NCBI GenBank assembly: GCA_049314475.1
Contig: JBMOFB010000001.1
Location: 3,047-67,046, forward strand
DNA: 64,000 bases
Origin: Sediminibacterium sp.
GTDB taxonomy: Bacteria > Bacteroidota > Bacteroidia > Chitinophagales > Chitinophagaceae
Reading direction: 5' to 3'
Shown: positions 1 to 64,000 of the stretch, piece by piece
Layout: each line of letters starts with the position of its first letter
How positions within the stretch are numbered: position 1 is the first letter of the stretch
Translations under genes and position numbers: made by a program
The notes under the pieces: generated by a model
Databases searched by the model: none
What the model was told of the DNA's origin: nothing
What the model saw: only the letters and a program-made list of their open reading frames with translations

Positions 1-195
1 ATCTACAAACTCTTGCACATTTGGATTAGAGAAACGACTGTAAATATTATCATCCGATTCATCTGCAAACGCAGCGCGCATACTCTCTGCTTCGTCAAAA
101 CAAAAACTACTTGTTAAAAATAGTGGACTTGAATGTTCACCTTCTTCAGTTCTTTTGATTTGTGTTCGAATTAATTTAGACTGATCGTGTTTCAT
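1..195 (-). CDS. metZ: O-succinyl/acetyl-homoserine sulfhydrylase (PLP trans-sulfuration family), N-terminal 65 aa, truncated by window edge
   Basis: Not in ORF track; manual translation MKHDQSKLIRTQIKRTEEGEHSSPLFLTSSFCFDEAESMRAAFADESDDNIYSRFSNPNVQEFVD with EHS..LFLTSSF and YSRFSNP motifs; next to metX. Confidence 0.85.
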   Translation of the reverse strand, partial: MKHDQSKLIRTQIKRTEEGEHSSPLFLTSSFCFDEAESMRAAFADESDDNIYSRFSNPNVQEFVD

Positions 196-212
196 GCATA
201 CGAAATAAAAAA

Positions 213-632
213 TTATAAAATAACAACCTCCCAAGTAATCACCGCACCAGCAGCTCTTAATGTTGCAGCTACTGAACAATATTTATCAATAGATAAAGCA
301 CATGCTTTTTCTGCTTTTTCTTTAGACATAGAACCTTTTAATTTAAATACAATGTGTATTGTTTCCCATAATGCTGGTTCCTTATGTTCTGCACGCTCCC
401 CACTAATCACCATTTCGTAATGCTCAATAGTTTCCTTTTGTTTATTTAAAATCATCACAACATCTACGCCGCTACATCCACCTAATGCACTTAATAAAGC
501 TTGCATTGGTCTTACTCCATTGCCATGACCGCCTTGGTCTGCTGGAATATCCATTGTCATTACCTGACCTGTTTCGTCCAAGGTTTGAAATTGATAATCC
601 GAATCCGTTCTCTTAAGTGTGATCGTTGCCAT
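213..632 (-). CDS. OsmC/Ohr family protein
   Basis: GVRPMQ.LL.ALGGC..D and KYCSV two-cysteine motifs. Confidence 0.9.
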   Translation of the reverse strand: MATITLKRTDSDYQFQTLDETGQVMTMDIPADQGGHGNGVRPMQALLSALGGCSGVDVVMILNKQKETIEHYEMVISGERAEHKEPALWETIHIVFKLKGSMSKEKAEKACALSIDKYCSVAATLRAAGAVITWEVVIL

Positions 633-671
633 TTGATTGATTTGTGTTCAGTATTGGAATTATAAATATTG

Positions 672-687
672 TACCTTTGCAAAGGTA
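672..687. promoter_or_regulatory. Perfect 16-bp palindrome TACCTTTGCAAAGGTA = back-to-back Bacteroidota -7 boxes for metX (+) and osmC-metZ (-)
   Basis: Each half matches TAnnTTTG; lies between divergent genes. Confidence 0.65.
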
Positions 688-726
688 ATTCAAATAGCTA
701 CTTAGTTAGCACAAGAAAGCGATAAA

Positions 727-1755
727 ATGGACCCAGTTATCTATACATACCATCAACCTTTTACCCTTGAATCCGGTATCAGTTTGCCAAAGCTCAAAAT
801 AGCCTACCATTATTACGGGGAATATACACCAGGTAAAAAAGTAGCCTGGGTATGTCATGCGCTTACGGCGAATTCCGATGTGGCTGATTGGTGGAAGGGA
901 TTGGTAGGCGAAGGATCCATGATTAATCCAAACGATTACTTCATAGTTTGTGCGAATATCATTGGTTCATGTTATGGATCTACAGGGCCATTGAGTGTGG
1001 CTGATTTGGACACTAGTTTTGATGAATTTCCATTAATCACCATTCGGGATATGGTGCGTGCACATATTTTATTGAGACAACATTTAGGAATTGAAAAAAT
1101 TGATCTTTTATTAGGAGGAAGCATGGGTGGATATCAAGCGCTAGAGTGGGCTATCATGGAACCTTCTGTGATTCAAAAAATGTTTTTGATTGCCACAACC
1201 GCTGCTGAAAGTGCTTGGGCGGTTGCAATACATACGGCCCAAAGATTATCTATAGAAGCAGATAATACATGGAAGGAAGCCAAGCCAAATGCAGGTGCAA
1301 AAGGATTGAAAGCGGCAAGGGCAATAGGGATGTTGACTTATCGTAACTATGACATCTTCAAAGAAAAACAAACCGAACCAGATGCGGAAAAAGTAGATGA
1401 GTTAAAAGCCTCTTCTTATATCAATTATCAGGGAGATAAATTAGTAAATCGATTTAACGCTTACAGTTATTGGTTACTCACAAAGTCCATGGATAGTCAT
1501 CACCTTGCGCGAGGTCGTGGGGGCGACTTAGCGGTTACTTTGGCATCTATACAAACACCAACTTTAATCATTGGAATCAATAGTGATATTTTATGTCCAT
1601 TGGCAGAGCAAGCATTCATGGAGGCCCATATGCCCAACGCAACCTTAGTGGCAATTGATTCAATGTATGGGCATGATGGATTCATTATTGAAACTGAACA
1701 AATTATAACTCATTTAAAAGCTTGGCTTACCAAAGTAGCTATGACTATTAAATAA
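727..1755 (+). CDS. metX: Homoserine O-acetyl/succinyltransferase (MetX family)
   Basis: CHALT, GSCYGSTGP, GGSMGG nucleophile elbow, GHDGF. Confidence 0.95.
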   Translation: MDPVIYTYHQPFTLESGISLPKLKIAYHYYGEYTPGKKVAWVCHALTANSDVADWWKGLVGEGSMINPNDYFIVCANIIGSCYGSTGPLSVADLDTSFDEFPLITIRDMVRAHILLRQHLGIEKIDLLLGGSMGGYQALEWAIMEPSVIQKMFLIATTAAESAWAVAIHTAQRLSIEADNTWKEAKPNAGAKGLKAARAIGMLTYRNYDIFKEKQTEPDAEKVDELKASSYINYQGDKLVNRFNAYSYWLLTKSMDSHHLARGRGGDLAVTLASIQTPTLIIGINSDILCPLAEQAFMEAHMPNATLVAIDSMYGHDGFIIETEQIITHLKAWLTKVAMTIK

Positions 1756-1987
1756 AAAATTGAATTAATAGGAGTAACATGGTTATACCTGTCATTATAT
1801 AAATTAATTTCCTATTTTTTTCTAATTTAAATACTACAATAGCCATACTTATGAACGCCATTATAGACAATATAATACCTGTTTTTATATTGAACCAAGG
1901 CAAGGATTGATATAAAAAACTTTGAGAAAAAATAGAAAATAGTATAAGTAAAAGGATTGATGCTTTATTTTTTGTTATCATATTCAT
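1748..1987 (-). CDS. Small integral membrane protein (about 3 TM segments), candidate immunity protein
   Basis: 79 aa, three hydrophobic stretches; ATG overlaps the stop of the upstream lipoprotein (TAATG). Confidence 0.65.
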   Translation of the reverse strand: MNMITKNKASILLLILFSIFSQSFLYQSLPWFNIKTGIILSIMAFISMAIVVFKLEKNRKLIYIMTGITMLLLLIQFFI

Positions 1988-2634
1988 TAATCATTACAGT
2001 CTTCAAAATCTAATTGACAACCTACTCTCATTGCTTGTAAATGTTCTATAGCAAGACCACCACATGCTAATTGAAAAAATACTCCACCAACTCCTCCAGT
2101 CAAAGCGCCTATTCCAATTGCAGTAGCTGTGCAGCCTAAGATTTCAGATGTGTACACAATATTACTTAATCTGTAGCAATTATTATATTTTTGTGCACAT
2201 CTATTTCCTAGTAATAGCGATTGTTTATTTGAAGTAGTAGTATTTTTATAATTTATTTCGTTAAGTAAATTCTGAATTTCATTTTGAGAGTAATTCTCTA
2301 GAAAAGAGTATTTCTTTCTAATAGCATTAGCTAATATTGATTGATTTTTAAAAAATAGATTATACTCAGCAAGTGATTTAAATCCTAATTGGTTGATTAG
2401 TTGTACTTGCTCAATATTATTTAATTTAGGCTTTTTTAAAAGTTGAATACTTGCGTTGGAAGGGCTTTCCATATTATTTATAAAATTGGCATTATAGCTA
2501 ATGAGTTCTTGTACCATTTTATCAGTTTTAAATTCTTGAATACTAGTCACTAGTTTTATTTCTGAATTTTCTTGTTTTTGACATGACATTAGTACTAGAG
2601 ATAACGCTAAAATTTGGAATAATTGATTTTTCAT
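1987..2634 (-). CDS. Lipoprotein with C-terminal 6-Cys, Gly-rich bacteriocin-like domain
   Basis: Start moved to ATG 2634; signal MKNQLFQILALSLVLMS-C; C-terminus C-x6-C-x14-C-x22-C-x14-C-x6-C. Confidence 0.8.
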   Translation of the reverse strand: MKNQLFQILALSLVLMSCQKQENSEIKLVTSIQEFKTDKMVQELISYNANFINNMESPSNASIQLLKKPKLNNIEQVQLINQLGFKSLAEYNLFFKNQSILANAIRKKYSFLENYSQNEIQNLLNEINYKNTTTSNKQSLLLGNRCAQKYNNCYRLSNIVYTSEILGCTATAIGIGALTGGVGGVFFQLACGGLAIEHLQAMRVGCQLDFEDCND

Positions 2635-2793
2635 TTTATTTAATTTTGATTTACATAAAAATATAATCAAACAAAATACAGATTTCGAGTATTTATACTT
2701 GAAATGTATTCAATAAAATAGCCTAAAAAGGGTATAAAATATTACCTCATAGTATTAGCAAAATAGCTAATTTTACAACAAATAAATTTGACT

Positions 2794-2970
2794 ATGGGAA
2801 TTTTAAGACAATTTGGAGAGTACTTATTCATTAAAAAAAGAGATCCAAATCAACCTAGAACACAATGGATGAAATACATGCATGGCATGAATCGTATTTC
2901 ATTATTGGTATTTATTTTTGCAATTCTTTTTACTTTATTCAGGGTATTTATCCTACCACTTTTTAAATAA
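2794..2970 (+). CDS. Conserved small Bacteroidota membrane protein (resembles DUF6728)
   Basis: YLF.KKRDPN...MKYMHGMNRIS followed by a TM helix; ATG at 2794. Confidence 0.7.
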   Translation: MGILRQFGEYLFIKKRDPNQPRTQWMKYMHGMNRISLLVFIFAILFTLFRVFILPLFK

Positions 2971-2998
2971 AGTGACTCGCAATAAAGCCAAACAATAT

Positions 2999-4114
2999 TT
3001 ATTTTTTATTCAGTGTTTCTTGAATAATGTTTGCTGCAACCTCTGTGGCCTTGTGTCCAGTAGTCAATGCTTGTTTTAGCGCTGTATAATCTGCTTTGAT
3101 TGCAGACTGTCTCGTAGGGTCTTCTAATAATTTTTTTAATTCGATGGATAAATTACTAGTAGTTAAATCTTCTTGAATTAATTCCTTCACCACTTCCTTG
3201 TCCATAATTAAATTCACCAATGCGATAAATTTAATTTTGATAAATCGTTTTGCTAAAGCTAAAGTAATCGGGTTGCCTTTGTAACAAACAATTTCTGGTA
3301 CATTTAACAATGCAGTTTCTAATGTTGCGGTACCACTTGTAACTAATGCAGCTTTACTATGTTGCAAAATGGCGTAGGTATTCGCAGCCACTACATGAAC
3401 ATTTGGCAAATCTGGTAGTAGTGTATTGAACCAAGTACTATCTATACCAGGTGCTTGTGCGACAACAAAATGTTCATTAGGAAATTGCTTCGCAACAGTA
3501 AGCATGATGGGTAATTTTTGTTGAATCTCTTGCTGACGACTACCAGGTAATAACGCAATCAATGCTTGTCCTTGTAATTGAGCAATGGGATGTGCTAATG
3601 GTTCAAGTGCATCCAACACTTCCATTAATGGATGTCCAATATAATCGACCTCCCAGTCCCATCTATCTTTAAAGTATTGTTTTTCAAAAGGGAGGATGCA
3701 CAATAAACGATCAATCGATAAGCGCATGGCAGGAACCCTGTTTTCTTTCCATGCCCAAACTTGTGGTGCAATAAAATACACCACTTTTAATCCTTTTTCT
3801 TTCGCCCATTTTGCTATACGCAAATTAAAGCCAGGATAGTCAATACAAATTAAAACGTCTGGTTCAAATTCGGCGATATCTTTTTTGCAAAATGCGATAT
3901 TGGATAAGATGGTCCTTAAATTCATTAGTACTTCCACAAAGCCCATGAAAGCTAGACTGCGATAATGTTTCACAAGATGTCCTCCGGCCGCTTGCATCAA
4001 ATCTCCTCCCCAACATTGTATACTTGCAGCAGGGTCATTTTTTAAAATGGCTTTGATTAAATTGGATCCGTGTAAGTCGCCGCTAGCTTCGCCAGCTATG
4101 ATATAATATTTCAT
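2999..4114 (-). CDS. lpxB: Lipid-A-disaccharide synthase
   Basis: AGEASGDLHG, IDYPGFN, LLPGSR, SGTATLE motifs. Confidence 0.97.
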   Translation of the reverse strand: MKYYIIAGEASGDLHGSNLIKAILKNDPAASIQCWGGDLMQAAGGHLVKHYRSLAFMGFVEVLMNLRTILSNIAFCKKDIAEFEPDVLICIDYPGFNLRIAKWAKEKGLKVVYFIAPQVWAWKENRVPAMRLSIDRLLCILPFEKQYFKDRWDWEVDYIGHPLMEVLDALEPLAHPIAQLQGQALIALLPGSRQQEIQQKLPIMLTVAKQFPNEHFVVAQAPGIDSTWFNTLLPDLPNVHVVAANTYAILQHSKAALVTSGTATLETALLNVPEIVCYKGNPITLALAKRFIKIKFIALVNLIMDKEVVKELIQEDLTTSNLSIELKKLLEDPTRQSAIKADYTALKQALTTGHKATEVAANIIQETLNKK

Positions 4115-4411
4115 CTATAAAAACCATTTAGCTGCAATGGCTGCTATTGCATAAATACAGGTGGTAAAAAAGATGCCTTTTGCAGTTTTGTCAATCTGTT
4201 TTTGAAAAAAGAATGTCAACGCAGCTGCGTTTAATAAAAGCGACACGCTGATCATGGCAGAGAGAATCGATTTTTGACTAGACAATAAATCAATAAAGGT
4301 TTGCAATGGCACCATACTAAACTTCCACTGATAGAATCCAGCAAAACCTAAGAAGGGTAGTGCTAATCCTATAAGTACGCCAATGATATAATTGTCTTTC
4401 TCTAATTGCAT
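4115..4411 (-). CDS. Hypothetical membrane protein in the surE-lpxB operon
   Basis: 98 aa, three hydrophobic segments, tightly packed between surE and lpxB. Confidence 0.75.
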   Translation of the reverse strand: MQLEKDNYIIGVLIGLALPFLGFAGFYQWKFSMVPLQTFIDLLSSQKSILSAMISVSLLLNAAALTFFFQKQIDKTAKGIFFTTCIYAIAAIAAKWFL

Positions 4412-4415
4412 TGAA

Positions 4416-5207
4416 TTACCATTTCCATTTTTTAATTAATTGCGCTTTCAATACATGGTTGGTCAAATCAAATTGAACAGGTACCACACTTACATAATTA
4501 TTTTTAAGTGCCCACACATCCGTATCTTTTGACTTATCAAAATTTACAAATTCACCTGTAAGCCAATAATATTTTTTACCATGAGGATCTATGCGTTCAA
4601 CAAACTTCTCGTCATATTTAGCATAAGCCTGTTTACAAATTTTAATGCCTTTAATCAGCTTTGTTGTCACTTTAGGAATATTCACATTCAAACATAAGTG
4701 TTTATCTAATTTTTTATCTGCCAACACATGTTCTACTATAATGCGCGCATAATGGCTCGCAGCTGAAAAATCGGCATCAATGCCAAGGTCTAATAAACTA
4801 AATCCAATACTAGGAATACTTTCGATAGAGGCTTCTAAAGCTGCAGACATCGTTCCAGAATAAATCACATTAATGGAGTGGTTGGCTCCGTGATTGATAC
4901 CACTTAAACAAATGGTTGGCTTACGATGTAACACTTTGTCTACTGCTAATTTTACACAATCAACAGGGGTACCACTGCAAGAATAAGCTTCTACTTCGGG
5001 ATCCTCCTCCCAATGTACTTTAGTCAATCTTAAATGTTGGCCTAATGTAATGGCATGTCCCATGCCACTTTGAGGTTTATCAGGCGCCACCACCACAATT
5101 TTACCTAGTCCTTTGACTGCTTTAACAAGTGCATGGATGCCTGGTGCACCAATACTGTCGTCGTTCGTAATTAATATAACGGGTTGATCTTTTTTTACTT
5201 TTGCCAT
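4416..5207 (-). CDS. surE: 5'/3'-nucleotidase SurE
   Basis: ILITNDD, GTPVDCV, SGINHG.N, YSGT motifs; start moved to ATG 5207. Confidence 0.95.
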   Translation of the reverse strand: MAKVKKDQPVILITNDDSIGAPGIHALVKAVKGLGKIVVVAPDKPQSGMGHAITLGQHLRLTKVHWEEDPEVEAYSCSGTPVDCVKLAVDKVLHRKPTICLSGINHGANHSINVIYSGTMSAALEASIESIPSIGFSLLDLGIDADFSAASHYARIIVEHVLADKKLDKHLCLNVNIPKVTTKLIKGIKICKQAYAKYDEKFVERIDPHGKKYYWLTGEFVNFDKSKDTDVWALKNNYVSVVPVQFDLTNHVLKAQLIKKWKW

Positions 5208-5252
5208 ACTGCAAGTTACCAAGAAGGGGAATGGTCTCAAAAAAATAAATTG

Positions 5253-5306
5253 CTAAATAAATTTGGAAAAACTAAAATAATTAGTAAATTGCACTAAAAT
5301 TATTAG
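5253..5306. promoter_or_regulatory. Operator array: CTAA-N5-TTAG at 5272-5284 and 5294-5306, one-mismatch copy at 5253-5265 (Bacteroidota-type SOS boxes)
   Basis: Repeated palindromes directly upstream of the HTH-S24 repressor, flanking its -7-like box. Confidence 0.8.
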
Positions 5307-5308
5307 TT

Positions 5309-6112
5309 ATGTCATACGCAGGAAAGAATTTAAAATTCATCAGAAAGCAACGTGATTGGACTCAGGAAGAGTTAGCCAACCAACTTCAAATTAAGCGTTC
5401 TCTAGTGGGTGCCTACGAGGAAGGCAGGGCCGAACCTAGGTTAGAAGTGCAGGAAGCCATTTGTGCTTTATTTAATATTAGTTTAGAGGTCTTCTTATTT
5501 CAAGATCTTTCCCAGATGGAGGAATTTGACTTGAACCAGGGCTATAATATGGGAGGCTCTTATTTAGAGCGTCGTCGCTCACTTAAAACGGATGTTTCAA
5601 ATAGTGCAGCCATTGTATCATTTGTACCAGTGAAAGCTGCAGCAGGCTATTTGGCTGGATATGCTGACCCAGAATTCATTGATGAGTTGAATACCTTTAC
5701 ATTACCAATGTTGGCGCCAGGTGAATACCGCGCATTTGAGATTGTGGGAGATAGTATGTTGCCAACCCCAAGTGGTAGTGTGATAGTGGGAGAGCGAGTA
5801 GTAAGTCTAAAAGATGTGAAAAGCAGCAATACCTATATTGTTATTTCAAATACAGATGGGGTAGTCTATAAGCGTATCATTACCAACGATGATCGTTCAG
5901 TAGATTCAATTGGTGACAAGCTTACCTTGTTGAGTGACAATCCGTTATACGAGCCATATCAAGTAAATACTAAAGATATAGTAGAAGTTTGGAAGGCAGT
6001 GTACATCATACACAAAGCGGGTACACAACCTATGTGGAATGTGGATCAACTGGCTGGTGTGGTCAATACATTGCAGGATCAAATCACCTCTATTCAAAAG
6101 AAGTTGAACTAA
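5309..6112 (+). CDS. XRE-HTH + S24 peptidase repressor; probable non-canonical LexA
   Basis: N-terminal HTH_3; AAAG cleavage site, GDSM catalytic Ser, VYKR catalytic Lys; upstream palindromic boxes. Confidence 0.88.
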   Translation: MSYAGKNLKFIRKQRDWTQEELANQLQIKRSLVGAYEEGRAEPRLEVQEAICALFNISLEVFLFQDLSQMEEFDLNQGYNMGGSYLERRRSLKTDVSNSAAIVSFVPVKAAAGYLAGYADPEFIDELNTFTLPMLAPGEYRAFEIVGDSMLPTPSGSVIVGERVVSLKDVKSSNTYIVISNTDGVVYKRIITNDDRSVDSIGDKLTLLSDNPLYEPYQVNTKDIVEVWKAVYIIHKAGTQPMWNVDQLAGVVNTLQDQITSIQKKLN

Positions 6113-6159
6113 GGAAGGACTAAGTAAGGGCTTACTAAAGGCTTATGGTTTATACTTAA

Positions 6160-7695
6160 TTATTCCCACTCAATTGTTGCAGGAGGCTTGCTACTTATAT
6201 CATACACAACCCTGTTGATACCTCTCACTTGGTTGATGATAGAATTGCTCATATGTGCTAAGAATTCATAAGGCAGGTGAGCCCAGTCTGCAGTCATGCC
6301 ATCCACAGAAGTCACAGCTCTAAGTGCCACTGTAAACTCATAGGTTCTTTCATCGCCCATTACGCCAACACTTTTAACAGGTAAAAGGATGGTTCCGGCT
6401 TGCCAAACCTTGTCATATAATCCAAATTCTTTTAGTCCATTGATATAAATCGCATCAGCTCTTTGTAAAAGGTCTACTTTTTCAGGGGTAATTTCACCCA
6501 AGATACGAATGGCTAAGCCAGGTCCTGGGAAAGGATGTCTTTGAATCATATCGGCAGGGATCCCTAATTCAAGGCCTACTTTTCGAACCTCATCCTTGAA
6601 TAAACTACGAAGCGGCTCTACTAATTTAAGGTGTAAGGTATCTGGTAAGCCACCTACATTATGGTGTGACTTAATGGTTTGAGAAGGTCCATGAACGCTT
6701 ACACTTTCAATAACGTCTGGATAAATTGTTCCTTGACCTAAAAACTTGGCTTCCAACATATTAGAAGCTTCTACTTGAAATACATCTATAAATAGTTTTC
6801 CTATGATTTTACGCTTTTCTTCGGGATCAGATTTACCTGCAAGGCCATCATAGAACATGTTTTTAGCATCAATGCCCTTTACATTCAATCCAATTTTTTC
6901 GTACATATCTAGCACCTGTTGGAACTCATCTTTTCTTAAAACCCCATTGTCTACAAAAATTCCATGAAGGCGATTTCCAATGGCCTTGTGAATTAAAGTT
7001 GCAGCAACGGTACTGTCCACGCCTCCACTCAATGCCATAATCACGTGACCATCTCCAATTTGTTCTTTTAATTGCGCTACCGTCTCATTGACAAAGGAAG
7101 CTGGCGTCCAATTTTGGCTACAACCACATATCTCCACCAAGAAATTGCGAATCATGGTCTTACCCTCAGATGAATGGTAGACTTCTGGGTGGAATTGGAA
7201 CCCGTGAAGGCTATGTCCTTGATCGGCTATTTTTCTAAAACCAGCTACAGGGATACTCTCTGTATCGGCCAATAGTTCAAAATTTTCGGGTAATACTGTA
7301 ATAGAATCACTATGACTCATCCATACCTGACTATTGTCTTCAATATTTTTGAAAATGATATCATCTTTTTTGATACGCAATTGGGCACGACCATATTCGC
7401 GTTTATTTGACTTTTCTACTTTTCCTCCAAAATTCTTAGCACTCAATTGAGCGCCATAACAGATGGTTAAAAGAGGTAGTTTGGCTAAAATTGCTTGAAT
7501 ATCCACATTTGGAGCCTCATCTTCGTTTACACTGGCCGGAGAGCCACTCAAAATCACCCCTTTCAGGTGTTCATCAAAGACAATTGCATTATGAAAGGGT
7601 TGAATTTCACAATACACATTGGCTTCTCTAACTGCTCTTGCAATTAACTGTGTATACTGGCTACCAAAATCTAGGATTAATATTTTTTCAGTCAT
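6160..7695 (-). CDS. guaA: GMP synthase (glutamine-hydrolysing)
   Basis: [36 protein letters not shown]; start moved to ATG 7695. Confidence 0.98.
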
Positions 7696-7757
7696 AAGGC
7701 GAAGATACAATGAAAATAGATGTCTATGAAAGGGAGTATTTCACATAGGGTGGGGAC

Positions 7758-7787
7758 AAAAAAATCCCGCCTTTTCAGGCAGGATTT
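7758..7787 (-). terminator. Intrinsic terminator after rpsT
   Basis: AAATCCTGCCT-GAAA-AGGCGGGATTT followed by T-tract on minus strand. Confidence 0.8.
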
Positions 7788-7821
7788 CAATATCAATTTT
7801 ACGCTTTTAAGGCGTGATCAA

Positions 7822-8091
7822 TTACTTTTTCTTAACCACTTGCTTTACAGCAACGTGCTTAGCTAACTTGCTCTTTAAATTAGCAGCTTTATTTTTGTGG
7901 ATAATGCCACGCTTTGCTAATTTATCAATTTGAGAAACGATAGTTGGTAACTTCTCGTCGTAAGCTTTTTGTTCTTCTAATGTCTTTAAATCACGAATAG
8001 CGTTACGTGTAGTTTTACCATAATAACGGTTTCTATCGCGACGCTTCGTTGCTTGTCTTACATCTTTTTTTGTAGCCGAATGATTTGCCAT
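7822..8091 (-). CDS. rpsT: 30S ribosomal protein S20
   Basis: MANHSA.KK..RQ, IIHKNKAAN.KSKL. Confidence 0.97.
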   Translation of the reverse strand: MANHSATKKDVRQATKRRDRNRYYGKTTRNAIRDLKTLEEQKAYDEKLPTIVSQIDKLAKRGIIHKNKAANLKSKLAKHVAVKQVVKKK

Positions 8092-8389
8092 GTACTAATT
8101 AATTTTCAGGAGGGCAAAGGTAAGGGACTTGTGCAAATATTAAAAATTAAAATGAAAAAAAATAAAAAATTGAATATAAAGTATTGTAAATCAATTAGTT
8201 AAAATGAATCTAAAATTAACTTTTTAAACTATTTGGGCATAAATTAAAGAATATCTTTACAATCGCTAAAAATAGGCCCGTTGTTGACCAAAATTTTACC
8301 TCAATTTTTAGCGTATTTTAGTTTATTAATCAATCATTTAAACCGATATTTGCGAACCTTGTATCGACAAATAAAAGAAAGGATATACA

Positions 8390-11107
8390 ATGAAGGATTT
8401 TACCTACATCACCAACTCCCATCCAGCCTTTATAGAAGGTTTGTACCAACAATTTTTAACTGATCCAGCATCAGTAGACCCAGATATCATTAAATTTTTT
8501 GAAGGTTTCGATTTTGCCTTACAAAACGGGACAGCAGCACCAGGACAAAGCGCGGATTGGGCGAATGAAATCAAAGTCTACCGTTTGATATTGGGTTATA
8601 GAAATAAGGGACATTTAATTGCAACGACCAATCCTATTCGAACTAGAAAGGATAGAGGGGCTAATTTAGATTTATCATGCTTTGAATTGACAGAGGCAGA
8701 TTTAGATAAAACATTTCAAGTAGGATCCATAATTGGCTTAGGTGCAACCACCCTAAAAAATATTCTTGCTCATTTACAAAAAACTTATGCGCATAGTCTG
8801 GGCATTGAGTTTAAATATATCTCTGATCAAAAAGTAATCGATTGGATAACCGATGAGTTTGAAAATAAATTTGCTCAGCCAATTCCTTTAAATCAGAAAA
8901 AACACATCCTTGAAAAATTAAACCAAGGGGTGATTTTTGAAAAATTCTTACACACAAAATACATTGGACAAAAGCGTTTCTCATTGGAAGGCGGCGAGTC
9001 TACGATTGCTGCATTGGATGCAATTATTAATACTGCAGCAGAGCATGGTGTAGAAGAAGTGGTGATTGGTATGGCACATCGTGGAAGATTGAATGTGCTA
9101 GCAAATATCATGGGTAAAACCTACGAAGAAATTTTTAGTGAATTTGAAGGTACTGCAGTGTTGGATCAAACCATGGGTAGTGGTGATGTGAAATACCATA
9201 TGGGCTTTTCCTCTGAAGTGACCACTTTCAGTAATAAAAAAGTGAATTTAAAATTGATGCCTAATCCATCGCATTTAGAAGCAGTAGATCCAGTTGTTTT
9301 AGGATTTGCTAGAGCTAAATCGGATGTATTGTATAATTCTGATGTATCCAAAATATTACCAATCCTAATTCATGGGGATGCCTCAGTCGCTGGACAAGGT
9401 ATTGTGTATGAAATTTTACAGATGTGCCAATTGAATGGTTACAAGACTGGTGGTACGATTCACTTTGTCATTAATAATCAAATTGGATTCACAACAGATT
9501 TTGATGATGCAAGAAGTGCGAACTATTGTACCTCCATTGCTGCAATGATTCAAGCGCCTGTGATTCATGTGAATGGAGATGATGCCGAAGCAGTGGTGAA
9601 AGCGGTGCAGATTGCAACAACCTACAGACAATTATTTAAGAACGATATTTTCATTGACATGGTTTGTTACAGAAAACACGGCCACAATGAAGGAGATGAT
9701 CCAAAGTATACACAACCTCAATTGTATAGCTTGATTGAGCAACATAAGAATCCAAGAGAAACTTATGCTGAATTTCTTTTACAAAATGGGGAGGCAAGTG
9801 CACAGGAATTAGCAAAGGAAATGGAAAAGAAATTCTGGTCCGATCTTCAAGCAAGATTAGATGAGGTGAAACAACATCCATTGCCCTATAAATACCAAGC
9901 ACCAGAATTGGCATGGAAAGCAATGCGAAAAGCAACGAACGAAGATTTTATTAGTTCACCTGATACATCCATTACTGCTGATAAAGCGAAATCTATTTTT
10001 GATGCACTAATGAAATGGCCATCTAGTTTTACGCCATTGAAAAAAGTGGACAAATTAATTCAAGAGAAAATTAAATTATACGAGACAGAAAAAAAGATAG
10101 ACTGGGCGACTGGTGAATTAATGGCTTATGCCTCTTTATTAGCAGAAGGCAAGACGGTTCGTATGAGTGGACAGGATGTGAAGCGTGGGACATTTAGTCA
10201 TCGTCATGCTGTTTTAGTAGATGAAAATACCAACGAACAATTCAATCGCTTGAATCATGTAGCAGAAGGACAACAGCCTTTTAGAATTTACAATTCATTA
10301 TTGAGCGAATATGGTGTACTTGGATTTGAATATGGCTATGCTTTAGCCAATGTGGATGCATTGGTCGTTTGGGAAGCACAGTTTGGTGATTTCTCAAATG
10401 GTGCACAAACAATCATCGACCAATTCATTGCAGCTGGTGAACAAAAATGGCAACGTCAAAATGGGGTAGTCATGTTATTGCCACATGGATACGAAGGGCA
10501 GGGGCCAGAACATAGCAGTGCAAGATTAGAGCGTTATTTACAATTATGTGCAGAGCACAATATGATCATCACCAATGTGACTACTGCTGCAAATTTATTC
10601 CATGCATTGAGAAGACAATTAACTTGGTCATTCAGAAAACCAATGATTAACTTCTCTCCAAAAGCGAATTTAAGAAGCCCGGCCACATTTAGTCCGTTGT
10701 CTGATTTGACAAAAGGTGGATTCAAAGAAGTGATTGACGATACATTTGTTCAAAAAGTGGAGGACGTTAAAAAAGTATTGTTCTGTTCTGGTAAGATTTA
10801 TTACGAAATGGCAGAAAGACAAAAAACAGAACAAAGAACAGATATTGCCATTGTGCGTTTAGAACAATTGTATCCATTGCCTGTTCAACAACTTACGGAA
10901 TTACATCAAAAATATGGAAAAGCAATTTGGTTCTGGGTGCAAGAAGAACCTTTGAATATGGGCGCTGCTAGTTTCTTGCAAATGAATTTAAAGGGGATTA
11001 AATATGGTGTCATTAGTAGACAAGCAAGTGCTGCTACAGCAACTGGTTATGCTAAAGTGCACGCGAAAGAACAAAATGAAATAATAACAACTGCGTTTTC
11101 TATCTAA
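8390..11107 (+). CDS. sucA: 2-oxoglutarate dehydrogenase E1
   Basis: KRFSLEG, GMAHRGRLN, GDVKYH, HGDA ThDP motif, WEAQFGDF, GPEHSSAR. Confidence 0.98.
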   Translation: MKDFTYITNSHPAFIEGLYQQFLTDPASVDPDIIKFFEGFDFALQNGTAAPGQSADWANEIKVYRLILGYRNKGHLIATTNPIRTRKDRGANLDLSCFELTEADLDKTFQVGSIIGLGATTLKNILAHLQKTYAHSLGIEFKYISDQKVIDWITDEFENKFAQPIPLNQKKHILEKLNQGVIFEKFLHTKYIGQKRFSLEGGESTIAALDAIINTAAEHGVEEVVIGMAHRGRLNVLANIMGKTYEEIFSEFEGTAVLDQTMGSGDVKYHMGFSSEVTTFSNKKVNLKLMPNPSHLEAVDPVVLGFARAKSDVLYNSDVSKILPILIHGDASVAGQGIVYEILQMCQLNGYKTGGTIHFVINNQIGFTTDFDDARSANYCTSIAAMIQAPVIHVNGDDAEAVVKAVQIATTYRQLFKNDIFIDMVCYRKHGHNEGDDPKYTQPQLYSLIEQHKNPRETYAEFLLQNGEASAQELAKEMEKKFWSDLQARLDEVKQHPLPYKYQAPELAWKAMRKATNEDFISSPDTSITADKAKSIFDALMKWPSSFTPLKKVDKLIQEKIKLYETEKKIDWATGELMAYASLLAEGKTVRMSGQDVKRGTFSHRHAVLVDENTNEQFNRLNHVAEGQQPFRIYNSLLSEYGVLGFEYGYALANVDALVVWEAQFGDFSNGAQTIIDQFIAAGEQKWQRQNGVVMLLPHGYEGQGPEHSSARLERYLQLCAEHNMIITNVTTAANLFHALRRQLTWSFRKPMINFSPKANLRSPATFSPLSDLTKGGFKEVIDDTFVQKVEDVKKVLFCSGKIYYEMAERQKTEQRTDIAIVRLEQLYPLPVQQLTELHQKYGKAIWFWVQEEPLNMGAASFLQMNLKGIKYGVISRQASAATATGYAKVHAKEQNEIITTAFSI

Positions 11108-11118
11108 AATATTAAAAC

Positions 11119-12366
11119 ATGATTTCCATTAAAGTACCAACAGTAGGAGAATCTATCACAGAAGTAACTTTGCTAAAGTGGACTAAGCCAGAAGGCGCTT
11201 GGGTAGATCGCGACGAAGTGATTGCAGAGTTAGAGAGTGAGAAAGCAACTTTCGAAGTGAACGCTGAACAAGCGGGTACTTTGCATCATAAAGCAACCGA
11301 AGGAGATAGCATTTTAATTGGTGCTATTTTAGCAGATATTGATGATAAAGCAACTAAGCCAGCTGGTGAAGCCCCAAAACCTGCACCTGCAGCCCCAACG
11401 GCGCCTTCAACTCCTGCAGCTCCTACGGCTCCAATTGCTCCAATGTCTACTGCACCTGTAACGAGTATACCAAATAATGTAAAAGCAACGCCTGTCGCTG
11501 CTGCTATCATTGCAGATAAAAATGTAGATACCAATCAAATTAAAGCGAGTGGTTTTGCTGGAAAGATTACAAAAGTGGATGTATTAGATGCTTTAAATAA
11601 TCCAGGTAAAATTCAGTTTGCTGGACAAGACTTATTTTCTCGCAATGTGCGTCCAGAGAAAATGTCTAACCTAAGAAAAACAATTAGCCGTCGTTTAGTT
11701 GAGGCAAAAAATACGACTGCCATGTTAACTACTTTCAATGAAGTAGATATGACAGGCATTATGCAGATCAGAAAACAATACAAGGATAAATTTAAAGAGG
11801 CGCATGGAGTGAACTTAGGATTCATGAGTTTCTTTGCTAAAGCTTGTGCGATTGCTTTGACGGAGTGGCCTTCTGTAAATGCATTCATAGACGGAGATCA
11901 ATTGTTATACCATGACTATGCAGACATTAGTATCGCTGTAAGTACGCCAAGAGGCTTGACAGTGCCAGTTATCAGAAACGTAGAGAGTTTAAGCATGGCA
12001 GGTATTGAGAAAAAAGTAATTGAGTTAGCTGGTAAGGCAAGAGATAGTAAGTTAACTGCAGAAGAATTAACTGGTGGAACATTCACCATCACCAATGGTG
12101 GTGTATTTGGAAGTTTAATGAGCACACCAATCATTAATATTCCTCAGTCTGCTATACTAGGTATGCATAAAATACAAGATCGTCCAATGGCTGTGAATGG
12201 TGAAGTTAAAATTTTACCAATGATGTACTTAGCATTAAGTTATGATCACAGAATCATTGATGGTCGTGAGAGTGTAGGCTTCTTAGTAAGAGTAAAAGAA
12301 TTATTAGAAAATCCAGCACTTTTATTAATTGCAAAAGATCCTGTTGCAAGTTTATTAGAATTATAA
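11119..12366 (+). CDS. sucB: Dihydrolipoamide succinyltransferase E2
   Basis: Lipoyl domain ESEKA, Pro/Ala linker, YDHRIIDG. Confidence 0.98.
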
Positions 12367-12384
12367 TTCAAGAAAAACGAATAT

Positions 12385-12417
12385 AAGAAAGTCATGTTTT
12401 GCATGACTTTCTTTTTT
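12385..12417 (+). terminator. Intrinsic terminator after sucB
   Basis: AAGAAAGTCATG-TTTTG-CATGACTTTCTT plus T-tract. Confidence 0.8.
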
Positions 12418-12422
12418 ATAGC

Positions 12423-13427
12423 ATGACGCATCAAAATCAACACCAAGAAGTTGCTCAAAAATTAATTGCTACTTATCAAGGGCCGGAGCCTTTGGCTGCT
12501 TTCTTGAAAAAATATTTTGCTGCCAATAAAAAACACGGAAGTAAAGACCGCAAGAGCATTAGTGCTTTTTGCTATGCGTATTTTAGGGATATGTATGCAA
12601 ATTTTCCATTACAGGAATGCATTTCAAAGGAAATAGATATCCCAACATTCATCCATTCACATACCATCCAGCCTTTATTATTTATTAGAATAAGACCATG
12701 GCAAAAAGAGAAAGTGGTTGCTGCATTGCATGCTGCGTCTATTGAATATACACAGGTGCATGAGCATTGCTTTGCATTTTCAAATACCACTGCTTTGCAA
12801 AATGTATTGGCATTGAATAAAGAGGCAGTGATTCAGGATCTAAACTCGCAAGCACTTGCAGATTTATTGCAATTTGTTCCAACCAGTATGGAAACACCTA
12901 TTCAGGTTTGGGATGCATGTGCAGCAAGTGGAGGTAAAACAATTTTAATGTTTGATACCATGCAGAATATTCGGATGCATGTATCTGATGTAAGAGAAAG
13001 TATTTTATTCAATGCAGATAAACGCTTGCAAGAAGCGGGAATTCGTCCAGCAAGTGTTCAGGTGATTGATTTAACCGAGCCATTTGATATCAAAAAGCCT
13101 TTTGATTTTGTTTTTGCAGACTTACCATGTTCTGGTTCTGGAACTTGGGGTAGGACGCCAGAGCAAATAGCTTTTTTTACAGAGGAAAATTTAGATCACT
13201 ACACTGCATTACAATCAAAAATCATTGCAAATATTTTACCTACTGTAAAATTAAATGGACATCTACTCCTTGCAACCTGTTCGGTATACGAAGCAGAAAA
13301 CGAAGCGCATGTTCAAGCAATTTTATCTCAAGGTCAATTTGAATTAGTGGAGCAAAAATATTTCATTGGATATACGCAACAAGCAGACACCTTATTTGGT
13401 GCTATACTAAAACGCCACTCTGTATAA
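12423..13427 (+). CDS. RsmB/NOP (Fmu/Sun) family RNA m5C methyltransferase
   Basis: WDACAASGGKT, D.PCSGSG, ATCS motifs; ORF-track start lies inside the sucB terminator so start moved to ATG 12423. Confidence 0.88.
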   Translation: MTHQNQHQEVAQKLIATYQGPEPLAAFLKKYFAANKKHGSKDRKSISAFCYAYFRDMYANFPLQECISKEIDIPTFIHSHTIQPLLFIRIRPWQKEKVVAALHAASIEYTQVHEHCFAFSNTTALQNVLALNKEAVIQDLNSQALADLLQFVPTSMETPIQVWDACAASGGKTILMFDTMQNIRMHVSDVRESILFNADKRLQEAGIRPASVQVIDLTEPFDIKKPFDFVFADLPCSGSGTWGRTPEQIAFFTEENLDHYTALQSKIIANILPTVKLNGHLLLATCSVYEAENEAHVQAILSQGQFELVEQKYFIGYTQQADTLFGAILKRHSV

Positions 13428-14505
13428 TACCTCCGGCAACCACATCCTCGCCTTCGTAAAACACTGCGCTTTGTCCGGGTGCAATACTCTTTACATTTTC
13501 ATAAAATCTTGCTTGTACGCCCATATCGGTATGGGATAAGGTACACAATGCACCAGTATCGTGGTACCTAATTTTTGCCATCAAGTCCATGGATGTTGGA
13601 AGGTGATCGTATTTGATCCAATTCATTTTCGCAACTAGCATATCGTTCTTATCTAAATCTGATTCCTCTCCAATGACTACAATATTTTTTTCAGGATCAA
13701 TCGATGTAACGTAGACAGGATGGCCCATTGCTAGTTCCAAACCTTTTCTTTGTCCAATCGTATAAAATGGATAGCCTTTATGTTTTCCTAATCTTTTTCC
13801 TTTAGTATCCACAAACCATCCGCCATTTACTTTTTCTTCTAATCCATCCACGCGGCGTTTTAAAAACCCTCTATAATCATTGTCAGGCACAAAACAAATT
13901 TCGTAGCTTTCACTTTTTTTAGCCAACTCTGGATAACCCATATCAATGGCCATTTGTTTGATGTCTTTTTTATGCATGTCACCAAGAGGAAGAATGGTAC
14001 GCTTTAATAAGTCCTGATCCACACCCCATAACACATAGCTTTGGTCCTTGGTTTCATCTAAACCTTTTGAAATCACATAACGTCCATTATCGTGTTGACG
14101 TACTTTAGCATAATGGCCTGTGGCTATGAATTCGCAACCCAATGCATCTGCTCTTTTAAGTAAGGCGCGCCATTTGATATGCGTATTGCACATCACGCAT
14201 GGGTTGGGTGTCCTTCCAGCTAAATATTCTTCTACAAAATTTTCGATGACAAAGTCTCCAAATTCCTCTCTGATATCTAATATATAATGTGGAAATCCAT
14301 TGTTCACGGCCGCCATTCTAGCGTCGTTGAATGAATCGATATTGCAACAGCCTGTTTCCTTACCGTTGGCATTGCTGGTGGAATAATCCCATGTTTTCAT
14401 GGTAATTCCGACTACTTCGTATCCTTCGTTGTGTAAGAGAATTGCAGCGACTGTGCTATCTATTCCGCCGCTCATTGCGACAAGTACTTTTCCTTTTTTG
14501 CTCAT
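13402..14505 (-). CDS. mnmA: tRNA 2-thiouridine(34) synthase
   Basis: AMSGGIDS, TPNPCVMCN, ATGHY, KDQSY, PGQSAVFY; start moved to ATG 14505. Confidence 0.97.
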   Translation of the reverse strand: MSKKGKVLVAMSGGIDSTVAAILLHNEGYEVVGITMKTWDYSTSNANGKETGCCNIDSFNDARMAAVNNGFPHYILDIREEFGDFVIENFVEEYLAGRTPNPCVMCNTHIKWRALLKRADALGCEFIATGHYAKVRQHDNGRYVISKGLDETKDQSYVLWGVDQDLLKRTILPLGDMHKKDIKQMAIDMGYPELAKKSESYEICFVPDNDYRGFLKRRVDGLEEKVNGGWFVDTKGKRLGKHKGYPFYTIGQRKGLELAMGHPVYVTSIDPEKNIVVIGEESDLDKNDMLVAKMNWIKYDHLPTSMDLMAKIRYHDTGALCTLSHTDMGVQARFYENVKSIAPGQSAVFYEGEDVVAGGIIQSGVLV

Positions 14506-14592
14506 TTTTCGGTGGCCAGTTAAAAGTTGGCTTGGCACAAAAGTAACAAAAAATTACTATCTTCATTCTATTAGAAAGTTAAAATATACAAT

Positions 14593-15030
14593 ATGATAAA
14601 GTTACAAGTGATTGGAAATTTAGGCAAGGACGCCGTGGTGAATAACGTAAACGGTAAGTCTGTTATTAATTTCAATGTAGCGCATACAGAAAAATACAAG
14701 GACGCGCAAGGGGTACAAAAAGACAGAACTACTTGGGTAGATTGTTCTTATTGGACAGATCGTACAGCTGTGGCACCTTATTTAAAGAAGGGAACACAAG
14801 TGTATGTAGAAGGCACACCGGATGTAAGATCTTACACCACAACAGATGGACGCCAAGGGGCTTCATTGACCTTAAGAATTGTTTCAGTGCAATTATTAGG
14901 AGCTAAACCTTCTGGTTCTGGTGGAGAACAACCAAACTATGGTGGCGAAACCAATCCAACTCAGAGCTACAATCCAGCACCTAGTGCAGGAGCAGAAAGC
15001 AATGAAGCAATGGACGATTTACCATTCTAA
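14593..15030 (+). CDS. ssb: Single-stranded DNA-binding protein
   Basis: IGNLGKD OB fold, C-terminal DDLPF. Confidence 0.97.
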   Translation: MIKLQVIGNLGKDAVVNNVNGKSVINFNVAHTEKYKDAQGVQKDRTTWVDCSYWTDRTAVAPYLKKGTQVYVEGTPDVRSYTTTDGRQGASLTLRIVSVQLLGAKPSGSGGEQPNYGGETNPTQSYNPAPSAGAESNEAMDDLPF

Positions 15031-15049
15031 TTTTTTAAGCAATCGCATT

Positions 15050-15080
15050 AAGGGTGTACTGAACAGTGCACCTTTTTTTT
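15050..15080 (+). terminator. Intrinsic terminator after ssb
   Basis: AAGGGTGTACT-GAAC-AGTGCACCTTT plus T-tract. Confidence 0.8.
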
Positions 15081-15093
15081 GTAAATTTGTTCC

Positions 15094-16185
15094 ATGGAAT
15101 CAAAGAACTATTCTTACCAAGCGTTGACTGAATTTGCTGAAGCTGTTTTTTTAAAGATGGGTTGTCCTGTATCTGATGCAGCATTGGCCACTAAGGTGTT
15201 GTTATCTGCTGACTTAAGAGGGATTGATAGTCACGGAATCGCTAGACTGGTGGGCTATGTAAGATTATGGGAAGTTGGCAGAATCAATGCCACACCTAAT
15301 ATTAAGGTTGTTTATGAAACGCCTTCTACGGCTGTGATTGACGGGGATAGAGGTTTAGGATTGATTGTTGCGCCAAGAGCCATGGAGATTGCGATGGAGA
15401 AAGCAAAGCAAGTAGGGACAGGTTGGGTGAGTGTTAAAAATAGCAATCATTTTGGGATTGCTGGTTACCATGCCATGATGGCTTTAGAACAAGAGATGAT
15501 TGGCATTGCCATGACCAATGCAAGTGCACTAGTGGCTCCAACCTACTCGGCAGAAAAATTATTAGGTACCAATCCAATAGCGGTGGCGGTTCCTGCTGGA
15601 GAAGAAGCACCTTTTGTAGCAGATTTTGCAACGACCACTGCGGCGAATGGTAAATTAGAAATTGCACAAAGAAACAATACAACAATTCCATTTGGTTGGG
15701 CACAAGACGCCGATGGGAATGCAACACAAGACGCCAATATTTTAAAAAATGGAGGTGCATTATTGCCTTTGGGATCAGAGAAAGAGCAGGGTAGTCATAA
15801 GGGATATGCATTAGGATCAATTGTAGATATTTTCTCTGCAGTTTTAAGTGGTGCAAGTTTTGGTCCATGGGCACCTCCATTTCCTGCTTATGTTCCTATG
15901 CCAGAAAATATGCCAGGAGAAGGGCTTGGTCATTTTATTGGGGCCATGCGGATTGATGCTTTTAGACCCGCAGCAGATTTTAAATCCAATATGGATTTAT
16001 GGTTGAATCGTTTTAGAAATGCCACTCCAGCAAAAGGACATGAACAAGTTTATGTAGCAGGAGATATAGAACGAGAGATAGAAAATGAACGCATGCAAAA
16101 AGGTATTCCTTTGGTAGATGTAGTACAAAATGATTTAAAGGCTTTAGCAGAAAAGATGAATTTGTCTTTTGAACTCAAGAAATAA
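15094..16185 (+). CDS. Ldh_2 family (type 2 malate/L-lactate dehydrogenase-like) oxidoreductase
   Basis: ADLRGIDSHG, SNHFGIAG, GTNPIA, HKGYALG. Confidence 0.93.
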   Translation: MESKNYSYQALTEFAEAVFLKMGCPVSDAALATKVLLSADLRGIDSHGIARLVGYVRLWEVGRINATPNIKVVYETPSTAVIDGDRGLGLIVAPRAMEIAMEKAKQVGTGWVSVKNSNHFGIAGYHAMMALEQEMIGIAMTNASALVAPTYSAEKLLGTNPIAVAVPAGEEAPFVADFATTTAANGKLEIAQRNNTTIPFGWAQDADGNATQDANILKNGGALLPLGSEKEQGSHKGYALGSIVDIFSAVLSGASFGPWAPPFPAYVPMPENMPGEGLGHFIGAMRIDAFRPAADFKSNMDLWLNRFRNATPAKGHEQVYVAGDIEREIENERMQKGIPLVDVVQNDLKALAEKMNLSFELKK

Positions 16186-16211
16186 TTTTTATTTGAATTT
16201 ATTACGTAAAT

Positions 16212-16246
16212 AAAAAAGGGAACAGAAATTATCTGTCCCCTTTTTT
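16212..16246. terminator. Bidirectional terminator between the convergent Ldh_2 gene and queA
   Basis: A6-GGGAACAGA...TCTGTCCCC-T6. Confidence 0.8.
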
Positions 16247-16310
16247 AAATCTATTTAAACAGTAAAAATCTAACTGAGTATTATTTATTTAATTTTTAGT
16301 TTTACTAAAA

Positions 16311-17360
16311 TTAAATAAATAATAACGCATCTCCATAAGAGAAGAAACGGTATTTATCTTTAATTGCTTTTTTATAAGCTTCCATAGCCAATTCGTATCC
16401 TGCAAATGCACAAGACATAATTAACAAACTTGTTTTTGGCAAGTGAAAATTGGTCACTAAGCTATCTGCAATATTAAAATTATAAGGAGGGTGGATAAAA
16501 TGATTTGTCCATCCTTCTGCTGGCTTCAATAAACGTTGTGCTGTTACACTACTTTCCATAGCACGCATTGCTGTGGTACCAATTGAACAAACACGTCGAC
16601 CATTTTCTTTTGCCGTATTGATAATTCTACAAGCGTCTTCGTCTATCTTAAAGTACTCAGCATCCATTTTGTGTTTGCTCAAATCTTCTACTTCAATTGG
16701 TCTGAAAGTGCTTAAGCCAGTGTGTAATGTCACTTCTGCAAAACGGATACCAAGGATTTCTGAACGCTTAATTAATTCTTTACTAAAGTGTAAACCTGCA
16801 GTAGGAGCAGCCACTGCACCTTCATGCTTTGCGTAAACGGTTTGGTATCTTTCTTTGTCATCTTCATCAGGCTTTCGCTTAATATATTTAGGCAATGGGG
16901 TCTCACCTAAAAATTCTAACATTTTTTTAAATCCTTCGTCATCACCTTCCCATAAAAAACGGATGGTACGACCACGGCTAGTTGTGTTGTCAATTACCTC
17001 AGCTACTAGCTCTTCATTTTCACCAAAGTACAATTTGTTACCTACACGAATTTTTCTTGCGGGATCAACAATGACATCCCATAAACGGTTAGGCTTATTT
17101 AATTCTCTTAATAAGAATACTTCGATTTTTGCACCTGTTTTTTCCTTACGACCATACATTCTGGCAGGGAATACTTTAGTGTTATTCACTACAAATACGT
17201 CCTTGTCATCATAGTACTCTAATAAGTCAGAGAAATGACGATTTTCCATGTGGCCGTTTTTACGGTTGACCACCATCAGTCTACTGTCTTCTCTTTTTTT
17301 TGTTGGGTACTGGGCAATCAGGTTTAAAGGTAGGTCATACCTAAATTGGGAAAGTTTCAT
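16311..17360 (-). CDS. queA: SAM:tRNA ribosyltransferase-isomerase
   Basis: [46 protein letters not shown]. Confidence 0.97.
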
Positions 17361-17400
17361 TTGTGTCTATATTTAAAATGATAGCCACATTAAGTTTACT

Positions 17401-17440
17401 ACAGCCTTACGGGGCAGTTCGCTTCATGTTACGGCATGAA
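17401..17440 (-). promoter_or_regulatory. Candidate structured queA 5' leader: two hairpins with identical CCGUAA loops
   Basis: UUCAUG-CCGUAA-CAUGAA and ACUGCC-CCGUAA-GGCUGU, downstream of -7 box TACATTTG (17452-17459, minus). Confidence 0.6.
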
Positions 17441-17579
17441 AATTATGGAGGCAAATGTACAAAATCGCCGTAAATTTGCCAATATAAGATTTGCCCTAAA
17501 ATTAGGCCGTTCATTTAAAAGCTGTAATTTTGCCAAACAGCCGTTAGTTTAGAGCTAATCGATTAAATATTAAGAAGCT

Positions 17580-18260
17580 ATGCTGCATAAAAAATGGTGG
17601 AAATTGTTGTCTTTTCTTTTGCTTTTGTACACTTGTACCTATGGTTTTTTGGTGAAAGTGCCTAAGTTAGACGACCGCATGCAGGAGTCCATCCGTAATT
17701 TCTTTTTTCATGTGCCGATGTGGTTTGGCATGATGATTTTATTGTTTGTTTCACTAGTTTATTCTATTAAATATTTAAGGTCATCTAGTTTAAAGCATGA
17801 TGTGTATGCGCAAGCTTATGCGGCCATGGGTTTGATTTTTGGTGTTTTAGGCATTATTACTGGAGCATTGTGGGCAAATTACCAGTGGGGTAGCCCATGG
17901 GTGGGCGATCCAAAGCAAAATGGTGCTGCCATCGCATTACTAATTTATTTTGCTTATTTTGTTTTAAGAGGCAGTTTAGTGGATGCAGAAAAAAAGGCAA
18001 GGCTCTCTGCGGTCTATAATATTTTTTCATTTTTCATGTTGTTTCCTACACTTTGGATTTTACCAAGGTTAACTGAATCTTTACATCCTGGTGGACAGGG
18101 TAGCGATGGTAATCCTGGTATCAATGGAAAAGATATGTCTGCAAACATGCGAACAGTATTTTATCCAGCAGTCATTGGATGGACTTTATTGGGGGTTTGG
18201 ATTACTACTTTAAAGATTCGTGTACAAATGATTCAATTAAAAAAAGAAGGCATCTTATAA
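17580..18260 (+). CDS. ccmC: Cytochrome c biogenesis heme-handling protein (CcmC)
   Basis: FFHVP, G.LWA...WG.PW..DPK (WWD domain), SLHP. Confidence 0.9.
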   Translation: MLHKKWWKLLSFLLLLYTCTYGFLVKVPKLDDRMQESIRNFFFHVPMWFGMMILLFVSLVYSIKYLRSSSLKHDVYAQAYAAMGLIFGVLGIITGALWANYQWGSPWVGDPKQNGAAIALLIYFAYFVLRGSLVDAEKKARLSAVYNIFSFFMLFPTLWILPRLTESLHPGGQGSDGNPGINGKDMSANMRTVFYPAVIGWTLLGVWITTLKIRVQMIQLKKEGIL

Positions 18261-18279
18261 TCCTATAATTATTAAATAT

Positions 18280-18438
18280 ATGTTAACCTTATTACAAGCA
18301 CAACAAGCAGCGTCACAAAGTATTATGTTGCAGAACGGTAAAATTTTCTTAGTGATGTCAGTCGTATGTATTGTGCTTATTGGCCTTTTTGTATATGTCG
18401 CATCCATTGATAAAAAAATTAAACAACTAGAAAAATAA
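18280..18438 (+). CDS. ccmD: CcmD-like small membrane protein (52 aa)
   Basis: Not in ORF track; MLTLLQAQQAASQSIMLQNGKIFLVMSVVCIVLIGLFVYVASIDKKIKQLEK, one TM plus charged tail, directly after ccmC. Confidence 0.8.
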   Translation: MLTLLQAQQAASQSIMLQNGKIFLVMSVVCIVLIGLFVYVASIDKKIKQLEK

Positions 18439-18444
18439 AAGTAT

Positions 18445-19866
18445 ATGTCAACAACATCAGAGTACAGTTTTTTTCAGAGTGTAGAAAAAAGTTTCGACAA
18501 AGCATCTAAGTATACCAGTTGGGAGACAGGATTGCTAGAGCAAATCAAAGCTTGTAATAGTATTTACAGTATGCGTTTTCCAGTCAAAATGGATGATGGC
18601 AGAATCGAAGTGATTGAAGCGTACAGAGTACAACACTCTCAACATAAATCACCTTGTAAAGGGGGTATCCGTTTTAGCCTTGCAGTCAATCAAGACGAAG
18701 TGATGGCATTGGCCGCTTTAATGACTTACAAATGTGCTATTGTGAATGTGCCATTTGGTGGAGGTAAAGGAGGGATTAAAATTAACCCAAGAGCCTTAAG
18801 CGCATACGAATTAGAAAAAATCACTAGAAGGTATACGGCAGAATTAGTAAAGAAAAACTTTATTGGTCCTGGTATCGATGTGCCTGCTCCAGATTACGGA
18901 ACAGGCGAGCGCGAAATGGCTTGGATTGTGGATACCTATCAATCCTTAAAACCAGGTGAGATTGATGCAGCTGGTTGTGTGACTGGTAAGCCGGTATCAT
19001 TGGGTGGTGTGAGAGGACGTAAGGAAGCCACTGGATTGGGCGTATTTTACGGTGTGAGAGAAGTATGTTTAATGGAAGATGTGATGAAGAAATTAGGATT
19101 AACAGTAGGGATTGAGAATAAGCGCGTGATTGTTCAGGGATTAGGTAATGTGGGGTATTTCTCTGCAAAATTCTTTAGATCTAATGGTGCTAAAGTGGTA
19201 GCTATTGCAGAATTTGAAGGGGCTATTTACTGTGAAGATGGGTTAGATGAAGAAGCAGTTTTCCAACACAGAAAAACAACAGGGAGCATCTTGAATTTTC
19301 CAGGTGCCACTAATATTGAAAAGAGTTCTGATGCATTAGAGATGGAATGCGATATTTTAATTCCTGCAGCATTAGAAAATGTAATTGATAAAAATAATGC
19401 ACCAAAAATAAAAGCCAAAATCATTGGTGAAGCAGCAAATGGTCCTTTAACACCAGAGGCAGATGAAATTTTATCTAAAAATGGGGTGTTGGTTATTCCA
19501 GATATGTACTTGAATGCGGGTGGTGTAACTGTATCTTATTTTGAGTGGTTGAAAAATTTAAGTCATGTAAGATATGGCCGTTTAGAAAAACGTTTTACAG
19601 AAAATGCAAATATCAATCTAATCAATCAAATGGAAGAGCTGACTGGTAAAAAAGTAAGCCCTACAGAAAGAGCAGTGATTGCGCATGGTCCAGATGAAAT
19701 TGATTTAGTGCATAGTGGATTGGAAGAAACGATGATTAATGCAACAAGAGAAATTATGGACATTTGGAATGCAAATCCGTCTATACCAGATATGAGAACT
19801 GCAGCTTATGTATGTGCAATCAATAAAGTAGCGCACTCTTATACGGAACTAGGAATTTTCCCTTAA
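18445..19866 (+). CDS. gdhA: Glutamate dehydrogenase (Glu/Leu/Phe/Val family)
   Basis: [35 protein letters not shown]. Confidence 0.95.
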
Positions 19867-19871
19867 TCTTT

Positions 19872-20318
19872 TTAAAGGTTGGGATTCACATAATTGGGGA
19901 ACTGATGCAACATATGCAGGTTCCCCATTTTTATTTCTGCACCAATCGTTTGTTGTCCATTAGATGCGATTAAATATTTTGCATCTAGCACTTGTTGGTA
20001 TTGCAATAATTGCAGAATCGTTTTTTCATTGAGGTCAGTATTTCCTTCCTTACATTCGATAATCATCCATGGTGTTGTTCCATGATATACAAGGATATCA
20101 AATCTTTTATTGAGTGCTCCCAATTGAATTGTTTTTTCAATTGCAATCAATTCAATGGGGTATTTGCAAACTTGAATGAGGTATTGTAAAAGGTTTTGTC
20201 TAACCCATTCTTCTGGCGTGAGTGCGACCCATTTTTTTCTACAAGGATCAAAGATTTGGTCTTTCCCGCCAATTGATTGGACTTTAAAGTCATAAGATGG
20301 GAAATCAACTAAAATCAT
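19872..20318 (-). CDS. Stand-alone HsdR N-terminal-like (PD-D/ExK) domain protein
   Basis: RKKWV.LTPEEWVRQ, RFDI...IIECK; no helicase domain. Confidence 0.85.
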   Translation of the reverse strand: MILVDFPSYDFKVQSIGGKDQIFDPCRKKWVALTPEEWVRQNLLQYLIQVCKYPIELIAIEKTIQLGALNKRFDILVYHGTTPWMIIECKEGNTDLNEKTILQLLQYQQVLDAKYLIASNGQQTIGAEIKMGNLHMLHQFPNYVNPNL

Positions 20319-20370
20319 GAATTAAAAAAAATAGGGTATTTTTATATAGTCGTTAGCCAAAGATAAGCTT

Positions 20371-21141
20371 ATGAAAACAAAAGAAGAAATTGTAGAAAAC
20401 TGGTTACCAAGGTATACTGGAGCAAGTTTGGATCAATTTGGCAAGTATATTCTATTGACCAATTTCAGCAATTATGTCAAGATGTTTGCAGAAAGACATC
20501 AGGTAGAAATCATTGGTATTGATCGTCCAATGCAATGCGCCACTGCCGAAGGCATTACCATTATTAATTTTGGAATGGGCAGTCCGGGTGCCGCAACTGT
20601 GATGGATTTATTAACTGCAATTCAACCCGAAGCTGTTTTGTTTTTAGGAAAATGTGGAGGGTTAAAGAAAAGAAATAAAGTAGGGGATTTAATACTGCCA
20701 ATTGCCGCATTAAGAGGAGAGGGTACCTCAAATGATTATTTCCCTCCAGAAGTACCAGCCTTACCTGCCTTTGCTTTACAAAAAGCAATTTCAACCACCA
20801 TTAGAGATAACAATGTAGATTATTGGACTGGAACAGTCTACACCACCAACCGAAGAGTCTGGGAGCATGATGAAGAATTTAAAAACTACTTAACCAAGGT
20901 GAGGGCTTATGCCATTGATATGGAAACTGCCACCATCTTTACAGTCGGATTTTATAATAAGATTCCAACAGGTGCTTTATTGTTGGTGAGCGATTCTCCA
21001 ATGGTACCTGAGGGCGTAAAAACAGAAGCAAGCGATAGTAAAGTAACCGCTGAATTTGTAGAGCGCCATTTATCTATTGGTATTGAATCATTGAAACAAT
21101 TAATCAACGGCGGCTTGACCGTGCGACATTTGCAATTCTAA
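20371..21141 (+). CDS. amn: AMP nucleosidase (Bacteroidota short form)
   Basis: NWLPRYTG, FGMGS, FLGKCGGL, IDMETAT. Confidence 0.9.
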   Translation: MKTKEEIVENWLPRYTGASLDQFGKYILLTNFSNYVKMFAERHQVEIIGIDRPMQCATAEGITIINFGMGSPGAATVMDLLTAIQPEAVLFLGKCGGLKKRNKVGDLILPIAALRGEGTSNDYFPPEVPALPAFALQKAISTTIRDNNVDYWTGTVYTTNRRVWEHDEEFKNYLTKVRAYAIDMETATIFTVGFYNKIPTGALLLVSDSPMVPEGVKTEASDSKVTAEFVERHLSIGIESLKQLINGGLTVRHLQF

Positions 21142-21162
21142 ATTAGTGGTTACTTTTTTGAA

Positions 21163-21825
21163 CTAGTCTTTCCACAAGAATGGAAAAAGTATGTAAGCAA
21201 GTGCAACAATCATGATGTCAAACCCAACCAATAATCCGACAAGTTGAGGTAAGCCATTTTGTACAATATCAGAAAAAGCAATATTGGCAATTTTCATCAA
21301 TAAAAGAAGTTGAGGAATAATTAAAGGGAATCCTAGTATAGCCATGATAGCAGAAGGTTGTTGCGCTTTAGCTGCGATGGCTGCTAAAAAACTAAATACC
21401 AAACTCAAACTAATTCCACCAAGGCAACTTAGTCCAAAGAATAATACAATATGTGTTAATGGATTGCCAAGCAAAACCATAAAGAGCATTAAACTTAGTG
21501 CACTCATGGTACACATGAGTAAGCTATTGAAAATGAGTTTTGAAAATATAAAATTTACAGGGCTTACAATGGAATAAAAATAAAGCATTCTTCCTCGACC
21601 TTCCTGTAAAAAACTTCTTGCAACAGCATTGATACAAATAAAAAGTAAAGTGATCCAATAGAGTCCATTCCATACTTTATCCTCTGGAAGACCCATGGTT
21701 AAGTAGATCACAAAAGTGGTAGATGCTAAATAAATTAAGATACCAAAAAAAGTATACTGCTGTCTCCATTCAAGCAGCAAGTCTTTTTTTAAAAGGGTGG
21801 CGATATTTTTTAGGGATGCATTCAT
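21163..21825 (-). CDS. ccmB: Heme exporter permease CcmB
   Basis: KKDLLLEWR start, about 6 TM, LGFPLIIP, FPFLWKD end; start moved to ATG 21825. Confidence 0.85.
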   Translation of the reverse strand: MNASLKNIATLLKKDLLLEWRQQYTFFGILIYLASTTFVIYLTMGLPEDKVWNGLYWITLLFICINAVARSFLQEGRGRMLYFYSIVSPVNFIFSKLIFNSLLMCTMSALSLMLFMVLLGNPLTHIVLFFGLSCLGGISLSLVFSFLAAIAAKAQQPSAIMAILGFPLIIPQLLLLMKIANIAFSDIVQNGLPQLVGLLVGFDIMIVALAYILFPFLWKD

Positions 21826-21838
21826 AAAGCGTATAGGC

Positions 21839-22402
21839 TTATTTTGCTGCGCAGATTCTACATCTTGGTTCGTAATTATTTTTTTCACCTAATACAACCG
21901 TACCTTCTTCGGCACTCGTTCTGTAAGATACATTGGCAAGGTGTCCACATTGTACACAGATGGCATGTAGTTTGGTGATGAAATCAGCGATGGCTAAAAG
22001 TTGTGGCATAGGTCCAAAAGGCTTACCTAAATAATCCATATCCAAGCCAGCTAAAATGACACGTTTGCCCTGCATCACTAGTGTTTCACAAACAGGAATA
22101 ATCCCACCATCAAAAAACTGTGCTTCGTCAATTCCAACTACATCTGCCTCTTTTGCAAGTAATAATATATCCTTTAAATTTTCTATTGGAATAGAAGAAA
22201 TGGTGTTGGCATCATGACTCACCACCTTCTCTTTATCAAATCTGGTATCAGTAGCAGGTTTATAGATAGCTACTTTTAAATTGGCAATTTGTGCTCTTTT
22301 AAGTCTTCTAATCAACTCTTCTGTTTTGCCGCTAAACATACTACCGCATACGACTTCCAGCCAGCCTCTCTTCTCTTTTGAAAAATTTTGTTCAATAAAC
22401 AT
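21839..22402 (-). CDS. tdk: Thymidine kinase
   Basis: [19 protein letters not shown], Zn cysteines. Confidence 0.97.
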
Positions 22403-22476
22403 AGACAATAATGCAATTTCTTTTTCGTTCTTTAATAAATCCTATTTCTTTAATTCCTTCAAAAGTAGACATTCCT

Positions 22477-23076
22477 ATGGAAAGAGTTGCCGCTTTGGTT
22501 GAAAAATTAACCAATCAATTGGCCGAAAAGGCAGACAAAAGTCAATTAAAACAGACGGCTGTCCAATTGCTAGCAGCCTTATCAGAAACAGATCAATTTA
22601 ACAATCTTCCTAATAACGTATCCGTGATGATTCCAAGTGTTGCTGAAGAAGCTACTGATGTAATTGCTAAAGTCATTGATAGTCCTATACCTGAACAGCA
22701 ACCTGCGGAAGTAAGGATTCCTAATTTACCAAAATTAGAAACTGTTGAACCTATTGCACCCAAAATACCTGAGTCAATTTCAAAGGAGATCAATGCCACC
22801 ATTACGAATACAGAACTACAAGAAAAATTAGCATTGGACCCAATCAAAGACTTGAAAGCAGCCATAGGAATCAATGATAAATTTCAGTTTATTGCAACTC
22901 TTTTTGGTGGAGATGAAAAAGCATTTGAACAAGCTGTCAAAACCATTAATGGATTTAAAATATATGCAGAAGCACAATTTTGGATTAAATCTAATTTAAG
23001 GGAACAAAACAAATGGGACGATACAACAGATGTGGTTAAAGCATTTGACCTGTTGGTGAAACGTAGATTTGCTTAA
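22477..23076 (+). CDS. Hypothetical protein with conserved-looking C-terminal domain
   Basis: Low-complexity middle; C-terminal DLK.AIGINDKFQFI..LF...LVKRRF; start moved to ATG 22477. Confidence 0.75.
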   Translation: MERVAALVEKLTNQLAEKADKSQLKQTAVQLLAALSETDQFNNLPNNVSVMIPSVAEEATDVIAKVIDSPIPEQQPAEVRIPNLPKLETVEPIAPKIPESISKEINATITNTELQEKLALDPIKDLKAAIGINDKFQFIATLFGGDEKAFEQAVKTINGFKIYAEAQFWIKSNLREQNKWDDTTDVVKAFDLLVKRRFA

Positions 23077-24298
23077 AATAATTGATTGTTTTTTGGGTCG
23101 CACCTGCATTGTCTTGAACATATTTAGCAGCGGCATCACCTGTAACTTCGCAAAAAGCGTCGTCGTTTAAAAATCTTTCTAGGGTTTTGTTAAAACTTTT
23201 AGTATCCTTAATTCTGACACCACCATTTGCATTGCGTAATCCAATTGCCTCCTGGTATTTTGCATCATTTGGTCCCCAAATTACTGGCTTACCAAATACA
23301 GCAGCTTCTAATACATTGTGGATACCATCCTTTGTAAATCCGCCTCCTATATAGGCGATATCAGCGTATTGATATAAATGACTTAACAGTCCAATTTGAT
23401 CTACAATCAAAACCATTGGCTTTTCCATTTGATTAGATTGCGTTAACCATTTAGACAAGCAAATTGAGTGATCAAAATGCGCTTGACATGCTTTGATAGA
23501 TGCTTGATCCACATGGTGCGGTACAATGATCCAATTGTATGGATCCATATTAACCAAATTAGTTCCAATTAAATGATGGTCTTGCTCCCAAGTACTTCCA
23601 GCAATAATAATTTTACTATGCGCTAATCTTGATACCCATTCAATGGATATTTTGGCTGCTACAATATCCAGCACACGATCAAAACGCGTGTCTCCACTAA
23701 TGGCTAAATGTGTATGCTTTAAAAGCGGACTGATTAATGTTTTTGAGGTGAAATCTTGTACTAAAATGCCAGTGAATAAAGGCAACATAGAACGATAAAA
23801 TCCACCATAGAATTTGAAAAAAATTTGATCCGGTCTAAAAATTGCAGATGCTAAAATGGTCGGTATTTTTTTTGTTGCGGCTAACTTTAAATAGTAGTAC
23901 CAAAATTCATATTTTATAAAAACAATGCATTTTGGTTGAACCATATTCATCCACCTATTTGCTGCGCTAGGACCGTCTAATGGGAGATAGGAAATAAAGT
24001 CAACATCTGGATGATGCTTATGGTGTAAGTATCCTGAAGGAGAAAAAAAAGTCACCCAAATTTGATGGCTAGGGTAGTTTTTTTTTAAGGCACTGATGAT
24101 TGGAAAACCCTGTTCAAATTCACCATATGAGGCACAGTGTACCCAAATAATCGGCCCCTTAATTTGACTACATAAAAAGCTTACTTCTTCCCACACCTTT
24201 TGCTGCCCCTCCACCCAATACTTAGCCTTCTCATTAAATGGACTAATAAGCTTTGCTAAAATTGGGTAAATCAATAAAAACAGTCGATATAGTATCAT
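23036..24298 (-). CDS. waaA: Kdo transferase
   Basis: IWVHCAS.GE, YLPLD, KYEFW, GDTRFD, AGSTW, HNVLEAA. Confidence 0.95.
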   Translation of the reverse strand: MILYRLFLLIYPILAKLISPFNEKAKYWVEGQQKVWEEVSFLCSQIKGPIIWVHCASYGEFEQGFPIISALKKNYPSHQIWVTFFSPSGYLHHKHHPDVDFISYLPLDGPSAANRWMNMVQPKCIVFIKYEFWYYYLKLAATKKIPTILASAIFRPDQIFFKFYGGFYRSMLPLFTGILVQDFTSKTLISPLLKHTHLAISGDTRFDRVLDIVAAKISIEWVSRLAHSKIIIAGSTWEQDHHLIGTNLVNMDPYNWIIVPHHVDQASIKACQAHFDHSICLSKWLTQSNQMEKPMVLIVDQIGLLSHLYQYADIAYIGGGFTKDGIHNVLEAAVFGKPVIWGPNDAKYQEAIGLRNANGGVRIKDTKSFNKTLERFLNDDAFCEVTGDAAAKYVQDNAGATQKTINYFKQIYVSPTGQML

Positions 24299-24385
24299 AA
24301 TAACGGGCTATTGCAAAGATGGGATACAAAGGGGGTATTTCCACCTTTTTGGCCATTTTATTGTAATTTTGGTAAAATTCATTGG

Positions 24386-25522
24386 ATGCGAAAAATACAA
24401 ATGGTAGATACAAAAAATCAGTATCTAGCCATCAAAGAAGAAGTCGATCAGGCCATACAAAATGTATTGGATAGTGCTGCCTATATCAATGGTAAAGCAG
24501 TCCAAGATTTTTCAAAAAATTTAGCGAATTATTTAGGGGTACAATATGTGGTGCCTTGCGCCAATGGAACAGATGCGCTTCAGATTGCAATGATGGCACT
24601 CGACTTACAACCAGGGGATGAAGTCATCACCCCTTCATTTACCTATATCGCTACCACAGAAGTAGTGGCTTTATTAAAATTAACGCCTGTTTTTGTAGAT
24701 GTAGACCCTGTGACTTATTGCATGGATATTGAAAGTTTGAAAAAAGCAATTACACCAAAGACTAAAGCGATTGTCCCTGTACATTTATATGGACATGCTG
24801 CACCAATGGAGGAAATTTTAGAAATTGCAAAGCAACACAACTTATATGTGATAGAGGACAATGCACAAGCGATAGGTGCAGATTATACTTTCTCTGATGG
24901 TACCGTAAAAAAAACGGGTACTATGGGTCATATTGGTGCGACTTCTTTTTATCCAAGTAAAAATTTAGGTGCATTTGGGGATGGGGGTGCCATTTTTTCT
25001 AATGATAAAGCCTTAGCAGATAAAATGGCAATGATTGCCAATCATGGACAATCCGCACGTTATTATCATGATGTAGTTGGTTGTAATTCAAGATTGGATT
25101 CGATACAAGCAGCTATCTTGAATATTAAACTAGGAAAGTTAGATACGTATAACAAGGCGAGACAAGCTGTTGCTGCTCATTATACGCAAGCATTTGCTGG
25201 CATGAATGAAATTGTGACGCCTGCTGTCGCCAATTATAGCACGCATGTGTTTCATCAGTATACGATTCAGTTGCAAGGTGTTGACAGAGAAAAATTCATT
25301 GCACATTTAGCAGCTAAAGAAATTCCTTGTATGATTTATTATCCTGTGCCGGGGCATCTTCAAAAAATGTTTGCATCAGAACAGCAGCATCAATGGGATT
25401 TAAAAGTAACAGATCAATTAACGCCTTGCGTTTGTTCATTACCAATTCATACAGAAATGGATCTGGAACAATTACAATATATTACAGAAGGGGTCCAATC
25501 ATTTTTTAATGCATCGCACTAA
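24386..25522 (+). CDS. DegT/DnrJ/EryC1/StrS sugar aminotransferase (GnnB-like)
   Basis: NGTDAL, IEDNAQA, SFYPSKNLG..GDGG; start moved to ATG 24386. Confidence 0.92.
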   Translation: MRKIQMVDTKNQYLAIKEEVDQAIQNVLDSAAYINGKAVQDFSKNLANYLGVQYVVPCANGTDALQIAMMALDLQPGDEVITPSFTYIATTEVVALLKLTPVFVDVDPVTYCMDIESLKKAITPKTKAIVPVHLYGHAAPMEEILEIAKQHNLYVIEDNAQAIGADYTFSDGTVKKTGTMGHIGATSFYPSKNLGAFGDGGAIFSNDKALADKMAMIANHGQSARYYHDVVGCNSRLDSIQAAILNIKLGKLDTYNKARQAVAAHYTQAFAGMNEIVTPAVANYSTHVFHQYTIQLQGVDREKFIAHLAAKEIPCMIYYPVPGHLQKMFASEQQHQWDLKVTDQLTPCVCSLPIHTEMDLEQLQYITEGVQSFFNASH

Positions 25523-25532
25523 AATAATTTAG

Positions 25533-26855
25533 ATGAAAATAGCAGTTGTAGGCACAGGATACGTAGGATTGGTTACAGGAACTTGTTTCGCAGAAACAGG
25601 TAATAAAGTGACTTGCGTGGACATTGATAAATCAAAAGTAGAAAAATTAAGCGGTGGTCAAATCACCATCTACGAACCAGGTTTAGAGAAAATCTTTTTA
25701 AGAAATATCAAAGAAGAGCGTTTAAGATTCACCACACAGTTAGAGGAAGCGGTGGAAGATGCTGAGATTATATTTTTAGCCTTACCAACACCTCCGGGTG
25801 CGGATGGAAGTGCAGATTTAAAATATGTATTGGGTGTGGCAGATCATTTAGGAAAGATTTTAAAGGGCTATAAGGTAATCGTGAATAAGAGCACGGTGCC
25901 AATTGGTACTGCAGATAAAGTAAGCGCAGCGATTGCACAAAACTATAAAGGTGAGTATGATGTAGTGAGTAACCCTGAGTTTTTGAGAGAGGGTGTGGCG
26001 GTGGATGATTTTATGAAACCAGACAGAGTAGTGGTAGGTACAAGATCAGAGAGAGCGAAAAAATTAATGAGTGAATTATATGCGCCCTTTGTGAGACAGG
26101 GTAACCCAGTGATTTTTATGGATGAGCGTAGTTCGGAGTTAACGAAGTATGCTGCAAATAGTTTCCTCGCAACTAAGATCTCCTTCATGAATGAGATCTC
26201 TCAATTATGTGAGCGCATGGGGGCGGACGTGGACATGGTAAGAAGAGGGATTGGATCGGATGACAGAATAGGCAAGCGCTTTTTATTCCCAGGCATTGGC
26301 TATGGTGGATCTTGTTTCCCAAAAGATGTGCAAGCTTTAATTATGTCATCGGACGAAGTTAAATATGATTTTGAGATTTTAAAGGCGGTTGAAAAAGTCA
26401 ACGCCAATCAAAAATTACATTTAGTTCAAAAGATTAAGGCGTTTTATAATAACGATTTACAAGGCAAGCATTTTGCATTATGGGGCTTAGCGTTCAAGCC
26501 GAATACAGACGATATCAGAGAAGCCCCAGCATTGAGTATTATTGACGCATTAATATCAGCAGGCGCTACTGTAACTGCTTACGATCCAGAAGCGATGTCC
26601 AATGTAAAAGGAGAGATAGGAGATAAGATTAACTACGCAGAGAATCAATACCATGCTTTACAAAATGCAGCAGCTTTGATTATTGCAACAGAGTGGAGTG
26701 AGTTTAGAACACCTGATTTCGAACGCATGGAAAAAGAGATCAAATACAAAATCATTTTTGATGGCCGAAACTTATTTGATGTAGCCAAGATGAAGGACTT
26801 AGGCTATCATTATGAGAGTATTGGAAGAGCAGACTCTAATACACTCACTAATTAA
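25533..26855 (+). CDS. ugd: UDP-glucose 6-dehydrogenase
   Basis: [34 protein letters not shown]. Confidence 0.95.
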
Positions 26856-26895
26856 AGACTCAACACACACAAAAGCACTACTTAACAACAGCAAG

Positions 26896-27876
26896 ATGAG
26901 TCAAAAAAGAATTTTAATTACAGGCGCAGCTGGATTTTTAGGATCTCATTTGTGTGATCGATTTATCAAAGAAGGGTATTATGTGATTGCAATGGATAAT
27001 TTAATCACAGGAGACTTGATGAATATTGAGCACCTAAGATCGAATCCAAATTTTGAATTCATCCACCATGATGTGACTAAATTCATTGACATCAAAGGCG
27101 ACCTGGATTATATTTTACATTTTGCCTCACCAGCAAGTCCGATTGATTATTTAAAAATCCCTATCCAAACTTTGAAAGTGGGTGCCATGGGTACACATAA
27201 TTGTTTGGGCCTAGCCAAAGCCAAAGGAGCAAGAATACTCGTGGCAAGTACGAGCGAAGTATACGGAGATCCACTCGTGCATCCACAAACAGAGGAGTAT
27301 TGGGGTAATGTGAATCCAGTGGGTCCAAGAGGGGTGTATGATGAAGCAAAACGTTATATGGAATCCATCACCATGGCTTACCATACCTTCCATCAAGTAG
27401 AAACTAGAATCATTCGCATCTTTAATACTTATGGTCCTAGAATGCGTTTAAACGATGGAAGAGCATTACCTGCATTCATTGGTCAAGCCTTAAGAGGTGA
27501 GGACATGACGGTGTTTGGAGATGGCTCACAAACAAGAAGTTTCTGCTATGTAGATGATTTAGTAGAAGGCATTTATAGATTATTATTAAGCGACTATTCA
27601 AGTCCAGTGAATATTGGTAACCCGAATGAAATTAGCTTAAAGGATTTTGCAGAAGAAGTGTTGAAACTAACTGGCAACACCGTGAAGATTGTGTACAAGG
27701 ATTTACCTGTGGACGATCCAAAGCAAAGACAACCCGATATTACAAAAGCAAGAACCATATTAGGATGGGAGCCAAAAGTAGATCGAGCAGAAGGATTACA
27801 AAAAACATACGATTACTTTAAAGCATTACCACCAAGTGAGTGGACAAAATTGCCTAAAGAATTCATTTCAAAATAA
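26896..27876 (+). CDS. UDP-glucuronate decarboxylase (UDP-xylose synthase) family SDR
   Basis: [36 protein letters not shown]; start moved to ATG 26896. Confidence 0.92.
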
Positions 27877-27896
27877 TTCTGGTAACATTTAATAAA

Positions 27897-27922
27897 AAGA
27901 GTTAATCATAAGAGTTAATCAT
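27897..27922. repeat. Perfect 13-bp tandem duplication AAGAGTTAATCAT x2
   Basis: Read directly upstream of rfbD. Confidence 0.85.
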
Positions 27923-27940
27923 TCAATTTAGTTATTCAAT

Positions 27941-28813
27941 ATGGCGATTCATAAAATTTTAGTAACAGGGGCCAATGGTCAATTGGGCTGGGAGTTAGGC
28001 CAACTTGCTTCAAATTATCCGGCATTTAAGTTTGTATTGGTGGATAGAAGCCAATTGGATTTAGCCTTTCCTGAATCATTTGAAAAAATTATTCAAACTA
28101 TTGCACCTGATTGTATTATTAATACCGCGGCATACACTGCTGTAGATAAATCTGAAACAGAAAAGGAACTATCGTATACCGTCAATGCAACTGCTGTTGA
28201 AGCATTAGCAGTTATCTGTAAAAATTTAGTCATTCCTTTTATAACATACTCAACGGATTATGTATTTGATGGAGCAGCAACAGCGCCCTATAACACCTCA
28301 ACAAAAGTAGATCCTGTGAATTATTATGGGTCTACAAAAGCTGCTGGGGAAAAAATGGCGATGGAAGCCAATGAGGATTCAATTGTGATTAGGACCTCAT
28401 GGGTATTTAGTAGCCATGGAAATAATTTTGTGAAGACGATGTTGCGTTTGATGAAGGAAAGAGATCAATTAAAAATCGTCGCAGATCAAAAGGGCAGACC
28501 AACTTACGCAAAAGATTTAGCCCTTGCAACAATGAAAATGATTGAGGCTATGAACGCCGGTAAGACAGTAAAAGGGATATATCATTTTGCAAATGGAGGA
28601 GAGACGACCTGGTTTGATTTTGCAGCCAAAATAAAAGCCATTGCGGGTCTAACCTGTGATGTACAACCAATTGAGACCAAAGATTTTCCAACACCTGCTA
28701 AAAGACCTGCCTTTTCTGTTTTAGATACTTCTAAAATTGAACAAGATGTAGAGATGGATATTCGCCATTGGGAGGATGCTTTAAAAGAGTGTATGAATCA
28801 TTTAAGTAAATAA
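27941..28813 (+). CDS. rfbD: dTDP-4-dehydrorhamnose reductase
   Basis: GANGQLG, AAYTAVD, STDYVFDG, YG.TK. Confidence 0.95.
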   Translation: MAIHKILVTGANGQLGWELGQLASNYPAFKFVLVDRSQLDLAFPESFEKIIQTIAPDCIINTAAYTAVDKSETEKELSYTVNATAVEALAVICKNLVIPFITYSTDYVFDGAATAPYNTSTKVDPVNYYGSTKAAGEKMAMEANEDSIVIRTSWVFSSHGNNFVKTMLRLMKERDQLKIVADQKGRPTYAKDLALATMKMIEAMNAGKTVKGIYHFANGGETTWFDFAAKIKAIAGLTCDVQPIETKDFPTPAKRPAFSVLDTSKIEQDVEMDIRHWEDALKECMNHLSK

Positions 28814-28904
28814 ATTTAATGGATCCATTTTCTACAAGGATGGACCTCCCTTTGGTCGGTCTTCCTTTCATTTTGGAAAATCCCAACATCAAATAATGAA
28901 GCCT

Positions 28905-28938
28905 CAAAGGCAGTTCTAGAAGCTGCCTTTGTTTTTTT
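28905..28938 (+). terminator. Intrinsic terminator after rfbD
   Basis: CAAAGGCAGTT-CTAGA-AGCTGCCTTTG plus T7. Confidence 0.8.
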
Positions 28939-28994
28939 ATGCCCTCATCGCTCCATTCAAGCAAGCTTGATGGATCTCTTCGGGCATAAAAAAA
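28932..28994 (-). repeat. REP-like long hairpin element with tandem G.A pairs and TCAAGC-TT-GCTTGA tip
   Basis: 13-bp perfect terminal inverted repeat TTTTTTTATGCCC / GGGCATAAAAAAA with nested inner stems. Confidence 0.65.
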
Positions 28995-29014
28995 ACCGCA
29001 ACTTACGTTGCGGC
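28988..29014 (-). terminator. Intrinsic terminator after tRNA-Gln
   Basis: CCGCAAC-GTAA-GTTGCGG plus T8 on minus strand. Confidence 0.8.
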
Positions 29015-29025
29015 TTATTTTATGT

Positions 29026-29099
29026 TGGTTGCCTGACCAGGATTCGAACCTAGACAAACTGCACCAAAAACAGTCGTGCTACCGTTACACAATCAGGCA
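29026..29099 (-). tRNA. tRNA-Gln(TTG), CCA encoded
   Basis: Acceptor TGCCTGA/TCAGGCA, anticodon arm ACTGT-TTTTGGT-GCAGT, TTCGAAT T loop. Confidence 0.95.
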
Positions 29100-29243
29100 A
29101 TCCTCTAGCCATTCTATGAATGGATTGCAAAAATAGGGTTAGACACAAAAATTTCCAAATTTTTGTTGGCTTAACTAAACAATATCTTGGTTTTGGCTTA
29201 ACTTAAACCTAGATTTTTAATGTAATAATTAAACAACTGACCA

Positions 29244-29915
29244 ATGCGTTTTACAATCATCCCTTATCTACTGATTCTAGCTTGTATTTGCTGTTTGTCT
29301 TTTGTACAAGATGGAAAGAAGAAGATTGTTTTTTTTGGGGACTCCATTACAGAATTGGGGGCTAATAAAGGAGGCTATATTGATCTTTTAAACAACCGAA
29401 TTGCAAATAATGGACAATCCAATCAGTATGAGTTGTTGGGAGCAGGTATTGGTGGAAATAAGATTTATGACTTATTCTTGAGACTTGAGAAAGATGTACT
29501 CAATAAAAATCCAAATGTAGTGGTAATTTGGGTGGGTGTAAATGATGTTTGGCATAAGTCCTTGATGGGCACAGGTACTGATTATGATAAATTTGGTTTA
29601 TTCTATGATGCAGTGGTGCAAAAAATTCAATCAAAAGGAGCTAAGGTTATTTTAGTTACTCCAGCTGTAATAGGGGAGCGCAATGATCAATCCAATCCCC
29701 AGGATGGTGAACTTAATTTATATGCTAATTGGATACGTCAGTATGCTGCTCAAAAGAATATTTCATTAGTAGATTGCAGGAAATTATTTTTGGACTATAG
29801 CATAAAAAATAATCCAAAGCAATTAGACAAGGGTTTTCTGACATATGATAGAGTGCATTTAAATGATGCAGGCAATCAATTGGTTGCAGACGCCATTTGG
29901 GATCAAATAAAGTAA
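29244..29915 (+). CDS. Secreted SGNH/GDSL hydrolase
   Basis: Signal peptide, FFGDSIT, G.ND, D.VH. Confidence 0.92.
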   Translation: MRFTIIPYLLILACICCLSFVQDGKKKIVFFGDSITELGANKGGYIDLLNNRIANNGQSNQYELLGAGIGGNKIYDLFLRLEKDVLNKNPNVVVIWVGVNDVWHKSLMGTGTDYDKFGLFYDAVVQKIQSKGAKVILVTPAVIGERNDQSNPQDGELNLYANWIRQYAAQKNISLVDCRKLFLDYSIKNNPKQLDKGFLTYDRVHLNDAGNQLVADAIWDQIK

Positions 29916-29965
29916 ACGAGGAAAATGAAGTAAACGAAGTAAATATTGTAAAAGAAGTAAATAAT
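29912..29965. repeat. Degenerate 9-bp tandem repeat (GTAAAnnAA-like) x6
   Basis: gtaaacgag gaaaatgaa gtaaacgaa gtaaatatt gtaaaagaa gtaaataat. Confidence 0.6.
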
Positions 29966-29982
29966 TAAGCAAACTAATTACT

Positions 29983-31269
29983 TTATTTTTCAGCGATCAC
30001 TAAATAATATTGCTTCTTACCTTTTTGTATTAATAGATATTTTCCTTGTAATAAATCTGCAGTTTGAATATGCGTTTTTTCAGCGCCAACCTTTTCTTTA
30101 TTGACACTCAAGCCGCCGCCCTGCCACATTTTACGAGCTTCCCCTTTACTTGGGAAGATCGCTGTGTCCACTAATAAACTGATAAAGTCATAACCTTCAT
30201 TCATTGCTGCTAATGGAACAGTGACTTGTGGAACACCATCCATTACTTGTAATAATTGAACTTCATTTAAGGATTGTAAAACTTCCGTAGTTGCATTGCC
30301 AAATAAAATCTCAGTCGCTTCAATAACAAATTTTAAATCTGCTTCGCTATGAACAAATTTTGTTAATTCGGCAGCCAATGCTTTTTGTAAAATTCTTTGT
30401 TGCGGTGCAATGGTATGCTCGGCAATCAATTCATCAATGGCGGAAGGTTCTAATAATGTGAATATTTTAATCCAAGCATTAGCATCTTCATCACTAGCGT
30501 TTAACCAGAATTGATAAAATTGGTAAGGAGAGGTTTTAGAGGCATCTAACCAAATGTTACCTTTCTCTGTTTTACCAAATTTGCCACCATCCGCTTTTTT
30601 AATCAAAGGGCATGTAAATGCAAATGCTTCTCCTCCTAATTTTCTGCGGATCAATTCAGTTCCAGTGGTGATATTACCCCATTGATCACTTCCACCCATT
30701 TGTACTTTACAGTTTTTATTTTTGTAAAGCCAATAAAAATCATATCCTTGAATGAGCTGATAGGTGAACTCAGTAAAGCTCATACCAGTGTCACCTTCGA
30801 TTCTTTTTTTCACACTGTCTTTAGCCATCATGTAATTCACAGTGATATGCTTTCCAACTTCTCTGATAAAAGAAAGGAAATTAAAATCTTTGAACCAATC
30901 ATAATTATTCACCATTTCGGCAGCATTGGGTTGCTTGCTATCGAAATTTAAAAAATGCGATAATTGTTTTTGTACACCAGCAATATTATGCGCTAAAGTT
31001 TCCTCACTTAATAAATTACGCTCTTCACTTTTTCCACTTGGATCACCCACCATGCCTGTTGCACCGCCCACCAAAGCGTATGGTTTATGTCCTGCTTTTT
31101 GTAAATGCACTAACAATAAAATGGGAACAAGGCTACCAATATGCAAGCTATCAGATGTTGGATCAAAACCAATATAACCGGATACCTGTTCTTTTTCGAA
31201 CAGTTCTTCGGTACCTGGCATAATATCTTGAATCATACCTCTCCATCTTAATGCTTGGATCAATGTCAT
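29983..31269 (-). CDS. tyrS: Tyrosine--tRNA ligase
   Basis: [24 protein letters not shown]4 domain; start moved to ATG 31269. Confidence 0.97.
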
Positions 31270-31369
31270 AATAGTCGCTTTGGACAAAAATAACTACTTA
31301 TATGCAATTCATTCCTAATTTCGCAACCTAAAAACTGAGTTACTCAAGTAAATTTGTAAAATTTCATAC

Positions 31370-33226
31370 ATGGCTAAAATAGGTATCAATATCGCAACAG
31401 GTAGTTTACAACAACCAGAAATGATTGTAGGGATTGACTTAGGGACGACCAATAGTTTAGTGGCCATTATCCATCCAGAAACCAAGATGCCTGTTGCCTT
31501 GAAAGAGTTTGATGGCAGTAGCATTGTGCCAAGTGTAGTGCATTTTGATTCTTTTGGGAATGTAGAAGTAGGTGCTGCTGCTAAACCTTTTTTAGAAACA
31601 GATCCAGCCAATACAATATTTAGTGCAAAGCGTTTGATGGGGAAGAGTTACAATGATATTCAAACGCATCAAGACTTTTTTGCTTATAAAATTATCGACG
31701 ATAACAAGGATAGTTTGGTGAAAGTGCAAGTAGGTGATCAGTTTTATTCTCCAATTGAATTAAGTGGTCATATTTTGACTGCATTAAAAAATAGGGCAGA
31801 ACATATTTTAAAAACGCCAGTGAACAAAGCTGTCATCACGGTGCCTGCCTACTTTAATGATTCACAAAGACAAGCAACCAGAGATGCAGGAAAATTAGCT
31901 GGGTTAGATGTATTAAGAATTATCAATGAACCAACTGCTGCAAGTTTGGCTTATGGATTAGGGTTGGATCCTTCAGAAGAAAAAACAATTGCAGTGTATG
32001 ATTTAGGTGGAGGCACATTTGACATTTCAATTTTAAAAATAAGTGGCGGTGTATTTGAAGTGTTAAGCACCAATGGGGATACCTATTTAGGAGGAGATGA
32101 TTTAGACAGAGCGATCATTGAATATTGGATGCGGCTAATGAATTTAAATGCATCAGAGGATCATAAATTATTAAAGCAGCAATTAAGATTATCAGCCGAA
32201 GAAGCAAAAATTGCTCTATCAAATGCAACGCATTTTGAAACTAATTTTGCAGGTGAAAAATTAAGTATTACAAAAGAAATATTCGAAAGTATAATTGCTG
32301 GTATTGTTGACAAGACAATGGATTGTTGTGCAAAAGCTATGAAGGACGCGGGTTTGAAAGTAGCAGACATCAACACGGTGTTGATGGTTGGAGGAAGTAC
32401 AAGAGTGCCATTGGTAAAAAATACCGTGTCAAAATATTTTAATCAAGTAGTGAACGACTCTGTGAATCCTGATGAAGTAGTGGCTCTAGGTGCTGCAGTA
32501 CAAGCAGATATTTTAGCAGGTAATAATCAATCCATGTTGTTATTGGATATCACACCATTGAGTTTAGGAATAGAAACCATGGGTGGATTGATGGATGTTT
32601 TATTACCAAGAAATTCAAAAATTCCAACACAAGCAGGAAGACAATATACCACACAAAAGGATGGACAATCAGGCATTCAAATTGCGATTTATCAGGGGGA
32701 GAGAGATTTAGTAAAAGACAATCGAAAGTTGGGTGAATTTACTTTATCAGGCATCCCGTCTATGCCAGCAGGTTTACCAAAAGTGGATGTGCAATTTTTA
32801 ATCAATGCCGATGGCATCCTCCAAGTGCGTGCAAAAGAATTAAGAACAGGGTTGACCCAAAGTATTGAAATCAAGCCACAGTATGGATTAACAGACGCAG
32901 AAGTGGAACAAAGATTAATGGATAGCATTACCTATGCAAAAGAAGATATTGCCACAAGAGCATTGGTAGAAGCGAAGACAGAAGCAGAACAAATTTTATC
33001 TGTGACCGAAAAGTTCATGTCAAAAAATATAGCGTTATTGTCTAAAGAAGAATTGATGCAGACTGCAGAAGCGATGCAGGCATTACAACTGGCCATCACG
33101 ATGGAAGATAAAAATTTAATCCAAGGCAAAACCGAGGCATTGAATGAATTGACCAGGCCATTTGCTGAACGTGTCATGGATCAGGCCATTTCTGGGGCAC
33201 TAAAGGGGAAGGGGATAATGGACTAA
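31370..33226 (+). CDS. hscA: Hsp70-family chaperone, HscA type
   Basis: [23 protein letters not shown]; SLGIETMGG and C-terminal PFAERVMD...AL.G characteristic of HscA rather than DnaK. Confidence 0.85.
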
Positions 33227-33277
33227 TTGGCTCTGAGGCCCTATTTATATATTTGTGGAGACAAAATGGAGTAAAAA

Positions 33278-33308
33278 TTTGGTATTTTAAAAATGAATCC
33301 TATCTTTG
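33278..33308 (+). promoter_or_regulatory. Bacteroidota housekeeping promoter for rpsU (TTTG-N19-TATCTTTG)
   Basis: Matches the -33/-7 consensus. Confidence 0.8.
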
Positions 33309-33330
33309 CTCTCCAAATTAAAAACGCCTG

Positions 33331-33337
33331 AGGAGGT
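33331..33337 (+). promoter_or_regulatory. Strong Shine-Dalgarno AGGAGGT before rpsU
   Basis: 7 nt upstream of ATG 33345. Confidence 0.85.
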
Positions 33338-33344
33338 ATATATT

Positions 33345-33542
33345 ATGTTAATTATTGATTCAAAAGACTGCGAGAACATTGACAAGGCCCTTAAGAAGTA
33401 CAAAAAGAAGTTTGAAAAAAGCAAGACTTTAGTAAACTTACGTGCTCGTCAAGCATTTGTAAAGCCATCTGTAAAGCGTCGTTTCCAGGTATTGAAAGCG
33501 ATTTACAAGCAACAAATCTTCTCTGGTAAAATCGAAGGATAG
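33345..33542 (+). CDS. rpsU: 30S ribosomal protein S21
   Basis: ENIDKALKKYKKK...R.RQAFVKPSVKRR; start moved to ATG 33345. Confidence 0.96.
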   Translation: MLIIDSKDCENIDKALKKYKKKFEKSKTLVNLRARQAFVKPSVKRRFQVLKAIYKQQIFSGKIEG

Positions 33543-33569
33543 TTTCTAAAGAAACTCTACAATATTTTT

Positions 33570-33594
33570 AAAGCCCCATTCTTTGGGGCTTTTT
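33570..33594 (+). terminator. Intrinsic terminator after rpsU
   Basis: AAAGCCCCA-TTCTT-TGGGGCTTTTT. Confidence 0.8.
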
Positions 33595-33653
33595 GCTTTT
33601 TCATCAAATTCCTTATAAATATAAATTTAATGAAAAAGCACTTTAATGATTTT

Positions 33654-33679
33654 AAAGCCCCTTTTTAAGGGGCTTTTTT
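33654..33679 (+). terminator. Second, near-identical terminator hairpin before xerC
   Basis: AAAGCCCCTT-TTT-AAGGGGCTTTTTT. Confidence 0.7.
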
Positions 33680-33713
33680 GTTTTTTCAACTTTTTTTTAA
33701 AGTAACTTTAACC

Positions 33714-34613
33714 ATGACTATTCAAACAAGATATGCGCCCTTAAACGCTTTTCTGGCTTATCTCCAGTTTGAAAAAAGGTATTCCAGACATACCACCACT
33801 TCCTACGCCAATGATTTAACGCAGTTTTTTGATTTTATCGAAACGCAATATGAGGGATTGGCATTTCAGCAAATAACTGGCACCCTAGTTCGCAGCTGGC
33901 TTGCGAGCATGAAAGAACAGGATATGTCAAGTAAATCATTGAATCGAAAAATATCTTCTTTAAAATCTTTTTTTAAATACCATATTCAGCAAGGTACTTT
34001 GACTAAAAGCCCAATGGAGACAGTGATTAGCCCAAAAGTCAATAAACGATTACCCAGCTTTGTAACAGAACAGGATATGGAACAATTGTTCACCAATTTA
34101 GCCTTTGCAGAAGGCTGGAAAGGTTTTACTGAAAAGATGGTCATCCATGTTTTTTATGCCACAGGCATGCGTTTAAGTGAATTGATTCAATGCAAAGAAA
34201 CACAAGTCGATCTAGCAAAAGGTATCATCAAAGTAATAGGAAAGGGAAACAAAGAAAGGATCTTGCCAATTAGTCCAGCCCTTGCTTCAGAATTACAACT
34301 ATACATCCAGCAAAAACCGACCGAAGCACAAGGAAATCCTTATTTATTTGTAGCTGAAAATGGCAAGATGTTACAGCCTAGGGCCGTTTATAGTTTTGTG
34401 AAAAAATACCTTGCCCAAGTGACCACTTTACAAAAGAAAAGTCCCCACATTTTAAGACATAGTTTTGCCACGCATTTAATGAATAATGGGGCCGATTTAA
34501 ATGCAGTGAAAGAACTGCTAGGCCATAGTAGTTTGGCTGCTACACAAGTCTATACACACAACACCATTGACCAATTGAAGGAGGTCTTTGCTAAGGCACA
34601 TCCCAAAGCATAA
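33714..34613 (+). CDS. xerC: Chromosomal tyrosine recombinase XerC
   Basis: G.RLSEL, GKGNKER, H.LRHSFATH, LLGH...TQVYT; rpsU-xerC-hpf context; start moved to ATG 33714. Confidence 0.88.
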   Translation: MTIQTRYAPLNAFLAYLQFEKRYSRHTTTSYANDLTQFFDFIETQYEGLAFQQITGTLVRSWLASMKEQDMSSKSLNRKISSLKSFFKYHIQQGTLTKSPMETVISPKVNKRLPSFVTEQDMEQLFTNLAFAEGWKGFTEKMVIHVFYATGMRLSELIQCKETQVDLAKGIIKVIGKGNKERILPISPALASELQLYIQQKPTEAQGNPYLFVAENGKMLQPRAVYSFVKKYLAQVTTLQKKSPHILRHSFATHLMNNGADLNAVKELLGHSSLAATQVYTHNTIDQLKEVFAKAHPKA

Positions 34614-34739
34614 AGTTTTCTTAAAAAAAGTATCCATCATTTTTTTTCATTTTGAATTAGTAGTAACTTACTAATGCAGCGCGATGGCATGCTACGCTGA
34701 TCAGTTCTTAATTTTTTAACTTCTTTTAAAATTAATTTT

Positions 34740-35039
34740 ATGAACATCAACATTCAGACGGTGCACTTTGATGCAGACGAAAAGCTATTAGATTTTGTGC
34801 AAAAAAAACTTGAAAAACTAGCCACATTTCACGATCGAATTACTAGGGTAGAGGTCTTCTTAAAGTTAGACAATTTAGTACATGCCATTAAGGACAAAGT
34901 AGTAGAGATTAAAATACATATTCCTAAGCAAGATTGCTTTGTTAAATCCACTTCAAAATCATTTGAAAGCTCGTTTGAGCATGCATTTGACTCAGTGATC
35001 AATCAATTGAAAAAGAAAAAAGAAAAACTCGCGGCATAA
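34740..35039 (+). CDS. hpf: Ribosome hibernation factor HPF/RaiA
   Basis: IQTVHFDAD.KL..F...KL.KL, SFE..F; 99 aa. Confidence 0.9.
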   Translation: MNINIQTVHFDADEKLLDFVQKKLEKLATFHDRITRVEVFLKLDNLVHAIKDKVVEIKIHIPKQDCFVKSTSKSFESSFEHAFDSVINQLKKKKEKLAA

Positions 35040-35055
35040 ATTCACATCTTACAAA

Positions 35056-35087
35056 AAAGAAAGAGGTCCAATTGGGCCTTTTTCTTT
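35056..35087 (+). terminator. Intrinsic terminator after hpf
   Basis: AAAGAAAGAGGTCC-AATT-GGGCCTTTTTCTTT. Confidence 0.7.
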
Positions 35088-35168
35088 GCGCTTTTATTCC
35101 TATTTCGTTCCTATTTCATTGATTTCTAAACATTTTTTGTTTTTTGGGATAAAAATTTCCTCTAAAAT

Positions 35169-35198
35169 TTTGATAAATAAAGAATTCCATTACCTTTG
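35169..35198 (+). promoter_or_regulatory. Promoter of the tRNA-tuf operon (TTTG-N18-TACCTTTG)
   Basis: Close match to the Bacteroidota -33/-7 consensus. Confidence 0.75.
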
Positions 35199-35244
35199 CC
35201 ATCCCAAAATTGGGTAGAGCTCTTTTATGGGTTGGAAACAACAA

Positions 35245-35317
35245 GCCGGAATAGCTCAGTTGGTAGAGCAGCTGATTTGTAATCAGCAGGTCGCGGGTTC
35301 GAGTCCCATTTCCGGCT
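35245..35317 (+). tRNA. tRNA-Thr(TGT)
   Basis: Acceptor GCCGGAA/TTCCGGC, anticodon arm GCTGA-TTTGTAA-TCAGC. Confidence 0.95.
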
Positions 35318-35329
35318 CTAGGGTATTTT

Positions 35330-35412
<83 letters not shown>

Positions 35413-35484
35413 CAAAATTTTTCGTATATTGCTTGTCCAAACAAGCGAAAGCGTAAAATTTAGTTCTTTATAATGATCGTATAA

Positions 35485-35560
35485 GCGGGAGTAGCTCATT
35501 TGGTAGAGCGATAGCCTTCCAAGCTATAGGTGGCCAGTTCGAGCCTGGTCTCCCGCTCCA
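35485..35560 (+). tRNA. tRNA-Gly(TCC), CCA encoded
   Basis: Acceptor GCGGGAG/CTCCCGC, ATAGC-CTTCCAA-GCTAT. Confidence 0.96.
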
Positions 35561-35577
35561 GTTACTTGATGGGAATG

Positions 35578-35649
<72 letters not shown>

Positions 35650-35761
35650 CAAAAGGATCTGGTTGAAAGCGTTGAAAAAAGTGGATAAAAAAAGAAAGCT
35701 ATGGTCGATGGACTCGGTGGTCTATTGACAGCAATTATAAAAAAAACAAAAATAAATAAAG

Positions 35762-36949
35762 ATGTCTAAAGAGACCTTTAAGAGGGAGAAACCTCACGTA
35801 AACGTTGGTACTATTGGCCACGTTGACCATGGTAAAACAACATTGACAGCTGCCATCACAGACGTATTGTCTCAAAGAGGTTTAGCTGCTAAGAAAAACT
35901 ACGACGAAATTGATGGTGCGCCAGAGGAAAAAGAGCGTGGTATTACCATCAATACAGCTCACGTAGAATACCAAACTGATACGCGTCACTATGCGCACGT
36001 TGACTGTCCAGGTCACGCTGACTATGTGAAGAACATGATCACTGGTGCTGCTCAAATGGATGGTGCTATTCTTGTAGTTGCTGCTACAGATGGTCCTATG
36101 CCACAAACAAAAGAGCACATCTTGCTTGCACGTCAGGTAGGTGTTCCTCAAGTAGTTGTATTCATGAACAAAGTAGACTTAGTTGACGATGCTGAATTGT
36201 TAGACTTAGTTGAAATGGAAATTCGTGAATTATTATCTTCTTATGGATTTGATGGCGATAACACTCCAATTATCCGTGGTTCTGCAACTGGCGCATTAGC
36301 TGGTGAGGCAGAGTGGGTAGCTAAAGTGACTGAGTTGATGGATGCGGTAGATTCTTACATTCCATTGCCTCCACGTCCTATCGATCAACCATTCTTGATG
36401 TCTGTAGAGGACGTATTCTCGATCACTGGTCGTGGTACAGTTGCTACAGGTCGTATTGAGCGTGGTATCATCAAAGTAGGTGAAGCATGTGAAATCGTAG
36501 GTTTGATGGAAACTCCAATGAGCTCTACTGTAACAGGTGTTGAGATGTTCAAAAAATTATTGGATCAAGGTCAAGCAGGTGATAACGCAGGTTTATTATT
36601 ACGTGGTATCGAGAAAAAAGATATCCGTCGTGGTATGGTAATCTGTGCGCCTAAATCGATCACTCCACACACTGATTTCAAAGCTGAAGTATACGTATTA
36701 AGCAAAGAAGAAGGTGGACGTCATACTCCATTCTTTAACAAATACCGTCCTCAATTCTACTTCCGTACTACGGATGTAACTGGAGAGTGTTCTTTACCAG
36801 AAGGAACTGAGATGGTAATGCCAGGTGATAACGTTAGCATCACTGTAAAGTTGATCCAACCTATCGCGATGGAAAAAGGACTTAAGTTCGCTATCCGTGA
36901 GGGTGGAAGAACTGTAGGAGCTGGTCAAGTTACTGAGATCGTTAAGTAA
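35762..36949 (+). CDS. tuf: Elongation factor Tu
   Basis: [28 protein letters not shown]. Confidence 0.99.
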
Positions 36950-37018
36950 TTGAACTAAACATAATAACTGAAAGTCTTTGGTTTAAGCATCTGCTTTGAC
37001 CAGAGACTTTTGGTTCAT

Positions 37019-37089
37019 ACGGGCATGGTGCAACGGTAGCATACGGGTCTCCAAAACCTTTGATCTGGGTTCGAATCCTAGTGCCCGTG
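37019..37089 (+). tRNA. tRNA-Trp(CCA)
   Basis: Acceptor ACGGGCA/TGCCCGT, anticodon arm CGGGT-CTCCAAA-ACCTT, canonical tuf-trpT-secE position. Confidence 0.93.
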
Positions 37090-37142
37090 CGAAGAAAATT
37101 TGCTATCTTTAGCAAAATCTCTCGGCGAAAAAAAGATATATT

Positions 37143-37337
37143 ATGAACAAAATAGGGAACTACTTTAAAGAAAGTTACTTAGAATTACAAGAGAAAGTGA
37201 CTTGGCCTACTTGGGCTAATTTGCAGCAAAGTACTGTGATTGTATTAGTGGCTACGGTAATCATTACTGCTTTGGTATGGGCAATGGATTTTTCAAGTAA
37301 CCAATTATTAAAATTGATTTACTCTTTATTTAAGTAA
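37143..37337 (+). CDS. secE: Preprotein translocase subunit SecE
   Basis: EL..KVTWPT plus one TM. Confidence 0.95.
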   Translation: MNKIGNYFKESYLELQEKVTWPTWANLQQSTVIVLVATVIITALVWAMDFSSNQLLKLIYSLFK

Positions 37338-37340
37338 AAC

Positions 37341-37958
37341 ATGGAAACAGAAATACAAGCAATAGAAGCACCAATCACAGCTGCACCAGCAGGTCCAGAA
37401 ACAAAATGGTATGTATTGCGTGTGGTGAGTGGTAAAGAAAAAAAGATTAAAGAATACCTTGATAAGGATATCATTAGAAACGGATGGACGAATGTGATTA
37501 AGCAAGTATTCTTACCAATGGAGAAAGTGTATAAAGTGCAAAACGGCAAGAAAGTAATGCGCGAAAAAAACTATTTCCCTGGCTATGTCATGATGGAAGT
37601 GGTTGATAATAAAGCTACTATCGCAGATGATATCGTGATGCATATTAGCAACATCACCAATGTGATGCACTTTTTGACAGATGGTAAAGGGTCAAAAGGG
37701 AATATTATATCTTTAAGAAAGTCGGAAGTAAACAAAATGTTAGGCAAGGTTGATGAGATGAACGACATGGGCGGGTCTATCAGCGAACCATTCATTTTGG
37801 GAGAAACGATCAAAATAATTGAGGGACCTTTCAATGACTTCAATGGCGTCATAGAAGAGGTGAATGAAGAAAAGAAGAAATTGAAAGTGACCGTAAAAAT
37901 ATTCGGTCGATCTACTCCTGTGGAGTTAAACTACATGCAAGTAGAGAAACTGAGTTAG
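37341..37958 (+). CDS. nusG: Transcription factor NusG
   Basis: WYVLRV.SG.E, FPGYV, KOW GPF.DF.G, IFGR.TPVEL. Confidence 0.97.
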   Translation: METEIQAIEAPITAAPAGPETKWYVLRVVSGKEKKIKEYLDKDIIRNGWTNVIKQVFLPMEKVYKVQNGKKVMREKNYFPGYVMMEVVDNKATIADDIVMHISNITNVMHFLTDGKGSKGNIISLRKSEVNKMLGKVDEMNDMGGSISEPFILGETIKIIEGPFNDFNGVIEEVNEEKKKLKVTVKIFGRSTPVELNYMQVEKLS

Positions 37959-37972
37959 AAGGAAAAAGGTAA

Positions 37973-38006
37973 AGAGTCCCTCCATGAAAATGGGGGGATT
38001 TTTTTT
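37973..38006 (+). terminator. Intrinsic terminator after nusG
   Basis: AGTCCCTCCAT-GAAA-ATGGGGGGATT plus T-tract. Confidence 0.8.
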
Positions 38007-38043
38007 GCAAAATGGTTTATTTTAGGAAATTTTAGATTAAATA

Positions 38044-38075
38044 TTTGGATAAAAGCCAATCTAATCCTACCTTTG
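38044..38075 (+). promoter_or_regulatory. Promoter of rplKA (TTTG-N20-TACCTTTG)
   Basis: Matches the -33/-7 consensus. Confidence 0.8.
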
Positions 38076-38107
38076 CCGTCCAATTCACAGTTTTCGAATT
38101 GTGGATA

Positions 38108-38147
38108 TTTGGGAGTCGAGGCCATATTGGTCCGACGCTTAACCAAA
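38108..38147 (+). promoter_or_regulatory. uL1-binding autoregulatory leader of rplK
   Basis: UGGGAG...CGCUUAACCA asymmetric internal-loop hairpin resembling the E. coli L11-operon L1 site. Confidence 0.65.
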
Positions 38148-38160
38148 AAAACATAACAAA

Positions 38161-38604
38161 ATGGCTAAAGAAATCTCTGGCTACGTTAAGTTGCAAGTGA
38201 AGGGCGGTGCTGCAAATCCAGCTCCTCCAGTAGGTCCAGCACTTGGTTCTAAGGGTGTTAACATCATGGAGTTTTGTAAGCAATTCAATGCTAGAACTCA
38301 AGACAAACAAGGAAAAGTTGTTCCTGTTTTAATTACAGTTTACACAGACAAGTCTTTTGACTTCGTTATCAAAACTGCTCCAGCTCCAATTCAATTAATG
38401 GAAGCTGCTAAAATCCAAAAAGGTTCTAAGGAAAGTAACCGTGACAAAGTAGGTAAAGTAACATGGGATCAAGTTGAAGTTATCGCAAAAGATAAGATGG
38501 AAGACTTGAATGCATTTACTGTAAACAGTGCCATGAAGATGGTTGCTGGTACTGCTCGTTCAATGGGAATTACTGTCGAAGGAAAAGCACCTTGGGAAAA
38601 CTAA
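38161..38604 (+). CDS. rplK: 50S ribosomal protein L11
   Basis: [26 protein letters not shown]. Confidence 0.99.
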
Positions 38605-38625
38605 TTTTATTCACCTTAAATATTA

Positions 38626-39324
38626 ATGAACATGTCATTGACTAAAAAAAGAAAAGACGCTGCAGCAAAGGTGGATAAGAATAAATTTTATTCCCTTAAA
38701 GAAGCTTCACAATTAGTAAAAGAAATTAACTGTACAAAGTTTGATAGCTCTGTAGATTTACACATTCGTTTAGGAGTAGATCCTAAAAAAGCAGACCAAC
38801 AAGTTCGTGGTACTGTTTCTTTACCGCATGGTACTGGTCGTACAAAAAAAGTATTAGTACTTTGTACTCCAGATAAAGAAGCAGCAGCAAGAGAAGCAGG
38901 CGCTGATTATGTAGGTTTAGATGAGTTTGTAACAAAAATTGAAGGCGGTTGGGTAGATATGGATGTGATCATCGCAACTCCAGCTGTCATGCCTAAGATT
39001 GGTAAATTAGGTAAAGTTTTAGGACCACGTAATTTAATGCCAAACCCAAAAACTGGTACTGTAACAAATGATGTTGCAGCAGCAGTAAATGAAGTGAAAG
39101 GTGGTAAGATTGCATTCAAAGTAGACAAAGCGGGAATCGTTCACGCGTCTATTGGTCGTATCTCTTTCACACCAGAAAAAATTGCTGAGAACAGTGCTGA
39201 GTTAATTAATGCGATCGTAAAGTTAAAACCATCTGCAGCAAAAGGTACTTATGTAAAAGGTGTTAGCATGGCTTCAACAATGAGCCCTGGTATCACTTTA
39301 GAAACAAAATCATTAATCAACTAG
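38626..39324 (+). CDS. rplA: 50S ribosomal protein L1 (start may be 38632)
   Basis: [21 protein letters not shown]. Confidence 0.99.
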
Positions 39325-39325
39325 T

Positions 39326-39354
39326 CCTGGTGATCCGCAAGGAAGTGACCTGGG
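39326..39354 (+). promoter_or_regulatory. Kink-turn hairpin upstream of rplJ (L10-leader-like)
   Basis: CCUGGU-GA-UCC-GCAA-GGA-AGU-GA-CCUGGG: C-stem, 3-nt bulge, tandem G.A pairs. Confidence 0.65.
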
Positions 39355-39372
39355 TAAAAAAATAATTTAGTT

Positions 39373-40038
39373 ATGACCAAAGATCAAAAAAATGAAGTGA
39401 TTGAAATCCTAAAAGGAAAATTCAGTCAATATAATAACTTCTACATTACAGATACAGAATCTTTGAGCGTTGAACAAATTTCTAATTTACGTCGTTCTTG
39501 TTTTAACAAGGAAATAGAAATGAAAGTGGCTAAAAACACTTTGATTCGTAAAGCATTAGAAAGTTTGGATAGCGAGAAGTATGCTGGTCTATTCGACTCA
39601 TTAAACAATGTGACTGCATTGATGTTCTCTGAAAATCCTAAAGATCCAGCTGTGATTTTAAGTGCATTCAGAAAAGCAAATGCTGGTGACAGACCAACAT
39701 TAAAAGCTGCTTTCATTAACGGAGATATTTTTGTAGGTGACAACTCATTGGTTGCATTGACAAATATCAAAACTAAGAATGAATTGATTGGTGAAGTGCT
39801 TGGATTGTTACAATCTCCAGCTAAGCGTGTCATCGCGGCTTTATTAAACCATGCGGAAAATGGAAGCACTAAAACTGAAACAGAAGTTGTAGCGGCTGCC
39901 ATCGAAGTGGCAGTTGAAGAAGCAGCAGCACCAGTTGAAGCAGCGGCTCCTGTTGCAGAGGCTGAAGCTCCAGTAGCTGAAGCAGCTCCAGAAGCGCCAG
40001 CGGCAGAAGCGGCTCCTGAAGCAGCACCTGAGGCTTAA
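39373..40038 (+). CDS. rplJ: 50S ribosomal protein L10 with Ala/Glu/Pro-rich C-terminal extension
   Basis: LR..C, KNTL...AL, ELIGEVLGLLQSP; position in rplKAJL. Confidence 0.97.
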   Translation: MTKDQKNEVIEILKGKFSQYNNFYITDTESLSVEQISNLRRSCFNKEIEMKVAKNTLIRKALESLDSEKYAGLFDSLNNVTALMFSENPKDPAVILSAFRKANAGDRPTLKAAFINGDIFVGDNSLVALTNIKTKNELIGEVLGLLQSPAKRVIAALLNHAENGSTKTETEVVAAAIEVAVEEAAAPVEAAAPVAEAEAPVAEAAPEAPAAEAAPEAAPEA

Positions 40039-40187
40039 TGCAAACCTCATGATGGGAGAGGATATTTCCATCAAAAAATAGTTAATTTCAGAAGACTCGA
40101 ATGGGTTTCTGTTTTTATATTGTTACATAATTTTTTTAAACCTTCCGCTGGAGCAATTGCTTTGAAAGCGGAAAAAATTGAAACAAC

Positions 40188-40559
40188 ATGGCAGACGTAA
40201 AAAAACTAGCTGAAGAATTAGTAAGCTTAACAGTAAAGCAAGTACAAGAATTAGCTGATGTATTAAAAGCTGATTACGGTATTGAACCAGCAGCAGCAGC
40301 GGTGGTAGTTGCAGCAGGTGGTGGTGGTGCAGAAGCAGTAGCAGAAAAGACAGCATTTGATGTGATCTTAGTAAGCGGTGGTCCAAGCAAATTAAACGTA
40401 GTTAAAATCGTTAAAGATTTAACAGGTCTTGGCTTGAAAGAAGCTAAAGATTTAGTGGACGGTGCTCCAAAAGCAATCAAAGAAGGCGTTTCTAGAGCAG
40501 AAGCTGACGATGTTGCTGGTAAATTGAAAGAAGCAGGTGCTGAAGTTGAAGTAAAGTAA
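40188..40559 (+). CDS. rplL: 50S ribosomal protein L7/L12
   Basis: [18 protein letters not shown]. Confidence 0.99.
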
Positions 40560-40588
40560 TTTACTCGACTTAGGTCGCTTTAAAATAT

Positions 40589-40617
40589 AGCCTCGGACTT
40601 GTTCCGGGGCTTTTTTT
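40589..40617 (+). terminator. Intrinsic terminator after rplL
   Basis: AGCCTCGGA-CTTGT-TCCGGGGCT plus T-tract. Confidence 0.85.
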
Positions 40618-40644
40618 GTCTATTTTTTTCTTCTTGGGAAGGGG

Positions 40645-40727
40645 GGCTTTAGATAATATACCGAAATCTTATCCTCTACGCTCGCAGGCTCGAAGTTTCG
40701 GCTAAGATTTGTATATTTTCTAAAGCC
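40645..40727 (-). repeat. Long hairpin element, copy 1 (core GCTCGCAGGCTCGAA at 40680-40694)
   Basis: Nested inverted repeats GGCTTTAGA/TCTAAAGCC, AATATAC/GTATATT, AAATCTTA/TAAGATTT. Confidence 0.75.
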
Positions 40728-40750
40728 TGAATACCTTTTTAAAAAAGAAA

Positions 40751-40836
40751 AGAACTTAGAAAGAAATACAAATATTCATCGACCTTTCGAGCCTGCGAGC
40801 AGGGAGAGGGATATTTTGGTATTTTTTCTAAGTTCT
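40751..40836 (+). repeat. Long hairpin element, copy 2, inverted relative to copy 1 (core TTCGAGCCTGCGAGC at 40786-40800)
   Basis: Nested inverted repeats AGAACTTAGAAA/TTTCTAAGTTCT, AATAC/GTATT, AAATAT/ATATTT; identical 15-nt core. Confidence 0.75.
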
Positions 40837-41193
40837 AAATCAACTAAGAAGTTAAGAATTCTCTAAATTTTGTCAAACTTGGAAAAATTTGATATAACAT
40901 AATAAAATATCTTAATATTATATTAATTTCAAAACAGTGTTTTAAATATATAAATAAAATATATTTAAAAATTTGACCGATTTTGGCACTTTTTTCAAAA
41001 AAACTTTCAAAAACAAGCTTTTTGGTACAAAATTTGTTTTTAAATCTGACCTACTTTATGTAACTTTGCAGTCCTTTATTTTGGGCTGTAATCTATTGTA
41101 AAAATGGTCGATTCCTCGTCTATTTCGAAGTAGGATACACTTTAGCACAATGCTACCAAAAGTTTAATTCGCAATAAAACTGGTTTATACCGT

Positions 41194-44100
41194 ATGTCTA
41201 CAACAATCTTGAACAACAGAGTCAACTTTGGTAAGATAAAACACATCGCCGAAGCACCAGACTTACTTGACATTCAGTTAGAATCTTTCAAAGAATTCTT
41301 TCAGTTAGAAACAACACCAGACCGCAGAGATGTGGAAGGTTTGTTCCGTGTATTCAAGGAAAATTTTCCTATCACTGATACGCGTAACATCTTCGTGTTA
41401 GAATTTTTGGATTATTTTATCGATCCGCCACGCTACACTATTGATGAGTGTATGGAGCGTGGATTAACGTATGCTGTTCCATTAAAAGCTAAACTTCGTT
41501 TAAGCTGTAATGACGAGGAGCACGTTGATTTCCAAACCATCGTACAGGATGTATTCTTAGGAAACATTCCTTACATGACACCAAGAGGAACCTTTGTGAT
41601 TAATGGTGCTGAGCGTGTTGTCGTATCTCAGTTACACCGTTCACCAGGTGTGTTCTTTGGTCAATCAATCCATCCAAACGGAACTAAGATTTATTCTGCA
41701 CGTGTGATTCCTTTCAAGGGCGCATGGATGGAATTTGCTACAGATATTAACAACGTGATGTATGCGTACATCGATCGTAAGAAAAAATTCCCTGTAACTA
41801 CTTTATTGCGTTCAATTGGTTTTGAAACAGATAAAGATATCTTGGAATTATTCGGCATGGCGGATGAAGTTAAAGCAGATAAGAAAACTTTAGCAAATCA
41901 AGTTGGTCGTAAATTAGCTGCACGTGTTTTAAGAACATGGGTAGAAGATTTTGTGGATGAAGACACAGGTGAAGTAGTAAGCATCGAGCGTAACGAAATC
42001 GTTATGGAGCGTGATACTGTTTTAGACGAAGACGCTATCAATTTGATTATTGAAATGGGCGCAAAAAGCGTATTCATTCAAAAGGAAGATGTAGGTGGTG
42101 ACTATGCGATTATCTACAACACATTAAATAAGGATACTTCTAATTCTGAATTAGAAGCGGTTCAACATATCTACCGTCAATTACGTGGTGCTGATGCCCC
42201 AGATAATGAAACGGCTCGTGGTATCATTGACAAATTATTTTTCTCTGACAAGCGTTATGATTTAGGTGAAGTTGGTCGTTATAAAATCAACAAAAAATTA
42301 GGTCATGACTTAACGCAAGAGAAAAAAGTATTGACTAAAAATGATATCATCGAAATCATTAAGTACTTAGTACGTTTAACCAACGCGAAAGCAGAGATTG
42401 ATGACATCGATCACTTAAGCAATCGTCGTATTCGTACAGTAGGAGAGCAATTGTATGCGCAGTTCGGTGTAGGTTTAGCGCGTATGGCGCGTACGATCCG
42501 TGAGCGTATGAACGTGCGTGATAACGAGGTATTCACTCCAGTTGACTTGATCAACGCGAGAACATTATCTTCTGTTATTAATTCATTCTTCGGAACATCT
42601 CAGTTATCTCAATTCTTAGACCAAACCAATCCATTGAGTGAAATCACGCACAAGCGTCGTGTTTCCGCATTAGGACCCGGCGGTTTAAGTAGAGAGCGTG
42701 CTGGTTTCGAGGTACGTGACGTACACTATTCTCACTACGGTCGTCTTTGTACAATTGAAACACCAGAAGGACCAAACATTGGTTTGATTTCTACTTTGTG
42801 TGTACACGCAAAAATCAACGATATGGGCTTCATTGAAACTCCATACCGTAAAGTAGAAAATGGTAAAGTCAATTTAAAGACACTCACTTATTTAAGTGCG
42901 GAAGAAGAAGACACTGCAAGAATTGCACAGTCCAACACGCCGCTAACTGAAAAAGGTGAATTTTCAGAAGACAAAGTTATTTCTCGTGAAACAGGTGACT
43001 TCCCAATTTTAGATAAAGCAGATGTACAATATATGGATGTGGCACCAAACCAAATCGTTGGATTGAGTGCTTCATTAATTCCATTCTTAGAGCATGATGA
43101 TGCCAACCGTGCGTTGATGGGATCAAACATGCAACGTCAAGCTGTACCATTGATTCGTCCAGAAGTACCTATCGTAGGAACTGGTTTAGAAGGTAAAGCT
43201 GCACGTGATGCAAGAATTCAAATTCACGCAGACGGAGATGGTGTGATCGAGTTTGTAGATGCCAATGAAATCCACGTTCGTTATAATCGAAACGATCTTG
43301 ATCGTTTAGTTAGTTTCAACGAAGATTTAATGGTCTATAAATTAACCAAGTTCATTAAAACGAACCAATCAACTTGTATCAACTTACGTCCTGCTGTAAA
43401 GAAGGGACAGAAGGTGAAGAAAGGAGATTTCTTAACAGAAGGTTATGCCACTAAAGACGGTGAAATTGCTTTAGGTAGAAACTTACAAGTGGCATTCATG
43501 CCATGGAAGGGTTACAACTTTGAGGATGCGATTGTAATTAGTGAAAGAGTTGTTCGCGAAGATTTATTTACGTCTATTCACATTGATGAATATGAATTAG
43601 AAGTTCGTGATACAAAATTAGGAGAAGAAGAATTGACTTCTGACATTCCAAACGTATCCGAAGAAGCAACAAAAGATTTAGATGAACACGGTATTATTAG
43701 AATAGGTGCTGCAGTAAAAGAGGGAGATATCTTAATTGGTAAGATCACACCAAAAGGTGAATCAGATCCAACTCCAGAAGAAAAATTATTGCGTGCAATC
43801 TTTGGTGATAAAGCTGGTGACGCTAAAGATGCTTCTTTGAAAGCTTCTAACGGAACTGAAGGTGTGGTGATTGACAAAAAATTATTCCAACGTGCTAAGA
43901 AAGATAAGAGTGGTAAGGTGCGTGAGAAAGCAATGTTGGATAAAGTAGAAAAAGACCACGAGCAGAAGTCTACAATGATTAAAGAATTGTTAATTGAAAA
44001 ATTACAAACTTTATTAAAAGACCATACAACTCCAGGTGTGGTGAACAATTTTGGTGAAACATTGATTCCTAAAGGAAGCAAATTCAGTGCGAAGAATTTA

Positions 44101-44997
44101 TCGACCATTGATTTCCAAAATGTGAACCCATTAGGATGGACTGGTGACAAGAAAACAGATGATTTCTTAAACACATTATTACACAACTTTAGCATCAAGT
44201 ACAACGAAGAGTTAGGTCGTTACAAGCGTGAGAAATTCAATATTTCTATCGGAGATGAATTACCAGCGGGTGTATTGAAATTAGCGAAGGTCTACTTAGC
44301 AGTTAAGCGTAAGTTAAAAGTGGGTGATAAGATGGCAGGACGTCACGGTAACAAAGGTATCGTTGCTAAGATTGTTCGTGCAGAAGATATGCCATTCATG
44401 GAAGACGGAACGCCAGTAGATATCGTATTGAATCCATTGGGTGTACCTTCTCGTATGAACTTAGGACAGATCTATGAAACAATCTTAGGATGGACTGGTA
44501 AGAAATTAGGTGTGAAGTTTGCAACGCCAATTTTTGATGGTGCAAGCACACAACAAATTGAAGACCTATGTGACGAAGCAGGTATCCCTAACAATGGTCA
44601 TACTTATTTATATGATGGCGAAACAGGAGAGAAATTCGATCAAAAGACTTCTGTGGGTGTGATCTATATGATTAAGTTACACCACATGGTAGACGATAAG
44701 ATGCACGCACGTTCTATCGGACCATACAGTTTGATTACACAACAACCATTGGGTGGAAAAGCTCAGTTTGGTGGTCAACGTTTTGGTGAGATGGAGGTAT
44801 GGGCATTAGAAGCATATGGTGCATCTAATATCTTACAAGAATTATTGACACTTAAATCAGATGATATCATCGGTAGAGCTAAGACATATGAAGCCATTGT
44901 AAAAGGCGAGAATATTCCTAAAGCTGGTATTCCTGAATCATTCAATGTATTAGTACATGAATTGAGAGGTTTAGGTCTTGATTTAAAATTTGATTAA
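41194..44997 (+). CDS. rpoB: RNA polymerase beta subunit
   Basis: [31 protein letters not shown]. Confidence 0.99.
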
Positions 44998-45067
44998 TCA
45001 TCGAATAACACACCAAATTCTTAAATAGGTTCCGGTATAAAAGCCGAAACTAAAATGAATAAATAAT

Positions 45068-48000
45068 ATGGCATTCAAAAAAGAGAATAGACAACGTCCG
45101 GCATTTTCTCAAATCACGATTAGTTTGGCATCCCCAGACAATATCTTAGAGAGAAGTTTTGGAGAAGTGTTGAAACCAGAAACAATCAACTACCGTACTT
45201 ACAAACCAGAGCGTGACGGACTTTTCTGTGAGCGTATTTTTGGTCCAGTAAAGGATTACGAATGTGCTTGTGGAAAGTATAAAAGAATTCGTTACAAAGG
45301 CATCGTATGTGATCGTTGTGGCGTTGAAGTAACAGAAAAGAAAGTACGTCGTGAGCGTATGGGCCACATCAAGTTGGTGGTGCCTGTAGTGCATATCTGG
45401 TACTTTAAATCTTTACCAAACAAAATCGGTTACTTGTTAGGAATGAGTTCTAAGAAATTAGAAACCATCATTTACTATGAGCGTTATGTAGTGATTCAGC
45501 CAGGTATCAAAGACAATTTGAAAGTAGCTGATTTATTAACGGAGGAAGAGTATTTAGATTTATTAGATACTTTACCAAAAGACAATCAACACTTATCCGA
45601 TGAGGATCCTCAAAAGTTCATCGCTAAGATGGGCGCGGATGCAGTACATGACTTATTAGGATTATTAGATTTAGATACTTTAAGTTTCACATTACGTGAT
45701 GCTGCTGCAAACGAAACATCTCAACAAAGAAAAGCAGATGCTTTAAAGCGTTTGAGTGTGGTAGAATCTTTCCGCGAAGCTAAGACCCATATTACCAACC
45801 AACCAGAGTGGATGGTAATGAAATATATTCCAGTTATTCCTCCAGAATTACGTCCATTGGTGCCATTAGATGGTGGCCGTTTTGCGTCTTCTGATTTGAA
45901 TGACTTATACCGTCGTGTAATCATCCGTAACAATCGTTTAAAGCGTTTGTTAGAGATTAAAGCACCAGAAGTGATCTTGCGTAACGAAAAGCGTATGTTA
46001 CAAGAGGCCATCGATTCTTTATTCGATAACTCTCGTAAGTCTAACGCCGTTAAAGCAGAAGGTGGACGTGCTTTGAAATCTTTATCTGATGTATTAAAAG
46101 GTAAGCAAGGTCGTTTCCGTCAAAACTTATTAGGTAAGCGTGTGGATTATTCTGGACGTTCTGTAATTGTTGTAGGACCTGAATTGAAAATGCACGAGTG
46201 CGGATTACCAAAAGATATGGCTGCGGAATTATTTAAGCCATTTATCATTCGTAAATTAATTGAAAGAGGTATCGTTAAAACAGTGAAGTCAGCTAAGAAA
46301 TTAGTAGATAAAAAAGAAGCTGTGATTTGGGATATCTTAGAAAACATATTGAAAGGACATCCAGTGATGTTAAACCGTGCCCCAACATTGCACCGTTTAT
46401 CTATCCAAGCCTTCCAACCTAAAATGGTAGAAGGTAAAGCGATTCAACTTCACCCATTAGTTACCGCGTCATTCAACGCCGATTTTGATGGTGACCAAAT
46501 GGCGGTGCACGTTCCATTAAGCCACGCGGCAATTTTGGAAGCACAGTTGTTGATGTTGTCTTCTCACAATATCTTGAACCCACAAAATGGTACGCCAATC
46601 ACCCTTCCTTCTCAGGACATGGTGTTAGGTTTATACTATATCACAAAGGGTAAAAAATCAATGGGCGACTTAGTCGTAAGAGGTGAAGGCAAAGCTTTCT
46701 ACAGCTTAGACGAGGTCATCATTGCATACAACGAAGACAAAATAGATTTACACGCAAATATTAGAGTAAAAACAAATATTCGTGAAAACGGAGTATTAGT
46801 AAACAAATTAATTGAAACAACAGTAGGTCGTGTGTTATTTAACCAACACACTCCAAAGCCAGTTGGATTCGTAAATCAATTGTTGACTAAGAAAAGTTTA
46901 AGAGATATCATTGGTGATATCATTAAAATCACTGACGTTCCTACTACAGCAAAATTCTTGGATGATATTAAAACATTAGGTTTCAGAATGGCATTCCGCG
47001 GAGGTTTATCATTCAATGTGAACGACTTAGTTGTTCCAGAAACTAGACATGCATTACTAGAAGCTGCGAAAGTTGAAGTAGAAGAAGTTTGGGAGAACTA
47101 TAACATGGGTCTTATTACGAACAACGAGCGTTACAACCAGGTAATTGATATCTGGGGACGTGTCGATACACGTATCACCGATACTTTAATTCGTGAAATG
47201 GCTACCGATAAGCAAGGTTTCAACTCTGTATACATGATGTTGGATTCTGGAGCAAGAGGTAGTAAAACACAGGTGAAGCAGTTGGTAGGTATTCGTGGAT
47301 TGATGGCGAAACCTCGTAAGAGTGGTAGCACAGGATCTGAGGTTATTGAGAATCCAATCTTATCCAACTTTAAAGGTGGATTGAACGTACTAGATTACTT
47401 TATTTCTACGCACGGTGCGCGTAAGGGTCTTGCGGATACTGCCTTAAAGACAGCAGATGCAGGTTACTTAACACGTCGTTTAGTGGATGTATCTCAGGAT
47501 GTGGTGATCTCTGAAGAAGATTGCGGCACATTAAGAGGTATTGCTACAAGTGCATTGAAAGACAACGAAGATGTAATTGAACAATTGGCAGATAGAATTG
47601 AAGGTCGTACTTCTGCTCAAGATGTATTCAACCCAATCACCAACGAATTAATCGTTGCAGCTGGCGAAGAAATTTCAATTGATGCAGCTCGTTTAATCGA
47701 AGATGCAGCGATCGAAACAGTAGAGATTCGCTCTGTATTAACTTGTGAGAGCAAGCGTGGTGTTTGTGTGAAATGTTATGGTAGAAACCTAGCGACTGGA
47801 TATATTACTCAAAGAGGTGATGCAGTAGGTATTATCGCTGCACAATCAATTGGTGAGCCGGGTACACAGTTGACATTACGTACTTTCCACGTGGGTGGTG
47901 TTGCTGGATCTTCTTCTGTTGAATCTAGCTTGAACGCTAAGTTTGACGGTACAATCCAGTTTGATGGTCTCCGTACTGTAGAAACTATCAACAACGATGG

Positions 48001-49354
48001 TAACAAAGTAAAAGTTGTTATCGGACGTACTGGTGAGGTAAGAATTATGGATGTGAAGAATGATCGTTTAATGATCACGAACAACGTTCCTTACGGTGCT
48101 ATCCTTGCTGTGAAAGATGGCGCGACAGTGAAGAAGGGAGATGTGATTTGTACATGGGATCCTTTCAACAACGTGATTGTTGCTGAGCAAAATGGTAAGA
48201 TTGAATTTGAAAATATTTTAGAAGGATTTACGTATCGTGACGAAGCAGATGAGCAAACTGGTCACCGTGAAAAAGTGGTGATTGAATCTAAGGATAAAAC
48301 AAAGATTCCAACCATCATCTTAGCAGGTACTAAAGACAATAAGATGTACAACTTGCCAGTAGGTTCACACATTGTGATTGAAGAAGGTGTGGAAGTGAAG
48401 GCAGGACATATCTTGGTGAAAATTCCAAGAGTCTTAGGTAAGTTAAGAGATATCACGGGAGGTCTTCCACGTGTAACTGAATTATTCGAGGCAAGAAATC
48501 CAGGTAACCCTGCGATTGTTTGTGAGATCGATGGTATCGTTACATTTGGTAATATCAAGCGTGGTAATAGAGAAATCATTGTGGAGTCTAAAGATGGTAT
48601 GGTGAAGAAGTACTTAGTGCCATTAACACGTCAGATCTTGGTTCAAGATAGTGACTTTGTTAAAGCAGGTTCTCCTTTATCAGATGGTCAAATTGCACCA
48701 GCAGATATCTTAGCTATTAGAGGTCCTTATGCTGTACAAGAATACGTTGTAAATGAAATCCAAGAGGTTTATCGTTTACAGGGTGTGAAAATCAATGATA
48801 AACACATTGAAGTGATTGTACGTCAAATGATGAAGAAGGTAGAGATTGTAGATGCTGGAGATACTAAGTTCTTAGAAGAAGATTTAGAAGATCGTTTTGA
48901 CTTTATCGAGGAGAATGATCGTATTTATGATAAGAAAGTAGTGACTGATGGTGGTGAAAGTGCTAAATTTAAAGCTGGTCAAATTGTAACTGTTCGTGAA
49001 TTAAGAGAAGAGAATTCTATCTTAAAGCGTGCAGACAAGAAAGTAGTAGAAGTGCGCGATGCGAAACCTGCTACAGCACGTCCAGTCTTATTAGGTATCA
49101 CTAAAGCATCTTTGGGTGTACAAAGCTGGATCTCGGCTGCGTCATTCCAAGAGACGACAAAAGTGTTGAGTCAGGCAGCCATTCAAGGCAAGGTTGATTT
49201 AATGCTTGGATTGAAAGAGAACGTAATTACAGGTCACTTAATTCCTGCAGGTACTGGTCAAAAAGAATTCGAGAAATTGATCGTAGGAAGTAAGGAAGAA
49301 TATGAAGTGTTGGCTACAACTCGTGAGGCGATGAGCTTTGATGAGGAAGAATAA
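45068..49354 (+). CDS. rpoC: RNA polymerase beta' subunit
   Basis: NADFDGD catalytic motif, Zn-binding cysteines, [13 protein letters not shown]. Confidence 0.99.
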
Positions 49355-49374
49355 ACACTTTGATTGATTTTGTT

Positions 49375-49410
49375 AAAAAGCAGGAAATAGTTCTATTTCC
49401 TGCTTTTTTT
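49375..49410 (+). terminator. Intrinsic terminator after rpoC
   Basis: Perfect inverted repeat AAAAAGCAGGAAATAG / CTATTTCCTGCTTTTT plus extra Ts. Confidence 0.85.
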
Positions 49411-49499
49411 ATGCTTTAAATACAAGGTTGATTTATTTATTTTACTTATTTTTATAGGGTAGGGCAATCTGTCTACAATCAAATAAATTATAATTCAAA

Positions 49500-50072
49500 A
49501 TGAAGTCAATTAATTGGGCGGTGAATGGTGTTTTAGCTTTGGCAATCATTATTTTGTATGTATTGCATTTTAGTGGTAATGGTACTACGAGCAAACAAGC
49601 TACGATGCAAGCAGCAGGTGGAACCAAAGTTGCTTATTTTGAAATAGATTCTATTCAAAATAACTATGTCTTTTTTAAAGATGTGAAAGATGCATTGCAA
49701 TTAAAAGATATGGAAAATGCAAAGCAATTGACAGCCCTTAAGAATGCGTTTTCTGCTAAGTACCAAGATCTTCAAAAGAATGGCCAATATTTATCTCAAG
49801 GGGAAGTTGTTGCAAGACAACAAGAGTTACAGCAATTAGAAAAAAATTACGCGAATACAGAACAGCAATTATCTCAAGCTTTACAAGAGGAGAGTTACAG
49901 AAAGTTACAAGAAGTAAAAAAGAAAATAGAAGCTTATATTTTAAAGTACAATAAGGATAAGCAATTTGCCTATGTGTTTTCTAGTAACTCAGACTTGATG
50001 TATTACAAGGACACAACTTACGATATCACTTTAGATATTGTCAAAGGGCTTAACGCTGAATACAAAAAATAA
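49500..50072 (+). CDS. OmpH/Skp family periplasmic chaperone
   Basis: N-terminal TM, KVAY.EIDS, long coiled coil, YDIT..IVKGLN. Confidence 0.85.
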   Translation: MKSINWAVNGVLALAIIILYVLHFSGNGTTSKQATMQAAGGTKVAYFEIDSIQNNYVFFKDVKDALQLKDMENAKQLTALKNAFSAKYQDLQKNGQYLSQGEVVARQQELQQLEKNYANTEQQLSQALQEESYRKLQEVKKKIEAYILKYNKDKQFAYVFSSNSDLMYYKDTTYDITLDIVKGLNAEYKK

Positions 50073-51493
50073 TGTCAGAAAATAACACCGAATTTAAACC
50101 AAGTTTATCTGCATTTGATGCAACCATGATTGTTGCCGGAAGCATGATTGGTTCGGGCATATTTATTGTGAGTGCAGACATTACAAGGAACGTAGGATCT
50201 GCTGGATGGTTGGTGGCGGTGTGGTTGATTACTGGATTCATGACCTTAACTGCTGCACTAAGCTATGGTGAGTTGAGTGCAATGTTTCCAAAAGCGGGTG
50301 GGCAGTATGTGTACTTAAAAGAATCTTATAATCCTTTGTTAGGATTTTTATATGGCTGGAGTTTTTTTGCAGTCATTCAAACCGGAACGATTGCTGCTGT
50401 GGGGGTGGCTTTTAGTAAATTTGCAGGTTACTTTTTTCCTTCATTAGAAATGACAGATGCAAATATTTTAATGCAAATTGGTTTTTTAAAAATATATCCT
50501 GCACAAATTTTATCCATTGCCACTATTATCCTGCTCACCTATATTAACACCAAAGGTGTGCAGGGTGGTAAAATGATACAATCTACTTTCACCATTACTA
50601 AATTAGCTTCCTTATTTGGGTTGATAGGATTTGGTTTTTTGTTGGCATCTAAAGCAAGTATTTGGGATGCCAATTGGGCAAACGCATGGGAGATGAAAAC
50701 AATTGCATCAGATAATAGTACAACACCCATTTTTGGAGTGGCTATTTTAGGTGCCATAGCAGCATCGATGGTAGGTTCTATTTTTAGTAGTGATGCATGG
50801 AATAATGTCACCTTTATTGCAGGGGAAATAAAAAATCCAAAACGAAATATTGGGTTGAGTCTTTTTTTAGGCACTTTAATTGTAACTGTCATTTATATTG
50901 CGGCCAACCTGATGTACTTAAGTGTGCTACCATTAAATGAGATTGCCAATGCTCCTGCGGATCGTGTGGCAGTAGCTGCATCTAATGCTATTTTTGGTAA
51001 TATTGGTACTTATGTGATTGCTATCATGATTATGATTGCCACATTTGGTTGTAATAATGGATTAATTCTTGCAGGTGCAAGGGTTTACTATACCATGGCA
51101 CAGGATGGATTGTTCTTTAAAAAGGCAGGCACTTTAAATAAGCATGCAGTTCCAGCTTGGGCACTTTGGGCACAATGTATTGTAGCAGGGTTACTTTGCT
51201 TAAGTGGTAGGTATGGAGATTTATTGGACATGGTGTCCTTTATTGTAGTGATATTTTATATCCTTACAATTATCGGCATCTTCATCCTTCGTAAAAAAAG
51301 ACCAGAATTAGAAAGACCATATAAAGCGTTTGGTTATCCAGTTTTACCTGCTATTTATCTTTTAATGGGTACTTGCTTTTGTGTTTTGTTAATCATCTAC
51401 AAACCTAATTTTACATGGCCTGGTTTAATCATTACCCTGTTAGGTGTGCCATTGTATTATTTGGCATTGCGCAATCAAAAAAACGCATCGTAA
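50072..51493 (+). CDS. APC family amino acid permease
   Basis: GSMIGSGIF, AGG.YVYL, AGEIKNP.RN, about 12 TM. Confidence 0.93.
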   Translation: MSENNTEFKPSLSAFDATMIVAGSMIGSGIFIVSADITRNVGSAGWLVAVWLITGFMTLTAALSYGELSAMFPKAGGQYVYLKESYNPLLGFLYGWSFFAVIQTGTIAAVGVAFSKFAGYFFPSLEMTDANILMQIGFLKIYPAQILSIATIILLTYINTKGVQGGKMIQSTFTITKLASLFGLIGFGFLLASKASIWDANWANAWEMKTIASDNSTTPIFGVAILGAIAASMVGSIFSSDAWNNVTFIAGEIKNPKRNIGLSLFLGTLIVTVIYIAANLMYLSVLPLNEIANAPADRVAVAASNAIFGNIGTYVIAIMIMIATFGCNNGLILAGARVYYTMAQDGLFFKKAGTLNKHAVPAWALWAQCIVAGLLCLSGRYGDLLDMVSFIVVIFYILTIIGIFILRKKRPELERPYKAFGYPVLPAIYLLMGTCFCVLLIIYKPNFTWPGLIITLLGVPLYYLALRNQKNAS

Positions 51494-52504
51494 ATGATGG
51501 ATATCAATCATTTCAATCAATTATTTGAAGGATTTGCTACCACTAAAATTGGGGTAGTAGGCGATATCATGTTGGATACCTATTGGTGGGGTAGTGTAGA
51601 TCGTATTTCACCCGAAGCTCCCGTGCCGATTGTGTCCCTTCAACGTAAGGAAACAAGGGTAGGTGGCGCAGCCAATGTAGCATTGAATTTAAGGGCTTTA
51701 GGCGCACCAACGACATTGTTTGCTCTAGTTGGTAAAGACACAGAGGGGGATGAATTAAATACGCTTTTAAAAGCAGAGGGGATCGATACGCAATACATTC
51801 ATTCAAGTGCGTCTAGGGTGACGACTAATAAAGTGAGGATCATGGGACGTAATCAGCAAATGATGCGTTTAGACCATGAAAACACCCACGACATAAATGA
51901 GACAGAGTCAAAAGTAATCTTAGATCATTTTTACGCCTACGTAGAAAAAGAACAACCCGCACTCATTATTTTAGAGGATTACAATAAAGGTGTTTTAACT
52001 CCAGAAATCATTCAATCGATTATAGCATTTTGCAATCAAAAAGACATTCCAACAGCGGTGGATCCAAAGCAAAAGAATTTCTTAGCATATCAACATTGTA
52101 CGCTCTTTAAACCTAATTTAAAAGAAGTAAAAGAGGGCTTAAAAATGGAGATACCAAAAGTGGATCTTGCAAACATGCATCAAGTGCACCAAGCATTAAA
52201 AGCAGCATTGAACCATACCATTTCATTTATTACTTTATCGGAGCATGGGGTGTATTATGCGCAAGAAAATAAGGAACAATTAATTCCAACACATATTCGC
52301 AACATTGCAGATGTGAGTGGTGCTGGAGATACGGTGATTGCTGTGGCTTCCTTGGTATATGCCTATTCAAAGGACATGGCATTGGCAGCAGAAATTGCAA
52401 ATATAGCGGGCGGATTGGTTTGTGAGTTAGTGGGTACCGCTCCAATTGACAAAAATGTATTGGCAGCCGAAGTGAAGAAATTATTAGTTACATCCCATTC
52501 GTAG
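51494..52504 (+). CDS. Heptose-7-phosphate kinase (RfaE/HldE domain I, PfkB family)
   Basis: RISPEAPVP, GGAANVA.N, DYNKG, DVSGAGDTV. Confidence 0.9.
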   Translation: MMDINHFNQLFEGFATTKIGVVGDIMLDTYWWGSVDRISPEAPVPIVSLQRKETRVGGAANVALNLRALGAPTTLFALVGKDTEGDELNTLLKAEGIDTQYIHSSASRVTTNKVRIMGRNQQMMRLDHENTHDINETESKVILDHFYAYVEKEQPALIILEDYNKGVLTPEIIQSIIAFCNQKDIPTAVDPKQKNFLAYQHCTLFKPNLKEVKEGLKMEIPKVDLANMHQVHQALKAALNHTISFITLSEHGVYYAQENKEQLIPTHIRNIADVSGAGDTVIAVASLVYAYSKDMALAAEIANIAGGLVCELVGTAPIDKNVLAAEVKKLLVTSHS

Positions 52505-52512
52505 AACAGCGC

Positions 52513-53193
52513 ATGAAAAAAACAGCCATCATCGTAGCCGGCGGAACTGGTCAAAGAATGGGCACCACATTACCTAAACAATTTTTAGAAATTGAAGGGA
52601 AATCTATTTTATTGCACACGGTAACCCAATTTATAGATGCGTTTGCCGATATTGATTTTGTAATTGTATTACCAGCAGATTATATTCAGGAAGGAAAAGA
52701 TTTAATTGCATTAAGTGGTTTAACCCAGCATGTTCAATTTACTGCTGGAGGTGAAACGCGTTTTCAATCGGTTAAAAATGGGTTGGCTCATGTAGCGCCT
52801 GATGCTATTGTGTTTGTGCATGATGCAGTACGTTGCTTGTTAACACCAGCATTGATACAAAGTTGTTATCACCAAGCTTTAGAAAAAGGATCTGCCATAC
52901 CTGCTGTTAGTTCTACAGATTCCATTAGAGTTCTGGAAGGTCAAAAGCATCATGTTGTGAATCGTGAAAATGTGATGATGATTCAGACACCACAAACTTT
53001 CAACGCAGCATCATTAATTAAAGCTTTTGAACAAGCTTATCAACCAGCCTTTACAGACGAAGCCAATGTATTAGAAGCAAGTGGTACAGAAGTTTATTTG
53101 ATTGATGGGGAATATGAAAACATCAAAATTACAAGGCCACTAGACTTAGCGATTGCTGAATATATTTTAGCAAAAAGAGCATCTAAAGATTAG
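52513..53193 (+). CDS. ispD: 2-C-methyl-D-erythritol 4-phosphate cytidylyltransferase
   Basis: AGG.G.RM....PKQFL, HDAVR, QTPQ, NIKIT. Confidence 0.93.
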   Translation: MKKTAIIVAGGTGQRMGTTLPKQFLEIEGKSILLHTVTQFIDAFADIDFVIVLPADYIQEGKDLIALSGLTQHVQFTAGGETRFQSVKNGLAHVAPDAIVFVHDAVRCLLTPALIQSCYHQALEKGSAIPAVSSTDSIRVLEGQKHHVVNRENVMMIQTPQTFNAASLIKAFEQAYQPAFTDEANVLEASGTEVYLIDGEYENIKITRPLDLAIAEYILAKRASKD

Positions 53194-54179
53194 TCTGCCG
53201 ACTGATTCACGACCGAGGCGGACTTACTTATTTTGTCCAATATTTGATGCGCCACTTCCATTGCTAAGTAACCATCAATTTCATTCACCACAGTAGGTCC
53301 GTCATTTTCTATTGCTTCAACAAAACTAGTCAACTCACTTAAGATGGCATTCCCTTCTTCTATTACAGGATTAGAGATAGAAATGGTTTTAGTGCCTTGG
53401 TGTGTTTCTATGTCAAAAGAAAAGGCATCCGCCTCGTCAGGTAATTTTAACCTGATGATTTCTGTATTTTTCTCCAAAAAGTCAATACCGATATAAGCAT
53501 CTTTTTGAAAGAGTCTAATCTTACGCATTTTTTTCATACTGATTCTGCTGCTTGTTAGATTCGCTACACAACCATTGTTGAATTCTATACGCACGTTGGC
53601 AATATCAGGTGTATCAGTTAAAACAGCCACACCACTTGCCGAAATATTTTTTACGTCACTCTTTACAATACTTAATATAATATCAATATCATGAATCATT
53701 AAATCCAAAATCACACTCACTTCGGTTCCTCTTGGATTGAATTGTGCCAAGCGATGTACTTCGATAAAGAGGGGGTTTAATGTTTCGTTTTTCAATGCAG
53801 TAAATGCAGGGTTGAACCTTTCCACATGACCCACTTGCAATTTTACATTGGCCTCTTTAACCATATGCATGATTTTCTTACCTTCTTCGATGGTGTTGGC
53901 CATGGGCTTTTCTACAAATACATGTTTGCCCATTTTAATGGCTAATTCACAAACCGGAAAATGCAAATGCGTAGGAGTGACCACATCAATGGCATCTACA
54001 GCGGCAATTAATTCGGCTTCATTCATAAATCTTTTAATACCATAGGTTTTTTCTATTTCGGTAGCAGCTTCTTCGTTTGGGTCAAAAAAACCAACTATTT
54101 CTACGGTTGGAATCTGTTTCCAGTTATTCAAGTGAAATTTTCCTAAATGCCCCACACCAAAAACACCTACTTTAAGCAT
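53190..54179 (-). CDS. Gfo/Idh/MocA oxidoreductase (GnnA-like)
   Basis: GVGHLG, EKP, GHVERFNPA, LDLMIHDID. Confidence 0.9.
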   Translation of the reverse strand: MLKVGVFGVGHLGKFHLNNWKQIPTVEIVGFFDPNEEAATEIEKTYGIKRFMNEAELIAAVDAIDVVTPTHLHFPVCELAIKMGKHVFVEKPMANTIEEGKKIMHMVKEANVKLQVGHVERFNPAFTALKNETLNPLFIEVHRLAQFNPRGTEVSVILDLMIHDIDIILSIVKSDVKNISASGVAVLTDTPDIANVRIEFNNGCVANLTSSRISMKKMRKIRLFQKDAYIGIDFLEKNTEIIRLKLPDEADAFSFDIETHQGTKTISISNPVIEEGNAILSELTSFVEAIENDGPTVVNEIDGYLAMEVAHQILDKISKSASVVNQSAD

Positions 54180-54313
54180 ACAAAATATTTATGAGGCAAA
54201 GTTAAGTGGATTAGGGGGTATAAATGATTGACTTACAAGAGTGTGAAAAACTTTTAACTAGTTTGAATTAAGCCTTGTCTTTAGTATCTTGAGGTGGATA
54301 AACGATCTACCAA

Positions 54314-55513
54314 ATGCATCAAAACATCGAAAATTTAGTGAAGGTTGCTTCAAAGCCAGAACGTATGGTGATTGGATTAATGAGTGGGACTTCGATGGAT
54401 GGATTAGATATTGCATTGTGTTCCATTACAGGGTCTGGAAGGGGTACCAAATTTGAATTAAAAGCCTTTACAACAGTTGCTTATACCAACGATTTCAAAG
54501 AAAAGATTTTAAGTATTTTTTCAAAAGAGATGGTTGCATTGGAAACACTTTGTTTACTCAATGCATGGGTTGGCAAGCAGCATGGAAAGATGGTTTTAGA
54601 TGCTTTGGCTTTATGGAAGATTGAGCCAAAAGCGGTAGACATGATTGCTAGTCATGGACAAACCATCTACCACGCACCAAAATCTTTACATCCTAATTCT
54701 GAATATGATCCTGCGACTTTACAAATTGGAGATGGGGATCATATCGCTGTCACAACAGGCATTTTAACCCTAAGTGATTTTAGACAAAAACATGTTGCAG
54801 CAGGAGGAGAGGGCGCACCATTAGCAGTTTACGGGGATTATCTTTTATGCAGTCATCCAACCGAAAATAGGTTGTTATTAAATATGGGTGGAATAGCCAA
54901 TTTCACCTATTTAGCTGCAGGCTGTAATTTAGATCAAGTATTTTCAACAGATACAGGCACCGGTAATACCTTAATGGATGCCTATACAAGAACGCATTTT
55001 GCACCATTGGCTTATGACAAAGACGGTGCAATTGCAGCTGCTGGAAAAATCAATGAAGCTTTATTATCCGAATTAAAAGCACACTCATTTTTTTCTTTAG
55101 CATTGCCAAAAACAATTGGTCCAGAATTATTTAATTTAGATTTTTTAGCTAAAGCACAAACTACGAGTAATACATTAGACTTGTCGCCACAAGATGTGCT
55201 GGCTACTTTGAATCGTTTTTCTGCAGAAACCATTGCAGACTGCATTCAATCTAGTATTCCTACGGGAACTAAATTCAATATGTATAGCAGTGGAGGAGGG
55301 ATGCACAATCCTGTGCTAATGGGCCATTTCAAGACTTTATTACCTAATGCAACTTTATATTCTTCCGAATTTTTAGGCATCAACCCAGATGCAAAGGAAG
55401 CTATCTTGTTTGCCTTGCTTGCCAATGAAGCAATTGCTGGAACGCCATTATTTGCTGGAGGACATGCCACTAAAATTCCGATCACTATGGGGAAGGTAAG
55501 TTTCCCTTTGTAA
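54314..55513 (+). CDS. anmK: Anhydro-N-acetylmuramic acid kinase
   Basis: GLMSGTSMDG.D, SHGQT..H, DFR...AGGEGAPL, N.GGIAN, KEA..FA. Confidence 0.95.
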   Translation: MHQNIENLVKVASKPERMVIGLMSGTSMDGLDIALCSITGSGRGTKFELKAFTTVAYTNDFKEKILSIFSKEMVALETLCLLNAWVGKQHGKMVLDALALWKIEPKAVDMIASHGQTIYHAPKSLHPNSEYDPATLQIGDGDHIAVTTGILTLSDFRQKHVAAGGEGAPLAVYGDYLLCSHPTENRLLLNMGGIANFTYLAAGCNLDQVFSTDTGTGNTLMDAYTRTHFAPLAYDKDGAIAAAGKINEALLSELKAHSFFSLALPKTIGPELFNLDFLAKAQTTSNTLDLSPQDVLATLNRFSAETIADCIQSSIPTGTKFNMYSSGGGMHNPVLMGHFKTLLPNATLYSSEFLGINPDAKEAILFALLANEAIAGTPLFAGGHATKIPITMGKVSFPL

Positions 55514-55520
55514 GTTGTAT

Positions 55521-56345
55521 TTATTTTGATTGATAAGCCTCAATGGATTTTTTCACAGATCCATGTTCGTTTAAAAGTTCAGTTGCTTTTGCTGTATCAA
55601 TTATTTTTAATTCATCCATAATCATTTTTACACCACGATCAAATAATTTTTGATTCGTTAATTGCATATTGACCATTTTATTTCCTTTGATGCGACCCAA
55701 TTTTATCATGACAGCAGTTGAAATCATATTCAGTACCATTTTTTGTGCGGTACCACTTTTCATTCTCGTGCTTCCAGTAATAAATTCAGGACCCACCACC
55801 ACTTCGATAGGGAAGTCGGCATGGGCAGACACTGGACTATTTAAATTACAGCTAATACTTCCTGTAGTAATTTGATGTTGTCTACAAGCTTGAAGTCCAC
55901 CAATCACATAAGGGGTGGTTCCACTTGCAGCAATACCTATTACCACATCTAGCTTGCTAATATTATAGTCCAATAAATCTTTCCATGCTTGATCCATATC
56001 GTCTTCGGCATTTTCAACTGCCTGAAACATGGCTTGGTGTCCTCCTGCTATAATCCCAATCACTAAATCATTGGGTACCCCAAAAGTGGGAGGGCATTCA
56101 CTTGCGTCTACTAAACCTAGTCTGCCACTCGTTCCTGCCCCGATATAGAATAGGCGTCCCCCATTCGATAACTTTCCCACTATTGAGTCTACCAAAGTCT
56201 GAATTGTTGGAATCACTTGTTCAACAGCATAAGCCACTTTTTTGTCTTCTGCATTGATATGTTGCATAATCTCAGTGGTACTGAAATTTTCAATATGATC
56301 ATAGTTAGAATTCGATTCTGTAATACGTATAAATGACTTATCCAT
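55521..56345 (-). CDS. murQ: N-acetylmuramic acid 6-phosphate etherase
   Basis: GAGTSGRLG..DASECPPTFG, GPE..TGSTRMKSGTAQK. Confidence 0.97.
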   Translation of the reverse strand: MDKSFIRITESNSNYDHIENFSTTEIMQHINAEDKKVAYAVEQVIPTIQTLVDSIVGKLSNGGRLFYIGAGTSGRLGLVDASECPPTFGVPNDLVIGIIAGGHQAMFQAVENAEDDMDQAWKDLLDYNISKLDVVIGIAASGTTPYVIGGLQACRQHQITTGSISCNLNSPVSAHADFPIEVVVGPEFITGSTRMKSGTAQKMVLNMISTAVMIKLGRIKGNKMVNMQLTNQKLFDRGVKMIMDELKIIDTAKATELLNEHGSVKKSIEAYQSK

Positions 56346-56361
56346 TCAATTCTTTTTTTAA

Positions 56362-57654
56362 TTAAAAACTAGGGTCTGACGGTGTATTTGGATTGCCATC
56401 TCTTTCTCTAAATGGATAAGGGAAAAAGTTTCTCTTTCTTTCAGTAAGAGGTCTTCCAAAACGACGCATGTCTTCTAGTTTTAAACCTGACATATACAAT
56501 TCGATACATCTGTTTTTGTAAATTTCTTCTAAAATTTCTGTAGATGTACTTGCTGTAGAAGCAGACAATCCAGCACCAACTCTGTATATATCTGCAGTAG
56601 CAGTTTTAGTAATAACTTTATTTAACTCAGCCAATGCACCCGTTAAATTATTTGTTCTTGCCATTGCTTCAGCTTTGATAAGCATGATTTCACCTGGTAA
56701 GTAAATAGGGATAGCAGTGGTAGTACTGTTATAAAATCCATTGATTCTGTATCTTGGAGCAATAGTTGCATTGATTGAAGTGTAAAATGCAATACGACCA
56801 TCTGTTAATGCAGGCGCTAATGTTGCTGGTAATCCTAAAGTAGAATCAATTGCTTGGAATACATTATTCGTTGCAGTTGCAGTTGTGAAGATTGGATTTG
56901 TACTAATTGCATCATAGTTGAAAGTAGATCTCTTAGTAAGGTCTACTAAATTTGCTGCCGTTAGCGCATCTGCATTTTTACCAGTGTACAATAAATACCT
57001 TGCTTTAAGTGCATTTAAAGTATTCACGTAATCAATTCCAGGAGTAGCATCAGATAAATAGGTAGCACTCACAGGTGTAGAACTAAGGGTACTTAAAGCA
57101 CTATTGATTGTGGCAATAGCAGCATCATATCCTTCCATTCTGCCTCTGAACTTTACTTGAGAACCTATGCCCTCTGGTACTTGTTCCCAAAACATAGAAA
57201 GTGTTCCCATTGCCAATGCTTTTAAGATAGATGCATGTGCAATTAAACCACTTGCATAGCCTTTGTCATTTACATTAGCAGCAGCAGCAAGCACTGTATT
57301 CGCATCATAGATCACTTTATTAGAGTTGGTCCAAATATTCGCTAAAACAGTATTGGTATTATCTACCGTAGTTCCACCTCTGCTAAATTGAAACTCCGCC
57401 ACATTACCAGCGTTCATTAAAATAACTTCATTGGTTGCAAAACCATTGGCAGTTACCATGCCATAAATAACACTTGCGCCGCCAAAAGAGTAAACCCTTT
57501 GAGCACCAATGTTCACTCCCACTAAACCTCTTGCAGAACTAAACACCTGATCGGTGGTTGGCGCATTCGGGTTTGGGAACTCTTTCTTACAACTAGCAAG
57601 GGACAGTATCCCCAGTAAGAAAGCGAATTGATATATATATTGTATCTTTTTCAT
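56362..57654 (-). CDS. SusD/RagB family outer-membrane lipoprotein
   Basis: Lipobox LAS-C, ALKARY.LY, E..L.KAEA, R..EL...G....D.RR; follows susC. Confidence 0.9.
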   Translation of the reverse strand: MKKIQYIYQFAFLLGILSLASCKKEFPNPNAPTTDQVFSSARGLVGVNIGAQRVYSFGGASVIYGMVTANGFATNEVILMNAGNVAEFQFSRGGTTVDNTNTVLANIWTNSNKVIYDANTVLAAAANVNDKGYASGLIAHASILKALAMGTLSMFWEQVPEGIGSQVKFRGRMEGYDAAIATINSALSTLSSTPVSATYLSDATPGIDYVNTLNALKARYLLYTGKNADALTAANLVDLTKRSTFNYDAISTNPIFTTATATNNVFQAIDSTLGLPATLAPALTDGRIAFYTSINATIAPRYRINGFYNSTTTAIPIYLPGEIMLIKAEAMARTNNLTGALAELNKVITKTATADIYRVGAGLSASTASTSTEILEEIYKNRCIELYMSGLKLEDMRRFGRPLTERKRNFFPYPFRERDGNPNTPSDPSF

Positions 57655-57679
57655 TTTTCTTGATTTATTGGATTAAAGA

Positions 57680-60600
57680 TTAAAAATCAGCTTTGATACC
57701 AAAACTGAAAGTACGAGGGATAGGTGTAGCACCAAAGTCGATACCTCTTAACAAAGTGCTTTGACCACCAGAGTTAACTTCTGGATCGTATCCATTGTAA
57801 TTATCCCATGAAATAAGATTTCTTCCGCTAAAATTAATGCTAAGGTTATTGATGAATTTTAATTTACCAACATTATAACTCAAAGATAATTCACGCAATT
57901 TCACAAATGAACCATCATCCACTCTCCATTCTTCGATTGCATAAATACCACTAATATAACCTCTTGGTAGAATTCCTCTTTGCTCTTGTTCAGCAACTTT
58001 ACCATTACCAACCCCTTGTCTAGTTCTGAAATCGGCATTGAATACATCTACACCTTGAACCGCATCTAATTGAGCACGGAAATTCCATTTCTTGTAACTT
58101 ACCTCATTCACTAAACTTGCTGTGTAATCTGGATTAGGATCTCCGATCACTCTTCTTAATACACTACCAGAATTATTTAAATTTTCGGTAGGATTCAATA
58201 CACTAGTTTGAGTGCCTCTTGCAGTTTGAGGAATATTTCCTGCATTCACAATAAAAGTACCATCTGCATTTCTAGCAAAATAAGTACCATAAAAAATACC
58301 GATTGGTTGACCTTCAACAATACCAATTGGTGTACCAGAGTTTGTAGAGAATAGGGTTAAAGCTTGTCCAATTTTAGTTGCTTTGTTTCTATTTCTATTA
58401 TAAATAGTCGTCATCTCCCATTTCAAATCTTTATTTTGAACTGGAACTAAGGTTAACATCACCTCATAACCTCTGTTTTCTAAAGCGCCAAAATTGTCTA
58501 ACAAACTAGCAAAACCATTGGTTGGAGCTAATTGTCTGTTGATTAATAAATCGGTTACTTTTTTATTGTACACGTTTACTGTTAATCCAATTCTGTTATT
58601 TAACATACCTAAATCAAGACCATATTCAATCTCTGATTGTCTTTCTGGTTTTACATTTTCATTGGCAAGTGTTGAACTTGAATTCAATGCACTTCTACCT
58701 AAGAAAGAGTTAGAACTATAAGTATTGAATCTTGAATAAGCACCAATACCAGTTAAGTTTCCACTTTCACCATAAGCCAATCTAATTTTCACTAAATCAA
58801 ATGCTTTAGCAATAGCTAATTCATTCCAAAAATCAGTACTAGAAATTACATAACTCGCACTTGCTTTAGAATAAATTTGGTTACGTTGGTTCGCACCAAA
58901 CACACTAGATGCATCACGACGAACAGCACCTGTTAAGAAAAATTGATTCTTTAACTTAAAGTTTTGTTGGATGTATACACCAGAAATTGAAATTTCACTA
59001 CGATCATCTACACCAGGTAATGGGGTAGAAGCTCCGTTTACTGTTTCAATGAAAGGCGCAAAACCTCTACCTTGAATTAAAGCGTAGTTGCTTTTTTCAT
59101 ACTGTTGAGAAAAACCAACCTGAGTAGTTGAGTTAAAATCTTTCGCAATTTCTACTGTATAATTTCCAGTTAAATCGTGGTTGATTTGGAAGAAATTATT
59201 ATTACCAACACTTGAGTAGCCATTTTGTGTAGGGTCTAAAGTTGCTCCACCACCAAAGAAACCTGGACTTGCATTGTATGCAAATGGAGGAATATAAGTC
59301 GTTCCGCTTTGTGCATAATTATCAATACCCATTAAGTAGTCAAAAGTCAAGCCTTTTGCAGCTTTCATTTTCATTCCAAAGCTTCCAATCAAACGATTTG
59401 TTGTTTGTCTTTGTTTGATATCTTCTATAACTGATACAGGGTTTACTCTACCTCTTTCACCAACTGCTTTGATATTACCATTGGCATCTCTTGTCCATAT
59501 ATCATGGAAGTTACCAATGATGGTCACCGAGTTAGTAGGAGAGAAGAATGATTGTCCATCAGGCTTTTCATTCGCAGATGAATTGGTATAGTTTAAACCT
59601 AAATTCATACTCAACCACTTATTGATCACTTGATCAATATTTGATCTGAAGCTAAATCTTTGAAAATCTGTATTTTGGATGATACCTTGATTGTAAAAAT
59701 AAGATCCACCAAAATAGTATTTTGTTTTATCATTTCCACCACTCACCGAAACCGTATTATCGGTACCAGAAGCATTGCGGAAAATATAATCTTGATAGTC
59801 ATAACGCGTTACACTAGTTGTATTAGTTGCAGCTGGCGTTAAGATATCTTGCGTCAATGCACCTGGACCATCTGTTGGTCCACCGAATTTAACTGGAGAA
59901 TTATTAACGTCTAATTTTTTTCTTAGATTGCTATTCATGTAAGTAGTTGAGAAACTTACTTTAGCTGCACCAGACTTACCTCTTTTTGTGAAAATTTGAA
60001 TTACACCAGCATTCGCTCTACTACCATAAGTAGCAGCCGCTGCAGCACCATTCAAAACCTCAATTCTTTCGATATCGGCAGGGTTAATATCCACCATTCT
60101 GTTTTGACCAATGCTACCAACGAAATTACCACCATCGTAGTTGCTCGAAGTATTGGTAACTCTATTGGTTGCGTTATTAATGATGACTCCATCAACAATG
60201 TACAAAGGCTCAGAAGAAGAAAGTACAGAACTGATACCTCTTAAACGAACTGACATACCACCAGCAGGATCTCCACTGTTTTGTATAATTTGCGCACCTG
60301 CAGTTTTACCTTGTAAAGCCGCTAACACGTTTCCTGTAGCGCCTTTAGTTAATTCATCTGCATTGACACTGCTAATATAGCTTCCTAATTGACGCTTAGT
60401 TGTTCCTGCAGATGTACCTGTAACAACAACTTCATCTAGTTTTGAATATTGTTCTGTTAAAACAATGTTCAATCCAGTAGCCATTTTGCTAGGATCCACA
60501 TTCAACTCTTGTGTCTTAAATCCAACTCCGCTTGCTACTAATGTAACTGCATTGTTGTTATTTAATTTTAAAGAGAAGCCACCCACGTTATCAGAAGTGG

Positions 60601-60781
60601 CACCATTACGTGTTCCTTTGATAACAATTGAAATCCCTTCAATTCCGCTGTTGTCTTTTTGATTCGATACTTTACCGCTAACAATAGTTTGGGCAATCGT
60701 GTCGATACAAAAACCAGACAGCAAAACCAAAACCATCATAAGCTTTGCTATATAAAGCTTGCTTGTTTTTTTTAGTCTCAT
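57680..60781 (-). CDS. SusC/RagA family TonB-dependent transporter
   Basis: LDEVVVTG, PLYIVDG, DINP.DIE.IEVL.GAAA.A.YGSRA.AGVI, L.NENVKPE, terminal Phe. Confidence 0.96.
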   Translation of the reverse strand: MRLKKTSKLYIAKLMMVLVLLSGFCIDTIAQTIVSGKVSNQKDNSGIEGISIVIKGTRNGATSDNVGGFSLKLNNNNAVTLVASGVGFKTQELNVDPSKMATGLNIVLTEQYSKLDEVVVTGTSAGTTKRQLGSYISSVNADELTKGATGNVLAALQGKTAGAQIIQNSGDPAGGMSVRLRGISSVLSSSEPLYIVDGVIINNATNRVTNTSSNYDGGNFVGSIGQNRMVDINPADIERIEVLNGAAAAATYGSRANAGVIQIFTKRGKSGAAKVSFSTTYMNSNLRKKLDVNNSPVKFGGPTDGPGALTQDILTPAATNTTSVTRYDYQDYIFRNASGTDNTVSVSGGNDKTKYYFGGSYFYNQGIIQNTDFQRFSFRSNIDQVINKWLSMNLGLNYTNSSANEKPDGQSFFSPTNSVTIIGNFHDIWTRDANGNIKAVGERGRVNPVSVIEDIKQRQTTNRLIGSFGMKMKAAKGLTFDYLMGIDNYAQSGTTYIPPFAYNASPGFFGGGATLDPTQNGYSSVGNNNFFQINHDLTGNYTVEIAKDFNSTTQVGFSQQYEKSNYALIQGRGFAPFIETVNGASTPLPGVDDRSEISISGVYIQQNFKLKNQFFLTGAVRRDASSVFGANQRNQIYSKASASYVISSTDFWNELAIAKAFDLVKIRLAYGESGNLTGIGAYSRFNTYSSNSFLGRSALNSSSTLANENVKPERQSEIEYGLDLGMLNNRIGLTVNVYNKKVTDLLINRQLAPTNGFASLLDNFGALENRGYEVMLTLVPVQNKDLKWEMTTIYNRNRNKATKIGQALTLFSTNSGTPIGIVEGQPIGIFYGTYFARNADGTFIVNAGNIPQTARGTQTSVLNPTENLNNSGSVLRRVIGDPNPDYTASLVNEVSYKKWNFRAQLDAVQGVDVFNADFRTRQGVGNGKVAEQEQRGILPRGYISGIYAIEEWRVDDGSFVKLRELSLSYNVGKLKFINNLSINFSGRNLISWDNYNGYDPEVNSGGQSTLLRGIDFGATPIPRTFSFGIKADF

Positions 60782-60796
60782 AACTGATTTTTTTTA

Positions 60797-61543
60797 TTAA
60801 TAAATGGTTAATCCCTTGTGTTTAAATGGCAACAGTCTTGAATCATTGGGGTCCAATTCTGTAATTAAAATATCAATCTCATCTAGATTGGCTACTTTAA
60901 TTTTTTGCTGAGAATTTAACTTCTCAGAAATGCCGATGCAAATTGTTTTTTTGGAAGCTTTGATCATTGCCTTTTTAATTTGAACTACTTCCCAGTCGTT
61001 TTCACTGAGTCCAAATTGAGTGTCTAAAGAATTGATACCTAGAATACACAAATCTGCTTGTATGGATTCGATGGTTTGCACTGCACTGGCGCCCGTGGTC
61101 AACATGGAATCTTTAGAAACCTTATCCCCAATCATCACAACTTCGATACTAGGGTGGTGTGCAAATTCAATAGCAGCATTAAGGCTACAAGTAAAAAAAG
61201 TAGCGTTTAAATTTGGGTCTAATGATTTCGCAAATTCTAAAATAGATGTTCCACCTGATGTTAAAATATACATACCACTTTGAACCAGTGCGGCAGTTTT
61301 TTGTGCGATGATATTCTTTTCCTCTAAATTGTACACCATCTTTCTGTCAAATGCAGTATGGAATGATTTGCTTAGGGCACCGCCATGTACTTTAATCAAT
61401 TTGTCTTCCTGCGCTAGTTCTTGTAAATCTCTTCGGATGGTGTCATCCGATACGCTCATCATATGACTCAAATCCGCACATAAAATTTTATTATGCAAGT
61501 TTAATTGGTGTAAAATGAACTCTTGACGTTCTTTTTTCAGCAT
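60797..61543 (-). CDS. DeoR/GlpR family transcriptional regulator
   Basis: VS.DTIRRDL..L, KVHGGA, sugar-phosphate sensor domain. Confidence 0.95.
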   Translation of the reverse strand: MLKKERQEFILHQLNLHNKILCADLSHMMSVSDDTIRRDLQELAQEDKLIKVHGGALSKSFHTAFDRKMVYNLEEKNIIAQKTAALVQSGMYILTSGGTSILEFAKSLDPNLNATFFTCSLNAAIEFAHHPSIEVVMIGDKVSKDSMLTTGASAVQTIESIQADLCILGINSLDTQFGLSENDWEVVQIKKAMIKASKKTICIGISEKLNSQQKIKVANLDEIDILITELDPNDSRLLPFKHKGLTIY

Positions 61544-61626
61544 TATGCGGTTATTAGGTAATTAAATTAGGCAAAATACCGCAAATACGAACGAATGTTA
61601 ATAAATTATGACCAAATTGTTAAGTA

Positions 61627-64000: not shown

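Follow-up and report, generated by a model that had tools for sequence, protein, structure and literature searches.

A pair of adjacent genes from Sediminibacterium sp. belongs to a large, previously unnamed family of Bacteroidota that is absent from Pfam and NCBIfam. The first gene codes for a predicted lipoprotein whose chain ends in a six-cysteine helical hairpin, and the second codes for a small membrane protein. With about even chances, the two can be understood as a putative membrane-active lipoprotein toxin and its immunity protein, together forming a self-contained two-gene module. The pair is located in a window of 64,000 nucleotides, the whole stretch of DNA that was analysed.

Location and gene organization

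The coordinates of the two genes, of the parts of the gene 1 protein and of the neighboring genes are presented in Table 1.

Table 1. Features of the two-gene cassette and its flanks, numbered along the window.
Feature	Position	Strand	Basis
metX-like homoserine O-acetyltransferase, flank	727..1755	(+)	ORF; Pfam Abhydrolase_1 on syntenic genes
Gene 2 (P0002), three TM helices, proposed immunity protein	1748..1987	(-)	ORF, 79 aa from first ATG
Gene 1 (P0001), 215-aa lipoprotein	1987..2634, stop codon included	(-)	ORF and translation
Six-cysteine α-hairpin of gene 1, residues 142-215	1990..2211	(-)	Cys spacing, AF2, covariation
Linker of gene 1, residues 133-141, ends N-R, before C146	2212..2238	(-)	Coil, pLDDT about 60
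N-terminal all-helical domain of gene 1, residues 19-132, starts QKQENSE	2239..2580	(-)	AF2 helices
Signal peptide and lipobox LMSC of gene 1, lipidated Cys18	2581..2634	(-)	Read from sequence
Intergenic region separating the divergent gene 1 and DUF6728 gene, candidate promoter region	2635..2793	.	
DUF6728 58-aa small membrane protein, other edge of the insert	2794..2970	(+)	ORF; PF20498 on syntenic genes

The first-pass annotation had described an AT-richer insert of two genes next to metX, and its reading frames, coordinates and overlaps for metX, gene 1 and gene 2 are correct. The ends of metX and gene 2 converge in an overlap of 8 nt (1748-1755). The GC content is 0.22-0.27 across positions 1650-3000 compared with 0.37-0.42 in the flanks, so the insert is indeed richer in AT. 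A recent foreign arrival was considered and rejected, because the cassette is found at the identical locus in distant congeners. Its divergence is in step with that of the flanks, though faster, which also argues against a recent arrival. The position between housekeeping genes is stable across species. The genes flanking the cassette are metX, the DUF6728 gene, lpxB, surE and an OsmC-like gene; their inspection agrees with the earlier remark that no transporter or modification enzyme is a neighbor.

The start of gene 1, MKNQLF, is common to 67 close homologues with lengths of 211-216 aa. A 227-aa form beginning at an in-frame TTG was rejected, since every homologue begins with MKNQLF. For gene 2, the homologues and most gene callers use the second ATG (1979-1981), which gives 77 aa and is the more likely start. 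The TAATG overlap, through which the genes had been said to be translationally coupled, may therefore really be a gap of 5 nt; the tight spacing of the two genes stands, but the overlap itself is doubtful. The "long" gene 2 products of 85-86 aa (P0302, P0303) are over-extended reading frames that run through the end of gene 1 and do not represent a distinct form.

The element TTCAAGTATAAATAC (2689-2703, minus strand) lies in the spacer that separates gene 1 from the DUF6728 gene. It is kept in the source genome, in G005 and G012, and also at the G067 locus, which is without the gene 1 coding sequence. No perfect Bacteroidota promoter box TAnnTTTG was found upstream of gene 1.

Predicted lipid anchor and N-terminal domain

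The N-terminus of the gene 1 protein is MKNQLFQILALSLVLMS-C18, followed by QKQENSE. The sequence L-M-S-C18 is just as it had been described in the first-pass annotation, and it agrees with the lipobox rule [LVI][ASTVIM][GAS]C. Cys18 is invariant in 23 members of the clade. In 85 of the 121 family clusters, a script detected a Cys in a lipobox-like setting behind a hydrophobic stretch, a count that includes a few false hits in fragments. Because of the signal peptide with its lipobox, the protein is predicted to follow the standard pathway, with export by Sec, attachment of lipid to Cys18 and anchoring in the envelope.

In Bacteroidota lipoproteins, the export signal occupies positions +3 to +5 behind the lipidated Cys and reads K-(D/E)2 or Q-A-(D/E)2 (PMC5080379). 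It is important to compare this signal with the fragment C-Q-K-Q-E-N of gene 1, which has a single acidic residue at +4/+5 and falls short of the minimal K-(D/E)2, and with the fragment C-Q-K-E-E-N of clade homologues, which matches it in full. The surface-export signal proposed earlier is thus only partial in this copy (QKQEN), while it is complete in the homologues (QKEEN).

The N-terminal domain is modelled by AF2 with block-mean pLDDT values of about 85-97 through residue 120 and of 89 for residues 121-130. Profile matches cover this domain in most family members, and its residue G84 is nearly invariant.

Six-cysteine hairpin

The Cys residues of the C-terminal part are located at 146, 153, 168, 191, 206 and 213 (codons 1996-2199). 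Their spacing of 6/14/22/14/6 reproduces exactly the mirror-symmetric pattern C-x6-C-x14-C-x22-C-x14-C-x6-C that had drawn attention to this gene. The AF2 model calculated with a diverse alignment (pLDDT 87.5, pTM 0.80) contains two antiparallel helices, 142-179 and 183-214, as the proposal of a helical hairpin had anticipated. This run superseded a model from close homologues only, with pLDDT of 48. The hairpin has a polar base clamped by C146/C153 with C206/C213, a rung C168-C191, and a hydrophobic tip formed by residues 169-190.

The nested order of the disulfides, 1-6, 2-5 and 3-4, had been suggested from the symmetry of the spacing. It is supported by the family, because core Cys residues vanish only as mirror pairs. 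Such losses are seen in 6 clusters, three times for the pair 2-5, twice for 3-4 and once for 1-6, and the loss of a single core Cys is seen in no cluster. An extra outer pair of Cys, also mirror-placed, occurs in 16 clusters. The covariation between the two arms (MI-APC) favors residues at equal depth: the 15 top pairs, which include E164-H198, have a mean depth offset of 3.7 compared with 7.1 for the background. These family sequences, together with the structure prediction, strongly support a C-terminal segment of 74 residues folded as an antiparallel helical hairpin with nested disulfides 146-213, 153-206 and 168-191.

The center of the hairpin holds the motif GxxxGxxxG (G176, G180, G184). 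The glycine zipper named by the first-pass annotation is therefore present in gene 1, but it is confined to a subfamily, and the feature common to the whole family is the hydrophobic loop. This loop has a mean hydropathy of +1.47 with 24% Gly and 18% Ala, compared with -1.6 and -1.4 for the outer rungs. In the distal half of the hairpin, the uncharged Gly/Ala-rich stretch has a median length of 32 aa, while the base is polar. The expected variation of the tip is found between the types of the family only; within the clade the tip is nearly invariant.

It had also been proposed that the hairpin is released from a pro-domain. The protein would then be the precursor of a bacteriocin, cut after the linker Arg and freed as a peptide of about 70 aa. 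The low-confidence linker of about 9 residues between the two domains is consistent with this, the general evidence for a toxin and its immunity protein applies here too, and the plant α-hairpinins are an example of free hairpin peptides stapled by disulfides (PMC7191063). However, the residues preceding the first Cys vary across the family (DNR, PDDL, SDY, VNS and others), so that no shared cleavage motif is found there. The N-terminal domain is conserved along with the hairpin across the family, and AF2 places both parts in one compact, confident fold (pTM 0.80). In addition, a protease or exporter is linked in none of the neighborhoods examined. The release of a free peptide is thus improbable.

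The partner membrane protein

Gene 2 contains three hydrophobic segments, at about 9, 34 and 59, in agreement with the earlier estimate of about three TM helices. Its homologues form 112 clusters, most of them with 77-78 aa. The pairing with a membrane protein is seen throughout. Wherever the sequence behind the hairpin gene could be read, each member checked has a reading frame of about 54-104 aa with 2-4 TM segments right after that gene, usually at a distance of 2-26 nt and in some cases overlapping it. The members checked in this way number more than 30, about a dozen from the phylum genomes and metagenome contigs and 20 of 20 members of other types in the genus. Two relatives in which the tip is polar and the Cys ladder has degenerated, L023 and L024, are without a downstream TM gene. 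An all-against-all phmmer comparison of the downstream TM proteins gave only weak similarity between the types. Gene 1 without gene 2 was not seen. The complex prediction for the hairpin with gene 2 had a score of 0.00, which speaks neither for nor against binding.

Distribution of the family

A profile search gave 121 sequence clusters at 50% identity, and 102 of them retain the pattern C-x6-C-x14-C-x(9-26)-C-x14-C-x6-C, with fixed arms and a variable, hydrophobic, Gly/Ala-rich loop that is 9-25 residues long. Among 76 diverse members, the six Cys residues are the sole invariant columns. The Cys symmetry is thus kept in the homologues and is beyond chance.

Searches of Pfam, NCBIfam, PADLOC and PHROGs with P0001, P0002, the hairpin alone, the 76 family members and the longer forms gave nothing meaningful. 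The matches of AnfG_VnfG and RRP36 to the N-terminal domain were under their cut-offs and were treated as noise. In the PDB sequence search the best E-value was not under 0.59. No known fold was recognized by Foldseek against the PDB (best E 0.38) or by the wide VIA-align search (best Z 5.8), and the fold search of the ESM Atlas returned matches solely from the family of gene 1 itself. Foldseek also listed ClyA, MakA and AhlB, but without significance, and these are not counted as evidence.

Of the 401 genomes sampled across the phylum Bacteroidota, 12 (about 3%) have family members, and so do, at E<=1e-10, about 45 of the 281 genomes of the genus, or roughly one sixth. The family occupies several loci, sometimes with 2-3 copies. 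Its neighborhoods are unrelated to one another; a transposase and an integrase fragment are among the neighbors that occur there. An Abi-like gene adjoins one locus, and the integrase fragment adjoins another.

At the metX locus, the patchy presence that had been foreseen is observed as presence or absence of the cassette at a fixed position. G004 and G016, the closest relatives, lack it cleanly, and there metX is followed directly by the DUF6728 gene. The DUF6728 protein is 98% identical in genomes without the cassette. In three other genomes (G505, G507, G539) and one MAG, gene 1 is deleted and gene 2 is intact; these share one common junction, at which the last ~10 codons of gene 1 are left. 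In G067, gene 1 is missing through a second, different junction, and gene 2 is cut by the contig end. The orphan copies of gene 2 differ by dS of 0.32-0.69 with dN/dS of 0.13-0.34, a range equal to that of the paired copies, and are under purifying selection after the deletion of gene 1. The orphans trace back to two deletion events only, and the orphan of G507 is close to the paired copy of G012, so recombination blurs the length of time for which gene 2 has been retained. Sequence drift within the clade is seen in gene 2, whereas the hairpin hardly changes.

Proposed function

As a toxin, the gene 1 protein would insert the greasy tip of its hairpin in the bilayer of a competing cell and damage the membrane. 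One way to such damage could be oligomerization by means of the GxxxGxxxG face. The target might alternatively be the inner membrane of the producer itself, during transit. The polytopic three-helix protein coded by gene 2 would neutralize the hairpin inside the membrane, and the immunity proteins of pore-forming colicins and CdzI may serve as models of its action. The gene 1 protein may reach the surface or outer-membrane vesicles by the lipoprotein export signal, intact in the clade homologues and weakened in this copy.

The toxin reading is supported by the obligate TM partner in unrelated neighborhoods and by the accessory, patchy distribution in many types. The membrane-seeking uncharged tip, the family and its fold, and the disulfide topology point in the same direction, as does the lack of a downstream TM gene in the polar-tip, degenerate-Cys relatives L023 and L024. 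Precedents are CdzI (PMC5380434) and the immunity proteins of pore-formers (PMC9558359). The logic of toxin and immunity gains further support from the orphan gene 2, on which purifying selection has continued since the deletion of gene 1. Gene 2 persists alone and gene 1 was never seen alone, an asymmetry that is typical of immunity genes.

However, several observations weaken the toxin reading. The tip has no sign of an arms race, the hairpin being near-invariant while gene 2 drifts in the clade. No recognizable receptor-binding or translocation domain is present for reaching the inner membrane of a rival, and the export signal QKQEN does not reach K-(D/E)2, the minimum established by testing. 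The purifying selection on the orphan gene 2 would also fit a separate function of its own, and only two deletion events are behind the orphans. In addition, SlyB and other lipoproteins with a glycine zipper are not known to be toxins.

A non-toxic envelope module is an unlikely alternative. The hydrophobic hairpin would be a second membrane anchor or an oligomerization element, as in SlyB, and gene 2 would be a docking or assembly partner in the inner membrane; the complex would have a dispensable function, for example stress protection or tethering. Such a complex would agree equally well with the lipobox, with the hydrophobic segment rich in Gly and with the strict coupling to a membrane protein. 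The strong purifying selection on the hairpin, nearly invariant in the clade, is consistent with it, and neither delivery machinery nor a receptor domain is evident. However, an obligate partner would be expected to decay without gene 1, and the orphan gene 2 is intact at dN/dS of 0.13-0.34 and dS of 0.3-0.7. The sporadic spread in multiple types, loci and copies, some with mobile-element neighbors, is unusual for structural parts of the envelope.

The known glycine-zipper lipoproteins, Gly-zipper_Omp, Gly-zipper_YMGG, Rick_17kDa_Anti and SlyB, resemble gene 1 in having an N-terminal lipid anchor and a Gly-rich hydrophobic hairpin. However, a Cys ladder and an obligate TM gene downstream are missing from them, and their distribution is that of housekeeping proteins and not patchy. 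The Pfam models PF13488, PF13441 and PF05433 gave no match to P0001 or to the hairpin even at E<=10, which also argues against the envelope module, and none to the 76 members at E<=0.01. A distant relative of 298 aa (G488, L072) has a sub-threshold match to Gly-zipper_Omp with E of 0.066.

Spanin/holin pairs and superinfection-exclusion pairs also combine a lipoprotein with a small multi-TM protein, and the format of the cassette recalls them. The pair could accordingly belong to phage or to a defence system, gene 2 being a holin-like protein or an exclusion factor and the lipoprotein being spanin-like or receptor-masking. This is very improbable. The Abi-like gene and the integrase fragment beside two of the family loci and a weak, non-significant PHROG holin match of gene 2 (E 0.22) could be taken in its favor. 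However, no endolysin or other phage genes are found at the metX locus or at most other family loci. PADLOC gave nothing, and the PHROGs matches (E 0.17 and 0.22) were not significant; a phage lysis cassette would have both an endolysin in its context and matches to the PHROG lysis families. Gene 2 is without the charged C-terminal tail that is typical of holins, and the cassette keeps a stable position between housekeeping genes across species.

Comparison with known systems

The immunity proteins of pore-forming colicins have three TM segments in the E1/Ia type and four in the A type. Pore-forming colicins resemble the present pair in their hydrophobic helical hairpin within a larger helical protein and in the adjacent small immunity gene with 3-4 TM segments. 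The cytoplasmic membrane is the place where these immunity proteins act (PMC9558359). The gene 1 protein differs in being a lipoprotein of 215 aa with no recognizable receptor or translocation domains and with no evident lysis gene or SOS control. Pore-forming colicins are also without disulfide staples, while the hairpin of gene 1 has three. The ten-helix colicin channel domain gave no sequence match in Pfam or the PDB, and no colicin is among the top Foldseek (E 0.38) or VIA-align (Z 5.8) rows, a fold miss that does not exclude similarity.

The bacteriocins CdzC and CdzD of Caulobacter are held at the surface, contain GxxxGxxxG and kill on contact, and the small TM protein CdzI from their operon gives immunity (PMC5380434). 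The two systems have in common a hydrophobic glycine-zipper protein and a small transmembrane protein coded by one operon. However, CdzC and CdzD are about 85 aa long, use dedicated type I export and form aggregates. The gene 1 protein is predicted to use the route of Sec and lipoprotein signal peptidase, has no nearby transporter, and has a conserved helical N-terminal domain and a ladder of six Cys; the glycine zipper occurs in part of its family only. A leader peptide with an adjacent type I secretion system, as in systems of the Cdz type, is not found at the metX locus.

The plant α-hairpinins are antimicrobial helix-loop-helix peptides with nested disulfides (PMC7191063, PMC11591084). They and the twin-CX9C CHCH proteins share with gene 1 an antiparallel helical hairpin and nested disulfides between mirror-placed Cys. 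The α-hairpinins are short soluble plant peptides with four Cys (CX3C...CX3C), whereas the gene 1 family is bacterial and lipid-anchored, with six to eight Cys at 6/14 and a membrane-like hydrophobic tip. The pattern CX3C-Xn-CX3C, which goes with two nested disulfides, is absent from gene 1. The resemblance is one of design, and homology was not detected.

Toxins that are lipoproteins include the myxobacterial SitA with SitI (PMC8546572) and the pore-forming BSAP proteins of Bacteroidales (PMC12853789). Like the proposed toxin, these are antibacterial lipoproteins displayed at or transferred between outer membranes, polymorphic, and accompanied by a cognate protective gene. However, SitA has enzymatic C-terminal domains and requires outer-membrane exchange, while the BSAPs are MACPF proteins against which resistance comes from receptor variants. 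The six-Cys hairpin is found in neither. No family member has a convincing match to either of them; that of a single member to BSAP5b (E 0.0024) was taken as noise.

It may tentatively be proposed, with somewhat less than even confidence, that the pair is the first known member of a new class of antibacterial weapons in Gram-negative bacteria. Such a weapon would be a Sec-exported, lipid-anchored α-hairpin with three disulfides, which would place a Gly/Ala tip in rival membranes after delivery at the surface or in vesicles, without a dedicated secretion system. Many types of it would exist, every one paired with a three-helix immunity protein of its own, in freshwater Chitinophagaceae-like bacteria, as the source names of close homologues suggest, and in other Bacteroidota. 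The orphan immunity genes would be a defence of non-producers.

Significance

If the toxin reading is true, an unannotated family of at least 121 clusters becomes a new kind of antibacterial weapon, one that would depend on the general lipoprotein pathway alone and on no secretion machine. The hairpin is an attractive scaffold, being small and all-helical, with three predictable disulfides and a naturally variable loop. It could be used to study how a soluble protein conceals and then deploys a membrane-inserting tip. If the pair is not toxic, it still represents an envelope module of a new kind, in which the disulfide architecture is unusual. Interbacterial antagonism in environmental, uncultured bacteria is poorly known, and one genus of such bacteria presents here a natural experiment, in which some genomes have the pair, some have the putative immunity gene alone and some have neither.

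Organization of the locus

Gene 1 (P0001), coding for a 215-residue lipoprotein with a C-terminal six-cysteine hairpin, and gene 2 (P0002), coding for a small membrane protein, form a two-gene insert between core genes. The first-pass annotation had described it so, and the ORF map agrees. The GC content is 0.22-0.27 at approximately 1650-3000, compared with 0.37-0.42 on either side.

Features of the insert and its flanks (window positions)
Feature	Position	Strand	Basis and remarks
metX-like gene	727-1755	+	ORF map
Gene 2	1748-1987	-	ORF map; convergent with the metX-like gene
Gene 1	1987-2634	-	ORF map; convergent direction toward the metX-like gene
15-nt element TTCAAGTATAAATAC	2689-2703	-	About 55-70 nt upstream of gene 1
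DUF6728 gene (58-aa single-TM protein)	2794-2970	+	Pfam DUF6728 on syntenic copies; divergent from gene 1

In the window, lpxB is the next gene after the DUF6728 gene. The two adjoin in all congeners examined, with 98% identity of the DUF6728 gene in the closest, and this gene bounds the insert on one side; immediately upstream of its ATG lies a perfect TAAATTTG box. The C-terminus of the metX-like product (KVAMTIK; window 1740-1755) differs from, and is slightly longer than, that of cassette-free relatives, its last codons running into the cassette and overlapping the end of gene 2. The 15-nt element, a candidate promoter or operator, is kept in the window genome and in the comparison genomes G005 and G012. 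It also survives in G067, which lacks the coding sequence of gene 1 and has gene 2 immediately behind the element.

Structure and family of the gene 1 protein

The N-terminus of the gene 1 protein reads as a signal peptide followed by the lipobox LMSC. Six further cysteines, C1 to C6 (residues 146, 153, 168, 191, 206 and 213), have a spacing of exactly 6/14/22/14/6, the mirror symmetry claimed for them. The central 22 residues are without charge and contain G176-x3-G180-x3-G184. AlphaFold2 gave a poor model with close homologues alone; the run used, with a diverse alignment, is all-helical (mean pLDDT 87.5, pTM 0.80). It consists of a helical N-domain to residue 132, a short low-confidence linker and the proposed helical hairpin, H142-179 and H183-214, with lower confidence (about 65) at the tip. 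We hold this structural description with high confidence. No convincing fold match was obtained with the model: Foldseek reached E 0.38 at best and VIA-align Z 5.8, and an Atlas structure search returned the protein's own family alone.

Neither protein was matched by Pfam, NCBIfam, PADLOC or PHROG models or in a PDB sequence search, and literature searches found no account of the gene 1 family. A word-based search returned only close relatives, all metagenomic (64-98% identity, 211-216 residues), with the six cysteines and almost the entire hairpin invariant; a few carry a source name, either Chitinophagaceae or Bacteroidetes. The source label of one close homologue, P0035 (70% identity), is a Burkholderiaceae MAG, while other named sources are all Bacteroidota; this is probably a binning error and not cross-phylum transfer. 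Searched with a profile, 1.84 billion representatives yielded 121 clusters at E<=1e-3. The pattern C-x6-C-x14-C-x(9-25)-C-x14-C-x6-C is retained in 102 of these, so that the homologues do keep the cysteine symmetry; the rest are mostly fragments. The six hairpin cysteines are the sole invariant columns in 76 diverse members, none of which has a meaningful Pfam or NCBIfam match. Most of the family are lipoproteins of 200-245 residues, often with Lys and acidic residues after the lipidated cysteine.

Disulfide pairing and the hairpin tip

Comparative evidence argues for the suggested nested disulfides (1-6, 2-5, 3-4). Full-length clusters without core cysteines have always lost a mirror pair (2-5 in three, 3-4 in two, 1-6 in one), and loss of a single core cysteine was seen in none of them. 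Sixteen clusters have added outer cysteines, one 2 or 4 residues upstream of C1 and one 4 residues after C6, and two have an added mirror inner pair. A few clusters carry unpaired extra cysteines, so the pairing rule for extra cysteines is strong but not absolute. In covariation (MI with APC, 106 hairpins) the mean depth offset of the 15 best cross-arm pairs, E164-H198 among them, is 3.7, compared with 7.1 for the background. The spacings i, i+7, i+22 put the three cysteines on one helical face.

Family-wide, the polar outer rungs score -1.6 and -1.4 in hydropathy, arm 1 being basic and arm 2 acidic. The loop is hydrophobic (+1.47; Gly 24%, Ala 18%), and the run of uncharged residues around the tip has a median length of 32. 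The glycine zipper noted in gene 1 is present but proved to be a subfamily trait; the hydrophobic loop is the general feature. Members with a 12-residue loop (for example P0114, P0119 and P0134; consensus like A-A-D-L-T-I-V-x-G-I) carry another kind of hydrophobic tip, and a His-His pair that covaries flanks C3 and C4; an extra outer pair often brings the cysteines to eight, in perfect mirror symmetry. Another subfamily has CxxC within a 25-residue loop. The His-His pair, extra cysteines and CxxC could be metal or redox sites.

The downstream membrane protein

Three hydrophobic segments are seen in the gene 2 protein, the second joined to the third by a KLEKNRK loop. Translational coupling via TAATG had been claimed. 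The genes are tightly adjacent, but the overlap may instead be a 5-nt gap because homologues and most gene calls start at the second ATG, giving 77 residues.

The expected coupling to a small TM gene was found in every hairpin-bearing member inspected with readable downstream sequence: a small same-strand ORF with 2-4 hydrophobic segments follows directly, mostly 2-26 nt away and sometimes overlapping. This holds for six phylum-wide loci (L015, L016, L018-L021), five metagenome contigs readable beyond gene 1 and 20 of 20 further other-type members of the genus (one truncated at a contig end). No such gene follows the weaker relative L017, which has a different cysteine pattern, or L023 and L024, which have a polar tip and degenerate cysteine ladder. 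The partners share the architecture TM-TM-basic loop-TM with very little sequence similarity. Neighbourhoods are otherwise unalike, some with a transposase, an integrase fragment or an Abi-like gene. This linkage would also be accounted for by a non-toxic envelope complex of the two proteins, the main rival to a toxin with its immunity protein.

The family locus at L019 (G342; 403-1206 and 105-335) has two neighbours of note, judged by sequence motifs alone: a tyrosine-recombinase fragment, and a six-TM protein resembling CPBP/Abi-type intramembrane proteases, a family with frequent links to bacteriocin immunity. A second, very distant module lies outside the window on contig C141 of the same genome (L071; 525-1475 and 183-518, both minus strand). 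The N-terminal part of its 316-residue lipoprotein matches the family profile weakly (E 2.6e-4). The lipoprotein ends in a Gly-zipper region, some 80 residues long and clamped by cysteines (C-x3-CC-x5-C ... C-x6-C), with the family's C-x-L-x-Y-x-x-C end motif, and the gene for a 111-residue multi-TM protein follows after 6 nt. Many congeners, G488 among them, encode similar proteins about 300 residues long.

Distribution and age of the insert

Near homologues of gene 1 were found in 3 of the 25 first-sampled congeners and were absent from 16 other families of the order; the family profile found a member in 12 of 401 phylum genomes. Among 281 genomes of the genus, full-length matches at E<=1e-30 occur in 26, and at E<=1e-10 the number of genomes rises to about 45. 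The matches lie at various loci, two or three to a genome in some cases. A non-toxic complex leaves this multi-type patchiness unexplained.

Presence is likewise patchy at the metX locus, as anticipated. G005 and G012 have the pair at the same place; in the closest relatives, G004 and G016, the DUF6728 gene follows metX after about 30-40 nt, with no cassette. Between G012 and G005 the flanking genes are about 95% identical, gene 1 85.5% and gene 2 80.5%; between the window genome and these two the values are 74-78%, 69% and 61-62%. In each comparison, divergence of the cassette proteins outpaces that of the flanks. The shared locus and divergence alongside the flanks indicate an insert that is old here and repeatedly lost, not a fresh transfer.

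Gene 2 without gene 1

One MAG (L035, L036) has lost about 750 bp, beginning a little beyond the start of the DUF6728 gene and reaching gene 1 codon C206; gene 2 is intact there, and only the last ~10 codons remain of gene 1. The same junction recurs in three GTDB species genomes (G505, G507, G539). G067 has a different one, with the upstream element kept, the gene 1 coding sequence removed and gene 2 cut by the contig end. Orphan copies of gene 2 have pairwise dS of 0.32-0.69 and dN/dS of 0.13-0.34, indistinguishable from the paired range (0.13-0.31), in short genes and across two deletion events only. The close similarity between the G507 and G012 copies suggests recombination. No intact hairpin gene was seen elsewhere in the orphan-carrying genomes, and no gene 1 without gene 2 among the loci examined. 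Orphan retention, too, is left unexplained by a non-toxic complex.

Proposed function

The pair is most economically read as a lipoprotein toxin that acts on membranes, together with an immunity protein embedded in the membrane; on comparative grounds we give this reading about an even chance. It draws on the lipoprotein signal, nested-pair covariation, hydrophobic tip, obligate linkage, accessory multi-type distribution and orphan retention. The hairpin would insert into and damage the membrane, gene 2 protein would neutralize it by direct contact within the membrane, and the lipoprotein may be delivered via the cell surface or vesicles. The surface-export signal proposed earlier holds for near homologues (QKEEN matches the minimum K-(D/E)2) but is incomplete in the window copy (QKQEN). 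Proteolytic release from a pro-domain found no support, because no conserved motif precedes C1 and the N-domain is co-conserved and modelled as one unit with the hairpin.

The nearest systems in working would be the pore-forming colicins and the Cdz system, each with a small membrane immunity protein, although the module is a member of neither. Plant disulfide-stapled alpha-hairpins have the same build, but the module is larger and membrane-seeking and does not belong with them. The pair may represent a toxin-immunity module of a previously undescribed family, with the functional assignment standing at evens.

What the first reader, a model, noticed from the sequence alone, without database searches (positions are those of the whole stretch)
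17401..17440. queA leader carries two hairpins with identical anticodon-like CCGUAA loops: possible tRNA-mimic autoregulation
Seen (minus strand): after the -7 box TACATTTG the leader reads UUCAUG-CCGUAA-CAUGAA-GCGA-ACUGCC-CCGUAA-GGCUGU, ending 40 nt before the ATG. The stems differ in sequence but both pair (the second has one U-U mismatch), while the loops are identical, which points to RNA structure rather than a DNA repeat. Known: QueA and Tgt act on G34 of GUN-anticodon tRNAs; the tRNA-Tyr loop in this window is CUGUAAA; thrS is the precedent for repression through two anticodon-mimic hairpins. Inference: QueA or another Q-pathway protein binds these loops for feedback control. The loops are 6 nt and have CGU instead of the UGU that Tgt requires, suggesting decoy rather than substrate. 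It does not look like a preQ1 riboswitch. I recall an orphan 'queA' RNA motif from metagenomic screens but cannot confirm a match.
Basis: partly seen in the sequence, partly recalled or inferred. Interest (0 to 1): 0.7.

Follow-up and report, generated by a model that had tools for sequence, protein, structure and literature searches.

The report
queA leader RNA with tRNA-like loops
The two hairpins are real and belong to a catalogued but unexplained RNA element in front of the queuosine gene queA; relatives show its conserved core is a small hairpin whose loop copies the tyrosine-tRNA anticodon loop and usually sits on or next to the start codon, so it probably controls queA translation.

Summary
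Window 17440-17381 (minus strand) is a full-length match to Rfam RF03093, the 'queA RNA' motif (70 bits against a cut-off of 52.6, E 8.7e-13). It lies directly upstream of a clear queA gene and just after a Bacteroidota-type -7 box. The family is known, but I found no described function.

Comparison adds four points.
1. The only constant feature is a hairpin that displays C[C/U]GUAA. All 7 stem pairs co-vary across 97 distinct hairpins.
2. The hairpin occurs in at least 108 of 139 genera of the window's family and in 25 of 60 queA leaders from other families of the order. The Rfam model detects far fewer (19 of 151 genomes).
3. Lineages carry the loop on the first hairpin, the second, or both. 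The window has both.
4. In many lineages the hairpin contains or abuts the AUG. In the window, the conserved 3' tail instead pairs with the bases just before the AUG.

The loop equals the first six bases of the tRNA-Tyr anticodon loop (CUGUAAA) at 5 of 6 positions, and at 6 of 6 in some lineages.

Best reading: a translational operator that mimics a tRNA anticodon arm. The binding partner (QueA, Tgt or another factor) is untested.

The parts
17452..17459 (-). Bacteroidota-type -7 promoter box TACATTTG. A TTG lies 20 nt upstream at 17480-17482. The inferred transcription start is about 17444-17447.
   Evidence: Read directly. A TAnnTTTG box precedes the hairpin by 13-22 nt in about 100 relatives. 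The start site is inferred, not measured.
17423..17440 (-). Hairpin P1: UUCAUG / CAUGAA stem with hexaloop CCGUAA (17434-17429).
   Evidence: The exact core occurs in 112 of 401 genomes of the family. Compensatory stem variants are UGAUG/CAUCA, ACAUG/CAUGU and UCGUG/CACGA.
17398..17418 (-). Hairpin P2 carrying the second CCGUAA (17412-17407). It folds either as a 6-nt loop on ACUGCC/GGCUGU with a U-U mismatch, or as CC/GG closing a GUAA tetraloop on ACUGC/GUAGU.
   Evidence: P2-type hairpins with the same loop persist in genera whose P1 has degenerated.
17381..17397 (-). Conserved 3' tail AAACUUAAUGUGGCUAU. UGUGGC is invariant in the 32 leaders built like the window's.
   Evidence: Rfam model positions 43-59; alignment A1.
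17362..17389 (-). Helix P3: UGUG.GCUAU pairs with AUAG.ACACA and ends 1 nt before the AUG. It covers positions -2 to -9 of the translation initiation region.
   Evidence: MFE folds of the window and 80 of 88 relatives. Cognate helix halves fold at -6.7 kcal/mol against -3.6 for non-cognate halves. Pair 85/114 of alignment A2 shows GC 17, AU 11, GU 8.
16311..17360 (-). queA coding sequence (S-adenosylmethionine:tRNA ribosyltransferase-isomerase), ATG at 17360-17358.
   Evidence: Pfam PF02547, E 3.6e-132, profile positions 1-321 of 322.
17381..17440 (-). Extent of the Rfam RF03093 (queA RNA) match.
   Evidence: 70 bits, E 8.7e-13, full model.

Best explanation
This is the 5' leader of the queA mRNA and a member of the Rfam queA RNA family. 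It most likely works as a translational operator, not as a metabolite-binding riboswitch. Its functional unit is a small hairpin that displays the hexaloop C-C-G-U-A-A. That loop is a near copy of the tRNA-Tyr anticodon loop C-U-G-U-A-A-A, which carries the base that Tgt and then QueA modify. The window's leader displays this loop twice, on P1 and P2. A conserved tail then pairs with the bases immediately upstream of the AUG (P3). I infer that a trans-acting protein recognises the loop(s). The most economical candidate is QueA itself, acting when it is not occupied by preQ1-tRNA. Binding would stabilise the fold in which the initiation region is closed and lower QueA synthesis; abundant substrate tRNA would titrate the protein away. 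Shown here: family membership, RNA-level conservation and co-variation, the link to queA, the loop's identity to tRNA-Tyr, and the position on or beside the start codon in relatives. Inferred: that a protein binds, which protein it is, and the direction of regulation. My sub-probabilities are: cis-regulatory queA leader RNA, 0.97; loop is the recognition site of a trans-acting factor that controls translation initiation, about 0.65; that factor is QueA, about 0.3.
For: Family membership: RF03093 full-length hit at 70 bits against a gathering score of 52.6, upstream of queA.

Link to queA: 104 of 139 exact P1-core matches collected from public genomes lie 12-271 nt upstream of a QueA N-terminus. 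The remainder are chance matches in unrelated genomes or matches at the end of a contig.

The loop is the conserved unit: in 97 distinct hairpins from queA leaders, the loop is invariant at C9, G11, U12, A13 and A14, with position 10 C or U. All 7 stem pairs change on both sides (232 cells against 94 in shuffles; covariation score 0.766 against 0.297; 0 of 500 shuffles reach it).

Census: 62 of 93 family leaders that lack the exact P1 core still show the loop in a hairpin, against 3 of 93 on the opposite strand and 0-6 of 93 in shuffles. Overall at least 108 of 139 genera carry it. So do 25 of 60 leaders from other families of the order, on unrelated AU-rich stems 10-28 nt before the AUG, and 1 of 15 leaders outside the order.

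Start codon involvement: in at least 8 genera the 3' arm of P1 is the queA start codon (L072, L150-L156). In other lineages UUCAU[A/U]-CCGUAA-[U/A]AUGAA, CAUAUC-CUGUAA-GAUAUG and UGUAAAAC-CCGUAA-GUUUUAUG also place the AUG in the stem. In leaders of the window's type, the tail pairs with the bases before the AUG.

tRNA likeness: this genome's tRNA-Tyr loop is CUGUAAA. That loop on a hairpin is the minimal Tgt substrate (TAG3/ECYMH; PMC13416341; PMC1950534).

Specificity: there is one copy per genome. This genome's tgt is leaderless and carries no such hairpin. No neighbouring gene is conserved that could encode a dedicated regulator.

Transcription: metatranscriptome contigs from two studies carry queA plus the leader up to 17418-17428 and stop there. 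This is a weak hint that the transcript begins at or near P1.
Against: No binding or expression data exist, and I found no publication on the function of the motif.

The loop has 6 bases (8 in many relatives), never the 7 of an anticodon loop. Position 33 is C in over 90% of cases, whereas Tgt is reported to need U-G-U (PMC1950534).

QueA's natural substrate carries preQ1, not G, so its affinity for an unmodified mimic is uncertain.

Single-sequence thermodynamics are not decisive for the window. The leader's z-score is -0.59. In a 116-nt context P1 has an ensemble probability of only 0.14 and P3 about 0.55.

In the window P3 stops 1 nt before the AUG, so the codon itself is not paired.

About 31 of 139 genera of the family have short queA leaders without the hairpin, so the control is dispensable.

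The hairpins in alignment A3 were selected for at least 3 flanking pairs, and the sequences are related. The co-variation statistics are therefore inflated for the inner pairs.
Confidence: 0.5

Rival explanations
1. The binding partner is the Tgt dimer rather than QueA. The hairpins would be decoys for tRNA-guanine transglycosylase, or true substrates where the loop is CUGUAA. Occupancy or base exchange in the leader would then set queA translation and couple it to preQ1 or tRNA status.
For: The loop is closest to the minimal Tgt substrate hairpin (loop CUGUAAA). [quoted passage not shown] The window has two hairpins 4 nt apart. Tgt modifies an mRNA hairpin in vitro (PMC1950534). CUGUAA variants with an intact U-G-U exist in queA leaders.
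Against: Over 90% of loops have C where Tgt is reported to need U33 (PMC1950534). Most lineages have one hairpin, not two. The element sits on queA, not on tgt, and this genome's tgt is leaderless. The regulatory logic is less direct.
Confidence: 0.15
2. The element is a small-molecule riboswitch (preQ1, queuine, SAM or a related metabolite). The aptamer would form from P1, P2 and the tail, and the P3 helix would act as the expression platform.
For: It is a conserved structured leader on a queuosine gene. Two nearly isoenergetic folds exist: -14.9 against -14.5 kcal/mol in the window, and a median difference of 0.4 kcal/mol in 51 longer relatives (the Ferruginibacter/Hanamia type), where the alternative fold forms a three-way junction and frees the AUG. 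QueF was not found in this genome, and only 9 of 151 genomes of the family have it, while Tgt, QueA, QueG and a YhhQ-family transporter are present in this genome. Sensing salvaged preQ1 would therefore make physiological sense.
Against: In many lineages the whole element is a 16-30 nt hairpin with a hexaloop that sits on the start codon. That is too small to form a selective ligand pocket. Everything except the loop varies freely, which is unlike an aptamer core. No preQ1, SAM or other riboswitch family matches at E<=10. Helices specific to the alternative fold show almost no two-sided co-variation.
Confidence: 0.1
3. No dedicated trans-acting factor exists. The hairpin would be a constitutive structural element that tunes translation initiation or protects the 5' end of the mRNA, and its loop would be conserved for folding or ribosome contact.
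For: P1 lies only about 4-6 nt from the inferred 5' end, and 5'-terminal hairpins stabilise bacterial mRNAs (general knowledge). The hairpins lie in the initiation region of a phylum that rarely uses Shine-Dalgarno pairing (general knowledge).
Against: An invariant six-base loop on freely varying stems, across an order and exclusive to one gene, is not needed for stability or simple occlusion. CCGUAA is not a known extra-stable loop.
Confidence: 0.12
4. The loop base-pairs with another RNA. This could be its own tail (CCGUA with UGUGG, forming a pseudoknot or alternative fold) or a trans RNA carrying UUACGG, with no protein sensor.
For: In leaders of the window's type, the invariant tail UGUGGC is complementary to GCCGUA (three G-C, two G-U and one A-U pair). 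In the longer relatives, tails ending in (A)C/UGGCAUG or GGUCUGAU stay complementary to the 5' arm plus loop of P1. That long-range helix is 92% paired, with position 9/77 as G-U 17 and G-C 13.
Against: Minimal hairpins and hairpins from other families of the order have no tail. The single loop variant CCUUAA (L008) is not compensated in its tail. No candidate trans RNA is known.
Confidence: 0.05
5. P1 is a DNA operator: a 5-6-5 palindrome, TCATG-N6-CATGA, bound by a dimeric transcription factor just downstream of the promoter.
For: The geometry resembles CRP/FNR-type sites (general knowledge). P1 always lies 13-22 bp after the -7 box, whatever its distance from the ATG.
Against: The 'half-sites' differ completely between lineages while the non-palindromic spacer is invariant. 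The signal is strand-specific, 62 of 93 against 3 of 93. G-U pairs are accepted in the stems. The same loop recurs on a second, unrelated stem.
Confidence: 0.03

Closest known systems
Rfam RF03093, the queA RNA motif (from the comparative screen of Weinberg et al. 2017, PMC5737381)
   Same: The window's element is a full-length member: two hairpins plus a conserved 3' tail, upstream of queA, in Chitinophagaceae.
   Different: Nothing differs at the level of membership. However, the Rfam model treats the tail as unpaired and detects only 19 of 151 genomes of the family (6 above its cut-off). The loop-bearing hairpin occurs in at least 108 of 139 genera and in other families of the order. The main text of the paper does not mention the motif, and its supplement was not available to me.
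E. coli thrS operator, where threonyl-tRNA synthetase represses its own translation through two anticodon-arm mimics (established knowledge; not re-read here)
   Same: The leader of a tRNA-acting enzyme carries hairpin(s) whose loop resembles the anticodon loop of the enzyme's own substrate. They lie in or are coupled to the ribosome-binding region. The window has two such hairpins.
   Different: The enzyme is a tRNA-modification enzyme, not a synthetase. Loops have 6 or 8 bases, not 7. Most relatives have one hairpin. Binding and competition by tRNA are untested.
Minimal Tgt substrate hairpin (ECYMH/TAG3, loop CUGUAAA), engineered dual TAG hairpins (PMC13416341), and the virF mRNA hairpin modified by Tgt in vitro (PMC1950534)
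   Same: A short stem displays C-Y-G-U-A-A. The window has two tandem hairpins 4 nt apart. These papers give precedent for a queuosine enzyme acting on an mRNA hairpin.
   Different: The window's loops read C-G-U where the substrate has U-G-U, and they lack the seventh loop base. They are therefore unlikely to be substrates. Only the CUGUAA variants in some relatives keep U-G-U.
preQ1 riboswitches, classes I-III (Rfam RF00522, RF01054, RF02680)
   Same: They are small leader RNAs on queuosine-pathway genes. A hairpin loop that may pair with a 3' tail is reminiscent of their H-type pseudoknots.
   Different: No match at E<=10. They control synthesis and transport genes rather than queA. Minimal forms of the present element are too small to be aptamers.
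MS2/R17 coat-protein operator hairpin (established knowledge)
   Same: A small hairpin with a sequence-specific loop contains the start codon of the regulated gene. This is the same arrangement as in the minimal queA leaders.
   Different: It is a phage system and the loop sequence is unrelated. In the window the hairpins are upstream of the start codon and are linked to it through a further helix.
Yeast histidyl-tRNA synthetase binding an anticodon mimic in its own mRNA (PMC6542539)
   Same: Autoregulation of translation by an anticodon-like element in response to tRNA levels.
   Different: It is eukaryotic and involves a synthetase. I read only the abstract.

Membership tests
Rfam RF03093 queA RNA | Covariance-model score at or above the curated gathering score over the full model | tested here: met
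   70 bits against 52.6, model positions 1-59 of 59, E 8.7e-13.
Rfam RF03093 queA RNA | 5' hairpin with the conserved sequence UUCAUGCCGUAACAUGAA | tested here: met
   Identical to the model consensus at all 18 positions.
Rfam RF03093 queA RNA | Second, variable hairpin followed by the conserved tail ..CUGAAUGUGGCUAU | tested here: met
   P2 aligns with a 2-nt loop deletion. The tail matches at 16 of 17 positions.
Rfam RF03093 queA RNA | Location immediately upstream of queA, in the sense orientation | tested here: met
   The ATG lies 20 nt after the end of the match, and the ORF is PF02547 with E 3.6e-132.
preQ1 riboswitches (classes I-III) | Match to any of the Rfam covariance models | tested here: not met
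   No hit at E<=10 in 17250-17650 with permissive filters.
tRNA-mimic autoregulatory translational operator (thrS type) | Loop sequence resembling the anticodon loop of the enzyme's substrate tRNA | tested here: met
   CCGUAA matches the first six bases of this genome's tRNA-Tyr loop CUGUAAA at 5 of 6 positions. Natural variants read CUGUAA, a 6 of 6 match. Loop length differs: 6 or 8 bases against 7.
tRNA-mimic autoregulatory translational operator (thrS type) | Operator overlaps or occludes the ribosome-binding region | tested here: inconclusive
   This is met in many relatives, where the AUG lies inside the stem or within 0-16 nt of it. In the window the hairpins lie 38-80 nt upstream. Only the predicted P3 helix covers positions -2 to -9, with an ensemble probability of about 0.55.
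tRNA-mimic autoregulatory translational operator (thrS type) | Binding of the gene's own product, and relief by substrate tRNA | not testable with these tools
   This needs binding assays and toeprinting. No RNA-protein prediction tool was available.
Tgt substrate hairpins (anticodon-arm minihelices) | U33-G34-U35 in a seven-base loop | tested here: not met
   Both loops in the window read C-C-G-U-A-A, with C-G-U in a six-base loop. The requirement is as stated in PMC1950534.

The most novel reading that the evidence does not exclude
The CCGUAA hexaloop hairpin is an order-wide decoy of the tRNA-Tyr anticodon arm. Through it QueA, or the Tgt dimer, would gauge the supply of unmodified or preQ1-tRNA and set queA translation. 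This would be the first case of a tRNA-modification enzyme controlled by substrate mimicry in its own mRNA. The C at the position of U33 would keep the decoy from being consumed by Tgt. In lineages with CUGUAA, the mRNA itself might be queuosine-modified.
Probability: 0.3. Interest if true: 0.8.

Novelty: new member of a known kind. Interest (0 to 1): 0.6.

Why it matters
The queA motif is one of many orphan bacterial RNA motifs that have a structure but no known function. Three findings here give a concrete hypothesis. The conserved core is a single hexaloop hairpin. The loop is nearly identical to the tRNA-Tyr anticodon loop. The hairpin sits on or beside the queA start codon across a whole order. 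The hypothesis can be tested cheaply with gel shifts using QueA and Tgt, toeprinting, and loop mutants. If it holds, autoregulation by tRNA mimicry would extend from aminoacyl-tRNA synthetases to tRNA-modification enzymes. It would also show how bacteria that apparently salvage preQ1 match QueA production to substrate supply. In addition, the Rfam model captures only one elaborated lineage of a much wider and simpler element.

Tried and rejected
Literature: searches for 'queA motif', 'queA RNA', RF03093, queA with riboswitch candidate, and queA with autoregulation or tRNA mimic found nothing on function. The main text of the discovery paper does not mention queA, and its supplement is not held. 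The paper on the role of U33 for Tgt (PMC1370187) is not held.

RNAalifold on plain MAFFT alignments recovered only P1, because the variable helices are not aligned structurally. I used anchored and chimera tests instead.

A first constrained-fold attempt with '<' constraints was not enforced. I redid it with explicit pairs.

Reads: only assembled contigs were available, so no transcription start can be called. One contig from run X3 bridges the intergenic gap and may be DNA or a relative.

Hairpin variants beginning AGATG.. turned out to be chance matches inside coding regions. Weak covariance-model hits outside the family (L020-L022) are spurious.

QueA sequence conservation (75-90% across the family) does not track presence of the hairpin. 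QueF presence does not either: 7 of the 9 QueF-positive genomes carry the hairpin.

The DNA-operator and preQ1-riboswitch readings were considered and are listed among the rivals.

I did not run a protein-complex prediction, because the question concerns an RNA-protein contact that the tool does not cover.

Full report
**What is at the coordinates.**
- The minus strand 17440-17401 reads TTCATG-CCGTAA-CATGAA-GCGA-ACTGCC-CCGTAA-GGCTGT.
- It lies 11 nt after a TAnnTTTG box (TACATTTG, 17459-17452) and 40 nt before the ATG (17360) of a 349-aa ORF.
- That ORF is QueA (PF02547, E 3.6e-132).
- The tRNA-Tyr gene in the window has the anticodon arm ACAGA-CUGUAAA-UCUGU.

**Identity.**
- A scan against Rfam gives one strong hit: RF03093, 'queA RNA', at 17381-17440 on the minus strand. 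It scores 70 bits against a gathering score of 52.6, E 8.7e-13, over model positions 1-59 of 59.
- It is the only copy in the 1.77-Mb, 89%-complete genome.
- No preQ1, SAM or other riboswitch family appears even at E<=10.
- The element is therefore a member of a catalogued motif from the Weinberg et al. 2017 screen (PMC5737381). I found no functional description of it in the library.
It pairs CC with GG around a GUAA tetraloop and ACUGC with GUAGU, which removes the U-U mismatch. The two registers differ by only 0.7 kcal/mol.

**Relatives of the window's type.**
- The Rfam model finds the motif in 19 of 151 genomes of the window's family, 6 of them above the cut-off, and essentially nowhere else.
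They include Sediminibacterium, Ferruginibacter, Hanamia, Puia, Flavihumibacter and Ginsengibacter, all Chitinophagaceae.
- Of 139 matches, 104 lie 12-271 nt upstream of a QueA N-terminus. The rest are chance matches in unrelated genomes or matches at the end of a contig.
- The leaders closest to the window's come from freshwater Sediminibacterium-like MAGs whose QueA is 98-100% identical.
- Within the family, 112 of 401 genomes (44 of 151 genera) have the exact core.
- Stem variants are always compensated: UGAUG/CAUCA, ACAUG/CAUGU and UCGUG/CACGA. Non-complementary combinations occur only in matches not linked to queA.

**The tail forms a third helix.**
- In 32 leaders of the window's type, single-sequence folds give P1, a variable P2, and a helix in which (A)UGUG.GCUAU pairs with AUAG.ACACA(U). 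This helix ends at or inside the AUG. In the window it spans 17389-17362 and stops 1 nt before the AUG.
- Across all types, 80 of 88 leaders have a predicted helix that reaches the last 8 nt including the AUG.
- Chimeras show the two halves are co-adapted: cognate halves fold at -6.7 kcal/mol against -3.6 for non-cognate halves.
- In 43 longer leaders (the Ferruginibacter/Hanamia type), one pair of this helix alternates G-C 17, A-U 11, G-U 8.
- Those longer leaders also admit a second fold. The 5' arm plus loop of P1 pairs with the tail (CAUGCCGU with AYGGCAUG, 92% paired) and the 3' arm pairs with a conserved UAUC. This gives a three-way junction with a free AUG, and the median energy difference is 0.4 kcal/mol.
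- In the window the corresponding alternative is -14.5 against -14.9 kcal/mol.
- Co-variation specific to this second fold is weak, so I treat it as plausible, not shown.
- An earlier first-stage note of this scan (e1-5198926) described the same pair of mutually exclusive stems in another genome.

**The decisive comparison.** I took the 260 nt upstream of queA from genera that lack the exact P1 core.
- Of 93 such leaders, 62 still display C[C/U]GUAA in a hairpin loop, against 3 of 93 on the reverse-complement strand and 0-6 of 93 in shuffles.
- With the P1-positive genera and eight further leaders, at least 108 of 139 genera of the family carry the loop.
- The architectures differ widely:
  - P1 whose 3' arm is the queA start codon, verified in seven genera plus L072.
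  - UUCAU[A/U]-CCGUAA-[U/A]AUGAA and CAUAUC-CUGUAA-GAUAUG, again with the AUG in the stem.
  - Long leaders in which P1 has decayed but a P2-type hairpin persists, for example GCCGCC-CCGUAA-GGCGGU or CCCGGU-GCCGUAAG-ACCGGG.
  - Leaders with both hairpins, like the window's.
- In 60 queA leaders from 23 other families of the order, 25 have a CCGUAA (one CUGUAA) hexaloop on unrelated AU-rich stems, 10-28 nt before the AUG. In one family the AUG lies in the stem.
- One of 15 genomes sampled blind outside the order also has it.
- In an alignment of 97 distinct hairpins anchored on the loop, five loop positions are invariant, the sixth is C or U, and all seven stem pairs change on both sides. The covariation score is 0.766 against 0.297 in shuffles, and 0 of 500 shuffles reach it.
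- Two caveats apply. Hairpins were selected for at least three flanking pairs, and the sequences are related.

**What this means.**
- Because lineages keep the loop on either hairpin or both, the window's two loops are two copies of one recognition unit.
- The loop matches the first six bases of tRNA-Tyr's anticodon loop at 5 of 6 positions, and at 6 of 6 in CUGUAA lineages. A hairpin with that loop is the minimal substrate of Tgt (PMC13416341, PMC1950534), the enzyme that acts immediately before QueA.
- Three observations argue for a trans-acting macromolecule that reads the loop and controls translation initiation: the element occurs only on queA, once per genome; minimal forms are 16-30 nt hairpins on the start codon; and no neighbouring gene is conserved. 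The same observations argue against a metabolite aptamer.
- QueA acting on its own message is the most economical candidate. The Tgt dimer, which can hold two hairpins, is the main alternative.
- None of this binding is tested, and several points count against the mimic reading: loop length, the C in place of U33, and G rather than preQ1.
- Thermodynamics of the single window sequence are not decisive. The leader's z-score is -0.59, and P1 has an ensemble probability of 0.14 in a longer context.

**Expression and physiology.**
- Metatranscriptome contigs from two studies contain queA plus the leader up to 17418, 17422 and 17428 and end there, with no cover until 17496. Contigs cannot define a 5' end. 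This is only a weak hint that the transcript starts at or just upstream of P1, and it does show that P2, the tail and P3 are present in RNA libraries.
- Tgt, QueG and a YhhQ-family transporter are found in this genome, but QueC and QueF are not. QueF is found in only 9 of 151 genomes of the family. These bacteria therefore probably salvage preQ1, which makes demand-matched QueA synthesis plausible. The hairpin does not track QueF presence.

**Verdict.**
The element is a member of a known, functionally orphan Rfam family.
- The tRNA-mimic reading is strengthened by comparative evidence but remains unproven.
- The wider distribution, the hexaloop core and the start-codon placement appear not to be captured by the current Rfam model, and they make the function directly testable.

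Noticed in passing
own genome G000 (contigs C36, C9, C29) and 151 genomes of the family: Tgt, QueA, QueG and a YhhQ/Vut_1 transporter are present, but QueC and QueF were not found in this 89%-complete genome. QueF is found in only 9 of 151 genomes of the family. Most Chitinophagaceae sampled therefore look like preQ1 salvagers.
   Followed up: partly
G000:C36, upstream of tgt (about 2210-2225 on the minus strand): tgt has TACCTTTG followed by 4 nt and then the ATG. This is the leaderless-mRNA promoter geometry noted elsewhere in this scan (note e1-4448849).
   Followed up: no
L008, L016, L078, L160 and L166 (relatives): In these leaders the position of the usual queA start reads AUG-AAA-UAA or AUG-GAA-UAA, a two-codon mini-ORF. 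The real queA start lies about 110 nt further downstream, so the ancestral start appears to have become a tiny upstream ORF.
   Followed up: no
L049, L087, L103 and L122 (23S rRNA genes of Spirosoma and other Bacteroidota): The exact 16-nt P1 core occurs on the antisense strand of a conserved 23S rRNA segment. The rRNA therefore carries a hairpin with the complementary loop UUACGG. It is probably coincidence, and Chitinophagaceae genomes show no second copy.
   Followed up: partly
queA, window 16311-17360, and 150 genera of the family: QueA is unusually conserved: 75-90% amino-acid identity across almost all genera of the family, whether or not the leader hairpin is present. Most genomes also show a second, much weaker QueA-like match, which may be the paralogue described in scan note e1-3142004.
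   Followed up: no
L025-L141 (leaders of the Ferruginibacter/Hanamia type): The third hairpin of these longer leaders has the conserved stem CUGUA/UACAG. The sequence CUGUAA is therefore present again, but in a stem rather than a loop.
   Followed up: no
window 17331-17345 (queA codons 6-10): GGUAUGA in the coding region is complementary to the P1 5' arm plus CC (UCAUGCC) and competes with P1 in the predicted ensemble of a 116-nt transcript. It is not conserved in relatives, so it is probably chance.
   Followed up: partly

What the first reader, a model, noticed from the sequence alone, without database searches (positions are those of the whole stretch)
54314..61583. Minimal SusC/SusD locus apparently dedicated to scavenging peptidoglycan sugars
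Seen: deoR-susC-susD-murQ form a tight operon (gaps of 15, 25 and 16 nt), converging on anmK (7-nt gap). There is no glycoside hydrolase, amidase or inner-membrane transporter in the locus. Known: AnmK phosphorylates 1,6-anhydro-MurNAc to MurNAc-6P, MurQ converts that to GlcNAc-6P plus lactate, SusC/D pairs import substrates across the outer membrane, and DeoR regulators sense sugar phosphates. Inference: recycling one's own wall needs no outer-membrane importer, so this locus probably captures muropeptides or anhydro-sugars shed by other bacteria. DeoR would replace MurR as the MurNAc-6P sensor. CAZyme-based PUL predictors would not assign a substrate to it.
Basis: partly seen in the sequence, partly recalled or inferred. 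Interest (0 to 1): 0.6.

Follow-up and report, generated by a model that had tools for sequence, protein, structure and literature searches.

The report
Cell-wall-fragment importer operon in freshwater Bacteroidota
A small freshwater Bacteroidota genome carries a four-gene operon (repressor, two-part outer-membrane importer, MurNAc-6-phosphate etherase) next to the anhydro-MurNAc kinase gene, and relatives of this importer in several families also sit beside cell-wall-sugar genes, so it most likely takes up fragments of bacterial cell wall, a cargo never shown experimentally for this kind of importer.

Summary
deoR, susC, susD and murQ lie on the minus strand with gaps of 15, 25 and 16 nt, and converge on anmK across 7 nt. 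No hydrolase, amidase or inner-membrane transporter lies in the locus.

In an unbiased sample of 400 Bacteroidota genomes, 22 carry this SusD type, one copy each. I inspected 20 of those loci. Sixteen hold DeoR or a cell-wall or amino-sugar gene within 10 kb, and 9 hold a MurNAc-specific gene (anmK, murQ or namZ). In five genomes, 4 of 5 orthologous SusC genes lie near such a marker. Only 3 of about 145 paralogues do, and all three sit beside the orthologue.

In Flavobacteriaceae the same pair heads a full locus: DeoR-SusC-SusD-NamZ-symporter-MurQ-AnmK-lactate dehydrogenase-epimerase-NagZ. The window holds a stripped version. The missing genes are scattered elsewhere in its roughly 2-Mb genome.

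I also found a conserved candidate DeoR operator (TGCGG-type repeats).

Prior art found: one figure legend on a Urechidicola locus. The outer-membrane step is unidentified in Tannerella. This scan has flagged similar loci on other DNA, including the same SusD type (e1-5198920).

The parts
54314..55513 (+). anmK: 1,6-anhydro-N-acetylmuramic acid kinase, long (399 aa) subfamily
   Evidence: PF03702 at 302 bits; NF007149 at 602.8 bits against a cut-off of 616. The best solved relatives are levoglucosan kinase 4zxz (206 bits) and AnmK 3cqy (185 bits). Orthologues at 54% identity lie directly upstream of susC in L061, L062, L065 and L066.
55514..55520 (.). 7-nt junction between the convergent stop codons of anmK and murQ. 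The terminator present in relatives is missing here.
   Evidence: Sequence. Relative L002 has about 115 nt at this position, with a GC hairpin plus T/A tracts that looks like a bidirectional terminator. Relatives all show gaps of about 70-175 nt.
55521..56345 (-). murQ: MurNAc-6-phosphate etherase, last gene of the operon
   Evidence: TIGR00274 at 332 bits against a cut-off of 302. 259 bits to solved MurQ 4s12.
56362..57654 (-). susD-like surface lipoprotein (430 aa), lipobox LASC with Cys22
   Evidence: PF07980 above cut-off. N-terminus. AlphaFold2 model has pLDDT 89.7. Foldseek TM 0.65-0.74 to many SusD-like structures. No solved relative by sequence. One orthologue per genome in 22 of 400 sampled genomes.
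57680..60781 (-). susC-like TonB-dependent transporter (1033 aa). It has a CarboxypepD_reg domain, plug and barrel, and no STN signalling domain.
   Evidence: TIGR04056 at 578 bits against a cut-off of 368; Pfam domains. Solved relatives are SusC homologues and RagA.
60797..61543 (-). deoR-family regulator, first gene of the operon
   Evidence: PF08220 plus PF00455. Orthologues at 40-57% identity adjoin the SusC/D pair in most related loci.
61546..61604 (-). Conserved promoter/operator block. Read on the minus strand it holds TTATTAACA (61604-61596), TTTGCGGTATTTTGC (61585-61571) and the inverted half-site CCGCA (61550-61546), which abuts the ATG.
   Evidence: The blocks are invariant in 11 relatives whose flanks diverge. 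TGC-N7-TGC repeats are 12-fold enriched upstream of deoR/susC across families. They occur in 16 of 18 loci with DeoR and in 4 of 13 without. The strict pattern occurs once in the 1.77-Mb genome.

Best explanation
The locus is a DeoR-controlled outer-membrane uptake module for MurNAc- or anhydro-MurNAc-containing peptidoglycan fragments, fused to the two cytoplasmic enzymes specific to that sugar.

Proposed route, with the basis for each step:
- The SusD lipoprotein captures soluble wall fragments at the cell surface. These are most plausibly GlcNAc-anhMurNAc or short glycan pieces, with or without peptide. (Inferred.)
- SusC moves them into the periplasm, powered by TonB. (Family property.)
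- A signal-peptide-bearing GH3 (NagZ-like) and a NamZ, both encoded elsewhere in the genome, trim the fragments to monosaccharides. (Genes shown; role inferred.)
- The single MurT-like sodium/solute symporter carries MurNAc or anhMurNAc across the inner membrane. (Inferred by analogy with Tannerella MurT.)
- AnmK converts anhMurNAc to MurNAc-6P, and MurQ converts that to GlcNAc-6P plus D-lactate. (Family functions.)
- A NagB/deacetylase fusion feeds the product into glycolysis.
- DeoR represses its own operon by binding TGCGG-type repeats over the promoter and is released by a sugar phosphate, probably MurNAc-6P or GlcNAc-6P. (Inferred.)

The organism has murB, so the system serves nutrition or recapture, not a MurNAc auxotrophy.
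For: - Gene identities and operon spacing.
- Conserved association in different gene orders and lineages:
  - Window type, DeoR-SusC-SusD-MurQ converging on AnmK, in about 22 MAGs.
  - SusC-SusD-MurQ in Pseudoflavitalea, L023.
  - AnmK-SusC-SusD with a NagB fusion and an HGSNAT-like gene in L061, L062, L065 and L066.
  - DeoR-SusC-SusD-NamZ-SSS-MurQ-AnmK-Dld-epimerase-GH3 in Lutibacter, Tenacibaculum, Gaetbulibacter and other Flavobacteriaceae.
- Unbiased sample: 16 of 20 orthologous loci carry DeoR or wall/amino-sugar genes, and 9 of 20 carry a MurNAc-specific one.
- Within-genome control: 4 of 5 orthologous SusC genes lie within about 10 kb of murQ, anmK or namZ. Only 3 of about 145 paralogues do, and all 3 are neighbours of the orthologue.
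- All 22 genomes with this SusD type also have MurQ, AnmK and NamZ.
- No orthologous locus carries a rival catabolic gene set.
- The rest of the pathway is present in the genome, with signal peptides on GH3 and one NamZ.
- Operator footprint.
- The outer-membrane uptake step is stated to be unidentified in Tannerella forsythia (bioRxiv 10.1101/2021.12.02.470905).
Against: - There is no binding, transport or induction data for any member.
- murQ is unlinked in most Chitinophagaceae orthologues sampled, including a genome of the same genus (G315, L059). There the module is only DeoR-SusC-SusD with housekeeping flanks.
- Three sampled loci (L068, L071, L072) and three of the named loci (L024, L025, L048) show no associated gene.
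- Several associated genes (NagB fusion, HGSNAT-like) are general GlcNAc genes.
- The best solved match of the anmK product is levoglucosan kinase, so its sugar specificity is not proven.
- anmK and the scattered pathway genes lack the operator motif.
- The motif was found by eye in the same data that was then counted.
- Related genomes are not independent samples.
Confidence: 0.7

Rival explanations
1. The SusC/D pair imports GlcNAc-type glycans in general (chito-oligosaccharides, N-glycan pieces). murQ and anmK are neighbours only because all these routes converge on GlcNAc-6P under one DeoR regulon.
For: Several orthologous loci carry only general amino-sugar genes: a NagB/PIG-L fusion in L076-L078, and an HGSNAT-like membrane protein in L061, L062, L065, L066, L073, L074 and L077. 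A T9SS-tailed GH18 sits in two flavobacterial loci, L033 and L040.
Against: No GH18, GH20 or chitin-binding set occurs in most loci. NamZ, an exo-MurNAc-ase, lies immediately after susD in at least 10 loci. AnmK lies immediately before susC in four. A D-lactate-dehydrogenase-like gene and an L-Ala-D/L-Glu epimerase in the full loci make sense only for peptidoglycan.
Confidence: 0.13
2. The cargo is as in the main reading, but the purpose is recapture of the cell's own turnover fragments that leak through the outer membrane. That would be recycling, not scavenging from other bacteria.
For: murQ, anmK, namZ and nagZ-like genes are general recycling genes. MurQ occurs in 283 of 401 sampled genomes, whereas this SusD type occurs in 23. 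A genome of about 2 Mb would profit from not losing wall material.
Against: Own fragments arise in the periplasm and need no outer-membrane importer. The full flavobacterial loci include secreted or periplasmic exo-enzymes, lactate and peptide-stem enzymes, and sometimes a second SusC/D pair, which is typical of nutrient harvesting. The two purposes do not exclude each other, and sequence cannot separate them.
Confidence: 0.1
3. The adjacency is fortuitous, brought about by genome reduction. The SusC/D pair imports something unrelated, such as peptides (as RagAB does) or another small solute.
For: The closest cultured-type relatives (L059, L060, L064, L067) have the module without any wall gene. 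RagB appears among the fold matches. The window genome has visibly lost intergenic DNA at this site.
Against: The association recurs in different orders and families and is specific to the orthologues rather than the paralogues. No alternative enzyme set is ever attached. Fold matches to RagB are no better than those to glycan-binding SusD proteins.
Confidence: 0.05

Closest known systems
Tannerella forsythia peptidoglycan-salvage cluster (ampG-namZ1-murT-murK-murQ)
   Same: It is in the same phylum and has the same logic. Periplasmic exo-muramidases yield MurNAc, a sodium-symporter-type MurT imports it, a kinase makes MurNAc-6P, and MurQ cleaves it (PMC5790795; bioRxiv 10.1101/2021.12.02.470905; PMC7670621). 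The window genome has MurQ, two NamZ and one MurT-like symporter.
   Different: The Tannerella cluster has no SusC/D, and its outer-membrane uptake step is unidentified. It uses MurK rather than AnmK, includes AmpG (not found here), and according to the earlier notes of this scan is regulated by GppX rather than DeoR. Tannerella is a MurNAc auxotroph, whereas this genome has murB. Here the genes are scattered rather than clustered.
Urechidicola symbiont locus in Zvi-Kedem et al. 2023 (PMC10199937, Fig. 5)
   Same: It is a flavobacterial locus with susCD pairs, deoR, a sodium symporter, murQ, nagB, an L-Ala-D/L-Glu epimerase and GH3/GH18/GH171. The authors describe it as mostly murein metabolism. 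This is the same architecture as the Lutibacter and Tenacibaculum loci found here.
   Different: It was only annotated in passing. The authors drew no substrate claim, gave no comparative or experimental support, and described no minimal form. I did not compare its sequences with the window.
Bacillus subtilis murQ-murR-murP-amiE-nagZ-namZ operon and E. coli murQP/murR plus anmK
   Same: The sugar chemistry is the same: NamZ/NagZ exo-trimming, AnmK, and MurQ yielding GlcNAc-6P plus D-lactate.
   Different: Uptake there is by the PTS transporter MurP, and the regulator is the RpiR/SIS-type MurR. No TonB-dependent outer-membrane step is involved.
Small-cargo SusC/D systems: RagAB (peptides) and NanO/NanU (sialic acid)
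   Same: Each is a SusC/D pair without attached polysaccharide-cleaving enzymes, used for small or oligomeric cargo. All share the SusD fold.
   Different: The cargo differs. There is no detectable sequence similarity of this SusD to any solved one. A DeoR regulator is attached here.

Membership tests
SusC/RagA TonB-dependent transporter | Full-length match to TIGR04056, with plug and 22-strand barrel domains and an N-terminal CarboxypepD_reg domain | tested here: met
   578 bits against a cut-off of 368; PF13715, PF07715 and PF00593 all above cut-off.
SusC/RagA TonB-dependent transporter | SusC/RagA signature motif (TIGR04057) | tested here: inconclusive
   40.0 bits against a cut-off of 46.2.
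SusD/RagB lipoprotein | SusD fold, lipoprotein signal, and a gene immediately downstream of susC | tested here: met
   PF07980 at 32.5 bits against 23.1. Lipobox LASC with Cys22. Model pLDDT 89.7 and TM 0.65-0.74 to SusD structures. The gap after susC is 25 nt.
Canonical polysaccharide utilisation locus (PUL) | SusC/D pair co-localised with carbohydrate-active enzymes | tested here: not met
   No glycoside hydrolase lies within the operon or its flanks. Related flavobacterial loci do meet the criterion, with GH171, GH3 and GH18.
MurQ etherase | Equivalog-level match to TIGR00274 with a SIS fold | tested here: met
   332 bits against a cut-off of 302. 259 bits to solved MurQ 4s12 over residues 12-245. 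Catalytic residues were not checked individually.
AnmK (anhydro-MurNAc kinase) | Match to PF03702 and to an AnmK equivalog model | tested here: inconclusive
   PF03702 at 302 bits. The best equivalog, NF007149, gives 602.8 bits, just under its cut-off of 616. The best solved relative is levoglucosan kinase (206 bits), with AnmK at 185 bits. Sugar specificity is therefore inferred from context.
DeoR-family sugar-phosphate repressor | N-terminal HTH_DeoR plus C-terminal DeoRC sensor domain | tested here: met
   PF08220 at 52.9 bits and PF00455 at 114.9 bits. No equivalog model reaches its cut-off. The effector is unknown.
Tannerella-type murTKQ salvage operon | murT, murK and murQ contiguous | tested here: not met
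   Only murQ is in the locus. The MurT-like symporter lies on contig C129, and a weak BadF-type kinase lies on C10.
AmpG/AmpD cytoplasmic muropeptide route | AmpG permease and an Amidase_2-type AmpD in the genome | tested here: not met
   TIGR00901 and PF01510 were not found in the 89%-complete assembly. Absence is not proven.

The most novel reading that the evidence does not exclude
This SusC/D type, with its DeoR partner, is the missing outer-membrane importer for peptidoglycan fragments in Bacteroidota. It would be a distinct, widely distributed orthologous group (about 5% of sampled species) that binds MurNAc- or anhMurNAc-containing fragments and is switched by a MurNAc-6P-sensing DeoR through TGCGG-type repeats. 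In streamlined freshwater plankton it has been reduced to a CAZyme-free operon that harvests dissolved cell-wall debris as a carbon and nitrogen source.
Probability: 0.55. Interest if true: 0.65.

Novelty: new variant of a known kind. Interest (0 to 1): 0.55.

Why it matters
Peptidoglycan is a large, nitrogen-rich pool of organic matter in water, soil and gut, and its fragments are immune signals. How Bacteroidota take such fragments across the outer membrane is not known, even in the well-studied MurNAc auxotroph Tannerella forsythia.

A defined SusC/D orthologous group, with a partner repressor and a candidate operator, turns that gap into a set of ordinary experiments, and several cultured strains carry it. 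The case also shows that CAZyme-based locus predictors miss nutrient-uptake loci whose enzymes are scattered. That is likely to be common in small planktonic genomes.

Tried and rejected
- **MurNAc auxotrophy as in Tannerella:** rejected, because murB is present.
- **AmpG/AmpD route:** not found. The assembly is 89% complete.
- **One regulon covering the scattered pathway genes and anmK:** the strict operator pattern occurs only once in the genome, and the upstream regions of those genes lack it.
- **The upstream class-V PLP enzyme (61627-62892, Tat-like N-terminus) and the M28 peptidase (63038 onward) as parts of the module:** they are syntenic only in close relatives, so I did not count them as parts.
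- **Neighbours of the scattered genes:** all housekeeping, namely a methyltransferase, NAD synthase, PorZ, pyruvate kinase, phosphofructokinase and GH77.
- **RNA elements:** no Rfam match in 53000-64000.
- **Terminator and sigma-70 promoter scans:** no more sites than in shuffled sequence.
- **Solved structures:** SusD has no relative by sequence. Fold matches confirm the family but give no ligand clue.
- **Literature:** ten searches found no functional study of a SusC/D for wall fragments, only the Urechidicola legend. Two Tannerella papers were not held.
- **Not done:** I did not build a SusD tree. Orthology rests on one strong hit per genome among 14-44 SusC paralogues.
Full report
**Observation**

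The ORF table gives these genes:
- anmK, 54314-55513 (+)
- murQ, 55521-56345 (-)
- susD, 56362-57654 (-)
- susC, 57680-60781 (-)
- deoR, 60797-61543 (-)

The gaps are 15, 25 and 16 nt inside the minus-strand array, and 7 nt between the convergent stop codons.

Pfam and NCBIfam confirm every name:
- MurQ passes the TIGR00274 equivalog cut-off.
- SusC passes TIGR04056.
- SusD passes PF07980.
- DeoR has both family domains.
- AnmK matches PF03702 strongly and NF007149 just below its cut-off.

SusD begins with a lipoprotein signal (LASC, Cys22), and SusC has a signal peptide and no STN domain. An AlphaFold2 model of SusD (pLDDT 89.7) matches many SusD-like structures at TM 0.65-0.74. No solved protein is detectable by sequence.

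The flanks hold a GFO-type oxidoreductase, ispD, an hldE-like kinase, a class-V PLP enzyme and an M28 peptidase. The locus therefore has no hydrolase, amidase or inner-membrane transporter.

**The organism**

The window lies in a 1.77-Mb assembly of 209 contigs, 89% complete. Close relatives of its proteins are freshwater MAGs labelled Sediminibacterium or Chitinophagaceae. It has murB, so it makes its own MurNAc.

**Is the SusC/D pair tied to cell-wall sugars elsewhere?**

A scan of one genome per species with the SusD protein gave 58 loci.

In about 22 near relatives the whole block is syntenic. This says little, because their flanks are syntenic too.

The informative cases are the distant ones:
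- Pseudoflavitalea (48% SusD identity) has SusC-SusD-MurQ.
- A Cyclobacteriaceae MAG has MurQ-DeoR, a NagB fusion, SusC-SusD and AnmK.
- A dozen Flavobacteriaceae (Lutibacter, Tenacibaculum, Gaetbulibacter and others; 33-36% identity) have a fuller array. It reads DeoR-SusC-SusD-NamZ (GH171 exo-muramidase)-sodium/solute symporter-MurQ-AnmK, followed by an FAD/Fe-S D-lactate-dehydrogenase-like protein, an L-Ala-D/L-Glu-epimerase-like enolase and GH3. It often also carries a NagB/PIG-L fusion and an HGSNAT-like membrane protein.

Each of these genes has an obvious job in dismantling peptidoglycan, including disposal of the lactate and the peptide stem.

**An unbiased sample**

That scan is biased by its peptide patterns, so I repeated the test on 400 Bacteroidota genomes drawn evenly. 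Twenty-two carry a match at E <= 1e-20, and each has exactly one. These genomes hold 14 to 44 or more SusC paralogues, so this is a well-separated orthologous group.

MurQ is far commoner, in 283 of 401 genomes. All 22 genomes have MurQ, AnmK and NamZ.

I fetched 20 kb around 20 of the hits and mapped the wall genes:
- Sixteen loci carry DeoR or at least one wall or amino-sugar gene.
- Nine carry a MurNAc-specific gene:
  - AnmK directly before SusC in L061, L062, L065 and L066
  - MurQ in L069
  - NamZ directly after SusD in L070, L074 and L075
  - AnmK in L073
- Four are bare DeoR-SusC-SusD with housekeeping flanks (L059, L060, L064 and L067).
- One (L063) is a bare SusC-SusD pair with no DeoR and no wall gene.
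- Three (L068, L071 and L072) show nothing.
- None carries a different catabolic set.

**Control**

In five well-assembled genomes I listed all SusC-family genes and the positions of murQ, anmK and namZ. Four of five orthologues lie within about 10 kb of a marker. Only 3 of about 145 listed paralogues do, and all three are immediate neighbours of the orthologous pair.

Related genomes are not independent, so the Fisher P value of about 1e-5 overstates the case. The direction is nevertheless clear.

**Qualification on murQ**

Linkage to murQ itself is not general. In the sampled Chitinophagaceae, including a 4.3-Mb genome of the same genus (G315), murQ and anmK lie elsewhere.

The constant core is SusC-SusD, usually with DeoR. 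The wall genes attached to it change from lineage to lineage. Such shuffling with retained association is what a functional link predicts. It also means that the window's arrangement is a lineage-specific compaction.

**The rest of the pathway in this genome**

tBLASTn with the flavobacterial proteins and Pfam find these genes on other contigs, each among housekeeping neighbours:
- one MurT-like symporter (C129, 44% identity, the only hit)
- a GH3 fused to a beta-lactamase-like domain (C12)
- two NamZ (C13, C28)
- a NagB/PIG-L fusion (C35)
- the epimerase (C34)
- an HGSNAT-like protein (C18)
- a weak BadF-type kinase (C10)

GH3 and one NamZ have signal peptides ending in AQ, so trimming would be periplasmic. 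AmpG and an AmpD-type amidase were not found.

[quoted passage not shown] I could not compare its sequence directly.

**Regulation**

The 83-nt region upstream of deoR contains blocks that are invariant in 11 relatives whose flanks have diverged. Read on the minus strand they are:
- TTATTAACA
- TTTGCGGT(T/A)TTTTGC
- CCGCA, abutting the start codon

Across families, the regions upstream of deoR or susC show repeats of TGC(A/G) spaced by one helical turn. TGC-N7-TGC is 12-fold denser there than in the rest of the loci. It is present in 16 of 18 loci that have DeoR and in 4 of 13 that lack it.

I found the motif by eye before counting it, so this is a lead and not a test. The strict form occurs once in the genome. 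In this organism the regulon therefore seems limited to the operon, and anmK has no copy of the motif.

The effector is unknown. A sugar phosphate is expected for the family.

**A detail of the junction**

Relatives have about 115 nt between murQ and anmK, with a hairpin flanked by A and T tracts, a likely bidirectional terminator. The window has 7 nt. The terminator has been deleted, in keeping with a reduced genome.

**Caveat on AnmK**

The best solved relative of AnmK is fungal levoglucosan kinase (206 bits), with AnmK at 185 bits. The flavobacterial loci carry a different, short AnmK type that is 30-35% identical. Two subfamilies linked to the same system argue for the same sugar, but specificity remains to be measured.

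**Literature**

- The Tannerella work describes periplasmic NamZ enzymes, MurT, AmpG, MurK and MurQ. It speaks of 'PGN uptake' without naming an outer-membrane component, and its cluster has no SusC/D.
- A paper on mussel symbionts shows a Urechidicola locus with susCD, deoR, a symporter, murQ, nagB, ampG, an epimerase and GH3/18/171, and remarks that most genes concern murein.
- I found no functional study.
- Earlier notes of this scan describe similar candidate loci in other genomes. One of them, e1-5198920, shares words with this SusD. I read these notes after my own tests, and they did not change my reading.

**Verdict**

The interpretation, an outer-membrane uptake system for peptidoglycan sugars under DeoR control, is the best-supported reading at about 0.7. 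It rests on conserved, orthologue-specific gene neighbourhoods.

The locus is a stripped form of a wider, still uncharacterised type of Bacteroidota locus. That makes it a new variant of a known kind of system. It has moderate interest and clear experiments.

Noticed in passing
window 61627-62892 (-): A class-V PLP enzyme (421 aa; weak PvdN/SufS-like matches, none near cut-off). Its N-terminus looks like a Tat signal (MQKRQFIKD... AKA), which suggests a periplasmic PLP enzyme. It lies 83 nt upstream of deoR on the same strand. It is syntenic only in close relatives, so no link to the import module can be claimed.
   Followed up: partly
window 63038-64000 (+), continuing to G000:C1:67623 (L087:85-1623): The ORF that has no Pfam match inside the window is a 512-aa signal-peptide protein whose M28 peptidase domain lies beyond the window end. 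It is followed by a 228-aa protein without a family and a 2OG-Fe(II) oxygenase. It is syntenic only in close relatives.
   Followed up: partly
window 55514-55520 versus L002:12132-12247: The bidirectional terminator hairpin between murQ and anmK in relatives is deleted in the window genome, which leaves convergent genes 7 nt apart. This may be an example of intergenic loss in a reduced genome, and it implies overlapping convergent transcripts.
   Followed up: partly
G000:C12:7005-9884 (L083:2506-5385, -): A periplasmic GH3 (NagZ-like) fused to a C-terminal beta-lactamase/transpeptidase-like domain (959 aa). The same fusion occurs in Lutibacter L034 and was reported for Rhodothermus RmNag3 (PMC6987092). 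The role of the second domain is unknown.
   Followed up: no
L061, L062, L065, L066, L073, L074, L077 and G000:C18:11955-13112: An HGSNAT-like (PF07786) multi-pass membrane protein recurs beside the NagB/PIG-L fusion and this SusC/D type. It may re-acetylate de-N-acetylated amino sugars across the membrane, or it may act as a transporter. It is untested.
   Followed up: no
L040:14216-16510 and L051 (Gaetbulibacter and a Flavobacteriaceae MAG): A 764-aa DUF6259 protein is inserted between the symporter and murQ in two flavobacterial wall-utilisation loci. It is a candidate new enzyme of this pathway.
   Followed up: no
G219:C1:1915000-1945000 (part in L074): A complete flavobacterial genome has a super-locus of about 30 kb with two DeoR genes, two SusC genes, three NamZ, GH3, an HGSNAT-like gene and a second murQ copy. 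It is the largest version of the system that I saw.
   Followed up: partly
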